A DNA stretch of 63,919 nucleotides, filler included, from Rhabdomonas costata (Eukaryota), in the NCBI GenBank assembly GCA_019059605.1. It is 42 parts of 42 records of this genome, joined end to end, with 100 filler letters (N's around TTAATTAATTAA, not from the genome) between each part and the next. Parts side by side here need not be neighbours in the genome. Positions count along the whole stretch, not along the records: positions 60,974 to 62,396 come from JAHMHO010016359.1; 41 more parts are not named here. One strand, written 5' to 3'. Of the stretch, positions 1-63,919 are shown piece by piece. The translations under genes and the position numbers were made by a program. Position 1 is the stretch's first letter. Each line of letters opens with the position of its first letter. The notes beneath the pieces are model-generated. The model was not told the origin of the DNA and searched no databases. It was given only the letters and a program-made list of their open reading frames with translations.

Positions 1-1419
1 TGTGTTGGGTGGTTTTGGCTGGGGTATGTTGAGGGGTAAGTGACTGCTGGCGACCATGGCGGTCTTTGGATAGGGTGTGCCGAGGGTTGATGTCTGCAAT
101 TGTGTTCAGCATCGTGGGAGTCTGGATATCTGCCATGTACTGGAGATGGTTATATAGACACGTCTAAATGCAGCCGCAGTGTAGATTAGTGGCGGGAATG
201 GTCATCATTCAAATCCAGAGCGGTATCGTCCTCCGAGTGGGTACCTTTCGAGGTGTGGGTTCGGGATGCATATTATTCCACTGCATACACCCATTTGAAG
301 TCATATGTGTCGGAGTAGTACTCCCTCTCAGTCTGGGGGAACATTTGCTTTGGAATGGGCTCGGTGGTTGGGTATTCCTCCAGCAACTACGTCGAAAGTG
401 TCAAACTCAGGTGGTGGTGGTTTACAAGCGGGGTAATTGTGTTGAACGCTTCGACATCATCAACCCTTCTGTACTCCGGATTTACTTCGAGAGAGTAAGA
501 CCTCACAGGTTCTTCCGGGGGGCTTTTTCATGTTTGAGACCCAGTGCCTGTTCGTGTTATGTGGATCACCAACCAGTGTCGTGGATTATTGTTGTACCTG
601 CACGGAAGGTACCCCATCCTTCGTCAAACATTTGCGCCGCGTCCGAACACGAACGGACTTCTGGGCGTGTGTTGCTGTCCGTTTGCACCGCCCTGTCATC
701 GCCTGTGTGCCCCGCAGAAGGCAGCATTATTGCTTGCGCCTCTGGAGGCTCAGTGGCGGGGCCTTATACGCTCCCACTAGCTGACGTAGCAGTAAGCAGG
801 TGCAGGACTGTGCCGTGCATTTTTTGCTAGTCTGTCTTTCAATGTTCCACTGCCATTCAGACGTCCATGAAGACGTCGTGAATTGAACCAGTAGCAGAGT
901 GATATATTCAGTCCACGTGGTTTTGTATTTTGTCTTCTTTTTTGTTGGGCTGGTAATCCACGAGTCTCTCTCTCACTTTCTAAACCCACCACCTCAATTG
1001 CAGTCCACTATTCTACCATCTTACCGCACCCCAATCACCAAATACCATACCCATAAGAACCCGATCATCATCAGCTGCGAAGCATCTCACAAAAATTCGA
1101 ACTCAACCACAAAAATGCAAACTCAAACTCAACCCCAAGAAGTTAAAAAAGAAGGCAGTTAAGCAGGTTATCAGCTGCTTATTTCAGCTGCTTAACTCAG
1201 AAATTTAGAGTTGGCCCTTTTCACCATCACTTACACACTACCACACTCACTCGTTCGCTCTCTGCGCCACTTTATCATTGCTAAACAGTGGCCTTCCTAC
1301 CTGAGGCCCCCCTCCGCCAGATAGATGACCCCTCCATTTGCTGCACCACCATCATTGTTCCCACAAGCTTCCACCTCCCCACAGCGTGGGCAACGTCCGT
1401 CTTGCAAGCACCACCCCCC

Positions 1420-1519
1420 NNNNNNNNNNNNNNNNNNNNNNNNNNNNNNNNNNNNNNNNNNNNTTAATTAATTAANNNNNNNNNNNNNNNNNNNNNNNNN
1501 NNNNNNNNNNNNNNNNNNN
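1420..1519. other. Artificial contig spacer (N44-TTAATTAATTAA-N44); first of 41, recurring about every 1.52 kb up to 62397..62496
   Basis: Identical 100-bp N-flanked six-frame-stop linker repeated 41 times; flanking contigs are 1419-1439 bp. Confidence 0.99.
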
Positions 1520-4500
1520 GGTTTGTTGGGTTCTGGGCGTTGAAGTGGTGGGTTGAAGTGTAAGGGTGCGTTCATGCCTTACGTTGCCTTACGTTGAGGG
1601 AGTGTAGGCGTACCGTCACTCTCTCGGCATGCGTCCCTCCCACTCTCACTCTCTCATCTCTGACATCAGGGCGTTGGTTGGGTTGACACGTCTTGGCATT
1701 GTGCATGCTTCTGACAGCCTCCTAACCCCAACATCCCGACACGCATCAACGCATCATGGTGGGAGGATAACAACAGAAGCAGAGGTGTGACATCGGCCCT
1801 TGCGCAGCCCTTTGTCTCACTCCCTACCTCCATCACCATCATCACCAGCATCACGGTTGCAGTAGAGGGAGTGGCAGTGAAGGAGGTGACAGTGTGGCTA
1901 TGCACAGCGACACTCGTACCACTACCAACATCACCACTACCATGGGGTGCCAAGCTCGTACTGTGGTAGGATCGGTGTGTGTACGTTGAGTAGAGTAAGC
2001 ATTGCTGCTACCTACCGATCGGTACCACACTCATCCGTTCCAGCAGCGATGGCATGATTCGGGTACGGTGGTGTGAGCAGAGTAGGCATTGCTGCTGATA
2101 CGCTACCGGTTACCACTTACCTCAATCACTTCCCTTCGTGTGGATGGAGTGGGTTTATTGTCCCCTACGGTGAGGTTCGCAGGCTCACTGCAGGTCGATC
2201 TTGGGTCGCCTACCCAGCGCTACTACCCTACGCATAAGGCAAGGGTTCATGTCCATCACTGTAGACTTAGCAGATATACCCAACGTGAGTCAGGGCATCT
2301 ACCAAGCTCACCTCCATCCACTACTAGCGTAGGAAAATAGGTGTTGAGTTACGCGCTACGTTGCATAGCCTCACCGTGATACCTGTATCCTCACGTGGTT
2401 CGTGTTGACTCGATCAGTGAAACGATGCCAACCCAGGCGTTGAACTTCATGGTGATCAATCCTTACTACTCAGGACACTGGGAGCGATCGTCGATATGTT
2501 GTGGAGCACGGAAGTAGCGAGTGGGACAGTAGTGGCATAGCCGTACGCAGCCTTGTTGTTCTAGAGAGATCCCGATGGAATTCAAGGTAACCGGATGCAG
2601 AGATGCACTCAGAACCCAAAACCAACGCATCAAGAACCCCGAACCCATAAACCCGACGCACTAACACCCTCAACTCGCGAGCACTAACCACTACAGAAGC
2701 ACTCAAGACACAGAACCCGAAACCCACCACCCAACGCCAAATACCTAAAGCATAAACCCAACCCAAAGACCGAATGCATGAACCCGAATACCTAACGCCT
2801 AGAAACCCAACCCCAGCACCCAAACCCCGAACCCAAGACGCGAAGAATAAAGGCATAAAACCAAAGACATAAAGGCATAAAAAATGTATCCTCCCGAAAC
2901 AAAGACTTAAAAACAACGCGGAATTCGAAACCACCAACCCACACNNNNNNNNNNNNNNNNNNNNNNNNNNNNNNNNNNNNNNNNNNNNTTAATTAATTAA
3001 NNNNNNNNNNNNNNNNNNNNNNNNNNNNNNNNNNNNNNNNNNNNTGGGGTTTTTAAAGTGATTAGGGACATGTGTGGTGTTCAAATTCCACTATAATCAA
3101 CATACCTCACCAGAAACAACCACGCATCGATGTCAGCCATTGCGGTGCTACTACGATGGCAGAGTGATGGATAGAGACATTTTGTGGGAGTGACCCTGGG
3201 CAATTATGCAAGTGGAGGCAGCAGCAGGCCTACACACATTCACCACTCTACCTGTCCACACAGAAGCCAATATGCCACGTTAGCGCAATTAGTGACTCAA
3301 CAACACGTGACATGATGGATGAGTACAGTGATGCTTACATTAACGCTGATGGTAGAGTTGTGTGTGTAGGAATTGGTCCAATCCACGCAGGTGCGTATGC
3401 TGTATGTCGCATGTTCCTAAGGTCCATGCTCCATCTAAATTACACACAATAGAACACTAGCAGCCCGAACCACCGCAACGCTGCATGAGATGTTAATATC
3501 ATGTGGTTAAACCGGTCAAACCAACCAAAGATGAAGCACCACCACTCCTACCAGGTTGTTCTGCAGAGGTTGAAAGTTGGGACTGAGCGTAGGTTGAAAG
3601 AATTAACCACCATGACCCGAACTCTCACTCATGGTTGTTGACGCAGCTCACTGTGTACCTTACACTACTGTGCAGAGGAACATCTAAAGTCTAGGCCTCA
3701 GCACACTCAACAATCATGAGGTACATGGATGGAGAGAATGCCGAGTGACGCAGATGCTACGTGGGGTGACGTCGATGCCACACTCACTCACATCAACCCA
3801 CCATACGTCTTGATATGGTCCACAAACCCACCTCTTGATATAGTGAGTGACGTTGAGAGTGACGGAGGCGTAATAGTGAAACTGAGACTACTGATGGCTG
3901 AGGCTACCTGCTGCATTACAACCCCCAGACAAGTGGGAAGTGGTTGCACAACCGCAGTCAAACCACTCTTCTACATAAAACACTGCATGTACTGGACTTT
4001 TGGGCCAACCAAAAAAGCAGTTGTCCACGTCACTTGTAACCTGAGTTCAAAGTCCCATACACAGAAACAAATTTTTTTATCCAGCGTAGCTATTAATACC
4101 CGCTACCACAAGAAGACAAGAACAAAGCTAAGGATACAGACTGAATACTGAACCCAACTTCTGAAACCCCTTAAGGCAAAACAAAATAATGACCCCAAAT
4201 ACCCAGCCCGAATTACCAAAACCAACTAAAGAACAGGTAAATAACCATTCATCAAACCCAACTCTATAAACCCAACCATCAAAATCAGAAATGCAAGAAC
4301 AGAAAAACGCTCCAATGCCCATACAACTGAAGACCCCAAGATACCAACTATCCACCGCTAAGGAACCAACTACAGAACCCAGATGCAGAATGCCAAAAAG
4401 TGAAACCAAAATATCCAAGAGGAATTACAAATGAGGCCAAAAATGCCTCCAACGTGATGCCAACCAACANNNNNNNNNNNNNNNNNNNNNNNNNNNNNNN

Positions 4501-7113
4501 NNNNNNNNNNNNNTTAATTAATTAANNNNNNNNNNNNNNNNNNNNNNNNNNNNNNNNNNNNNNNNNNNNGGTTTTGGGTGGGCGGTGCAGGGCCAAGGGG
4601 TGCTTCTCCTGGTAGTGCTCCACAGGGCTGCGGTCGGAGGTGGGGCGCTCGCACAGCGGGCACAGCCAGTACTGGTCGCTGACCTGGGAGAGCCACTTCT
4701 CCCAGTCGTGGCCCTTCAGGGACTCTTCGAAGGTGCTGACCTGCGAGAATGGAGTTTTGTTTGATGGGGGGAACCGAGAAGTCCATTTTCGTTCAGACCT
4801 CTTTTAACCCTTCTGGCTTCGGTTCAGTTTGCTGCGGCTGAAAACGTCAAAACTCAACAATCAGCACTTCAGGGAAGTTATTTGCACATGGCCAACGATG
4901 GGGCGTCTGTAAAACAATCCTTTGCACTGCTCTGGGCTCTGCTCGGACCCTCGGTTTCATTGCTTCACTACAGCTCGGTCTGCCACAGACAGAAACATGA
5001 CAAAACATTCCCTTGTGCACACAGTTCCAAGTTCAGTAACGGCGCAAAGACTTGGTTATTAATCCATTCTTCCTGTTAAAATTACACTGATTGAAGGCTC
5101 ACTCTCAGCATTATATCCCAACGGAAGCGATCAACACCTGCACACTTTCCCAATGGCACCTTAAAGGTTCGAGTGGGGGGGGGGGAGTGGTAACGGCTGC
5201 CAGTAAACACAGAAAACTGACTTTTTGATTTTTCTTTGAAAAGGTGCTCAGGTAAGACATGACAGCAACCTCGAAATGACTTTGCTTTAGCGTGAGGGAA
5301 AAAACTTTGCGCTAAATGAGTGTTTTGCTTAGCACCTCAAAAGCTACTGCTGGGTGAGGATAAGCCTTTGGCTGAGATATGGAGGGTCGAGACGAACATC
5401 ATTCGTTTAGAGGCGAAGGCCATTCCGCGGCGCGGCCGGAGCGGGCTGCTGGGAAAGGAACCTGACCTTGGGGAATTTAACAAAGATTCGAAATTTTCTC
5501 CCATAAATTGTTGCCCCAACCCCGACACCCAACCACTAAGCCTTATCAGGACCCGAGGTCGACTCGAGGTTGACTCTATCAAAGGTTCTGTCCACTGGTT
5601 CTCCATCCTCACCATTGTACAGAGAAGCTGAAGACGGAATATCCAATAGCGCTTCATCATCCGCATTCGAACTTGAGACTGCGGCGGCCAGAAAAAGGAA
5701 CCGCACGAAAAGAACTGGATACAACTATGACCACCTATCGGGTACCAACGGCTTCCAAGGTGGTGGGGCAATGGATGCATGCAGGAGAACTCTTGCCCGC
5801 TGCAGGCAGGAAGGCAGACGCCACAGGGCATTTTGGGAAGTCCTCCGGTCCTATACTTTGCCACGTCCCTTGTATTCCCCTCCTGCATGCCCCTGAAAGT
5901 TCCGTCAACTGCGGTCAAATGTTGTTGTGAACTCCGCTCTCATGGAGCCGCCATGCTTCCTCACCTCCTCCCTTCGGAAGAGCTACACAAAAAANNNNNN
6001 NNNNNNNNNNNNNNNNNNNNNNNNNNNNNNNNNNNNNNTTAATTAATTAANNNNNNNNNNNNNNNNNNNNNNNNNNNNNNNNNNNNNNNNNNNNTGGGTG
6101 ATAGTAGGAATCAAAAGCGATTGTGAGAAGGGGTACGGTGATGAATAAAGAAAAGGGCAAGCGAAAATGCGCTCAGTGCGCAATGAGCAAATAGCGCGCT
6201 GGCAGATGCAAAGCTATTGTCTTCACCATCGGAAAATCCCTTGTCTTCTGCGCTGGTCAGCTGCGTATGTGTCTTGTGGCCGAGTGATGGTGCGTACGTA
6301 TGCGTGTGTGTGTGTATGCCTTGTTGCCTTGTTGCCTGTTGAGCGCATAGAGCGCAGGCTATATGAATGTGCGCTGGGCATAGGTGGGTGAGTGCGTGTG
6401 TGCGTGAATTGTGAATTCTGTGTGTGTGCGTGTGTTGTGATTTTCCCTGGTCTTTTCCCCGCGGAAAGGACCAGAACAAAGTGTGCTCCTATTCCGCAAT
6501 CAGCTAAACGCGGGGGGATTGCGAGGTTACGGTGGTGCTGCGGCCGAAGCGAGCAGAGATCATCGAGCCCACCATACTCATCGTCTCCCCGGCGCGTCCG
6601 CGCCCCTGATAAAAAGGAGGTAAAACGGAAGGCTGGCCTGCAACAAAACCGCCCACTGGCCACGTGCCATAACAAAATCCGAGTCCTGCGTGGCACAGTG
6701 ATCCACAAAAGTGCAAGGGAGCATGACACCTTGCAAAAGCAAAACAAACCTGGCCCAAAGGCAACCAACAGACAGACAAACTCATATGCATCATCATATA
6801 CACATCCTTTTGTCTGCCCATGCTAGAGGAGAGGAGGGGCAGACAAAAAAAGAGTCGATGAGGTAGCCTGAAAGGTGATCCCACCGCATACGGTCACTTG
6901 CTTTAAGGGTTGCTGCGAGAGTGAACGCTTGCCTGGGAGTTGCGGGGTGAGGTGGTCAAGTTGACTGAGTTGACTGAGTTGACTGATGGGGGGGAGGGAC
7001 GGCGGATGACTGTTAAATAGCGTTGTTGGTTGAGAGTGCTGCTTAACATGGCATATGCACATCACTCCCGCTCATCGCTCACACCCAACGAGCAATGAAG
7101 TGCGCGTCGGGAC

Positions 7114-7304
7114 CTTGCCGCGGCCTCCTGCCTTGGAGTCATCCTTGGTGCACTTGCACTTCAGGGGACGGTTGCACTTCAGGCAGGCCTGAGTGCCATC
7201 TGCGGAGACCTCCTGCTTCATCGCGGCCTCCTTCTTGATTGGCTCAAACTTTCGCGGAAGGGAGGAGTGCGAGATCTGGAAAATCTCCTTCTCTCCGGCA
7301 ATCC
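7114..7304 (-). CDS. Exon encoding the C-terminal end of a class III adenylate/guanylate cyclase domain
   Basis: AG/GT-bounded exon reads GIAGEKEIFQISHSSLPRKFEPIKK, resembling the (LK)GI-x4-IYQV-x3-L-x-R-x-F-x-P ending of class III cyclases. Further probable low-complexity exons lie near 6530..6605 and 6175..6260. Confidence 0.55.
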
Positions 7305-7890
7305 CTAAGCGGAGAAAGAGAAGAGATAGGAAAAAACCACAAGAAACAAACATCGCGGGAAATAGACTCCGTAGTGGAGAGCAAGGGAGACAGATAGCGG
7401 GAGACATGGATGCCGCCGCCGGATGTCCTTAAGGTCCTTTCCATGACCTAATCACACTGCCGGTTATCGTAAAAAGGCATCGCAAATCACCAAACGACAG
7501 GAATAGACAAAAAAACNNNNNNNNNNNNNNNNNNNNNNNNNNNNNNNNNNNNNNNNNNNNTTAATTAATTAANNNNNNNNNNNNNNNNNNNNNNNNNNNN
7601 NNNNNNNNNNNNNNNNGTGTGGGTTGGAATTGGTTGCCTCTTCTTTATGGTCATCACTGACCTTTTTGTGTAGGGCCCCTGGGGTAAATACCCCTCCCAT
7701 CGTTGCGTACGCTGGTCCGAGGTGGCGGCTTTTTCCTGCGGGTGTGGTGGCGGGCACTCTGATCCTGATCGAGGCATTTCAGGCGGGAATGATCTCTCCT
7801 CTGCTCGCGTAGGGGTTCGGGCTGGGCTTGATGGGCCGCTGCGGTCTGATCTTCGTCGGCTTCTACGGGCCCTTTTGTCTGCACCCATCG

Positions 7891-7893
<3 letters not shown>

Positions 7894-7933
<40 letters not shown>
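7894..7933. repeat. (GT)n microsatellite in a dynein intron; representative of many (GT)n/(CA)n tracts in the window
   Basis: About 20 perfect GT units. Confidence 0.95.
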
Positions 7934-7934
<1 letters not shown>

Positions 7935-7963
7935 CGTTTGGGTGAATGGGTTGGGTTTCACAC

Positions 7964-8621
7964 CAGGGCACAGCACGAACATCAGTGGGACGGTGGGGGA
8001 GCTGTCATCGAAGATCTCGGCAAGGTTGAACGAAGGAGGCTCCACGAAGTTCTTGTCCAGATGAGACTCAATGAAACGCGAGGCCATGAACACCACACGG
8101 TCAGGACGGATGCACCGCACCTAAAATCACCCCCCCCCTTCGTACACACCGCCCGAGCACCGCAGAACCTCTCACTCGTGCACTCCTCACGGAGTCGCTT
8201 TAGGCAGAAATACCAAACAGAACTTTAAAACAAGAGGAACAACAAGAGCATGGGGAATGCCCACACAAACGGGGTGCCTACCCCGGCGGTTCAACACAGA
8301 ACTTTGGGTGCAAGGACTGAACCAACGAATGAGAGGTTCTTGAGACAGGCATCAAAAAAGAGGGAGGGCTTAAACTAAAAAACACACCACAATCATTCGC
8401 TGCAGGTCGTCGAGCTTCATGTTCCAGTCCCCAGGGAGAATGCCGTCCTCCGGGGTAGCGTTGAGGTAGAACTCCCTCCAGCTGGAGGGCAGCTGCTCAA
8501 AGCTCGACGCGATGCCGTGGAAGGCCACCAGCCGGCGGTCCAGCTCGTATATGTTGTCCCAGCTCTTCTCGCTCAGCCACCCCACACAGGGGTTCGGGGT
8601 CTGGCTCTCCTTGTCAAAGAC
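7964..8621 (-). CDS. Dynein heavy chain, probably axonemal; partial (exons 8621..8388 and 8120..7964), region leading into AAA6
   Basis: Spliced translation PNPCVGWLSEKSWDNIYEL...LPGDWNMKLDDLQRMIV|VRCIRPDRVVFMASRFIESHLDKNFVEPPSFNLAEIFDDSSPTVPLMFVLCP matches conserved DHC motifs; in-frame GT-AG intron. Confidence 0.95.
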
Positions 8622-9542
8622 CTGCGACAAGCACGATCCCTCACATTACATGGTCACGTGGAGCGTATGTGGAACGATCGGACCTGGTCTTCCCCAGAGC
8701 CTGTAAGAATGCCATCGTCTTCAGAAGAAGGTTTTTTTCATTCAGAGGTCATGTTTTTTCAGCCCTGACTATGGCAGTGCATCATAACAATAGCCTAACA
8801 AAACTCTGATGGTCCATTTGGCACCAACAAGAGTATAACGGCAGCTGTCCTGGCCTTTGTGGTTTCGTTATCGTTTTGAATACACAAGCATTTTTCAGGA
8901 AAAATCGGCCCGTCCCGCCGCCTAACGAGCTTCCCGAAGCAAGCGGAAATTTCACTGAACTAAGAAACTAGAAGGAAGCACCAGATTCATCCGATAGTGC
9001 CTGTGCTCCAATCTAGAATTTACAACCACTTAATGGAAAACCCACGTCATCATGTNNNNNNNNNNNNNNNNNNNNNNNNNNNNNNNNNNNNNNNNNNNNT
9101 TAATTAATTAANNNNNNNNNNNNNNNNNNNNNNNNNNNNNNNNNNNNNNNNNNNNTGGAAAAAAGCACGTTGCACGGGAAAAGGTTTCTGTTGGGGAGTC
9201 AGGGAAAACCCTGTGTCTTGGGGCCAAGGGTAGAAGGATGCATTAACTGGGCTTTTTGCAAGCAGGCTGCTGCAAGCCCAGGTGAACGAAAGGCTCTCTC
9301 TCCAACGAAAGGGAAGCGAGGAAACGCAAGTGAAAAGGACATGAAAAAACATATGAAAAAGAGAAGAAAAACGCAGGTTTCCAAGGAGAGGGGGGAGAGG
9401 CTTGTTATGAGAGCACTCATTGCTGACGTCAAACCACTTGCACGGGGTGAGAAAGTACTCAGTTCGAGAGTTCGTAAGACCACCTGTTGGGGCCTGAGGC
9501 AAACCCCAACCACAAGCAACAATCCTCAAATTACTTTCGCCC

Positions 9543-10245
9543 TCACTTGCTGAGGACACGAAGTACTCCGTCCCGCACTCGGGAGGTTCCTGAGCCTGGG
9601 CCTGGGCCTGGGCTGCAGTGCTCCAGAAGCACCCGCGAGGGACCGTCCGAGGGCACCTGTCGGCAGGCCTCCGTAAAAAAGGTCTTCGCAGCCTCTAACC
9701 TGCCCTCCAGGAACGCCGACAGCCCCTGCGAGGAAACGTATCCGTCAGGAAACGGATGAGCAACGGTCGGAAGACACTATGCCACCGCCTGTACGAAGGC
9801 CACTGAGTTTTCAACTTGAACACGACTTACCGGGTGGAATGCAGAGGATGCAGTCGTAACAAAACGTCGTTGTTGAAGGGTATATAACAGATTAGATGAA
9901 GATTCTACTGAAGCACGACAGGATTTCATGAGCAAGCTGCGTACAATGTCTGTAGAGACCCACTGAATATATGCGGACGATTGTGGCGGAGATGGAAACA
10001 AAAGCGGGCGCGGGCGTATCAAAACATTGGAGCCGGACACAAGAGATTTAGCCACAGGCGGGACGTTAAGGGGCGAGAAGGAGTAACCCTGGCAGCTTTG
10101 CTTTAACACTAGTTAACAGTTACCTAACGCACCTGTCGCACAAAATCCTCGACATCAGGATTGGGTGAGTACCATAGTGCGCGTGTGGGGCCAGCTGATT
10201 TACCAACTCCTCTGCTTCTGAAAGCAGATGCCTAGCCAGTACCAC
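9543..10245 (-). CDS. Class III adenylate/guanylate cyclase family protein, 3' part (exon ~10245..10133 and terminal exon 9725..9543)
   Basis: VVLARHLLS...HYGTHPILMS resembles VNxASRLE...YG..ILIS. Terminal exon GLSAFLEGRLEAAKTFF...PSDGPSRVLLEHC...RDGVLRVLSK* matches the TPR-like DGPS...WDGV...K tail of many cyclases. Confidence 0.7.
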
Positions 10246-13129
10246 TAGGAAGGAAGCGGGCGAATGCTGCGAGTAAGGGCATCTACTTGATTTTCGGGGC
10301 TTCAGGTTCATGTGGTCGAGGCATGCCCAACAACACTTCATGACACTGACGCACTGGAAGCAAGAGAACACTGGATGCACGAACCGATCGACCTCAAGGA
10401 TAGAAACAAGCGAGAACGCAGAGCGTTTCAACGATAATGTTTCCGGGTGAAAAGTAATATATTATATGAAGAGGAAGAACGAGAAAAGCGTTCAAACGCC
10501 AACCTGTTCGTAAGCGCGCCTCATTGCCAACGCGCTCAAAGTGGGTACCAACTCCCAGTGCAGCAGGGTGCACGGCGGTGNNNNNNNNNNNNNNNNNNNN
10601 NNNNNNNNNNNNNNNNNNNNNNNNTTAATTAATTAANNNNNNNNNNNNNNNNNNNNNNNNNNNNNNNNNNNNNNNNNNNNGTTTTTCTTGGGTGGTGTGA
10701 AAGCCGACTAAGAAAGGGAAACCTGTCTCTCAAAAAAATTTTGTTGTCCGGCCGCGGCAGGACTCCTTCTGTCATCACTGGTTGGTTGCGGGGGACTCAG
10801 GTCTGCAAGATTCATACCTTTGGCTTTGGAAGAATCTCAGGGAAAGTGCTTTTGCCTTCCATCCTGCTCGGAGTTTGGCCCCCAAACGATGTTTTCTGGT
10901 TCATCGTTGGATCTCCTCATCACTAGGTGAGGTGGAGACTTCATCCAACCAAATGCCTTCTCTTTTATCTGGTCACCCAACTTCTCCCTCTCCTTTCCGG
11001 GGAAAAAGGCAGCTCTTGCCCCAAATACCGGTGTCGTTCTTCCTGCTCGCTCATGAGCTGGACCACCTTGTGGTGCCGCAGTGGATGCTGAACGAGCCTA
11101 AGATCCTAAAAATCTTTGCTCTCAACCTCCCACCAAGCGCGGCGATGCACCCGAAGCTGGTTCCTCTTCCCTTGGGCATCAGCAAGGTTCGTGCACCGCG
11201 GTGAGCTGGTTTGCAAACGATCACGTTGTTTTCCAACCGGTAAATGTGCTAAATGATGGATTCAGCTTGATGCCTCCTCTGAACCGAATACTCCGCGTTG
11301 CACCTTTCCAACTATGAAATTCAAGCACACCCGTTGACGAACTTTGAACTCTGAGAGTGTGGGTGGTACCCTGCTCGCAGGATGTCTCCAGGAACTTTTC
11401 AGTGATGATCCGCGCCCACAACTTGGCATGCAAACTGCAAGCTTCGGAGTTGGTCTCTACAAAGCTGGACATGGGAGTCAAGGTAATGGCATTGGTGCCT
11501 CCACTAAATTCCCCGCATCCATCCCACCCTGCCTGCATGCTATTCCAGGCGGCAGTGCTTGGACACGAGTGTTCTCCCTCTGAACATGTTCATGAGATTT
11601 TTACACCGACCGAGTTTTTTTACCGGCCGAGAGAGCCTTTACAATGGGGTGAAGCCGAAGCTTGTAGTCTTTTCTGTTTCCAATTTTCCCGAGATGACAC
11701 GTTTTGGACGCTTCTTGACCTCCACGCAGCGGGGGCCGAAGTGAGGGGCCCAGGCTTTTGGCTCGCCACCAAACACCAAAAACAATTTGGATATCGCTGT
11801 TGTCTTATCTCGATTTCACTTTATTTGTATGGATCAAAGAATTACGGGTGATGAAATGCTTCCCTCGAAAAATAAAAACAGGGCACTGTGCGATACCACC
11901 GCCGGCTGATGATGATGCGGTCGCTTCGGCAGAACGGTCTCCAAGCAGTGACCCGGCAGGCCGGGTCGAAGGTACTGAAGGCTCTTGTGATTTCTCCGAG
12001 TGAACTCCCAACGCAGTAAGTGTTGGAAATTTGACTACTGCTTGCGAAGCGGACAGGTGTGGAAGGCTCTGCGGTTGCGAATAGGATCCATAGCCCCACC
12101 ACAANNNNNNNNNNNNNNNNNNNNNNNNNNNNNNNNNNNNNNNNNNNNTTAATTAATTAANNNNNNNNNNNNNNNNNNNNNNNNNNNNNNNNNNNNNNNN
12201 NNNNTTGTTTGGGTATACTATACAAGAGTAATTGCAAGAAACGGAAATGACCGCAGTAGAATTTTTGGTGTCAACAACGGTGAAGTACAGATTTCCACCC
12301 ATTTTAATTTGCTTTTTCTTTTTTTTTATACGTCTTTTTCCCTGGGGTGTGGGTGTCCCCGAGAAAAAAAGCGGGCAAGAAAGCGCACAATTAACGAGCA
12401 TTCATTCAGGCTGCCGTGGAATTATGTGTGTTGTTCACGTGTTCCTTCCCTCATTCGCTTGTGCCCTGCGCTGCGAACAACCTGCACCTGTTGCAGCTGG
12501 AAGAAAGCCCACAGGATTGTACAATATATATGAGCGGCCAAAAATGGAAGTGACTGGCCTGGGGTGCAAGGACCAGGGCGCAGCCGTTTCCTGTGCTTCG
12601 GCTTAAGCCCCCTTGGTGGCAAACCCCGAATTACAGACGCCCATGTAATGTGTTTTTGTGATGTATTTGGTGCCGATAAAGTCTGAACCTTCAAAATAGT
12701 CACTCCCACAATGAAATGTCGTGACGGTGAGGACTTCAAAAAGACAAGAGGAAAAGAGCGTGAAGTGCGAGGAGATGGAAATGTAGCGCTTCCTTCTGGA
12801 GTCGATTTCGATGGCAAGAAACACTTGGCTCGACTATGGAGATTAGGATCTCCCATTTGTTGACAGAGAGAATCACTCCAAGGACTCAGTGGCTTTGAGG
12901 TTTTGATAGTGACAAGATATCGAAAGAAGGTTCCGTTTACCTTTAGGAGGGAGGAGGCCCCTTTCAGGAAGTCTTTTCAAGGCTGGAAGACTTCTGATAT
13001 GTTTGCTTCCCTTGCCTCGCGTGCACGCTTGAAGAGATGAAACAACAACCACCACTTTAGAATACGCGGCCCCCTCTCCCCTTTTCTGGAGGGGCTTGCG
13101 AGTGTTTTCTTTGTTTTTTCTTTTTGCAG

Positions 13130-13218
13130 AACCTGCCTTACTGGAGAAGCTGTGCCAGCTGCAGTTTGACTTGGCCCGCAACGGTTTCCGTCTTCTAAAG
13201 CCAGGTGCTGGAACTCTC
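13130..13218 (+). CDS. Exon of a NOL1/NOP2/Sun (RsmB-like) RNA m5C methyltransferase
   Basis: PALLEKLCQLQFDLARNGFRLLKPGAGTL followed by a GTAAGC donor; matches the LxxLQxxLLxxAxxLLKPGGxLVYSTCS region. Confidence 0.75.
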
Positions 13219-16200
13219 GTAAGCACACACTGGCTCACGTGGTGGTCACGTTTCAGAAAGCGCTGGACCGAATTTTGCCCGATCCTGCAGCAGCGGATAA
13301 AACAGCTGGAAGCATGGAATCAGCCCATTTGAACCTTCACAACCCGTTAAGACCAATGGTCGCTTTCTTCTCAGCACTGTCCATTGTACCGCTTTACAAT
13401 GCAGCGTGATCCTTCAAAGTCGCTGAAAGAATTAACGTCAGCCCCACCCCCCTTCCTAATAGTCCGTTTTACACCACCACTTACATCATCAGCTCATCAT
13501 CATCATCATCATAGGCTGGCATTTCGTTTATTTGAGCGGGAACTTCCCCCGTGTTTTTCCTTTTCGTCGCTATCATTTACTGCTGTATACTTTTTGCTCT
13601 GTTTATAATTTACTCTGCCACCAAAACCNNNNNNNNNNNNNNNNNNNNNNNNNNNNNNNNNNNNNNNNNNNNTTAATTAATTAANNNNNNNNNNNNNNNN
13701 NNNNNNNNNNNNNNNNNNNNNNNNNNNNGGCACCCTTTGGGGTCTGGAACATGCTGCGCACACGTTTACAATCGTCGGAGAGGCTCAGCCCATCCCTCTT
13801 GTCAATCTGCTGCATCAGGTGTTTTACCTCCTGTTGAGCTGCACACATGCGACAGTACACCACCCAAAATGGCGCAGAAGAAATAGAAGACTCTCTGTGC
13901 CAGCGCTTTTCTTTCCATAAACGCTGTCCTTCGCGCGCGCGCGTGTGTGTGCGGCTGCATGGTCCGTCCTTGGGGTCAGGAGTTTTTGACCTATTGGTGG
14001 TTTCTGCTGTTGCGTCGTTCCTGTCTTTGGAACCGTGCGAACACCTGTTGCTGATGTTTGATAAAAAAGGTTGATTGTTTCGTTGTTTAAAATGTTCAAT
14101 GTTCTTTAATTAATTAATTAGTGTTGCTTGTTTTCCTGTTCTTTTGTTGTTCGACGTTCTGTGGGACCTTTACCCGCGTCCACGCTCAAAACGTTTTCTC
14201 TCCTGGCTTGTTTTTGGTTTCAACTCTTTCAATCTTCTGTTCTGTGCTGTTCCTTGAGGTTGTGCTTGGCGCAGAACATGGGCTAGGAGTCCATTTTGCG
14301 GACTTTGTCTCTCAACCTCTAAGAGTTTGCCTCGTGTTCCCTGTTGATGAATTCTGTCGCCTTCCGAACCAACCTGTCAAGATTCATCTCTTCTGTGCCT
14401 TTGTTGTCGCTAGTTTTTGAACCCCGAAGAACTCGGTTGCTGGTGTAACATATTTTTGTTTTAAAAAAAATGGAGTTAAATGGAGTAAAATTGAATTTCG
14501 GACACGGACTGTAAGCCAAGAGGTAAACAGAGATCCACCTGTTGCAGGCTGGAAAGCTGTTCATTGCCCTTGGCAGGAGGCGCTTTGGGGGCGCCTGGCG
14601 AAACCGGGCCGTCGTCCACCGCAATCGCCGACCCACTCGTGTTGTTAGCGTTGCTGGAGCTGCTGCTGCTGCTGCTTGAAGAGGAGGAGGAGGAGGAGGA
14701 GGAGGCCCCAGACCCCGGTGTGAGTCCGCAGGTGGGGCAAGTGGATGGGAACTGGATCCTCGTGTGGGGGTTGCGGCGGCCTTCCACAACGCGGGCAATG
14801 GCGCCCTTTTTGACAGGTGGGGAGGTTGGGAGTTGGGAGGAATTTCGCGTGGAGTGTGTAAAGGTCTTGCAAAAATAGCTGGGGAATGATGCTTGCGGGC
14901 AGGGGCGTAACAGTGGGCTTGAACGATTTTTCTGGAATAAGCTGGATTCAGGAGTATTTGCCTTTCAGCCTGTAACTTCGCTTTGGAGGGCTGATATTCG
15001 AACCACTGGCTACCGTCAGCTCCTCCCAAAAAATTTCGCGACACACCCGGACTTTTTCAGAGCAGGGACTGCTCTGCACCATGTCCAGGTACTTTGCTAC
15101 CATGAAGTCAATGGTACGGACTCCGTGGTGCCCCAGGTACCGGTCCACAAACCCNNNNNNNNNNNNNNNNNNNNNNNNNNNNNNNNNNNNNNNNNNNNTT
15201 AATTAATTAANNNNNNNNNNNNNNNNNNNNNNNNNNNNNNNNNNNNNNNNNNNNGGGTTTTTGGAAACTGCCGACGATGCATAGGAACTAAAACACTGAT
15301 GTTCCACAAGCAAACCTACAGTCTGAAACACTGTTCCAAAACGCATGTGCGTGAAGCTGAGAGACACAGAAAACTTCATTGACTACTTTTTCGCTTCCAA
15401 GCTTTGGGAAGTGCTGGTTTGCAGAATCCAGGCAGGGTACGCAGGAATTACCAAGATAAAGCCTGCGGGTACACGACAAAAACCCCACACGCAAAGGGCA
15501 CATTGAAAGCGAAAGACAGTCATGTGAAATGCAGGAATGGGGAGAAGGTTCTTTTCTCTCCCCGATCCCTTCCAATTCTCTGCTGCACAAAAACAGCCTC
15601 ACAGCCTGGCCGTCTAGGCACGGAGGTAGGGCTGAGCAAGCTGGGCCATGTCGGCCTCTGTGAAAGTTTCCGTGCACAGGTTGCTGCAGAAGTCCTGTAA
15701 AGAGACAGAGAAAGCACACGTATGCAAGCCCTTGGAATCAGAATCCGCTCACTTGGATTATGTTGTGAGTGGGCATCGAAGGCGGGTTGCGAAGGTAGGG
15801 CAACATCGGTACGTTCTTCTGCAATAATGCATCATGAATCATTGACAGCGGTGGTAATCTTGAACACAAACGTCCGACCGATAAACACCAGTTTTCTTCC
15901 TCACCTCATCTCTCGCTCGCGGGGCGGATGGATGCAGTGTTGCGTATGCACGTAAACACGTGGTCAGCACGCAAATTGACGTTGAGGGGTGGGGTGGAGG
16001 GTGACAACGGTTACCGTTAGTAGCATAAAACGTGTCAAGAATATCCGTTAAAAGCTTTGGCAACTGATGCCAGGACTCTCGAAACCAAAAATCTTGGTAA
16101 CCTGTGTTCCCTTGTTTTGGTTCGCATGTCAAAACTGATACTATCCTTGGATTTCTTGGATTTGGGCGCACGAGTGGGAAAGCATCATATAGGGGCGAAG

Positions 16201-16400
16201 GTCAGTGCGCTCTGCCGACGCGTGGGCGGGCGGAAACGTGATCTACGGGGCCTTTAGCGACTTTTTACTGCATGGGAATAATTGTTACCACTGTTACCCG
16301 TTACGACGCTTCCTCCCCGCCCCCCAAATGTCGGTGAGAATAGCGCTGACCTTTCAAAGGTGAGCAATCAGTCTCACCCTTACCCCCGAAAAAAAAACAG

Positions 16401-16678
16401 GAAGACCTGGAAGGCTTGGTTGCCTCGGAGCAGGCTCTGCTGCAGCACCGCCAGGCCCTCGCCACGCTGTACGCCGACCCCGCCCTGGGCACCGACGACG
16501 ACGCCCTGCGTGAGCTGCTGTCCTCCGTGAAGGGTTTTGCGGAGCGGTGGCAGTCCACTCGAAAGCTGTGGGAGCAGCTCCAGGATCGCGGCCGCCGTGC
16601 CGCCGCCGCGCGGGCCCGACCTCACAGCGTGCTGCACACCCTTCGGGAGGCCCTGACCTCAGGGAAGGCCCCAACCAC
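16401..16678 (+). CDS. Exon, possibly formin FH2 C-terminus with DAD-like motif
   Basis: GC-rich exon after a CAG acceptor: LATLYAD...ELLSSVKGFAERWQSTRK...VLHTLREALTSGKA, resembling the FH2 end plus MDxLLEALxSG. Confidence 0.4.
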
Positions 16679-16778
16679 NNNNNNNNNNNNNNNNNNNNNN
16701 NNNNNNNNNNNNNNNNNNNNNNTTAATTAATTAANNNNNNNNNNNNNNNNNNNNNNNNNNNNNNNNNNNNNNNNNNNN

Positions 16779-17835
16779 GGTTGTGGACACGGGGATTGGG
16801 CTCAGCGAGGCTGCGATGGGGCGGCTGTTCCAGCCCTTCAGCCAGGCGGACAGCTCGATCACGCGTCGGTACGGGGGCACGGGTCTGGGTCTTGTGATTT
16901 CGCAGCGGCTGATGCAGCGGATGCACGGCACGCTGCGAGTGAGCAGCGGAGGGGAAGGCCAGGGGTGCCGGTTCACGGCGACTGTGCCGTGCTTCTGCCC
17001 GGAGGCTCCAGAGGAGCTTCGTTCGAGCCTGGACGTGCGTGCGTCCAGCCTTCGTATGGTGGAAGGCTGGCACCCCCGTGTGGTTGTGATCGACTCGTTG
17101 GGGTTGAGGCGACAGGCGACATGCGAGCTGCTTCAGGTTGGTCACTGTGTTCCGCAATGCAGGAGAGGAGGGTTTTAGATGTTTTCGTAGGTGCGTAATC
17201 CCTGTGTTCTTTTTCATCCGTGTTTCGCCGATGTGCTTCGTTTCTTAGCTATCTGTGTCGTAGGGGGACCCTTGCCGTAGATTGTGGTATCGTGTTTTGG
17301 TCAGATAATGACTCTCCGCTTTGAAGCAGTGGACAGCCTGGAGGAGGTCATTAATGTTGCTCCGTCTTCCACTGCACGCCCCGAGCTCGAGGAGCCTGTC
17401 GTTGTACTCATCTTCCTCCCCAAGACTCCCTTCGAAGCTCAAGAGACTCTTTCCGCCCTTCAAAGGGCTCAGCAGCACAGAACCTTCCGCACTCTGCACG
17501 TCAGCCCTGTGAAGGTGAGCGGGTGGGAGGTGCCTTCGCCCTCGGTGAGCCTTCCGTTGACGCTGCCCAAGCTGCACCAGGCACTGAGCGCGATGTCCGA
17601 CGTAGACATTCCAACCCACGGTTCCTCGCGGCACATCCGTGCTCATGTGGTTGTGCCCGAGGCGTTCAGCTCGGCGAGGGTGCTTGTGGTGGACGATGTT
17701 CCGATGAATCGGCGAGTGCTTCGGCTGAAGCTGCAGCAGATGGGGATCACGGAGGTTGTGGAGGCTGGGAACGGGCTGGAGGCTCTTAGGGCCATCGAGG
17801 AGGCCGCCTTCATTTTCAGCGCGATACTGATGGAT
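16779..17835 (+). CDS. Hybrid sensor histidine kinase/response regulator, partial (exons 16779..17136 and 17305..17835)
   Basis: HATPase_c G1/F/G2 boxes (VDTGIG...[23 protein letters not shown]), then a degenerate receiver, then a canonical receiver RVLVVDD...N...EAGNGLEAL...ILMD; GT-AG introns. Confidence 0.93.
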
Positions 17836-18388
17836 GTATGTTTTTCTTGTGATGTAGGTTCCTGGACAGCCTGTCGTTCGATCATGATGAATTTGGCGGT
17901 ATCGGTTGAATCGGTTGATCATTCTGCCCTTCCAACCTGCAGGGTGTCCCACGAATTTCTTTACAATGTTGGTGGGTCTTTAGAACTGCAGGGGCGTGTA
18001 TTTTGGTGGGGCACATGGTGGGTAGCTATATTTCTACGAATGCCATTTTAATGGGTGCAGGACTGGCCTCCCATGCATGCGGTGCACTTGCGGTACAAAG
18101 GAAATACTCTGACAAAGGGAATACTCTAACAAACACTGTGCACGAGCTGACACCCACATATTTAGTTCGGTGTCATCTTCTCCGAGTACGTGCCCCAAAA
18201 AANNNNNNNNNNNNNNNNNNNNNNNNNNNNNNNNNNNNNNNNNNNNTTAATTAATTAANNNNNNNNNNNNNNNNNNNNNNNNNNNNNNNNNNNNNNNNNN
18301 NNGTTTTTTTTTCGTTTCATTGGGCACTGTGCAGGGTGTCTCTCTCTCTCTCTTACTCGCTCGCTCCCTCGCTCGCTCGCTCTCTCAG

Positions 18389-19726
18389 CACAACAAGCTA
18401 TGCTCGTCTCTGCTGCACTTGGCGGCGAACCAGCCCCTGGCGTACGTCTTTCCGTCCCTGTTGGCGCTGGCGGACACGTGTGCCCCTCCCACCCGCCGGC
18501 ACTTCTTAAGAGAAGAAAGGGTCAGACCCCTAACAATAATGTAATTCATCACCAGCGCCCCTTCCTGCTTCCAGCACTATCCCGTTCACATAGTTGCCCA
18601 CGTTCAACCGTGCAAGTGGTGGCGCAAAGGAACACGAATCCAAGCGCTCTCTGTTTTAGACTTGGCTCTGCGTGTTGGGTTGATGGGTTGGGGCCGCCTC
18701 ATCAGTGTGTTCTTTTCTGCTCATCTCAGGGCTGGCACTGAAGGCCTGGTGGCGATGTGGAAGGTGCCCCTCTTTTTCCCCGCACCCGTATCTTTGGCTT
18801 TTTTGTTCGAATAGGGGTCTCTTATTCCTAGTGTGATGTGCCCCGTAAATAGTGTGGATAATAAGGAGCGTCTGTTATATGCATGTGATGACGGTATACA
18901 TTACCGTTGTTCTGGTGGTTGACTTTTCGCCGCAATTCGAGGAGATTCCCCATCCCAAGACCGATGCCAGAAAACTTCTGTTGCGATCCCATTGAAAGAG
19001 TCATTGCCGTCAGCCCAAGCCAGTGACTGTGTATGAGGGATTCTGCGGAAGTCAGCAGAGAGCTGCTGCAGCACAAGGTCCGGAGGTTCCATCCAATTAA
19101 GCAAGCTCCTGAGAATCCATGTCACGAGCCAGTAGGCGAGCGCGGTGAGTTGGAGCTCCAGAAAGCCGCCGCGGTTGAGGATATGTCAGCCAGGTTTCCC
19201 AACGATTTCTGCCCTGCAGTAAAGTGGTGATCCTGGAGAAGTGGCCACAAGGCAGGTGGACACTCGAAATCTTCGCTGGGGGAAAAAGTATCCAAAATAG
19301 CAATGTCTCGTGCACGAAGTGCGCCCGCTCAAAAGAACTAGGCCGTTTTTCTATAATTTTCTCTCATTGTGTTAGTTGCTACACGCCGCTTCTTTAATGA
19401 CCCCTTTACACCCATCCTTGCGCTGTATTTGGATAAAGCACTACTTTGCCTTCCCTCTTCTCCGGTTCAGTCGGTGTTTCAGCCGCCATAACTCTCTGTG
19501 TGCCTTTGTGTGTGAACGTGTGGCTATTTTGTATATCTGTTTCCAACGCGGTGTGATTGTGTGATTGATTGTGCGCTGCAGCACCCCTCGCTGTTCCCTC
19601 ACTCCGTGCGGTGCACCTTCTTCGACCACGTCACCTATGGGTCGCGGCTGGCGGTGGTGCGGGCGGTCGGCCCGTCGCCTGCGCTGACGCTGTCCTCGCC
19701 CACCACACCGCGGGCGCCCCCCAAAA
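18389..19726 (+). CDS. HECT E3 ubiquitin ligase, TRIP12/UPL3/Ufd4-like, partial (exons 18389..18441, 18730..18763, 19582..19726)
   Basis: Phase-compatible splicing gives HNKLCSSLLHLAANQPLA-AGTEGLVAMWK-HPSLFPHSVRCTFFDHVTYGSRLAV, resembling the pre-HECT KL...QL.DPL...PFLFPFETR..F...FG region. Confidence 0.6.
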
Positions 19727-21356
19727 NNNNNNNNNNNNNNNNNNNNNNNNNNNNNNNNNNNNNNNNNNNNTTAATTAATTAANNNNNNNNNNNNNNNNNN
19801 NNNNNNNNNNNNNNNNNNNNNNNNNNTACCAAAGTAAATCAACGTCTGTGAGAGCACGAAAGAAACAACGAGTATTGTGTATTAATGTAAAAGTATCAAG
19901 AGTCGGTGGTGAATGTCCACAAAGTTCATTTTGAAAAAAGGGCTTTTTGTTGTAGGGAAACTGGTGTGAAAGCATGTGTTGTTTAAAGTATTTGTTTGCG
20001 TGGAATTGAAAAACTTTGTCCGGTTTGATGATTCTGTATATGCTGTGTGTTTGTTTTTGTTTTCGTCACGAAAATCCCAACAAACATTAATAACCTAAAT
20101 TATAGATATATTAAAGAATACTTGTAAAATATACGAATACAACGTGTTTTTGGTCTTTGTATTGTTTATGTGGTTTGTTAGTGCCATAATGTGATTTTCA
20201 AAACGGCAAAATTTTTATTGGCGTCTTCTCTTATAGCAACATTTGGCCAGTATATTTAAATACATGGAGGTTAAATTTTTCCACACTTTTCTGCAACAAA
20301 TGGAGTAATGTTTGTTAAACAGATGATGGCGGTTAGGAATTTTCATAATCCGTATAAACCACTGCTTTTTTTGGCGTAAATGGTGTAATGCCAAAAGCGT
20401 CATTAATAACTCAAAAAAATGAAATTCACCAAATTTTCGAGTAAAAATTGTAATGCGTCATATTTCAGACGTCATATTACAGATTACTTATATGATTTCA
20501 ACTCAAATTGCTCTCGAATGCTAGTTTTGAACACTAAAATTTTCGTTGGGAAATTTTGAGACAACAAATTAAGCTCTTTAATCAATATAGACTATGTGAA
20601 ATAATGAATCCTAATCCTTCACCAAACCATTGGGCTTGTTCAAATTTATCGTCACAATTACCCATGCGCTTGATTCCTTGATTCCTTGATTGCTCTTTTG
20701 TTTTATGATTCCCTGATATATTCTGTACATAAAAATTCTAGATTTTTGTGTGCATCCGGTTGCATTTCGTGCATCCAGTTATTTGGCTATCAATCGCCTA
20801 AAGTTTAAGTATTTTGGTGCATTTTAGCTTCCGCTTTATCACGTTATGCGAACCAACACAGACCAGATTCAAGATCTATAAGAACTCAAATACAGAAGCA
20901 CAGGATGCTGAATGAGTCAATAATCTAAGAAAACACGTTTTAATTGCCACAGTTTTGTGTTTTGAATTCGACAAAATGGTGAATTTTCGCATTTCAATAG
21001 CCCAATTAAGAAATTAAGAAACATAATGTGTGCCAAATATACCTTCTCCTTGGCGCCGATGACATTTGTTTAAGCGCCTGGTTGAATGGTGGATATCCCC
21101 TCGCCTTCTCGTCACCGGAAACTCCGGCAACCACTTGTTTCCCATGTCTCAAGACCACCGATGGTTATGCACCAGCAACATACCAACCCAGCCCTGAGTC
21201 TGAGTTTTATGGACGTCTCTGCTGAAGGACACCATGGACCCAACACACCCNNNNNNNNNNNNNNNNNNNNNNNNNNNNNNNNNNNNNNNNNNNNTTAATT
21301 AATTAANNNNNNNNNNNNNNNNNNNNNNNNNNNNNNNNNNNNNNNNNNNNTTTGGT

Positions 21357-21917
21357 GTGATCACCAGGCCACCTGGCAGTGCTGCCTTACGTGCAGGAGC
21401 GGTCACTTCCCAGGGTGACTCCTCCAAGCCGTCGACCTCAGAAACAGTGGCAGCTACGTCAGAGACTGTAGACAAGGAAGACTCGGGAACAGCTCCTGCC
21501 ATTGCGGTTGATGTGGGTCCAGTGGCAAGTCCTGAACCCTGCGTTCCCGCCAACAGGGATTTGTCCACGGAACCTCCACCACTTGCGGACGTCAGGGAGC
21601 CTGTCGTACTCAGAGAGGGTGAAGCGCGTGTAAGAGACACAGCGGAGTCAGCTGGTGGTGGTGAAGCTGCCGCAATCGGGACCATCACAAGCTCGGCTGT
21701 TCCTGTGGAGTCGGTTACAGCGGAGCTTGTAGAGGCTTCCACTGGCGAGCAGCCTCCCAGCATGGCAGAATGTGTGGTGTTAGGCTCTGGGGCTGCTGAC
21801 CTATGCGTGGGTGACTCGGTGGCTCAGGACGGTGGCCTGGTGGATGGCCCAGCTGTGGTCTTGAAGGACGGAACGGAGGGCTGTCCCGAGGAGCCCTCGG
21901 TGCCGTTTGGTACATAG
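21357..21917 (+). CDS. Hypothetical low-complexity acidic A/S/E/P/V-rich exon
   Basis: 186-codon open frame with coding-like composition; no recognisable domain. Confidence 0.4.
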   Translation: MITRPPGSAALRAGAVTSQGDSSKPSTSETVAATSETVDKEDSGTAPAIAVDVGPVASPEPCVPANRDLSTEPPPLADVREPVVLREGEARVRDTAESAGGGEAAAIGTITSSAVPVESVTAELVEASTGEQPPSMAECVVLGSGAADLCVGDSVAQDGGLVDGPAVVLKDGTEGCPEEPSVPFGT

Positions 21918-22700
21918 GGGGACACGAGTACAGATGCCGTGGAATTTCAAGTGCTCTGCAAGTATCACAGTTCCCACCAGTGAATTGCTGGTTTGGATCC
22001 GGGGAGCTTTAAGAGGCATGCACAGATGCTTCTCGGATGGTGTCATGACGCGCTCGGCGCGAAGTTCAGTGCTGAAGACTCGTTGACAATCAATCCAGCA
22101 CACGGGGACTAAGTTCATCTCTGCCTACTTTCTCTTGACCGTCAGTGCCAACAACACACCGTTCTGTTTCCCGCCATATTTGATTAGTGATATCTCGATT
22201 TTGCGACCGATTTTTTTTGGGTTGCACCGAATTTGTGCGGAAGCTGTAGTGTTTCCTTTTGCACTACCGATGCTTCTTTTGTACCAATTCCAACAGATTG
22301 CATTTTGCTGTGTTTTTTGTGCTCCTCGCGGTTTGGCCTCTTCGACGCCCCGGTTCGCTTCTTCGACTCAGCCTGCTGTTCGGAGGAGCCAGGCTCGTTG
22401 CCGTGAGGTGGGTCCTGTAGAACCCTTTTGTGTGCCCCATGGCAGACCCCTTTGTTCGACCAGGAGGGAACTTTGCCTCCCAGATCGAGCATCTGATCTC
22501 CCGTTACCCTGGAACGGGGCATGCGGATACAAATAAATAGTATGCTTGTCCGTTTTTCAACGCCCCTTATTTTGTCCTACTCGCAACCCCCTGCTCTGAG
22601 TTGTGGTAGAACCAGGGCACTTGGGCCGCAACGATATCAATGATAGGTCAGGTTGGATGGCCATGGTTTTTTTTGACACATTTCATTTCATTTCATTTTG

Positions 22701-22768
22701 TTTTATTTTATTTTATTTCAATGGATCTCAAAGCGCTTTGAGATCCATTGAAATAAAATAAAATAAAA
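22701..22768. repeat. Perfect loop-less palindrome (34-bp arms) at contig end
   Basis: ...TTTCAATGGATCTCAAAGC|GCTTTGAGATCCATTGAAA... flanked by (TTTTA)n and (TAAAA)n. Confidence 0.95.
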
Positions 22769-23448
22769 TAAAACNNNNNNNNNNNNNNNNNNNNNNNNNN
22801 NNNNNNNNNNNNNNNNNNTTAATTAATTAANNNNNNNNNNNNNNNNNNNNNNNNNNNNNNNNNNNNNNNNNNNNGTTGTTTTGGGAGTAAAACTCCTTTC
22901 AAACTTTTAGATTCACGTTGCAAAGTTCCAATTTTCGGCCTCAAGAAATAGTGACGTAGGCGTGTTTTGAGTTCACGGCGTGCACTTTTCAGCGCCAAAC
23001 ATCAGGCGACATACTGACTGCCCTGATTTTGAACCGCTATGCCCTAACTTGAACTTCCCCGACAAAGTCTCAATTTACGGTCGAGCGTACTGTACTACTA
23101 CCGGTCGAGCCTACAATATTTTGATCCTTTTGGTGGACCTGGTAAGGCAAATGAGGGCTGGTCGGTAAGGCTACGGCACTCCTGTGTACTGCCATCGTGC
23201 AGCCCCTTGTCATAAAACTGACACTGTCTGAAAAGACTGGTTCTTTTTATCTCTTTCAGCTTTAGTGCTATTGGCAGTGGCCTTGCTTCAACGTTTTGCA
23301 GCTCGGTTTTGATTGGGTTGCTGAACGAAAAGAGGAATCCGTGTTGGTTGATTACCCGAACCATCGGATAATACACTCGCAATGCCTGTGGGAAGGATCG
23401 CCTTTCAGTCTGGGCATGCGTGTGTTCGATTGGGCGTGTGTTTCGCAG

Positions 23449-24105
23449 GGGTCGCTGCCCTTGGAATGGTTGCCTTCGGCCCAACTTGCTCTTCAGTGGA
23501 CCTTATTGTGCTGTGCTTCCCTGAGTCTCGCACGCCGTGCTGCGGTTTGGACATGAGGTGGCACCCTTGGCGATGGGCTTGGAAGAAATCCTGCTTGGGT
23601 TTGTCTTTGTGCGTGCGGGGTGGGTTTTCGCGAATACGGTGTGGGTACTGTCGTAAATCTTCGTCTGCATGAAGCAAGAGGCGGCGCAAAAGGGATACAA
23701 AGAGCTGTCCAACCGGCCACGCAGCGCTTCGGGAATACTGTTGTATACTTACAGGTCTGAAGTTAATTTTGAAGTCCAGGAATTATTCTGCCATGATTCA
23801 GTTACTGCTCATGTTTTCAAGGAGTCATTTTGTCTCATGGGTTTGCTGTTGCGGACACCTTGGCAAAATGCGTGCAACGTAGGCTGCTGGGGTGCTGCTT
23901 CCCATGTTTTGGCCGCTGCGGCAACGGGGTGCTTCGAGGGTTGAGCAGCTTTGCCTGTGGTGTTGCGGCTCGGGCTTCCTTGGCGGGGCTTGTCCTGGCC
24001 ACTCTGGCGGTGACTCAGCCGCCATTGGGGCCTCTGCTGGCAGCCATTGGGCTCACCACTGGTGGGCTTATTGACATGTGGCTTCCGCTGCTCGTCCACC
24101 TCAAA
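23449..24105 (+). CDS. Amino-acid transporter (Aa_trans/AAAP family), partial (exons ~23449..23512 and 23949..24105)
   Basis: GVAALGMVAFG and ARASLAGLVLATLAVTQPPLGPLLAAIGLTTGGLIDMWLPLLVHLK match the C-terminal TM pattern R...LA..P.F...IG......LP...LK. Confidence 0.6.
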
Positions 24106-24398
24106 GTATGCAAGCAGGTTTTGCTTTTACATCTGATCCACCCAAGTTTGAATGGTGGTGTGTGTGTGTGTGTGTCAGCAACTGACGTCTGTCGATCGGG
24201 AAAACGATTTTCTGAGATGCGGTTTGCATTCGGTGCTGAAGGTCTCTTGCGCAGATACGCAAATGCTGGGACGGCGGCTTTGTACCAGACCAACACAANN
24301 NNNNNNNNNNNNNNNNNNNNNNNNNNNNNNNNNNNNNNNNNNTTAATTAATTAANNNNNNNNNNNNNNNNNNNNNNNNNNNNNNNNNNNNNNNNNNNN

Positions 24399-25047
24399 GG
24401 GTTTGGTGTACTCCGCGAGGGTCCGCACCATCGCGGGGCAGTTCGGGACATGGTGCAGCACAAGCTGCGCGAAGATCAGGTCAAAGGTGCCCAGCACGTG
24501 GCGCCACAGGGAATGCCCTGGGGAGCTCCACACGGGAAGCTCACCGGTCACCGCGGTGAGCTTGCTGGCAGCGCGGCTGGCCACGGCCCTCCCCAGGAAT
24601 GCCTGCGGAGAGACGGGGAGGTCATGCTCGCAGAAAACGGAAAACCGAAAGATCGATCTTACCGTTCGATGGTGGTTTCTGGAATTGATCACGGCACCAC
24701 TATAGTTGTCGTTGTTGTTCACGTTGCTTAAAAGGCAACAGGCTCCAGTTTGACGCAAAGTCCACTAGGGACTGTTTTGCCCCCCCCCCCCGGGGGGGGA
24801 AAGGAAATCACAAGTCCCTTTTTGTCAGAAAAACCTTGGTCATCTCCTGTGAGACGTCCAGCCCGACGGAGCCGGAGAGGTAGGGCAGTAGGGCGAAGGT
24901 CAGCACCCCAGTGCCGCACCCGAAGTCCAGCCCACGGCAGCCCTTCTGAGTCAGCGCATGGAACCAGGGCTGCGTCTGCAGGGCGATGCTAACCATTCTT
25001 GCACAAGCCTCGGGGAAGGGCACGCCCCGCCCGCATCTCAGGTCAGG
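24399..25047 (-). CDS. Class I SAM-dependent methyltransferase, partial (exons 25047..24835 and 24602..24399)
   Basis: Motif I LDFGCGTG, then GLDVSQEM, then FDLIFAQLVLHHVP...LAEYTKP; in-frame GT-AG intron. Confidence 0.92.
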
Positions 25048-26767
25048 CTGGCCGTGGCTCCCAACCACTGGGGCGGGCGGCATTACCAGGAAAGGGAGAC
25101 AAACGAAACCAAGAAAGCACTGCAAGTCATACCGGTAAAACAGGGGAAGGAGCCTCACACTTACGCAAGAAGTACGCCGCAGTAATTCAGGGCTAAGGAT
25201 AGCGAACTGGCGAAAGTGGTGTACAGCTTTCCCATTTGGGCAATGCTGGGCTCATCCATCGTACTCTCACACATTTACCATTTCGCAAAGACGAGAAGAA
25301 AGATTAGCAACGATCGTGCTTGTCAGCCACCCCCAAATGAGCAAGCGGCGTCAGTTTCGTCATCTTCCAGAAACGTTGCAATCGTAATCCCTAGGCCCCG
25401 CTGTCCCCCCAGATGTAACCTGGCCCCAGAATAAAACGGCAGTACATCAGAAGGCCGCGTTTCCAACCCGTTCAGAAAAATCCAAGCAGTTGCCAGTCCG
25501 CACGGTGTATACGCCAGCCCTGCACTCAGCCCCCCAACCCCCAGCCTGATTGCCACTGGAAAAAAAACACCGATGTGTATTCAGGTTGAACCAAGGGAAA
25601 AGAAAACAGTAGGGGCAGTGGTGGGACAAACCGGAGGGGGTGTGGTCGGAATGAGGCGTGAGAAATAAACGGCCTGCGCTGACAAGGCGACGAAAAGAAG
25701 AAGAAGAAGAAAAAGAAGAGTACCTGTACAAAAAGGTGGGAGGAAGAGGGGAAGAAGAGCAGCACGAGGAATGGATTGAATATGGCTGCAATGGATTGGA
25801 AGGGGGGCCGTCACCCCACAANNNNNNNNNNNNNNNNNNNNNNNNNNNNNNNNNNNNNNNNNNNNTTAATTAATTAANNNNNNNNNNNNNNNNNNNNNNN
25901 NNNNNNNNNNNNNNNNNNNNNGGTTTTGTGTGACGTACGTCTTGTTTCGTTTCTTTACAGATGCCTTTGCCTCAGCGTGCCACCTCTTCTTCCTTTCTCG
26001 TTCCCGCCACTTTCTCTTCCGTTTACAGTATTTCTTATCAGATTTTGCTGAACACGCATGGATTGCCTGCAGCTGGACATTTCGCTTTCTCTATGGGTCG
26101 TCGGTCCTTCACTCAGGCCATACCTTCCGGAGTCCCTGTTTCACTCCCACCACGAGGACTCCGAGGGTGCGCATGGCAGCGATGACGACGACGAGGGAGA
26201 AGGTCCCGCCGCAGGGGTGACTCATAGCCCTGCCCGGCAGACCACGGTGGTAGTGTGCTCGCTGCCAGTGGTCCACTCCGCGGAGGATGTGCCTGAGAGT
26301 GGGCGAGGGTCGGAGGGCAACCCCAACAGCCGGGGTGGCTCTTCGGGAGGGTATGTGTTTTGTGTGAGTGAGTGACTTTTGCCAGCCGCTAGGTTTCGCT
26401 GCTGAACGAGCCTCAATCGAATGCGCAACCTTATCCCCAACAAAGGGAACTCCTATTTGGGGTGGGAATGGGGAGTTTCCTTCTGTCACGCTGAGCGACC
26501 GAGGATATGGATTCGAGCCAATTATGCTTTTGATGTCTGACGAAGACAAGGCTCACTGGCTGGGTCGTATGTTGTGAGCTGGTACCGGTTCGCCACGCAA
26601 CAGAATGGTAATCGCCGCATGTCCCGCGGGTCCTGGGCACATACCCATGAGAAGGCACAGCTACCCAAAAAGAAGACGTAGTCTCAGATATCCAAGTAGC
26701 GATGGTGCGCGGGAAAAGGCACTGGACCTGTGGGGCAGAAGGGAAGTTATTGTATGTGGAACGCTCC

Positions 26768-26980
26768 GCGGTGAGCCTGTTCCGGTGCACCCGTGGCCAA
26801 CAGCGCGTGCGCTCGTCCGTCCACAGTGGTCACCAACAGTCAACAGCAAGCCAGGCGACATCTAGCGCGCTGTGCGCCCAACGGGCTCTGGTCTTTCCAC
26901 ACACACATGCACAGGTTTGGCGTACCTACACACGACCCCGACTCCTCGCTCTTTCGCACACACACAAACGCACCCACAGC
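26768..26980 (+). repeat. Interspersed repeat, copy 1 (shared with 27452..27641)
   Basis: Colinear blocks GCGGTGAGCC-GTTCCGGT, CGTGGCCAACAGCGCGTGCGC, GTCCACAGTGGTCACCAACA, TGCGCCCAAC and CACACACAAAC-CACCCACAGC occur in two separate contigs. Confidence 0.9.
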
Positions 26981-27007
26981 ATAAATTTGCCATCGCGGGT
27001 GCTGACC

Positions 27008-27345
27008 ATGAGCAGCGCCTCGGCAAGCCCGCAGTCCTCGCGAAGCCCCACCGAGGACTCCGCCATTCGCGTCACCTCCACCTCCTTCTCCGGCACGGGC
27101 AGTGCCCGCACCATCTCCGAGTTGCACTCCGCACACTCGGTTTCCTTCCATACCGGGACAAAGTCCTCTGCCGTGGTGATTGACCTTCCCCGGCAGAGCA
27201 CCGCCAGCTCCTCCTCTGCGTCCAGCGCGCGGGACAGGCAGCACAGTGTCACGTTCGCTGCCACGGCGCGGTCGCGGGTCCCCCGATGCTGCTGTTCGTG
27301 CTGTGCCTTCCGGTCGACAGCCCTCCCTCCCGACTGCTCGCCACC
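27008..27345 (+). CDS. Hypothetical Ser-rich protein, probable first exon
   Basis: ACCATG start followed by a GC3-rich open frame (MSSASASPQSSRSPTEDSAIRV...) to the contig end. Confidence 0.55.
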
Positions 27346-27451
27346 NNNNNNNNNNNNNNNNNNNNNNNNNNNNNNNNNNNNNNNNNNNNTTAATTAATTA
27401 ANNNNNNNNNNNNNNNNNNNNNNNNNNNNNNNNNNNNNNNNNNNNGTGTTG

Positions 27452-27641
27452 GCGGTGAGCCAGTTCCGGTTCCGTACGGCACTGTTCGCTCCAACGGCAC
27501 CTCTCGCGAGCGCTCGTGGCCAACAGCGCGTGCGCCAGTCAGTCCACAGTGGTCACCAACAACCAGTCAACCAGTCAACCAGGCAACAGCCAGCGCGCCA
27601 TGCGCCCAACACACATGCACACACACAAACTCACCCACAGC
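27452..27641 (+). repeat. Interspersed repeat, copy 2
   Basis: Aligns by eye with 26768..26980, with substitutions and indels. Confidence 0.9.
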
Positions 27642-27901
27642 GCCTTCGCGCGGTTTTTGATGTGGTGTCCACATGCCCTTCTGCCTCTTCTGCTCACCTG
27701 TTGAGTTTTTGAGATGCTCTTTTTGCGGCTGTTCAGTGAATTATCTGGGTGGGGTTGGGGGATTCTGTGATGGAGTATGCCTCGCAGGAGGGAAGCTCTT
27801 TTTGTGAGGGGAGCTTTTTCTGTGTGTTTTGTGGTTTAGTTGTGGTTTTGACCCTTCCATCCAGTTTATCGGTTTGCCCGACTTTCTTTTTCTTTTTGCA
27901 G

Positions 27902-28223
27902 TGCGTGCGTCCGGGGAGGGAGAAGGGTTGGTTACCATCGATTGGCTTCGATTACAACGGTCCAAAGGCCTGGAGCGTCCTCGCCTTCACTCTCCGCTTT
28001 CATGTCCTTGTGCCCTTTTTATGATCTTCTTACAAGGGGGGGGGGCACACTGTGCCTGAGTTCCTGTGTACCCCCTAACACCGCAGGCCACTGGTGCATC
28101 GAGCTGCTGACCCCGGGCAAGCGCTTCCCTGACGGCCTGAAGCCCCGGCCCTGCCGGGGCCGCCTCCGTCAGGACTGGATCCCAGACTCCGAGAACCCCG
28201 ACACGGCGGAACTGCTCCCCGAA
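27902..28223 (+). CDS. Hypothetical protein exons (27902..27959 and 28087..~28223)
   Basis: Phase-compatible GT-AG splice gives CVRPGREKGWLPSIGFDYNGHWCIELLTPGKRFPDGLKPRPCRGRLRQDWIP; family not recognised. Confidence 0.45.
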
Positions 28224-30501
28224 GTTCGCTCCCAGCCTCCTATCGAGAACGCCCGCGCCGCTGGGAACACCTCCGTGCAGCCGCCGCCGCCGCCGCAGCA
28301 GCAGCAGCAGCACCATGAGTTCGTGGAGTTTCCACAGCTTCGCGGGAAGAAAAGCCTCTCAGTTCTGCTGTGGACCTCCCGGTTCAACGCGACGTGGGAA
28401 GTGACCATGGAGGAAAGCTGTCCGGTACTGTGCCTTAGCCGTCGAATTCCCACCCCCACCCTCCATATTCCTACCATGCACAAGATACACATTTCTACCG
28501 CACACCGACCTACATTGCACAGTGTGGGGAGGGGGTGAAGCGCCCATTCGAGGCATAGCCGCATTGACTTTGGCTTGACAAAGCACCTGGGGACAACTGT
28601 TGACGCGAAATCCTTGAAGCACAGGGACCCTCTTCCGCGGAAACCAAGTGTCTTTTTCAAGGCTTTGGCGTCCCTCCATGTGTGCCTGTTTGCGCGTGTG
28701 CTGGTGTGATTTGGATTAAATATCCGTAGGAGCCAAGGAGCAGCTTGGTTTGCTTGGCCTTCTTGAAAAGGGATGTCGCACTTGCCTTTGTGAAGCCTTT
28801 CTGAGGCCCCAAGAAGGTGAATGTCGTTCTGCTTTTGTGCCAGGCTTGACTTCTTCTGCACAAAACCAACNNNNNNNNNNNNNNNNNNNNNNNNNNNNNN
28901 NNNNNNNNNNNNNNTTAATTAATTAANNNNNNNNNNNNNNNNNNNNNNNNNNNNNNNNNNNNNNNNNNNNGTTGTGGGTTACCCAAAACAAGGGAAACAA
29001 GCAGGTTTGAAGGAGCGACCCAGCGCTTCTGACTTAATCGTTGGAATGTGTGTGACTTTTCTTTCTGCGTGTGTCTGTGTCAGTTGTGGGGTTGTGGTCG
29101 GGCGTGGTTGCCTGTCAAAGAATTGTCAGGCCAGGCCAGTAAACCATCGGCTTTAGCGAGGCTGTAATCCCGCATAAAAAACAAACAGCAAATAAGAGGG
29201 ATGATATATCATGAAGCTGGGGCAAACGGGACGCTGACGAGAAAGTACGGCACGGTCGAAAGTAACACGAGTCGCACTGAAGAGAGAGGTTCAAGGGGAT
29301 AACCACCTCACCCACTAGATGTGAGGTTCTTCGCAAAGGTAGCCGATTGACTTGAGTCCTGCTCCCGAAGCAGAAGATCAAGCCTCCACCATGGGATTGC
29401 TGCAGAAGTGCAAGACAACGCACGCACGCACCCACCCACCAAATATTGCATCGAAATGCAGTCCTTTCATTGGAGCAGAGGTCTCAAGGAAATGGGATTC
29501 TGGCCATCCCTAGGACAATTAAAGTGCTCCTCCGACTTTCAGCGTAAAATGAAAAAAGAAAACACGAGGCTGGCAAATCGTTGTTACAGGTATCAAATGC
29601 AAACACCTACCCTACTAAAAATGAACCGAACAGCTTGAAGAGGAAATCAAGTCAAAACATTTACCTGCAGGAGTTTATTCATTTGTTTGTCTACATTCAG
29701 AGGAGTTTGGTGGGTAACCTGCGCTCCTAAGATAATGAGCACCATTAGCAGAATGGAGTTAATTACGCGCCAGAACGAAGAGGCACGCGCTGATGGGGTG
29801 TGCGGAAAGGGCAAAAACCGCGGAGACGGAAGAAAAGAGACTGCAGGGTGTAATCCGGGGATAGGGGGAAAGATGAAGGGAATGCAGCAAGCACCAAGCA
29901 CCACATGACATACTGTCAGGACGGAGATGTTGGGCCAACTCTGAAAATGCTGCTGTTCTTCGAAGTTCCTTGAAAAACAAAGGCATGACAGACGGATCGA
30001 CGGTCTTTCGTGACAGTGACTAACTGAAAATTCAACCCTGTCTACAGGTGTCTGATATGGTCTGACATGGTGACAAGTGTCCGCAAAAGTCGGGCCGGGC
30101 TAAGCATCAGAAAAAACTCGGCTATTTGGTACAACCACGGCGCATCGGCGATACCCTTGGATCAAACATGCACATTTCACGGCACTCATAAAAAAGGTCA
30201 CCTGCACAAGTGCCGCAATTTCGGGGATCCTGAGCGAGCTCCCGCCGCGATTGTGGTAGTATTTTTCACGGGAGTGTGCGGGGTCCTTGAGGTGCTCTAG
30301 GTACCGCATGGCCTTGTGGAAGCTGGGCGGGGTCGCTCCCCCCTTCAAAAGATGCTCCAAGGCCCGGATCGTTGCATTTACACCCGCCTTCGCGNNNNNN
30401 NNNNNNNNNNNNNNNNNNNNNNNNNNNNNNNNNNNNNNTTAATTAATTAANNNNNNNNNNNNNNNNNNNNNNNNNNNNNNNNNNNNNNNNNNNNTGTTTG
30501 T

Positions 30502-30689
30502 TGGATCTTGGGAAATGTTTACGAAGAGATCTTTCTTCAGTTTCCTGTTTCCCTTTTTTTTGGAAGTTTCCTGATAATGGTATAGAAGCGCCGCGGGTCA
30601 CAATCATAAACCATTATCAGGAAACTTCCAAAAAAAAGGGAAACAGGAAACTGAAGAAAGATCTCTTCGTAAACATTTCCCAAGATCCA
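30502..30689. repeat. Inverted repeat, 80-bp arms with 28-bp spacer, at contig start
   Basis: 30502..30581 is the reverse complement of 30610..30689. Confidence 0.95.
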
Positions 30690-30831
30690 GCAGGCCCTGC
30701 ACACCAGCTTTCCAGTTCGCTAGTTTGGGTTGAGATTAAACAGGGAGATAACAGAAAATTATCAGGAAGGAGTTCGGAAAATGACAAAAAACAAGATAGC
30801 GAGACAAGATGGACAGAATCCAGGATGCCAC

Positions 30832-31455
30832 CTGATTCACCATGGGAGGAACTTTGGCGTCTTCCAGAAGCTGTTCAAGGTGGGGCACAAGAAAGTTCGA
30901 AACCCCAATGGCCCGGGCTCGCCCGCTGGCGTACACCTCCTCGAACGCCGCCCAGCACTGCTTCCGCATCTCCCGGTTCAGCGCACCGTTAGAGGAACGG
31001 AAGTTCCCAGGCCAATGCATGAGCAGCAGGTCCACGTAACCCAGCATCAACTCGTCCAGACACCGCTCCACGTCGTGCAGAACTCGGCCTTTCATGTCCG
31101 CTTGGATGGCGGGGTCTCTGATATCAATGGACTTTCCAATCCTACCAAAGGTATGTGAGGACGGTGGGTGGAACACCTTGGTGGTCACAAAGACGTCGCT
31201 CCTCTTCAGGCGGCCCGCGGCAAACTCCTGGCCCAGGGAGATCCCGAGGATTGGGTGAGTGCCGTATGCCAGTGCGGAGTCAAAGTGCCGGTATCCCGCT
31301 CGCAGGGCCATCGAGATCGGGTGCCACGCGTCCTCCGGCAGGAAGCCCATCATCCGGTCCTTGTGCTCGGGGTTGAAGTTTCCGAAATACGTACCGAAGC
31401 CCACGGCAGGCATCTTCACCCCATTGGAGAGGGTAAGGTACTTCATGCTGGACAT
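30832..31455 (-). CDS. Aldo-keto reductase family protein, first exon
   Basis: LSNGVKMPAVGFGT, GYRHFDSALAYG, RSDVFVTTK, LGYVDLLLMHWP, RAIGVSNF, PMVNQ then a GT donor; the catalytic D/Y/K/H tetrad is present. Confidence 0.96.
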
Positions 31456-33940
31456 TGGTAACGATGAGAAAAAAATCGCGAGGCCTCCCCCGAATAGCTG
31501 CAGGAATTAAATTCAGCAGACACACCAGTTAAGTCCCAGACAAGGACCACGCATACAGTGGAAAGAAGCAAATCACAGAACTGGACATAATTTTCCAACA
31601 ATCTGATAATGCGCTAAATGGCATCGGCCAGCGATAAAACTCCGTACAGTACAATGCACTCATTCGCAAACCCCACCCCTTCACACACACGTATCGAAGT
31701 GGGTTGTAATCACAGCGCGCGGTGCAAAAAATGGACATGTTCTTTACCTCCCAGAATTCTCCTTGGCGAAAGAAGTGTGAAGTGTTCAAACTCCAACCAG
31801 ATGCCGCGCATCCATCGGAAAACAGCTCAGGCCCGACTGCGACGCCGAAGGAGTATCAGGGAACAAAAGCGGGGGACATGCAATGGAATTCAAAACTCCT
31901 AGGTAATCCAACACAAAANNNNNNNNNNNNNNNNNNNNNNNNNNNNNNNNNNNNNNNNNNNNTTAATTAATTAANNNNNNNNNNNNNNNNNNNNNNNNNN
32001 NNNNNNNNNNNNNNNNNNGGCTATCGGCCTGAAGCGGCCCATTCCCACCCCAAGTCCTATCAGAGCTTGAAGCGAGGCGGAGGCAAAAGACCCACAACAA
32101 CTAAATTCCCGCAAGAGGCGGAGTCAGCAGGGGAAGTTTGAAGAACAAGGGGCGCGGGCCAGCGAGGTTGCAATTGGGAAGGCTGTTCCCTTTCCGAGTG
32201 GTTAGGGTCGAAGCGGAGGCGGCCAGGTTCCTTCTGAGGGATACGCGGTGCGGGAAGCGAATGGGCAAGTCGGTCCCCGTCCACGACAAATAGCTGATTT
32301 CAACGGCAGCGGCTATTGCACAACAATTTCTTGCACGATTACGCCTACGGCCGCATTAAGTGCTCACCCAAATTCGGGGGGCATGTCTCCCAAACATGCG
32401 GCGCTGCTGCGCAAAATCCCGACGTCATTTGTCATTGGGACGCGAGTGCTACAGAATGAAATCTGCTGGAGGACTTTTTGCGTTTCCGCAAGGAAGGCGG
32501 TTGATCCGCTAATATGCCCGGGCGCATACTGATGACGGGCATGGGCATCGGTCGAAGGGATGATTTCCCATCCCAGCATCTGAGCTTCTGCACACCATAT
32601 TCCATCAGTAAGACGGGTTCGACCAATAACAAAGCAATTCACAAGGGATGGGTTTTCACAGGTTTCGCGGACGGAGGGCCCAGGCCGATTGCAATCGCGT
32701 TATAACGTTTAGGATGAGAAAGGCGTAGGACGCGTAAGACTCAGGACCACCAATATTACACGTCTGACGCCGTTTGGCCACAAAAAGACCGAGATGTCTG
32801 CGACAGCGGGGGTCCAATAAACAGCAAAAAAAAAAAGAGCATGCCTTCAAGCTTAAGCTCCAGCTTGTTCAAGACGGGAATGTCAATAAACTCACACGTC
32901 ACAGTACGAAAGGCGAACAGTGGCAAAAGGAGAACGGAACTTCCGTAGATCCTTTCACAGAGACACACATGGATGCCGCAGGCTTCGTGCAAGAACCTTG
33001 AACCTAGAACCTTGAAAGACACACTACGCCCAGATTTTATTCCACACATTTCACATTGCATAGTGCACGCGAATGACTTCCACCATAAAGAGCTGCCGCC
33101 ATGCCGTGCAACCCTTTCGTTGCCGTGCAACCCCGTGCCAAGCTGTCCACTCGCGAACAATGTCATTGCAAAGGAGGATAAGCATGTCACAGACGCAATA
33201 CAACGACAACTCACTGATCGAAACCAATCGACGGACCGACTGACTGATTGACCGACCGGTCGACAACAGGAGAAAAGCCCCTGAAGTTCTGTGCTTCGGG
33301 TTCACTTTGCCACGAACGGGGGCAAGCCCGTCCGGGACGCCCTCCGCGAGGACGAGATCGTGGGGAGGGTCGCCCGGGGCACGCTCTCAGAGCGATACGA
33401 GGAGACCATTGGAGCGCCTCCGCCAGTAATCACCCCCCAACCNNNNNNNNNNNNNNNNNNNNNNNNNNNNNNNNNNNNNNNNNNNNTTAATTAATTAANN
33501 NNNNNNNNNNNNNNNNNNNNNNNNNNNNNNNNNNNNNNNNNNTTTTTTTTCGGAAATATCGGGTTTTGAGAAAAACGTCTGCATTGGGCCGGCCTTTTTT
33601 CATTTATGGTGAGGCTTTCTTTTTACTATTTTTTTTCGCATTTTTTTTTTGCAATTCTTTCCAATCGCAACCGACTCTGGTTTGTAGAATTCAGGACGCT
33701 TCGCTGCCCTCCTTCCCCCTGGGGGACGAAGCAAGTGCCTTCTGGGATTCCAATGGAAGATTTTCTGGGTTGGGCTTAAGCCAGAATCAGATTTCCATCC
33801 CCCCTCTCCAGCGTTTCTCTTCTTGCTCCTAAGCTGAAGGAGTTGCGTTGCTGTTCAGAAGGCTTCGAATCGGAGAGCGATAACCGAGCCTGTGCCTTGA
33901 TTGGGTTTCCAGCTTCATTGCCACACCTTTGGCTTCCATA

Positions 33941-34631
33941 CAAAAGCGAATGAAGTTCTTAGACCTGGCCTCCCAAGACTGGTATATCAGCCTGCAGCAA
34001 GAAGGGTAGAAGGCGCCCTTCAATGAATTAATGGGGTCACACATTGGAGACGGCGGCGGGCATCAATGCCTTTGAAAAACATGGAAACTCGTATCTGGAA
34101 CCCCAAAGAGACTGTTTTGGGTAGGACGGGCATACTCAGGGATGCGGCATCGGAGGTAGTCCCCCCAGACAGCGGGGTGGCTGTTGGCGGTGAACTCGTG
34201 GGGACGAATCCGCTTGCACCGGTGGATGCGCTCCTTCATTGCAGCGCGAATCTCGGCCTCCTTTTGGCACCAGTCCTGGGGAAAACACACATGCACACAC
34301 AAACGAAGTGAGGAGGGGAGAGGATCAAAACGCTCTGCAACAATGGAACGGATATATTGGGCCACATGACCTCGAACTTATCTATAAAAAAAAGTTACGC
34401 CGGGCACTCAATAAAACGCAGGGCCACTCGAGAGTAGTGGGCAGGAGGGCTGGTTGCAACCAGCATAGACCGAAAGCTAGATTTTGGGCTCCACTTGACA
34501 AGACCCGCCTTCGAACATTTCGTCCGCAAACTGGGGGGTGAGGGACGGGTTCGAGAAACCTGAATCACATTTTCGATCTTTCTCCTCTTGTTGGCCATAA
34601 GGGTGGGCAGAGCACGCCTCAAAGTCTTCAC
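33941..34631 (-). CDS. Hypothetical multi-exon protein fragment
   Basis: AG/GT-bounded exons KTLRRALPTLMANKRRKIENVIQ | DWCQKEAEIRAAMKERIHRCKRIRPHEF...WGDYLRCRIPE | LIYQSWEARSKNFIRF; no family recognised. Confidence 0.45.
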
Positions 34632-34705
34632 TGAAGAGAAAACCACTCATCGGTAAAACGGGAAACCGACCGTTCCTGGGGGAACAGAAGACACTTTGTA
34701 AGTTC

Positions 34706-34959
34706 TGTGAGAGTCGCTTTGGAAATGCACAATGTTTGCTTTGAACTAAAGCCAAAGCCACTTTGAACCATCACAAAAACACACGGCATCACGCATGACA
34801 CTGGTGTCTGCAGCGGTCCATCCTTCAGGGCAAGAGAGAAGAGAGAAAACGCTGCAGACACCAGTGTCATGCGTGATGCTGTGTGTTTTTGTGATGGTTC
34901 AAAGTGGCTTTGGCTTTAGTTCAAAGCAAACATTGTGCATTTCCAAAGCGACTCTCACA
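34706..34959. repeat. Inverted repeat, 110-bp arms (1 mismatch) with 34-bp spacer, at contig end
   Basis: 34706..34815 versus 34850..34959. Confidence 0.95.
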
Positions 34960-35144
34960 CAACAAANNNNNNNNNNNNNNNNNNNNNNNNNNNNNNNNNN
35001 NNNNNNNNNNTTAATTAATTAANNNNNNNNNNNNNNNNNNNNNNNNNNNNNNNNNNNNNNNNNNNNTTGTGGTTGGACACAATGCGGATGGAGGATCATA
35101 TCATCATATCAGCAAAACATAAAAAGCGATTGAACACAGCACAC

Positions 35145-36175
35145 CTGCCGCGCAGGATGAGGCAGCAGTTGCCATCCAGAGAGCCTGATGTGCCCAGCTC
35201 GGTGAGAATGAAGGCCTGGAGGTGCTCCTGGGAGCGCGCCATGGAGCGGCAGATCTCCGCGAAGTTCGTGAAGGCGGACTTCTTGGTACCGTCCCTGGGG
35301 ATTGATGTAAAGCAGAGCTGCTGAACGACAATCAGCTTGCGACCAAGGTGCGCACTTAAGTAATGACTCACGGAGATGCAGCACAGGACGGCTTTAAATG
35401 GGAATCTGCCTCCGGCAGAAGAAGGACATCCTTACATCAAGATGTTGCGGTGAAAGCCATAAGGATTAGCAGCACAGCTCCTCCCGACGCAGGCGTTACA
35501 GTGTGTTCCCACAGAGCACCTGACGACATTTGGGGGCTTCAGGGTGTACTTCTTCTTGGCCCCGGCAAGCTCGGGGTGCTTTGCCCGGATCCCGTCAAAC
35601 ACCCGATTGAGCAGAAACTGGTATGTGTAGGCCTCTTCGGTCCCTCCGGTTGAGACACCTCCGTCCGCAGGCTTGGGCTCTGAGCGCCAACACCCCGCAA
35701 CATTTTTATGCACATGGCAAAGCGGTATGAGAGAAACGTAAGAGAGAGAGAGAGAGTGTGTGTGTGTGTGTGTTGAGACACTAGGCCGGGATCTGCTCGT
35801 TAGCCCATTCTGCGGTGTACTTCGTATCCGGGGGGTCGCACCGCGACTCCACCCCTGGGGTGTTTCGACCCCAAGGCCCACTCATGCCTGAATGCCTGAA
35901 TCCTCGGCCAAATCCTCGGCTTCCGGTTTTACATAGGGCTGAAGGAAAGACGCGTCAAAGGTAGTTGCGGATTCTACTTGCCCAGTGACGAATCCAGAGT
36001 GTACAGCAAGTGTGTGGCAACGCAAAGCGCGGGGGCGCGAACTTTTCTCCTTTTTCTTCTTGTTCTTCAGATCCTCCAGAAAGGCAGCCTCGTCCTCGTC
36101 CACAGGGGCAGCAGGAGAATCCGCAGCAGGCTTCTCCCCAGTTTCCCCCTCACCGCCGTCGTCTTCCTTCTTATC
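35145..36175 (-). CDS. EIF2S2: Translation initiation factor eIF2 subunit beta, partial (exons include 36175..36043, 35679..35520, 35294..35145)
   Basis: Lys box KNKKKKEK; YTYQFLLNRVF...PPNVVR|DGTKKSAFTNFAEICRSMARSQEHLQAFILTELGTSGSLDG...LILRGR. Confidence 0.96.
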
Positions 36176-36679
36176 CTAGCACAAAGAACCAAGAACGCGT
36201 GCGTCTGCCTGCCCAGTTGCAACGCATGTCTGTGTGTGTTGGTCACTAGCGCGCTGGCTGTTCCCTGAATGGCTATTGGTTGAATGGCTATCTGCATGCG
36301 TTGTCGTGCCACCACGATGCATTTTTTGGGAGGGGGGGAGGAGTAACGGTTCAACGACGTTAAATAGTTTGACGTGTTAAATGGTTGAACATCGATCCAG
36401 TGCAAAACAATGCCGGCGTGCCACCAGCCACCCGAAACCCGCTTCACCTGTCCAACTTCCTCACTCTTATGCCCACCCCCCCCACACAACNNNNNNNNNN
36501 NNNNNNNNNNNNNNNNNNNNNNNNNNNNNNNNNNTTAATTAATTAANNNNNNNNNNNNNNNNNNNNNNNNNNNNNNNNNNNNNNNNNNNNGGTGTGGTGG
36601 AGTGTCAGCATCACCATCACCACGATAAACGAAAATTAAAAGAAAGCGCCCCGCGTTGCGAGTTGCACTCAATTATAAC

Positions 36680-37336
36680 CTGACGGCGCTGCAGCACTGA
36701 ATGTATTTCCGCAAGTTTTCACCCTTGCTCCGTTCTATGCCTTCCACCATCATTTTCACCACCAGCGCGAACAGGGCGTCGGTTGTGAAGACACATAGCG
36801 ACGCTGAAAATTTGGGAAAACAAGCAAGAAAGCAACGAATGAAAAGGTTTTTGACAAACAAAAGGACCACACAAGCAGTGTTTACCAAGGCAAACAATCG
36901 CCTTCTTGCGGATGGGAGCTCGGGGAGAATTCAGAGCCTCCAGGAGCGTTTGCTGCAGATGCTCATGCTCTTCGAAGACAAGAGTTCCAAACCGCTTCAC
37001 AACGTCATTGATAACGTCAAGAACCTCCAGCTTGGCCTCATTGTCGACTTTCTGAATGAGCAAGAAAATGAGAAGTTCAGAGTCAGAGCAAGAAAAGGCT
37101 TGTTACCTGAACATGAGAAAGAGCGAGAAGGACACACTGCCACTCCCGCAACAAGAGGAGTCATCAGCTTTTTGATTGCAGTGGAGAAGGTCGCAGGTGT
37201 CTCTGCGACCATTGTCTTAAGAGCAGTTGTAGCAATGTCACGCTTCTCCTTCTTCCCTTGCAAGCAGGAGGTGCAAAGACTGAGAAACAATTTCTCCGCG
37301 TAGGTCTCCTTGATCTTCTTGACAAGCGGAGCAAGA
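36680..37336 (-). CDS. CAND1: Cullin-associated NEDD8-dissociated protein 1, partial (exons 37336..37138, 37051..36886, 36803..36680)
   Basis: LAPLVKKI...RDIATTALKTMVAE; KLEVLDVINDVVKRFG...LNSPRAPIRKKAIVCL; LRKYIQC match the N-terminal HEAT repeats of CAND1. Confidence 0.92.
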
Positions 37337-38379
37337 CTGAAACAATATTGGGCCTTTAAGTGCAAACAATCACCAACTTTCGCTAACTACACAAGAGTTT
37401 GTTGCACAAATGGATATGTGTGGTGCTGGAGTTCGGTTTGGAGCACCACCACCGGCGTGAAATCTGTAGGCAGCAGAACGCAGCCCGAGTTTTTGGTGGC
37501 TGTTTACGTGCCTCAAGTTTTCCAACAAACACGCATGGGCCGCGCAATTGTTCACACACACCGCATATGCCATTTAGCTTGACTTCGTGTTTTTTTCCAC
37601 ACCTCTCGCACTCATATGTGCGATGCAGTGATTCAAATTGTTTTTTGCGTTCCATTTCGGAGTAGGCCACCCCTTCCACCTAGCGACCTTCTGCCCTAGT
37701 GCGCCCCAAACCTGCCTCACAATCCGGACACGCTTCTTGCACGAGGTATTTCAGACTTTCCAACATACTGCGCGCACACACACACACACACACACTGTTG
37801 GCCAAGGGCAAATAAATTGAAAAATCTGCAAGAGTCAGGATACAACAAAAAAGTACAGAGCCAGAGGCGCAATGACGAGTGTGTATGGACGCTGGCGGCT
37901 GATCCCAGCAAGACGAAAAGAGGACTTCTTGATCATTCAAACCAACAACGCAATAAGGATAAGTGCATGCAAGCACACACATGCACACACACACACCTTG
38001 TATCGTACCACGCCNNNNNNNNNNNNNNNNNNNNNNNNNNNNNNNNNNNNNNNNNNNNTTAATTAATTAANNNNNNNNNNNNNNNNNNNNNNNNNNNNNN
38101 NNNNNNNNNNNNNNCACCGGGCGGTATCCCAGTGGCTGTGCCGCCCCAGATTCTGGACTTGAGTGCCGTGCTCGAGGAACTGCGTGCCGGCGGCGGCCTC
38201 GAATGGGTCCACCGTCCTCCGCCGTAGCCTCTCTGATGTTTTCAGCAGCATCCTCGCTTCCCCTTTCTTCGTTGCACTGAGGCATTTGTTAGAGTTATCA
38301 CTGTTGGTGGCTCGGATAACTGCTCTGGCTGCATATTCGAGCATTTTTGCTTTGTTGGTGGGGGTGCATTACAGTTTTA

Positions 38380-38574
38380 GATCGGGAGATGATCGGGGAA
38401 TGATCGGGAAACGATCGGGGAATGATCTAGTAATGATCTCAGAACGATCTAGGAACGATCTGGAATGATCTAGGAATGATCTAGAACGATCTGAAATGAT
38501 CTGGAAATGATCTAGGAACGACCTGGAATGGTCTAGGATTGGTCTAGGAATGGTCTAGGAATTGGGAACGGTCC
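38380..38574. repeat. Degenerate 10-11-bp minisatellite, consensus GATCTAGGAAT, roughly 17 units
   Basis: Units drift along the array from GATCGGGGAAT to GATCTAGGAAT to GGTCTAGGAAT. Confidence 0.92.
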
Positions 38575-39216
38575 ACAGCCATTATGAACATTATGCCAAA
38601 TTTTAGAAAACATGTATACTTTCGAACTAGGCATAATGGTCATAACCCCAGCCCTTGCGACACTGGGTGGAGTGTTAGAACCATTACGTGAGAGCAAGAG
38701 TCATTTCCTTCCTCTATCGGGTGTATAAGGTCCCTTCTTCATTTCGCGTGTGCAAGGACGCAACACACAGAAAGACAGCAATGGAGAAAAAGTGGAGGTG
38801 ATAAAAAGTGTCTGTGAAATGAAGATTAACACTCACGTGAGAAATGAGTGAAGAAAAAAAAGGGCGCAAACACGCAAACACGGCTGACAAGCACAGAGGA
38901 CAAGTGCAGACAACAAGCACCAAACCGCGCGGCTTTTGGTTCAATCTTGTTCCGAGCACCAAATCCTCTCTACACTTTAGAGGTTTCGGGTACCAAAACC
39001 CTATATACTTTTGCATCTTGATGAGATTCGGGCATGGAGCTAATATGAAACTTAAGACGACCAAAGAGGAAAAAATTGAAGGATATTTTTTATCAGTGGT
39101 CTGCATAAAGAGATATAAACTAAGGAATATATATTTTTTCCTTGGTTTATATCTCTTTATATTATATATTATGAATAATACGAATATTCTCAACATAATA
39201 TATTTAATATTTAATA

Positions 39217-39538
39217 ATGAATTTTTCAAACGAATATAAGATGAAAATTGCCACGTGGGAAAAGAAGCTTCCAGAAATTGTAAAAGACGACAATTATAAG
39301 TGGACAGCAAAGAATCATAAGAAATTTATTCATAATGCATGTAATACATTTACATGTATTATGAAAACACACATGATGAACACATTACGTGTATGAATAT
39401 ATAACAACACATTATGAGAACAAAAACACGTTAAAAGGGCATATATCATTGTTATCTAGAATTAGATACACTGCCCGGTATACAGATGAAATATTCAAAA
39501 ATAGCTACCAATCTTAATTTTGAGTTACAAACCAAAAA
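39217..39538 (+). pseudogene. AT-rich decayed intronless gene, possibly the N-terminus of a Polinton-like-virus/NCLDV tyrosine-recombinase-like protein
   Basis: MNFSNEYKMKIATWEKKLPEIVKDDNYKWTAKNHKK, then a hairpin insertion/frameshift, then YEYITTHYENKNTLKGHISLLSRI; AT-rich codons unlike host exons. Confidence 0.4.
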
Positions 39539-39800
39539 NNNNNNNNNNNNNNNNNNNNNNNNNNNNNNNNNNNNNNNNNNNNTTAATTAATTAANNNNNN
39601 NNNNNNNNNNNNNNNNNNNNNNNNNNNNNNNNNNNNNNGTGGTGTGTGGATCCCTGGCTATCCGAAAGAACTGTAGATGTCAGGGTGTTCCGATGATCTT
39701 TTTTGGAGGGGTGTTCTTATTTCAAAGGAGGGTGGGGGGGTGAGGAGGTTGTGTCATGTGTCCAGGGCAGAAGGGTGCGGTGTGCTCTTCTCTCTGGCAG

Positions 39801-39912
39801 ATACGTGGTGCACTACGATCTTCCTTCGTCGATGGAGCGGCTGTACCAGGAATCCGGGCGAGCAGGCCGCGATGGGCAACCGAGCACCCATATTTTGTAC
39901 TTCTCCTCTGAG
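39801..39912 (+). CDS. RecQ-family DNA helicase exon (motif VI)
   Basis: YVVHYDLPSSMERLYQESGRAGRDGQPS, bounded by AG and GT. Confidence 0.96.
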
Positions 39913-41211
39913 GTGAGGCAAGAAAAAAGGCGGCCAGTTTGGTTTTCCAACTTTCATTCACACACACACACGCACACCGTGTGTGCATTCAATGAAATCT
40001 AAAGCTTGCCATCACAACACGGCCTTTCTCCGGTCATTTGTGTTATCTGCATCATTTTTCTTTGGTCATCTGACTTTTTGTAACCATCGGCTCCACCATT
40101 TGCGCTGCCTAAATTTTGTCGGGGGGTTTTCCCGCCTCTTCCGGCTGTCAAGGAAAGCTGGATTTTGACCGCGAATAAACTAGCAGCGTATTGTTGGAAG
40201 GAGTTGCTGTGTTGGCTTAAGGGGGTCCATTTAGTGTTGTGTGAGGGGCTGTGCGGTCAAATTCTGCTGACAATTGCTGGTCCTGTCCATGTCGAATGCT
40301 TCCGGACCGCCTGGTTCAGGATTTTCTCCACCACCCCCACCTCACCCCACTACCTCCTCCGGTGATGGTAGGATTACCGCAGGCAGGCCCGGCTGATTCA
40401 GCGGGAGACCCCCCGGGACTCTCCCCAGAGGGCTGCCTCGCTGGGCGCCCTGGAGGCAGTGCTGCGGTACTCCTTCGCCGGTGTGGACGTGGAGGCTCTG
40501 TGGACGGAGGCAAAGGTTCTAACACCTGAGTTGTTTCATTAGGAGAGGGAGAGGATATGCCAGAAATAACTGGTGGACGCAAACTAAAGTCAAGAGTAGG
40601 GGGACAAACTTTTCAACCAAGCAGAGACTACTCCGTTAACCTCGCCTTGTGCTGCTTGCTGCTGCTTATTGCTGAGCAGGCCCTCCCAGCGCAGCACCTA
40701 ACATCAAGCGGTGTCCCAGTGCACATTGCCTCCGCATACATGTCCCACTGTGTGATTGCTCCCTCCAACCAAGATTGGAACCCCGCCATGTATTTCCTTT
40801 CGCGATTCTTCACCATTCCTGCCCGCCTTACCATCGGCACCATCGGCACCATTTTGTAGATTGGAGTTCTCTCGCGGCGGGCGATTTCAGTGGTGCCCGC
40901 GCTCCTCCCCGCCGGTGGTCCTCCCGGGGCCCTTCCTTGTGTGCCACCTCTTGCATTTGCCGATCAGGCTGGGGACCTGCTTCGGTCCTCCATGTCCACC
41001 TTTGGACCGGGGTTTGCCATCCGGCGTACCACAGGGCCAGGAGGGTGCCTCACCCCCACCCCNNNNNNNNNNNNNNNNNNNNNNNNNNNNNNNNNNNNNN
41101 NNNNNNTTAATTAATTAANNNNNNNNNNNNNNNNNNNNNNNNNNNNNNNNNNNNNNNNNNNNGTTGGGGTGTTCATACTTTTGGCAAACGTAGATTGGGA
41201 AACAAACCATG

Positions 41212-41364
41212 CAACGTTTGCCAAAAGTATGAACACCCCCCCTCCCTCCCAATCTACAATGTTGTGGCCAGGGATGTGATGCACAAACTCTTTCCGTGCC
41301 ACAACATTGTAGGTTGGTGGGAGTGGGGTAGAGAACGGGTGTTCAAACATATTGTCAAACGTTG
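41212..41364. mobile_element. Tc1/mariner-type MITE (~153 bp)
   Basis: Imperfect ~27-bp TIRs CAACGTTTGCCAAAAGTATGAACACCC / GGGTGTTCAAACATATTGTCAAACGTTG; internal IR TACAATGTTGTGGC/GCCACAACATTGTA; TG on both flanks. A third TIR copy lies at 41166..41191. Confidence 0.7.
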
Positions 41365-41465
41365 TGTTTGGGAGGTATGGCAAAAAAAAAGAGGGTTGGC
41401 TGGAAGAAGGCAAGCGAAAAGAGTTTTTTTGCAATGGCGGAAGAGAAGTCAGAAGCGTGCCGCAG

Positions 41466-41765
41466 TATAGGGATGGTCCATACCCTCAATAAGCACAGCG
41501 GTGACCCCGGGAGGCGGCGATGAGGCGCAACCTCTTCCCCATCGTGTCGACGGTGGTGGAGTGGAGGCCGGCCACGCGTCGCAGGGTCTCCTCCACGCGT
41601 GGGCGAACTGCTGCTCCGTCCCCTGCTCGATGCGATTCTGCAGGGCGTCCCAGATGCTTGGTGAGGTGGAAGACGTTCTTGATGGGGTTAAGGTTGGGGG
41701 AGCGGGCGGGGATCCGCAGCCTCGCCGCTCCCGCCGCGGCGAACGCCCCGCCCCGGTGTGAACAC
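41466..41765 (-). mobile_element. Tc1/mariner (DD34E-like) transposase relic, C-terminal part with probable right end
   Basis: IPARSPNLNPIKNVFH (SPDLNPIEN motif, mutated), a frameshift, then DTMGKRLRLIAASRGHRCAY* (SM..R...VI...G...Y). TATAGGGATGGTCCA just downstream resembles TA-CAGGGTGGTCCA-type termini. Confidence 0.88.
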
Positions 41766-44700
41766 ATGCGTTTGAGAAATCAGAATCCACGAAAGGATGA
41801 TTTCCTTAAAACGCAAAAAAAAACGCAGGCATATGAGGCGCATGCGAGATCGTGAGGTCGCGACCGCCGCTGCTGAAGAGGCGTTCCCGCAATGTTGAGA
41901 AATCCTGGCAATTTGGCCCTGAAAAAACTACCCTTGCGGCGCCATTTTGGTACGGCGATAACATGACATCCCAGGCCGGCCTCACAATCTTTATCGCCCT
42001 TTCATGTTCTGGCCCCTTGCGCAAATTTGATTCTTGGGTTTTGGAACTTTTGATCCAAAGCCCCAAAGTTTTTGCCACGAAGCCAGGAAACATACGCTTA
42101 GAAATACCGCTCCATCAAGCCATTACGGCATCCTCGCATCCTACTGCAACCCCTCGAAACAATAACCCACCAAGAAACACAGGCTAGAATACCCAAAACA
42201 TCAGGCCATGAAATCATCCTTCTACCCTTCAACACCCACCCTCTGACACACGAAGCCATTTAACATACGCGTACGAAACAGCATCACAGCACTCAAGATA
42301 GAAACTTTGACACAAAACCACACACAATATCCCTCACACACCAACCCTTAAAGACGCGCTTGCAGGAACACACATGACAGAGTCATTAGGTACAGCGGGA
42401 GATTGGTTGGAGAGACTGAGAAACATGACACCGTGACACCATGAGACTCTGAGACTGAGACGCATCAACCCAACAGACCGGAAGACACAACAAGACAACC
42501 AACAGCACGATAACCCAACTTATCAACCACCAAGCACCATCAACGCACTGACCAACACATCGACCCACAGCACAAGCCCTGACAACNNNNNNNNNNNNNN
42601 NNNNNNNNNNNNNNNNNNNNNNNNNNNNNNTTAATTAATTAANNNNNNNNNNNNNNNNNNNNNNNNNNNNNNNNNNNNNNNNNNNNGGGGGTGGTGGGGG
42701 TCACCGTGTATACTGAGTATTATAAGGCTAATGAAGCTAAAGCTGAAGCTGTCTTCTTTTTTCTGCAGTTCCGAGGGGATCGAGGAGCATGAGGAGGAGG
42801 AGGAAGTATGAGGAAGATGAAACAAAAATGCATTGGGTCTTTTTTTCTGGAGTATGGTCGTGATCACCAATCAAATCTCTTTCATTGTGGTGCCAATGAC
42901 ACCAGTTTTATGGAGTGAGCACCAAACAGAACCTCGTCAGCCTGCTTTATTTTGAAGTTTATTTACGACTCATTGTTTCTGCTGAGGTCCAAGTGCCTAC
43001 GACGCTAAAACGCAGGAATTCTTCAAACAAGATACTAATAGCCAGAGAAAAAGTACTGCCTTGTTTGCTGTATACGAACAAGCAGATGTCCCTTGTTGCA
43101 AAACCAGCAACATGAAGTTAGTCTCTCTCACATACTGCGCCGTGGCTGATCCTTGCTTGCCTTCCTCAAAAACGCGGGGGTTCCGAAAGACGCCAAAGAC
43201 AGCGACAAGCATCAGCATTTATGAATACCGGGAGGAAAAGAACGAAACACCCGCTTACTGTGGCAAGTCCAGCCCACATCGTGCGCTCGGCAGCTTCTGC
43301 GGAGAGCCTTCGTCACGGAAGAAATGAAGATGACCCCGAAGATGACCAATCACACAACAGCCCGGCTAGGGTCACGAAATTGTTGAAGTGCGGCATTCTT
43401 GATTCGAATTCAAACGATACACAGGAAAATCGTCGTGTACCTATGTGACCCATGGTACCCGCCGGACGGGATTCGTCTCTTGATGCCAAGGGTAAGTTAC
43501 CCCGTACGCGTTCCGGAAGTACCAAAAATCCTGCTCCCGGCAACACACGAACTGGCCCCCTCGTAAACTATACTTAGGGATAGCAAGGGTAGTTGTTCCT
43601 TTCAGGCGGCTGAAAGTCACTGAGGCAGCCCTGCATTAGTCACACCTGCAGCACAAACAGGCTCTTATATGGTAAAAACTGACAGCTATGTCTGAACACA
43701 GCCTGAGCTTGCAGGGCTAATAAAGGACGTTAAATCCAACCAAACTGTCTAATTCCGTCCGCCTCCCCCTTAGTCCAATGCAACTTGATTCCATCTGGGC
43801 ATTTTGATACCCAGGGCTTTTTTGTTAGCCTGTTTGCTCTCTCATCCTTTTGGTTTGGGTTTGTATGTCCAGTTTTTTTTTTAAGTTTGTATGTATGGTT
43901 CAGTCTTCAGCACCTAACCCCCCCCCCTCAGTACCCAATCTTCTCCATCGCCCTGTGGGGACGTTGGCGAAGCCCCAGCTCTCTCCAAAGTTATGTGGAA
44001 CCCTTCGCCCCCCTCCAGCCCCTTCCTCCCCAGCTTTCCATCTGGATCACCTCTCTCTTCATTGCCACTGTGCACTCTGTGGCCTTCACATGTCCTACAG
44101 CACCACACAANNNNNNNNNNNNNNNNNNNNNNNNNNNNNNNNNNNNNNNNNNNNTTAATTAATTAANNNNNNNNNNNNNNNNNNNNNNNNNNNNNNNNNN
44201 NNNNNNNNNNGGGGGGGGTGTGTGGACATGTGCATGCTGCCGTTTGGGGACTTTGCAGCCGTTGACAATTGCTTTGATGGTACACCGCGAAAGGAAAAGC
44301 CTGTGTGCTAAAAAGGGATGCCTAGGGACCGAGTATTCCCTGTCCTGATGTGATTTCTGTTGAAAGTTGGTTGGACTGCAAGGCAAAACCCTTTCCAAGA
44401 ACAGCACACTTTACTCTCAGCACCTCGCAGGCAGCATTTGTCAGAAGACTGGGCTTCTGGGTGTCTGCTGACACGCGCGACCGGAAAATTCAGATGACGT
44501 CACATGGCATTTCGGCAGACACCCTCTCAAACCCAATACACCTGAAATACCAGCAGTGCGTAGAGTCTGCAACGAACTTTAAAATCCCATCCTCCACCCT
44601 CTCTCCGAACGGTGGTGAGGCCCGCGATAACCACAAATCTATCTATGGAAAGGGTCTCACACAGCACCATGATGCTGTCCTCGGTGGAGCTGTTGTCCAG

Positions 44701-46424
44701 CTTCCCTCCGCGCTGCTTCTTCTCCAGATAGTTGTTTGCTGCGGAACGCAAGAAAGCGTACGGCTTTTTCTCAGTACCTGTGGCAAACCCTCCACTCTGG
44801 ATCGGCCCCGTTTCCAGTCACTCTGTTTAGGCCACGTTCTTTGTCGCAAGTGTATCAACGATGCTCAGTTGAATGGCTCAGAAAAACCACCGAACCACCA
44901 GCTCACAAGGAAATAGTGGTTGCAGCAACCTTCGGTTTCCTTCTGCCCCATGGCCGTTGCAAACCAGCCGGCGTAGGCCCCGGCGGGGTCGACTTTAAAC
45001 AGCCGCGGAGCGAAGGTCTGCGATTAAAAAACACATGTGCATCAGCAATTCGTGTGCAACACAGATAATCACAGACCACAGACCATGAGTACCAATGAAA
45101 AACGCACAGTCAAAGGGGCCAAAACCTGAACCTACGGTCTTAAGGGCACACAAAGTTCGGCAGTGGTGGGGAAATAGGTAAAGAAATGAATGATGACGGC
45201 GAATCAGCTCCGGAATTCTTCGTGAACAAAAATAATGGTGGTTGATCCAAAAAAAAAAAGGCAATGAGGGCAACCTCTGGACAAACGAAAGAAATCAGAA
45301 AGAAAATGGGATATAATGGATCATCAAATAACGGATCAAATTCGGCGCTGATCTCTCATTAAAAACAGAAACAACAAAGCTTTGTCACAGCAAACTGTAG
45401 AGTTCAGGTGTTGGCGGGAAGGGAAGCACAACGACGTTACCAAGGAAAACAGCCACAAAACCGGACAATAACAGAAACAAGGATTGCCCCCCCCCCCACA
45501 AATACAGTAATTAATGTGAGCTGTACCGGATGGAAGACGACGAGCGAAACGGGACGCAGCAAAGCAGGAAGTGTGTGTGCGTGTGTGTGGAGGGGCGGGA
45601 TAAAAAACAACGAAAGTGAGGGTCCACACACAACNNNNNNNNNNNNNNNNNNNNNNNNNNNNNNNNNNNNNNNNNNNNTTAATTAATTAANNNNNNNNNN
45701 NNNNNNNNNNNNNNNNNNNNNNNNNNNNNNNNNNCCCCCTTTTTCCCGCAGCCAACCCAACTGTGTGCAACAAAATACCCCCGTTGCACACTTTGTGTTT
45801 CACCGATTATCATAGGTCAGGTTCGCTTGCAGAGGACCCGCTGCTTTGCGCAAGCTGCCCCACTGCATCACAGGCTTGCTTCTGGTCAGACGAAAACACA
45901 CCGGAGTGCCGAGTGCGCAGCAGCTGCCGCACGCAACACACCAAGAGCCTGAATCGAGGAGGTTGCAGAGGGGCATAACTCAAGAGGTCGACGAAGCACG
46001 GCAGAGTACAACGCAGGGTCGGAAGAGTGAGAGAAGATCATATGAGGCATTTCCGACGTCCAACTCCGGAACGGAGAAAACCGAAGAGAGCGTAAAGAAC
46101 TGCTGCTCCTCGGGGGGTACAGGCGGAGAATTCCTACGCGCTCGTCACCAAAGCAGCTCACACAATCACGCGGAGATGCACAGGCTTGCAGCTCATAATG
46201 TACACGGGGAAGGTTTTTGATCATGCAGCAGGCGGCTGAAACGGAGCGGAGAGCATGGACGCACGCTCAACACCCCTACTCCCCCACGACGCCCATCATC
46301 ACAGGGACACCGACAGAACGGTAAGGAGGCTGAGCCCCAGGCAGGAATAGCAAACGAACAGCACCTGAGCGAATAATTCCGACAAACCACAACCAACATC
46401 CAGCGGCGCCCCCCCCCCTCAGTA

Positions 46425-46576
46425 GGTGGGTCCACCGAATTTGAGCTGTCAACTGGTGCTTTTATGGGCCCCTTCCTGAGAGTGCATGGGGTTAGGGAGA
46501 TGCACGTGTCCCCTGGGACAGCGGGTTGGGGCCCATAAAAGCACCAGTTCACAGCTGAAATACGGTGGGCCCAACC
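46425..46576. mobile_element. MITE-like fold-back element with ~50-bp imperfect TIRs
   Basis: AGCTGTCAACTGGTGCTTTTATGGGCCC versus GGGCCCATAAAAGCACCAGTTCACAGCT (27/28), extending outward with a few mismatches; contig-internal. Confidence 0.7.
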
Positions 46577-47536
46577 GCTTCTCAGACACAACACTGACCA
46601 CACCGGAAGTTGGTGTTGAGATTAGAATCGCTGCCCCTAAAAAATCCCTTTTGATTTCAAGTTTCGTAAGATATCGCTGTGAACACTTTTGGATTTTGTG
46701 ACAAAACACGATCACTTTTTGACTTTTCAAACAGGTTTTTGGGAGAAAGGTGTTCCTCCCGGTTGTACTCACGCGTCTGTATAGTTACGTAAAAACAAAG
46801 TAGAATTCACAATTCACTTTTGGAAATGCTTTGTTGACCCCAAGGGCCACGTGCGGACAGTATGAAGGCTCAAAACACCAGGGATTAGGCGAAGCAAAAG
46901 AAAAATGAGGCATTTCAATTGGGTGCTTACTCCCCTGTGAAGCCACCGCTGTTGAAAACCTTGGGAGGGAGAAAGAAACGAGCCCATGGCGACATTAAAA
47001 CCCCTCGCTTTCCCTGAAATCAGGCGCTTCTCCATAAAAAGGTAGCCTGGAGAAGTTGCTTTGCTCACCGAAGACATTGCAGTACGTGGAGTGCATCGTT
47101 CATCCACTGCATCACTCCTCGTGAACCATACCCCGTCCGAGAGCCCTTCCCAACAACCNNNNNNNNNNNNNNNNNNNNNNNNNNNNNNNNNNNNNNNNNN
47201 NNTTAATTAATTAANNNNNNNNNNNNNNNNNNNNNNNNNNNNNNNNNNNNNNNNNNNNCACAAACACACACACAGCCACTCAGGCTGCCTCAGCATAGTA
47301 TACTTGTTTCTGCAACTCTGTGCTGCAAAAACGTATTTCAGCTCAACACCAATCACCCTTCTTGTGACCCCTCCCCCCCTCCCCGGGGTGGCCACGCAAT
47401 CTTCTGCACTCAGAGATATTGACACACCGAAAAAGCACTCGCACCCCAAACAGCCCAACCCCGCGAAGGGTGGACCTGGGGGAGAATTCGCCGGGCTTCA
47501 GAAACCCAGAGTCAGTATAACCCCTCCAAGAGTCTT

Positions 47537-48600
47537 TCAGGCAACCGCTGTGCTCGGTGGGGCCACTGGGGTTGGCAATGGGGATGGGTGTGGAAGGGAG
47601 GCCAAAGGGTATTTCATTGCGGCCAAACCATGCGCTACCGTGACCACGGTGGACCCGACCGCAAGCTCCACCCCCACGATTGTCAGAACGGCGCACAGCC
47701 CCTGCTGCACCCATCCCAGGGCGTGTCGCCGCGCCACCAGCGTCAGCACGCACGGGAACACCACGCTGGTGGTCATGCTGAGCAGCGCCCCGCTGAGACC
47801 CAGCACCACTGCGAACTCCGGAAGCAGCAGCGCCATCCCGCAGCACGCCAGGCACAGCAGGGTGCGGCACACAACCCTATCATCCCAAACCAAGGGAGGG
47901 CACAGATGGACAAAGCGAAAGTGCGTGCACAGGCTTGATGTCGGCGTTTAGGCAGCTGGAAACGTCATAAAACACTGAGGGGTATGCCTTAGGTTTCACA
48001 GCTACGGAAGTTGGGAAATACCTTCTATATCTCAGGCAGGGCCCCCAAGCGCATTGTACTAACATAAAGAAGTGTCTCCGTGCGTGTAAATCCCTCTTGG
48101 AAGCCGGGTCCCGGGTCTCCGTTCCCCTGAGAGCCCCTTCCAGTGACCAAGCGAGCATAGAGAATCGGATCCAGGGCCAGTGTCATGGAGACCTTCGCCC
48201 CCGGTGACGGGATGGGCACACTGCCCTCGTCGTATTGTACACGTATTTTACAATTGTCATCAGTGACCATGTGAGAGAAGCTGACGAAGGAAGAAGAGTG
48301 CTGCGAGGGAACGGGAAGACCCGTATTAGGTGGTGCCTCCACATCCCAGGCACACTTTCAGTGCTGCAGCCGCTGGCGCTGGGCCCCAGCACGGCGGCTT
48401 CCACGCGCTGTTCCAAGGGCAGCGCGAGGCCATTGAAGCCCAGCGCAAACTTCGTATAGGCCATCACCACAATGACCCACTCAACGACCCGGGAAAGAAC
48501 CCGTTGCGGCGGGAAGTTCAGGATCAGCACCCCCTTGACGTTTCCCTTGTACGTCCCAAAGGCCAGCACGGAAACGAATAGATACACCACAGTGACCACC
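47537..48600 (-). CDS. Amino-acid transporter (Aa_trans, AVT1-like), 3' part (exons starting at 48600 and 47876)
   Basis: VYLFVSVLAFGTYKGNVKGVLILNFP...YTKFAL...LALPLE and RTLL...ALLLPEFAVVLGLSGALLSMTTSVVFPC. Confidence 0.9.
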
Positions 48601-51126
48601 CTGCAACCAACCACACCCACGCCCACCTCAAAACACACCCTCCCTGACACCCCGAACCCACACTCACACTTCGAGACACAAANNNNNNNNNNNNNNNNNN
48701 NNNNNNNNNNNNNNNNNNNNNNNNNNTTAATTAATTAANNNNNNNNNNNNNNNNNNNNNNNNNNNNNNNNNNNNNNNNNNNNGGTTTTTTGTTTTTTGGG
48801 GGGGGGGTGCTCGCTGTTTTCATCCCAGGCGAGGAACTACGCTTTGGGCGAAGGCTTTCCAGAGGCTTGCCAGGCGCTGTCTGGAGCCGCCAGGCATAGG
48901 CCGGGGAACCTCTCGGACATAAACTGGGAGGCAGGGCAGCGCGGAGGTGTCTGGGAAGAAGGAATCGAAGGGTAACCCCACGGGAGGGAAGGCCTGTGGA
49001 GCGCGCAGCGCTTGACGGGAAGATTCCAGTGTAGGTGGGGGAGGCGAGGAAACGAGTTGAAGAGGGTTTGGGCGGAACCTGGTGTACGGCCCAGAGTGAG
49101 GTGAGGCAGAAGCCATTCTTTGAGATGACTTAGACGAAAATCAAGTGGGAGAAGAAACTAACAACCTGCGAAGAACGCAGAAAACACACTAACATGACGA
49201 TGCGCGTGCTTTGAGAATTGCGACAACACAAAAGGACAACAGTCTCCATGACATACAACCCGGCTCGATGCTTTTGCACCGTCCCGAGCATCTTTCAGGA
49301 CCAAGCAGGATCAGAATGACATATCAAGCTCCATGTGTTCTTGGCGAGCACAACGTCAAGTCCGTTGCTATGCATGAACAGAAGCCGACAGGGTCATAAG
49401 AGTGCGACGGATCCACATCGTTTCGCAAAGACGCGTACGCATAGCCAGCTGGAGCTGTTCAGTTGGGTGGAACTCCAGGGTGGGTTCAAAGATGCCTTGA
49501 TAAAGCCTTTCTGAATAAAAGGACCTGGCCACTTCGACTTCCAGCCACTTCTCATGAGAATCAAAGCTCGTTTTCTACCATAATGTTGACCCAGAATATT
49601 ATGTATTTCCTTTAGAGTCTTCCTAATTTCCGAAGGAAATAATCTGACACGTCAGGTTAGGATTCAACAGCGGCGTCCTTCCTTGAGACAAGAGGATGCC
49701 AAGAAATCAACTTACTGACAAACCAATGTCAACTGAAGAAAATGGAAACGGAAGAGAGGGTGTGCGTCAGGAGAGAAGGCCAAAACAACCAATAAAAGTG
49801 TAAAGTGTACTAAAACAAAAACAAGGCACAGGTACAGGAATGAAAGCATGAAAAGGGCAAGAAAGACACACGGGCAAGAAAAAAAACACGAAGCTCAGAC
49901 AACAATGATGGACCGAAGGATACTGTTTCTGAACTCCCCTATTCAAAAATATAAGCCAGTGGTGGTGCGCCCGAAAAAAAAAGTGATGAGCACAAGCCTG
50001 AGCGCACGCTCCAGAAAGGGAAGTGATGACCATGAAGGGGAGTGAAAGCCACCTCACACGGGACCACTCGAAAGAATGGTGCCAGAAGGAGCAGCATTCG
50101 AGTGTCTGTGTATGAGCCGTGAAGCCGGACAGGGGGACAGGCGCAACAGGGGGAAACCAGCAAAAAAAAAAAGAGGCAACCTTCACCCCTTCAGCCCCCA
50201 CCCACANNNNNNNNNNNNNNNNNNNNNNNNNNNNNNNNNNNNNNNNNNNNTTAATTAATTAANNNNNNNNNNNNNNNNNNNNNNNNNNNNNNNNNNNNNN
50301 NNNNNNGGGTTGGGGGACAATGTGCGCCTTGACCTGGGACGGAAGAGGCGTTTTGCGACTGTGGTGCAGGTTTGACCCAGCGCAACCAGGACACTGGAGG
50401 AGAGAGTTTGAGCCCATGCAAATCGGATGAAAAAATGGATCAACGCCGTGAAGAAAAATACTGCAGCGTCAAGTAGCTGATCCATTGATCCATTGTTTGT
50501 TCTGATCCATCATAAATGCCACGGCACCCTTCCGCAAACAGTGCTCTCAACACACTGAGACACTCCCCCCAAACAGCCAAGCAAGCATGCCTAGGGTCTG
50601 CACTACGGAGAACAGCCACTGCACCACAGCGCCGTCCTCCGCGGTGAAGACTTGCTGGCCCTCTGCTTGCGACCGCTCCTCCAGGGAGGGCTCCCCAGAG
50701 GCAGGGCGCTGCAGCAGCTCCAGGAAGTGCTGCAGCAGCCGCGCCGCCGCTGGCATAAGATCCACAGTGCAGCTTTGCTGTGTGTGCAGCGTACATGTGT
50801 GTGGGTGAGCATGTGCGTCACATAGCTGTTTGATGTCCTTTTCCGTGCTAAAAAAAGACAGAGGGATGTCGCCAAGGACATCAGGATATTCTTTTTACTT
50901 CGCCCAGCAAGGAAAGGAAATACACACAGCTTGCCATGTTTTCCAACCAAGCCGAAGCTTCACAGGGAAGGAACCTCAAGACAGAAACCGGTTGAGAGAA
51001 CACATTTTTGCATTCTAAGTTGTACTCCAACCCTGGTTTTTCGACCATTAATACCACCCGCATGTGGTCTTTGCTGCGAACAAAGCATTTCCAATGGTTT
51101 TTCTCAACCCTACTGTGTGTTACTAA

Positions 51127-51163
<37 letters not shown>

Positions 51164-52073
51164 CGAGAGGATCACTTTTCCTCTTAAAGGCAAAAGAGTG
51201 TTCACTTTTTGTCCCAAAACCCTTGAATCAGAGAGTATGTGAAATCCCGGTGTCCCCGGAGCGAAGCGTGCATTGGCGGAGATGAGGGATGTCAGAAACA
51301 CCCTCTGAGGACACCTTGAGGAGGGGCAGGATGTTGGCCAGCCCACAGACGTAGTTCGGGTAAAGGCAGGCCAGGTGGTCCACTAGCCAGGACAGCGCCT
51401 TCTTCTTCTGACTCTTGTGGCTCTGCGCCAGGCTTGTCCTTGAAGCATGAGTGAGAGGGGTGATTCAATGGAGTGATCAAATAAATGGGGCCACCAAGTC
51501 CAATTCTTCACTTAGCAGACCTCATATTTGGGATGGTCATTTGAATGGTCGCTCTGCGGGATTTTCCAGCATCCACTTGTTGCAACAATAGCATTGATGC
51601 CTTTCCACCGGGTGTTGCACGGGTGAAATTCCATTTTCAGTTTTCGCGCGCGCCGCCTTTGCGCTTCTGGGTTTCTGACCCGAAGTGCATATCAATTTTT
51701 TTGAGGTCTAGCACCCTCTCAAACCCACCCNNNNNNNNNNNNNNNNNNNNNNNNNNNNNNNNNNNNNNNNNNNNTTAATTAATTAANNNNNNNNNNNNNN
51801 NNNNNNNNNNNNNNNNNNNNNNNNNNNNNNGGGGTTGTGGTGGATGCGAAGGCGCAGAAAAGAAAACAACTCTTTTTCTTCTTATTCACCCAACGTTTGC
51901 GCTGCTGTGATGAAACGTTCAGTCATTTTCCAACACTCAATTGTAACTTAAGCGACATAAATTCAAGTGTTTTGGAAAAGTTAATGAAACTTGTTTCCAT
52001 ACTTAAACTTAGAGCACAAAGCCTGTTCGGGTGCACAGACACCACAAGGTTGAAGGAAACTAGTAACAGCCAC

Positions 52074-52490
52074 CTCAGCGAGTTTCTCTCCCGCATAGTG
52101 CAACGCGGTCTTGTAGTCCTTGTCCGTCGCATTAACGTCAGCGTTGAGATCCAGTAGTTGCTGAGCAAGCTGGGCCTGACCCTTGTGAATGGAATACATG
52201 AGTGGGGTCTTGCTCTCCTTGTCATTCGTATTCACCTCGGATTTCATCTCAATGAGCTTCTGAGCCAGCTCGCGCAGCCCCTTCTCCAGGGCACTGGCCA
52301 GCAAGGTCTTGCCTTCCTCCTCCTTCATAGTGAGGTCCACGGGCTCCTCCAGCAAAATCTTCAGGGCTTGGACCTCCTCGCCAGTTTTCACTAGCCCGTG
52401 CAGCACCTTGGCGTTGTCCGTCGGTCGGGTGCGCTCCTTCTCCGCGGCGGCAAGGGCCTCTGCCTCAGTGACCTCGACCAGCTCAAAGAC
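52074..52490 (-). CDS. Ankyrin-repeat protein exon
   Basis: GKTLLASALEKG...VNTNDKESKTPLMYSIHKG...LLDLNADVNATDKDYKTALHYA; 139-codon AG/GT-bounded exon. Confidence 0.95.
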
Positions 52491-53544
52491 CTAACCCCAT
52501 CAACCCACACTCTGTGCCATTGCGCTCTGATCCTTTCCTTTGTTGATGGGAAAATAACCAAACAAAAAACTAAACTGCAGGCGATGGTTCGTCAGACTTC
52601 GTGTATGTTGTTCGGAATGCAAAACTTATTCACACACACTGTGTTGTTGTGAAGGAAGAACACTGGTACGGATACTGTCAGGCACCGAGGTCGGCCCGAA
52701 TCCATATCATGGTCTAACACGCTGGTCTCGCTTAGGCGTTAGGATGAAGGGAACCCTGCCCACTCCCCAACCAGGACTTCCCCTGTGGAACAAGGGGGCC
52801 AGCAGGTGCCTCGTTGGGGACATAAGTTGCCTGGAGCAGTTGCGAGACTTAAGGCTTAAGATGATGACTGAGAACTGTCCGTCTATCACACAAAAAAGCT
52901 TATTCACACACACACACACAGAAAGTGCGCAAACAAGTGACTCCGAATCAGCGCGTGCACACCAGCTTGCTATCGTTTCACAAGGAAAGAAATGCCAAAG
53001 CAGAGCCCCAGCACTGCCGCCGTGGTGGTATACCAAAATAAATGAGAGGTCATCGCCGTGGCCCTCAAAAGCTTCCGAGAAAACACGATGATAATGATGA
53101 TGACGCGCGCTGCTCGCTTGCCCACCTTGGGTCCATCCATGATAGAAGATCTCACCATGAGTTGCATGAGTGGCCGTAGAAGCAGAGCGAAAATGATACC
53201 ATCAATCGAACCTACCATACAACTGAAGGAACAGGCACACAATAAAAACCAACANNNNNNNNNNNNNNNNNNNNNNNNNNNNNNNNNNNNNNNNNNNNTT
53301 AATTAATTAANNNNNNNNNNNNNNNNNNNNNNNNNNNNNNNNNNNNNNNNNNNNCGGCCTTCCTCATCACAAAAACACAACATAGACCCCCTTCTTTCTG
53401 CCAACGGGCCCTGCTGCACCGGTAAAATGGCGGAAGGTGCCGTGTTCCCACTCGTCAGGCTCGCTCACCGTGAAGAAAGCCGGTCCTCTTCCTGAACGGC
53501 CACCTGTCAATTCCAAAAAGAAAGTCCAGAAAACAGGCGCGTAC

Positions 53545-54653
53545 CCAGGCAGACGTAGGCGTGCAGAGGCACCCACTCCTCCGTCCCGCCCACGATGTAG
53601 AAATCCCACAGCCTCAGCACACACTCCAGTGGGAGCTGCTTGCTCAGAAGGAAGGCAAGCCTGCCAAGGCATGGGGGAGAGAGACGAGGCGACAGGTATC
53701 TCTCCAAACCTCACAACTGAGGAACGGCTTTGCAGGCTCACCCCTTCCCATCCTCATCAGGTCAAAATCAACAGCCCCGTTTGCTGAGGAGCAGCTTTCC
53801 TGTTCCCTCCTCCCTCCAACTTCCGGAGCCCGCTACCACTACCACTCCAATCCTCTCTTCTTCGAGGTTCGTCGAGTACGTGGCAGCCACAGTCATGTGA
53901 GAACATGTGCGCGAGTGGGAGGGGCAGACCATTCCATGAGCCACTGGTTGGGCTCCACCCCCTCGTCGTCCAGGTGGGCGTGTAGGTCCTGTAAGACGTG
54001 GGCCATCAGCATTAGGAAGGTCCCCATCGTGCGGCGAAGGCCCGCAACAGTTAGCAGACTCCCTGGACACCCAACCACACACGTGCACATGCACTAGGAC
54101 CACAAGCTCTCGTTAGAAATTCCACGTGCCCTAATTTGAGGAATAGCCACAGGAACCCATGCTGCCAGGAACCGTTTTCCTCTCCGCCAAACATCAATTC
54201 GTTTGTCACAGCCAATGATCAGGGATTGGGTCGCCATCAGCCCAGGGCTTATCTTTTACTACAACCCAATGCAATTCCATCACATCAGCACATCGCTCGT
54301 CCATCCCAAGTTTCGGTGTAATTGTAATCAACTTCCGTTTGCGAAGCTGGAGAACAACAAGACCAAAGACCAGAGCTGCAAGTCAAAAGAGGTGGCTGGG
54401 ATGCCTGAAAAAACCTCCCAAAATGCATACACAAGACATAAGCAAACCGTGAGCAATGTGGCCGAGTTTTCCGAGAAAGCATGACCCTACCACACTGCAC
54501 ACCATTGAGTGTTACAAAGGCGCAGAAGCAGTAGTACATGTCCTCCTCGCGCTCGACAAGCGTAAAGGGGTGCAGGAGGTGGGGCAGCGCGGTGAGGAAG
54601 AAGCCGTGCTCCATCTTCCCCGTGCTCAGGTATAGCCGCAACACACGCTCCAC
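53545..54653 (-). CDS. TBC (Rab-GAP) domain protein, three or more exons
   Basis: EEDMYYCFCAF | LQDLHAHLDDEGVEPNQWLMEW | LAFLLSKQLPLECVLRLWDFY...LHAYVCL. Confidence 0.88.
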
Positions 54654-54891
54654 CTGCCGAGCGAGTGCGACTGCAGCTCCAACGCTTCAGCTTTGGGGAG
54701 AGGGGGCACGGGGCCTCTTTTTGGGTGGGTGGGTATTACACGTTTAGCGACGATGGCCTTCGCACCTAAAAAAAGAGTNNNNNNNNNNNNNNNNNNNNNN
54801 NNNNNNNNNNNNNNNNNNNNNNTTAATTAATTAANNNNNNNNNNNNNNNNNNNNNNNNNNNNNNNNNNNNNNNNNNNNTTGTGGTGTGCAG

Positions 54892-56163
54892 GTTCTGTCG
54901 GAATGATCAGCGTGGGTCCGGCCACCATGCTGGCCAGTGGAGGTCCAGAGAGTGCCCCACTGAGCTTCTTCCTGGACTGCCCCGCCAGCGGGGCGGACGT
55001 CCTGCTGGCCCCGGTGGCGCCCGCTGGGCTGCAGTTCCGGCCCGCCACGGTGAGGGTGCCCGTGGGGCAGACTAAGTCCGGGACATTCACAGTGAAGGTG
55101 TACCTCGTTTGTGTTGTACGGGGTGTGGAGAAGAATTAGTCGCGTGAATGTTTTCTTGCATAGTACGTATGGTTGCAATTGGGCTTGCCAGTTGGGAACA
55201 GCTTGCCGTTGGAAATAGGTCCTTTGGGAGGCTGTTTGAGAGGCAGGTCTCTGGGACACATTCCGAGAAGCAATTTGGACCATTCGTGAATATATCACGT
55301 ATCGGCTGTCTCCACGCTTTGTGTTGCTAACGAAAATACGGGCTTGATTTTTCGAATGTCGTTTTCTGCACGAAGGCCTCCGCTGGCGCCCCTCTGGGGG
55401 CCCTATTCTTGCCTGTGGTAGCCTCTGCGACCCCCGGAAACACCAATGACCTGGGAATGCGCACCTTCCCTGCCATTGGGCTCACTGTGACCAAGCCGTT
55501 CACCGATAGTACGCCTCATCCCCCCCCCCCCCCCCCCCACACACACATACCGCGCCGTCGCCCAGTGAGTTATACAGGGCATGGGTTTGGAGTGAAATAG
55601 TTCTGGTACACCCTTGGTGCTACTAGTCCGACCTTGGCTTGTATGGTTTTCCCGCTGCACATTGTTCACATGTGGTCATGAATTAAGGGGACTCGGCTCT
55701 CGACATGGGTCCGCATCCTCTAACGGACACTTTCTGTGCTTTTTCATTTCTCCCTGAAGCTTTCCCGTGCCACCACTTGTCGTGGCATCGGCACCGATGG
55801 CAGATGTCGGAGAGCTTCAGTGCAAGTTTCTGTTTCTGTAACCCTTTTTGTTTGTGGGGGTCTGAACCCGATTAAGACGCCCAGCCCTTGCAATGCCCGC
55901 CGCCGCCAAGATGTTGTGATGTTGTGATGGTTTGTGATGGTTTGTGATGGTTGCATCAGCGATTGCTATTGCATCGATCTCCGCTTTCCCTTTGTTGTGT
56001 AGCCACGGTCCGATCGGTGGGTTTGAGCCCTGCCGTGGTCAGCGTGCCCCTGGGCGGGACTTCTGCGGAGCTGCGGTTTACCCTCTCCGGCGCCACCCCG
56101 AGCGAGGAGCTCCTAGTGATCCCCGCGGTCACGGGGGTGAAGTTCACCCCTGCCACTGTGAAG
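54892..56163 (+). CDS. Protein with repeated beta-rich (Ig-like) modules; exons 54892..55097 and 56003..56163
   Basis: Two mutually similar exons: S(A)PLSFFLD.PA..DVLLAP...GLQFRPATV and SAELRFTLS..TPSEELLVIP..GVKFTPATV. Confidence 0.55.
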
Positions 56164-56854
56164 GTAATGTCTGCGCCTGCCCCAGTTGACAACTTTTTAC
56201 AACCGTTTTAAAAAAGACACCTAATGATGAGAGAAAAGAGTGAAGATGCAAAACAGATGAGGTTGAGGATAGAAGATTATGGAGAAGGAGCACACAAACA
56301 ANNNNNNNNNNNNNNNNNNNNNNNNNNNNNNNNNNNNNNNNNNNNTTAATTAATTAANNNNNNNNNNNNNNNNNNNNNNNNNNNNNNNNNNNNNNNNNNN
56401 NGTTGTGGGTGTTGTATGTCATGGCAAGATTGTGGAGGTGGGTGAGGTGTGCGCATTTTTGCTTCTTCCTACCTAACCAAGCTTCAGGCTTGCGTGGACG
56501 GCGAGCTTTCCGGCCGAGTGCGGTATCGATTTAATGGCCATCGGACTCTTCTTTGGGCTTCGGGCGTTCCACTGCTTTCTTGATTGCCTTCATCTCGTGT
56601 GGCAAGTATTAATCCTGATCTTCGAGTTGTGGAGCAACAAGTTCTGCGGACCTCGTACGACTCGTTGGTGGCGGACATCTCTCTGGAAAGTGAAGTACAT
56701 TCAACTGCGAAGTGGACGCTGCATGGACTGCGTTGCCTCCAGGTAGTTGTGCGTCGGATTTCCTCCAACTCACCTGTGCCATAGCCAGTTCGCGTGCACC
56801 ATACCACACCTACGCCTCATCACGGGCGCCCGCTCTCCGTTGCACAGACGACCT

Positions 56855-57545
56855 GCTACACTACAGGAACTACAGGAAAATGGTCCTTAGTTCGAAAAAT
56901 TCGAAGGTAAGCTAGAATGGACTGGCTGGTTAGAGTGAGCGAAAGAAAATGCCAGCAAAAAGTCCCAGACCAAGTTGCCATACGCTACTCCAAGACGGCC
57001 TTTGGAGACGCGGGACGAGGCATCTTTGCTAACCTCATGGGACCAGTTCACAGACGTACTAAAGGCGCACTACTTAACAAAGCACTACCATTACCAACTC
57101 ATCTACTAGCTAACTCACAATGTCAAGATGTACAACGGAGATTACTCTGCCTACCAAGCTAAGTTCAAAACATAAGTGGATGCACTACAGGAACGCTTCC
57201 GTACACCCAACTTGATTTTTGATTTCATGCAAGGCATGTAGTCCTGGCTCACTCACAAAGTTGCCAACAAGAACCCCGTCACCATTGAAGGCGCTTACTA
57301 GATTGGATGGGAAATTTTCAGGGAGCCAAGACCAGCTCCCAGAGTCACATACGTGGGTCAGCCTACCGCCGCCCACCTTCAGTCTGCGTTCACATCAGTG
57401 AAACCACCAACTCTAATGCCTGCAGTCCAAGGTACTGGGCCAATTCCAATGGCCAATGGAGTTGGACGCCGTGAAGTTTTCCCCCTCTTCCAGCGGCCAT
57501 GGTCTGTTTTCCATGCAGCCACACGCCACCCATGGCCTTGGAGCC
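56855..57545 (+). mobile_element. Ty3/Gypsy LTR-retrotransposon gag pseudogene
   Basis: P*FEKFEG, DWL, LTSWDQFTDVLKAHY, YQAKF, FMQGM, KNPVTIEGAY, PMELDA and a degenerate CFPC knuckle; five in-frame stops and several frameshifts. Confidence 0.85.
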
Positions 57546-60181
57546 TGTTTGGCTCTCTCGAATGCTGCTTTTCCAACTAGAGGATCAACCCCAATGCCAA
57601 ACGTTGCAGTTGCAATCAGTTCACGACATTGGGACTAGCGCCCTTCCGAACAACTCTCCGTGAGTCCCAACAGTGGCCGTGATATAAGAAAGTCGCCGCA
57701 TGGGGAACGCGACAGAAGAGAGTCCCCTACCGCGGAAAAGATCGAGATGAGCGGAGCCCGCGCCTAGACGCGCGCGGATCACCACGAAACATTTACAAAC
57801 GATGCCCCTATCAGGACAAACACAANNNNNNNNNNNNNNNNNNNNNNNNNNNNNNNNNNNNNNNNNNNNTTAATTAATTAANNNNNNNNNNNNNNNNNNN
57901 NNNNNNNNNNNNNNNNNNNNNNNNNGGGGGTTTTGGCGTAGGAGCTGCGGAGGGTGTCCACCATCCGCCACGGAGGGATGGCCTCCTGCAGGGCGCGATA
58001 GCACTGCTCCAGGGGCCCCCGCACCACCTCCAGCTCGGCGAACTGCGCACGCACGCGCGGGAAGGCAGCCAAGACCGGGGAGGGCACACAGAGAGAATGG
58101 AACCGAAATGGTGTGAACTCTCAGCTGTAGAGAGGAGATGTGACTAGGAAGCACTTCGGCAGCAGCGGTGGTTGTAGAGAAGTAGAAGGGAACCCATTCC
58201 CCCCCCCTCCCAAAGGACAACAACGCTCCACTTCCAGGCAAAACCAGATTCGGGATAGGTGATGGCGGTGGTCGCGGTAGCGGGCTCTCAGATGAAGATC
58301 CGAGGCCAGCCCAGTGGTATGTTTGGAAAGGGTTAATCACCCACACATCATCCAAACACAACCACATTCACCTTGCGTTCCCGCAGTAGTAAATTATGTG
58401 GAGCTGCGGAGACCGGGGGGGGGGGCTGCGCAGGGAGGCAGTGCAAGCCTTACCAGCTCTTCGACGGTCCCAAGAAAGACGTACTGCAAGCTCTTCAAGA
58501 AGCTGCCGTAAGTGAGAGAGACGATGGTGGGCAAGGTTCAACAAGGTGGAAGCGTTCAAAAGCAAAAGATTCCACACTTCAAAAAGTTGTATGGCAGTGG
58601 GCTTGACCACAAGTTCTTGATCACAGGTTGCCTGCGTTCCTCAAAAAGGCAGCACAGAGGTTATTTTTTTTTAATTTGAAAGCAAAACTGGCCCAACCCG
58701 GTTTCTCAGTGGTCAGGTCAACCCCAAACGAAACGATGAGCCGCACCCCACTGCCGAGCTGCCAGGTATCTCATGAGGGGCGGGGAGTAGCAATCACCAA
58801 CTATGCGGTGGCTTTGCTCGGATGATCCCCATAAGCCCCAGGGTACCCACGAACCCTCTCACAAGACATCCTCTCATACATGGAGAAGACAAAATCTAAC
58901 TCTGTACACTTAGTAGAAAAAACAAAATGTGCGACCGTTTCTCGGGGATGGGAGGCGGGGACGAATTCCAAAAGTAAAGGTACAAAGGTACCCCCTCACA
59001 AACCTGGAGTACTCCTCGGTCTGCCTCCGGATGTTGAACCGCGACCGGAAGTCAAAGTCTGTGCGGAGATGAAAAAAGGTTCGCAGCAAGAAAGAGAGCA
59101 ACCCCTGTCAAGAACATTTCTCCCCGATCATTCGTTTAGCACAGCGACTGAACCAGACATTAACCGTGAAGACCCACAGCTGATAGAGCCACAAGAAGGG
59201 AACAAACACACATACACACTCACACGGACAAAAGTAACAAAATAATGAAAGGAGTGAACGAAGCTCACAGAAGAAGCAGAGAAAGGAGGACAAACTGGGA
59301 CGGTCGCAGCAGTAAGCGATGCTATCGAGAGGCAGAAACACAACAAAANNNNNNNNNNNNNNNNNNNNNNNNNNNNNNNNNNNNNNNNNNNNTTAATTAA
59401 TTAANNNNNNNNNNNNNNNNNNNNNNNNNNNNNNNNNNNNNNNNNNNNTGTGGTGGTGGCGGTTGCGGGTCTCCGCTCTTTCTAGTGGGCACGCTTCTCG
59501 CAAAGGAGGGGTTGTTCAGGGGCTGTGCGGTGGCTCGGTTCATCTCCATCACGGGAGCATCCTGGCCAGCATTCAAGCATCCGTGTTAGAATTCACCTGC
59601 ATTGGAGGTTTCTCGGGTATCTGTGGTTGTCCTGCAGTGGCTGCGGCAGCGGGTTGGGGGTCTGTTGCTGCCCATGCCTGGGCGGGCTCCTGGGGCGCTC
59701 GTTGCGGAGGTTGGCAGGGAGAAAGCTGAGCGCCGGTGCCCAGACTGAGGGTGGTTGCCAGTCTTCTCACCCACGTCACGACAATTGCATCAACGGAAGC
59801 ATAGAAAGCAACCCCATAGTTTTTCTGGGAAGAAGGAGCGTTCGTATTGCATCTCAGCACATTCGTTGTGATGTCAGCAAGTGGAGGTTGGCGGGGGGCT
59901 GCCCGTGGAGTTTCCCTGTCTCTGTGGCTTTTACCCCATTTACCCCCTTTCCGAACCGCTCTCGCAGGTTTTCAAAATGTCTTCACTGCGCTGTGTGCTT
60001 CGCTTTGTTGTCTTGGTGGAGTAGAACTCCTGCCAGCACCTCTTTCCCACCCTTACAACTGTCCGGCCTGTCGTGCTTTCTTGAGCTCCAGTTAGCCTCG
60101 CCAAACCGAACGTTCTGCTCTTGGGAGGAAAGAAGGCAAAGGGCAAATATAAAAGAGGGGAAAGACCGCAAAAGCAGAGCA

Positions 60182-60415
60182 ATGCGGCGCTCTTTGCTGA
60201 GGCTAACCCGCCGCACTCCGCTGCGGCTAAGCTGCCTCTCTGTGCCTCAGCGCGGGCAGCTCTCCAACGGAGCCACTGTACTGGCTCTTCCCGACGACAG
60301 CCAGACCTGCGCCATGGGCGTGTTCTCCCCCGCCGGGTCCCGGTTTGAGACTCCGCAGAAGTGGCAGGGCGTGTCCTGGCTGCTGCAGCGCCTGAATCTC
60401 AAGTCCAACGCAAAG
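60182..60415 (+). CDS. Mitochondrial processing peptidase alpha-like (M16) protein, first exon with targeting presequence
   Basis: Arg-rich acid-free N-terminus MRRSLLRLTRRTPLRL, then LSNGATV...MGVFSPAGSRFET...GVSWLLQRL, then a GT donor; no HxxEH. Confidence 0.85.
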
Positions 60416-61039
60416 GTGGGGGGGGGGGCAGGCGAGAAATTGTTCTCTCTCTTTCCACGTGGTGAAATTTGCACTAGCGGGGGACAGTTTCTGTCAAAAA
60501 TGGGTAGCTGCGTTTCTTCAGGCGGGAATTCCTGTGGCAATCCTTCCTTTCACACACACACGAGGCTGGTGTCCTTTCACAACTTTCACAAACACACAAA
60601 CACCGCCCAACCAGGCAAAACCCTGCGCGCAATGCGTCCAATACACACACCGCCCCCATCCTGGGTGTTATCCGGAAGTACTCGGAAGTACACAGTTGCA
60701 TCAAAATGGGCTCATTTTTCTGCAAAACTGAAACACGAAAGTTCCGGAAGGATGCCGGAAACACAAAAAACAGACGAGAAAAAAGGGCGAAAAACGCGAG
60801 TGAAAAATTCCAAAAAAAAAACATAAAGGGATGCCTGCTCTTTGAATGTGAGGCTCTTGTGAAGCCACCACCCNNNNNNNNNNNNNNNNNNNNNNNNNNN
60901 NNNNNNNNNNNNNNNNNTTAATTAATTAANNNNNNNNNNNNNNNNNNNNNNNNNNNNNNNNNNNNNNNNNNNNGGGTGTCGTGTTCGCTACCCGCAATCT
61001 GGTTTGGTTTTTGGTGGTGGTGGTGGTGGGGTGCCTCAG

Positions 61040-61867
61040 ATTTACCGCAGCGCTGTGAAGCCCCTGGAGTGGACCGTTCCGCGGCGCTCCCAGGACTGCT
61101 TCATCAAAATGATAACCGTGAAGTCCCAGAAGGAGCGCGTCGTAGGATTCCACATCGCCTCTCCGGTACACCGGCCTTGTCTTGCCCTTCCTCTGAGTTA
61201 AGTGTAATGCAGGACCTATTGCTTTGGCAGCCCTGCTGTTGCCGCGGCGCTTGCCTGCGATGATGCCGATTACCGTATGGAGCATGTGCACAGGTCTTCA
61301 AGGCTTTGGACACGTGAGGCCTGTTGTATATACAGAAGACCCCAGGCCTGCTTTGGCTTAGCGCTCTTAGATTGGACCTGCGTTGGTTTCTTTGGACACG
61401 CTTGTCAACCGAAACTCTGTCTTTTTGGTGTGAGATGCCTTCTCACAGGTCGCTGCGGAAATCACTCAGGCGGTTGCCGTGGCCATCCGCTGTGGGGCAA
61501 CAAAGAACGGTAATCGTCACCTTCAAACATACGCATACGCAAACGCACGCGCACTTCCTGGTGACCTGATAAAATTGATAACACATTACAATTGAGTCTC
61601 TGGAATTGGTTTCGGGACCTTGTGGATGGTCATTCCGTGCGCGAGTATTCGGCAAAAGCAAGCAATCGCAAGCACTTCACTTCACGGCGATTGTCTCTCT
61701 CTCTTGCCGTTGGTTGAACGTGAGTGTGCATTGCTTGTGGGTGGGGTCCAGACTTTGACTCCACCGTTGGGATCCACCCCAGCATTGCCGAGGAGATGAC
61801 CATGTTGACTCGCCCCGTGGGCTCTGCAGGGGGTGGGCCCAAGACTCGTGTGGGATGCTGAGGGTAA
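61040..61867 (+). CDS. TXNRD: High-Mr (animal-type) thioredoxin reductase selenoprotein, last three exons (61040..61165, 61449..61509, 61752..61867); TGA at 61859..61861 read as Sec
   Basis: Spliced: IYRSAVKPLEWTVP...CFIKMI...ERVVGFHIASP|VAAEITQAVAVAIRCGATKN|DFDSTVGIHPSIAEEMTML...VG-C-(TGA)-G-TAA, giving the GCUG terminus; SECIS downstream. Confidence 0.95.
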
Positions 61868-62244
61868 GCCCGCTGCCACTGCACAACCCGCAGTCGTGGC
61901 ATAGCCTTGGTTGCCTCTGAAGGTTAATTCGAACTTCGGCCTCTGCTTTCCTAATGAAGGGGCCGCACGGCACCTGGACGCCTTCGACTGTAGTGGCAGC
62001 AGCTTTCCCCCTTGGTTACACACAATCTCTCTGGTGGCCTGGGCACGCTCGTCCTTCTCGTCCTTTTTGGATATGTCTTTTCCAAATCTCTGAGCTCTGG
62101 GCTCTTTAGCACAATCTTTCTGAACCTGCACAGCCAACCTTTCCGCCCATTTTCTCCACTCTTCACTCTGTTGCCCGGGCTTCACCTCACCTGTCCCAAC
62201 GTTTTGCATCATCGTGTTTTCTGATTTTGGAAGTGGTGCTCTAA

Positions 62245-62323
62245 TGCTGCTCGTGTGACGGCGGTACGGTCAACCCCCCGTCCTAGTGGGGGTCCGCACT
62301 ATTTGCCTGAAGGGATAGTAGCA
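62245..62323 (+). promoter_or_regulatory. Eukaryotic type II SECIS element with GUGA core
   Basis: Helix I TGCTGCT/AGTAGCA; core GTGAC...TGAA; helix II GGCGGTACGG/CCGCACT(ATTT)GCC; apical AA 12 nt above the core; mini-stem CCCCC/GGGGG. Confidence 0.88.
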
Positions 62324-62973
62324 AGACGGAACACCTTCACACCTATTTTTGTCTGCACAATTCTTTCCACCCCACCCCACCCCGCCCTTTTTTAATNNNN
62401 NNNNNNNNNNNNNNNNNNNNNNNNNNNNNNNNNNNNNNNNTTAATTAATTAANNNNNNNNNNNNNNNNNNNNNNNNNNNNNNNNNNNNNNNNNNNNTATA
62501 TAAAAATGGACTTGTATGGTAGAAGGGTGGGGGGCAGGGGCTCGGAGAACGGAAAATTTCAACTTCACAGTCTGGCGCGCACTTTGAACGGGACGTCCTT
62601 CTCTTGTGCTTCTCTTTCTCTCAAGGTCCCGAGCAACGTCGAGGACTGTCGAACGAGGAACGTCGAGAAAGAGGAGGATGTCGCGTGCCCAGCATGCAAT
62701 GGGCATGGTGGAGCAGGGTGTAAGCTGTGCGAGGCATGTGGATGAGCCTGCGACAACTCACCCCCACCTTTCCTCCAGGAGCACTGTGTCTTCGTCGGTC
62801 TCCTCTCACTCTTCACAACTTTGAAGAAGAGAGGGAGGGAGGGAGAGAACGGTCCCTGCTTTTGGGCTTTCTGTGGGGATGCGTGGAAGGAGATCCGATT
62901 CGAATGGGAGTGTGGGGACGACTTATTAAGTGCCTGAATTGACGAAGGGGAAGAATCTTCTTGCGATTCTCAG

Positions 62974-63919
62974 GTCCTGCGCTGCCTCTTCGCGCTGAGG
63001 CCCCCCAGCGAGGTCTTGGAGGGCGCCAGAAAAATGTTTACCCCCGCATTGGAGGCGGACCCAACCTTCACCACTGATGCGCTGAACCGCCTGCGGGAGC
63101 GCGTGGTTGCCCTGCTGCAGGGCAAGCTATGCCCCAAGCTAAGCATCACAGAAGCGGAGCTGGAACGGTCTCGGCTGGCACTAAAGGTGTTCCAGGTCTC
63201 CCCAGAGCAGTTTGCGGCGCTTCACCTCTTCAGCAATGAGATTCCTTCCACGGAAGCCACCGCACAGCAGCCGAATCCCAAGAAGCCTGACCAGCTTTAT
63301 ACCTTGCTGACCACAGCCCAGCGAGCTGCGATTGGGGCGGACGCCGGTAACCCTGCCCTTGGTATCGTTCGGGCCCTGGCCCCCATCATTGAAGCAATTC
63401 AGAAGTATCTGGAGACAGGCCCCATTCCCAAAATCAATCCGGGGCAGGATGTGCTCTTCCGTGGGGCCAATTACGAAGTCTCTCTGGAGGGTGGAAAGCT
63501 GCCGTGGCAGTGCTTCTCCAGCGCCTCGCTGAGTGCCCACTCTGCTCGAGGCTTCCTGAAGCCGGGTGGGAGCCTCTTCGTAGTGCGGTCAGCTGATGCC
63601 GTGCCGATGTTCTTCCTCAGCGCATACCCGGAAGAGTTGGAGTGCCTGATACCCCCCACGGAGTTCCTGCTGCGCGATGCCCTGCCCGTGTCGTTGCTGC
63701 GGATGATGGGGGTGCAGGGCTCGGTAATGCTTCTGGAGGATCCCAAAGCGGCCCACAGGGCGGCGGCGCAGACCGGGCTTGCGTCGAAACTGCTTCTGCA
63801 CCGCAAGCTGGACTTTCTGTTCGAGCCTCTGCGGCAGAAGTACGTCCCCGTACGAGCCACCCACGACCGCCGACACCATCAGGTCCCCTACGAGCTGCGG
63901 CAAAAGCTTTGTTACAGTG
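62974..63919 (+). CDS. ADP-ribosyltransferase (ARTC, R-S-E clade) domain protein; long exon open to the window end
   Basis: 315 stop-free codons after a CAG acceptor: AALHLFS, QLYTLL...R, VLFRG (R at 63460), WQCFSSAS (63514..63528), ARGF...GSLF, LSAYPEELECL (ExE at 63634..63642). Confidence 0.85.

Follow-up and report, generated by a model that had tools for sequence, protein, structure and literature searches.

The window, that is, the whole stretch of 63,919 nt of DNA analysed here, is not one locus: according to the table of its N runs, it consists of 42 assembly pieces of approximately 1.42 kb each. The 42 pieces are separated by 41 linkers of the form N44-TTAATTAATTAA-N44. The end of a thioredoxin reductase (TrxR) gene was found on one of these pieces, located at positions 60974-62396. 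The finding is confined to this piece, and the "neighbours" that flank it in the window are unrelated pieces. The features of the piece, with positions counted along the window, are the following:

60974-62396: assembly piece carrying the TrxR gene end, 1423 nt; the 41st piece, with N44-TTAATTAATTAA-N44 linkers on both sides
61040-61165, + strand: exon A, dimerisation domain; 42 codons, phase 0 to phase 0; boundaries ag/ATTTAC ... TCTCCG/gtacac
61166-61448, + strand: intron 1; 283 nt, GT...AG; donor position common to the database relative P0006
61449-61509, + strand: exon B; 61 nt, that is, 20 codons and 1 nt, ending in phase 1; boundaries ag/GTCGCT ... AGAACG/gtaatc
61510-61751, + strand: intron 2; 242 nt, GT...AG, phase 1
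61752-61867, + strand: coding part of exon C, TAA included; boundary ag/ACTTTG ...
61775-61777 (His codon) and 61790-61792 (Glu codon), + strand: HPxxAE acid-base pair within GIHPSIAEE
61856-61864, + strand: TGC TGA GGG, read as Cys-Sec-Gly, with the proposed selenocysteine (Sec) codon TGA at 61859-61861
61865-61867, + strand: TAA, the real stop
62245-62323, + strand: SECIS-like element of type II shape, found with our own matcher and the covariance models R1 and R3; the centroid fold has the same helices

The exons A, B and C were joined by their coordinates using a script. The spliced product has 303 nt, that is, 100 codons and TAA, and the TGA at 61859-61861 is codon 99 of the spliced frame. 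None of the exons contains a frameshift; their frames are open, their phases fit together and their splice sites are canonical. The GC content of the exons is 0.60 versus 0.53 and 0.49 in the introns. The sequence GIHPSIAEE is encoded at 61769-61795 and aligned with GIHPVCAE of rat TrxR1; a His-Glu couple near the C-terminus of TrxR serves as an acid-base pair. The tail codons GGA TGC TGA GGG TAA occupy positions 61853-61867, and the frame reads V-G-C-U-G when the TGA is translated as Sec. The first-pass annotation of this DNA had described three phase-compatible GT-AG exons, the motif GIHPSIAEE and a terminus Gly-Cys-Sec-Gly-stop. The exons were borne out by the in-frame splice, the motif was found as described, and the codons of the terminus were confirmed; their reading as Gly-Cys-Sec-Gly is probably correct, as judged from the sequence and discussed below.

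Upstream exons of TrxR were found neither on the piece 60974-62396 nor elsewhere in the window when full-length TGR-like proteins were used as tblastn queries. The upstream nine-tenths of the gene are absent from this piece.

The same annotation had assigned the exons to the dimerisation domain of a high-Mr TrxR, and this assignment was upheld by the collinearity with homologues in PDB and in tblastn and by TIGR01438 as the best family. Exon A matched PDB entries with E values from 5e-7 to 1e-6. The best match was the thioredoxin-glutathione reductase (TGR) 5W1J (E 5.4e-7), and rat and human TrxR1 were matched at residues 401-443 (E ~9e-7). Exon C matched residues 466-499 of the 499 residues of rat TrxR1, and this match extends over GIHP..AE and the G-C-[C/U]-G at the end. 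The database proteins P0012, P0020 and P0024, used as tblastn queries against the window, aligned with exons A, B and C in this order, at query residues 499-542, 543-560 and 563-596, respectively, and had no other credible match. Exon B was covered at 61452-61505, which corresponds to residues 543-560 of P0020. A weak tblastn match at 12217-12303 was dismissed, as it is interrupted by a stop and the similarity is not real. When residues 1-98 of the spliced product were aligned with residues 22-118 of P0013, 51 of the 99 columns were identical. The gaps in this alignment were one residue near position 20 and two in the tail, with none at the exon junctions.

The family models gave the same picture for exons A and C. 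In NCBIfam, the top model for exon A was TIGR01438 (TGR), matched at positions 386-429 with E 4.1e-7, followed by glutathione reductase with E 9.9e-5. For exon C, the top model was again TIGR01438, matched at positions 451-485 of 485 with E 7.8e-4. The Pfam domain PF02852 (Pyr_redox_dim) was matched by exon A at positions 31-70 (E 1.6e-4) with 22.3 bits, a score that lies below the cut-off of 25.3 bits because only 42 residues were scanned. Three features of TrxR/TGR proteins are present: the C-terminal interface domain of the pyridine nucleotide-disulfide oxidoreductase class I fold, the His...Glu pair (HPxxxE) near the C-terminus and, at the DNA level, the Gly-Cys-TGA-Gly-stop extension. On account of the PDB, tblastn, P0013, NCBIfam and Pfam matches, the piece 60974-62396 encodes the C-terminal interface domain and the tail of a high-Mr TrxR or TGR.

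Trypanothione reductase was considered as an alternative identity and was ruled out, since TrxR and TGR scored best and the trypanothione reductase model TIGR01423 was absent from the NCBIfam matches of both exon A and exon C. Trypanothione and glutathione reductases share the dimerisation-domain fold and the HP..E motif with the protein encoded here, and the first 22-26 residues of exon C show weak matches to them; the trypanothione reductases in PDB match only the first 22 residues (E 0.5). In contrast to TrxR, these enzymes are without the C-terminal Cys-Sec extension, and for exon A they score lower than TrxR/TGR.

The tails of related proteins were then compared. Exon A, used as the query of a full HMMER scan, retrieved 21 proteins, 17 of which were fetched. 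Five of these database relatives extend as far as the C-terminus (P0012, P0013, P0020, P0021 and P0024); each of the five ends in "GC", and we therefore regard them as truncated at the UGA by gene callers. This agrees with the first-pass annotation, according to which standard annotation would cut the protein off at Cys. The full-length proteins P0012, P0020 and P0024 carry a glutaredoxin domain at the N-terminus.

A scan of metagenome contigs returned 80 environmental loci. Cys-TGA-X-stop in an uninterrupted frame was seen in 43 of the 80, with X being Gly in 38, Ala in 4 and Ser in 1. A CCG-stop end was seen in 4 loci and the Plasmodium-type end GCGGG[KR]CG-stop in 5, and in the remaining 28 the frame was broken by introns or other genetic codes or ran off the end of the contig. 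A plain GC end followed by unrelated sequence was found in none of the 52 loci with a recognisable tail.

Over exon A, the nearest of the environmental loci has an identity of 56%. There is a single close relative, P0006, a gene call of 201 residues on a contig of 1418 nt, which is 86% identical over exon A. Its similarity ends exactly at the donor site of exon A, beyond which the gene call continues into intron sequence. Because P0006 diverges at precisely this site, the comparison suggests that exon A, and not intron 1, is under constraint, and that the position of the intron is shared with P0006. A word-index protein search returned P0006 as the only match of exon A and, for the exon C frame, no match at near or longer lengths.

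The insertion of Sec at UGA needs a SECIS element in the 3'UTR together with SBP2, EFSec and Sec-tRNA(Sec). The 3'UTR present on the piece is 529 nt long, and the SECIS candidate at 62245-62323 begins 388 nt past the stop. Its helix I (7 bp) is formed by 62245-62251 pairing with 62317-62323. The core consists of GTGA at 62255-62258 and, on the 3' side, GA at 62309-62310 (T-GA-A). Helix II has approximately 9 bp and is topped by a CCCCC/GGGGG mini-stem; the unpaired AA lies at 62272-62273. The core TGAC/TGAA agrees with UGAN/KGAW, the SECIS core consensus in the relevant passage of PMC3753652. It should be noted that the candidate has a GUGA core, not the commoner AUGA.

For the search of such elements, we wrote a matcher that requires [A/G]TGA followed 11-14 nt later by an unpaired AA, a GA in the 3' arm, a helix II of at least 8 bp and a helix I of at least 5 bp. 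The matcher was written after the candidate had already been seen, and a G before UGA was allowed. It found exactly one match in the 529-nt 3'UTR. Four other cores, all weaker, were found in the window (60,311 non-N bases; 120.6 kb on both strands), and the antisense strands of the 80 loci, 261,909 nt in total, contained 7 cores, which gives a background of about one core per 30-37 kb. Among 2000 dinucleotide shuffles of the 3'UTR, 3 passed the matcher and none was as good as the candidate. The four other matches in the window (19145, 22045, 34190 and 34707) had weaker scores and were taken as false positives; when TGA was read as U, no recognisable selenoprotein frame was seen on the pieces with the matches at 19145, 34190 and 34707.

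With any NTGA core allowed, the matcher found an element in the 3'UTRs of 19 of the 43 relatives with a Sec tail, 18 of them with an ATGA or GTGA core. A GTGA core followed by CGG was seen in the environmental loci L011, L016 (identical in L018 and L021) and L080. Since GTGA cores are found in these loci, GUGA-type elements appear to serve TrxR genes in some environmental eukaryotes.

Two covariance models were also applied. On the piece, the model R1, built from two GUGA elements, ranked 62245-62323 top with 8.8 bits and E 0.24. R1 was set aside as too specific, as it recovered the elements of 2 of 13 relatives. The model R3 was built from the elements of nine relatives gathered by iteration, with the window left out. 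In the 3'UTR, it gave a single match of full model length at 62246-62322 with 11.2 bits and E 0.0049, and the next best match had 3.7 bits. When the whole window was searched, the candidate with its 11.2 bits (E 0.6) was ranked 4 of 22; the three that scored higher span 29-37 nt, and the alignments of the top two skip the interior of the model. Among 18 loci with a Sec tail outside the training set of R3, 10 had a plus-strand match in the 3'UTR with 9.4-26.5 bits, and the score of the candidate falls at the low end of this range.

The Rfam model SECIS_1 had no match on the piece 60974-62396 or in its 3'UTR even at E<=10. This result is uninformative, because the same model reached the gathering score in none of 20 relatives with a Sec tail and E<=10 in 4 of the 20. 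In the whole 63.9-kb window, there were no Rfam matches at the gathering score, and no tRNA was found. For 62243-62326, the MFE structure is not that of a SECIS element and is of ordinary stability (z -0.73), and the centroid fold has the SECIS helices. Overall, the candidate at 62245-62323 is probably a SECIS element.

Three other candidates in the 3'UTR were rejected. The only ATGA (61952) has an upper helix of approximately 5 bp, is without the unpaired AA and lies in a loop of the MFE fold. At 61917-61977, the helix II of a CTGA...GA candidate has just 4+3 bp, and the AA is wrongly spaced. A long hairpin directly past the stop (~61872-62000) is no stabler than shuffles, and the z of the whole UTR is -0.44. 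The alignment of SECIS candidates made with MAFFT gave no RNAalifold consensus.

The arrangement Cys-TGA-Gly-stop is a signature of the TrxR family. In view of the tail codons, the Cys-TGA-X-stop tails of the relatives and the SECIS-like element, the decoding of the TGA 61859-61861 as Sec is very likely. The piece as a whole most probably stems from a nuclear gene, of which it holds the 3' end; the product would be a high-Mr TrxR/TGR whose tail is Gly-Cys-Sec-Gly, with UGA read by means of a kink-turn SECIS element in the 3'UTR. After the removal of the two GT-AG introns, the mRNA would encode, as its last 100 residues, the interface domain, the His...Glu pair and Gly-Cys-Sec-Gly. The hairpin 62245-62323 would recruit SBP2, EFSec and Sec-tRNA(Sec), and the penultimate UGA would be read as Sec. 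The enzyme would be a head-to-tail dimer, and in one of its subunits NADPH would reduce FAD and the CVNVGC disulfide near the N-terminus. With the help of the His-Glu pair, the CVNVGC centre would then reduce the selenenylsulfide that Cys and Sec form in the flexible tail of the partner subunit, and the resulting selenolate would reduce thioredoxin. By analogy with the established mechanism of the family, we infer that Sec is inserted, that the N-terminal redox centre and the Sec machinery exist and that the enzyme is active.

Other explanations of the TGA were weighed against Sec decoding. If it were an ordinary stop, the protein would end in Val-Gly-Cys, and GGG TAA and the hairpin would be coincidence or relics of a lost Sec. 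The weak covariance score of the SECIS candidate and its being missed by Rfam would fit such a stop. Nevertheless, not one of the 52 relatives whose tail is reached ends simply at GC (43 have Cys-TGA-X, 4 CCG and 5 the Plasmodium-type end), and the chance of GGN and a stop codon directly after the TGA is approximately 1/16 x 3/64 = 0.003 if uniform bases are assumed. The rarity of SECIS-like matches in the UTR shuffles also speaks against a plain stop, as does the loss of thioredoxin reduction in mammalian TrxR that is truncated at Cys. We thus consider a plain stop quite improbable. UGA may also have been reassigned to a standard amino acid, for instance Trp, which would make the tail Gly-Cys-Trp-Gly. 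In some trypanosomatids with a changed code, UGA does encode Trp, and code changes involving UGA are described for Euglenozoa in a part of PMC12153298. In spite of this, the TGA sits exactly at the Sec position of the family, long frames in the window are open under the standard code (for example 62938-63918 with 327 codons), no in-frame use of TGA was seen in the pieces examined, and a SECIS-like element would be needless, all of which makes a reassignment extremely improbable.

It is a different question whether the Sec-TrxR-type copy is a working gene of the host and not a pseudogene, a dead fragment or a contaminant from another eukaryote. Its sequence is limited to 1423 nt with all upstream exons missing, the piece is isolated and without a tie to the rest of the very fragmented assembly, and the word-index searches were nearly empty, with P0006 for exon A and nothing for the exon C frame. 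Against a dead or foreign origin stand the three open, in-phase exons with canonical splice sites and no frameshift, the retained catalytic His, Glu and Cys-Sec, the retained SECIS-like element and the GC content, which is higher in the exons than in the introns, as in a live coding region. Moreover, P0006 keeps the exon and not the intron. A dead or foreign copy is therefore improbable.

As a probable Sec-TrxR, the gene is of an already known and widespread kind, and its enzyme type, tail and decoding are textbook. Sec-containing TrxR ranks among the selenoproteins with the widest distribution in eukaryotes. Mammalian TrxR1 (rat 1H6V, human 2J3N and 3EAN) is collinear with it over exons A and C, has the same HP..AE motif and ends in the same way with Gly-Cys-Sec-Gly. 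The identity to TrxR1 is approximately 45-55% over 100 residues. Unlike in mammalian TrxR1, the tail linker is two residues longer here and the core of the candidate SECIS element is GUGA rather than AUGA. TGR (TIGR01438; Schistosoma/Echinococcus 2X8C and 5W1J) is the top family for exons A and C, to the last position of the model. The N-terminal glutaredoxin domain seen in P0012, P0020 and P0024 is a further trait for comparison, whereas the piece analysed here holds only the C-terminal exons. In being a putative selenoprotein TrxR of a unicellular eukaryote, the protein resembles the Sec-TrxRs of algae and protists, for example TR of Ostreococcus tauri; its nearest environmental counterpart is nevertheless the locus with 56% identity over exon A, and P0006 is the only close relative. 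A passage of PMC2375036 describes TR as widely distributed among Sec-using eukaryotes, lists it among the 26 selenoproteins of O. tauri and names it as the only selenoprotein of Caenorhabditis elegans.

The gene is of importance mainly for annotation: gene callers would stop at the Cys codon, and the catalytic selenocysteine would be missing from the predicted protein. If read as proposed, it marks the host as a selenium user, in whose genome a tRNA-Sec and the complete set of insertion factors would be expected at other loci.

The pointers to a euglenozoan host were only the very fragmented assembly of low coding density, its GC content of approximately 50% and the guess made in the first-pass annotation. 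In that annotation, the gene was called notable for a euglenozoan on the grounds that trypanosomatids rely on trypanothione reductase instead. The premise turned out weaker than it was put there: the Sec machinery and three selenoproteins are still present in trypanosomatids, according to the relevant sections of PMC1557815 and bioRxiv 10.1101/2020.01.28.922716, and a large NADPH-thioredoxin reductase is reported from Euglena gracilis. Since trypanosomatids retain it, a Sec machinery in a euglenozoan would be no surprise. In the lineage of the kinetoplastids, this machinery was kept and TrxR was lost.

The literature search found no papers describing euglenid selenoproteins; the primary paper on the Euglena enzyme, EgNTR2, was outside its reach. 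In the main text of "The algal selenoproteomes" (PMC7539508), the string "Euglen" does not occur. According to a portion of PMC11275057, E. gracilis has, in addition to its glutathione and trypanothione reductases, the large cytosolic NADPH-thioredoxin reductase EgNTR2 (EgNTR-2). If the host is a euglenid, the gene described here would be the same as, or orthologous to, that of EgNTR2, with which it was compared by description only. Tamaki et al. 2015 is said to be the source study for EgNTR2.

A euglenozoan host, whether a euglenid or another member of the group, that possesses a Sec-dependent TrxR of the animal type with a GUGA-core SECIS element alongside the trypanothione system is a tentative and rather doubtful proposal; if it holds, the gene would provide explicit genomic evidence for this combination. 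In a euglenid, the gene would document for Euglenozoa that a thioredoxin system dependent on Sec coexists with the trypanothione system, and it would make a modest point on the sorting of redox systems among euglenids versus kinetoplastids.

The SECIS matcher, our own pattern search for an [A/G]TGA core, unpaired AA, GA and helices I and II, gave candidates in the following environmental TrxR genes, each having CGG after its GUGA core (L-numbers are the handles of the metagenome TrxR-like loci).

L011:6456-6526, SECIS candidate, GUGA core then CGG
L016:3902-3976 (identical in L018 and L021), SECIS candidate, GUGA core then CGG
L080:1775-1835, SECIS candidate, GUGA core then CGG

All of these are like the window's own candidate in having the GUGA core and then CGG. 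The Rfam model SECIS_1 at E<=10 listed no match for the L011-type or L016-type elements. Variants of the Sec-motif tail were seen in five of the metagenome TrxR loci (L047, L059, L060, L069 and L056), the tail being Cys-TGA-Ala-stop in four of them and Ser-Cys-TGA-Ser-stop in the other one.

The TrxR-like frame was broken by TAA or TAG in at least eight loci (L013, L014, L027, L039, L042, L044, L045 and L050). As the homology picks up directly past the break in these and other loci, their hosts look like organisms using TAA/TAG as sense codons, in the manner of ciliates.

In the window, the stop region of the TrxR gene, GGG TAA GC at 61862-61869, also fits the splice-donor consensus well (G|GTAAGC). 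Since the in-frame TGA would remain exonic even with this donor used, the Sec question is the same in either case.

The matcher gave four further hits in the window, each weaker than the TrxR candidate.

19145, + strand, SECIS matcher hit
22045, + strand, SECIS matcher hit
34190, + strand, SECIS matcher hit
34707, + strand, SECIS matcher hit

Reading with TGA as U revealed no recognisable selenoprotein frame upstream in the pieces carrying three of the four (19145, 34190 and 34707).

The window consists of 42 assembly pieces of ~1.42 kb each, concatenated with 41 linkers (N44-TTAATTAATTAA-N44) between them; the adjacency of pieces within it is without genomic meaning. Open frames and protein-family matches were also seen on other pieces.

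16780-18051, + strand, hybrid histidine kinase fragments, single piece, two domains in different frames
30736-31506, - strand, aldo/keto reductase exon (PF00248, E 1.5e-23)
51981-52490, - strand, ankyrin-repeat exon (PF12796, E 5e-26)
62938-63918, + strand, open frame of 327 codons, last piece, continuing past the window end

On the kinase piece, HATPase_c (E 6e-15) and a response-regulator receiver (E 1.5e-6, under the cut-off) stand in different frames, which implies that an intron or a frame change separates them. The aldo/keto reductase and ankyrin-repeat exons lie on different pieces. The 327-codon frame matches NAD:arginine ADP-ribosyltransferase (PF01129) weakly, with a score of 21.5 bits, slightly under the 22.3-bit cut-off.
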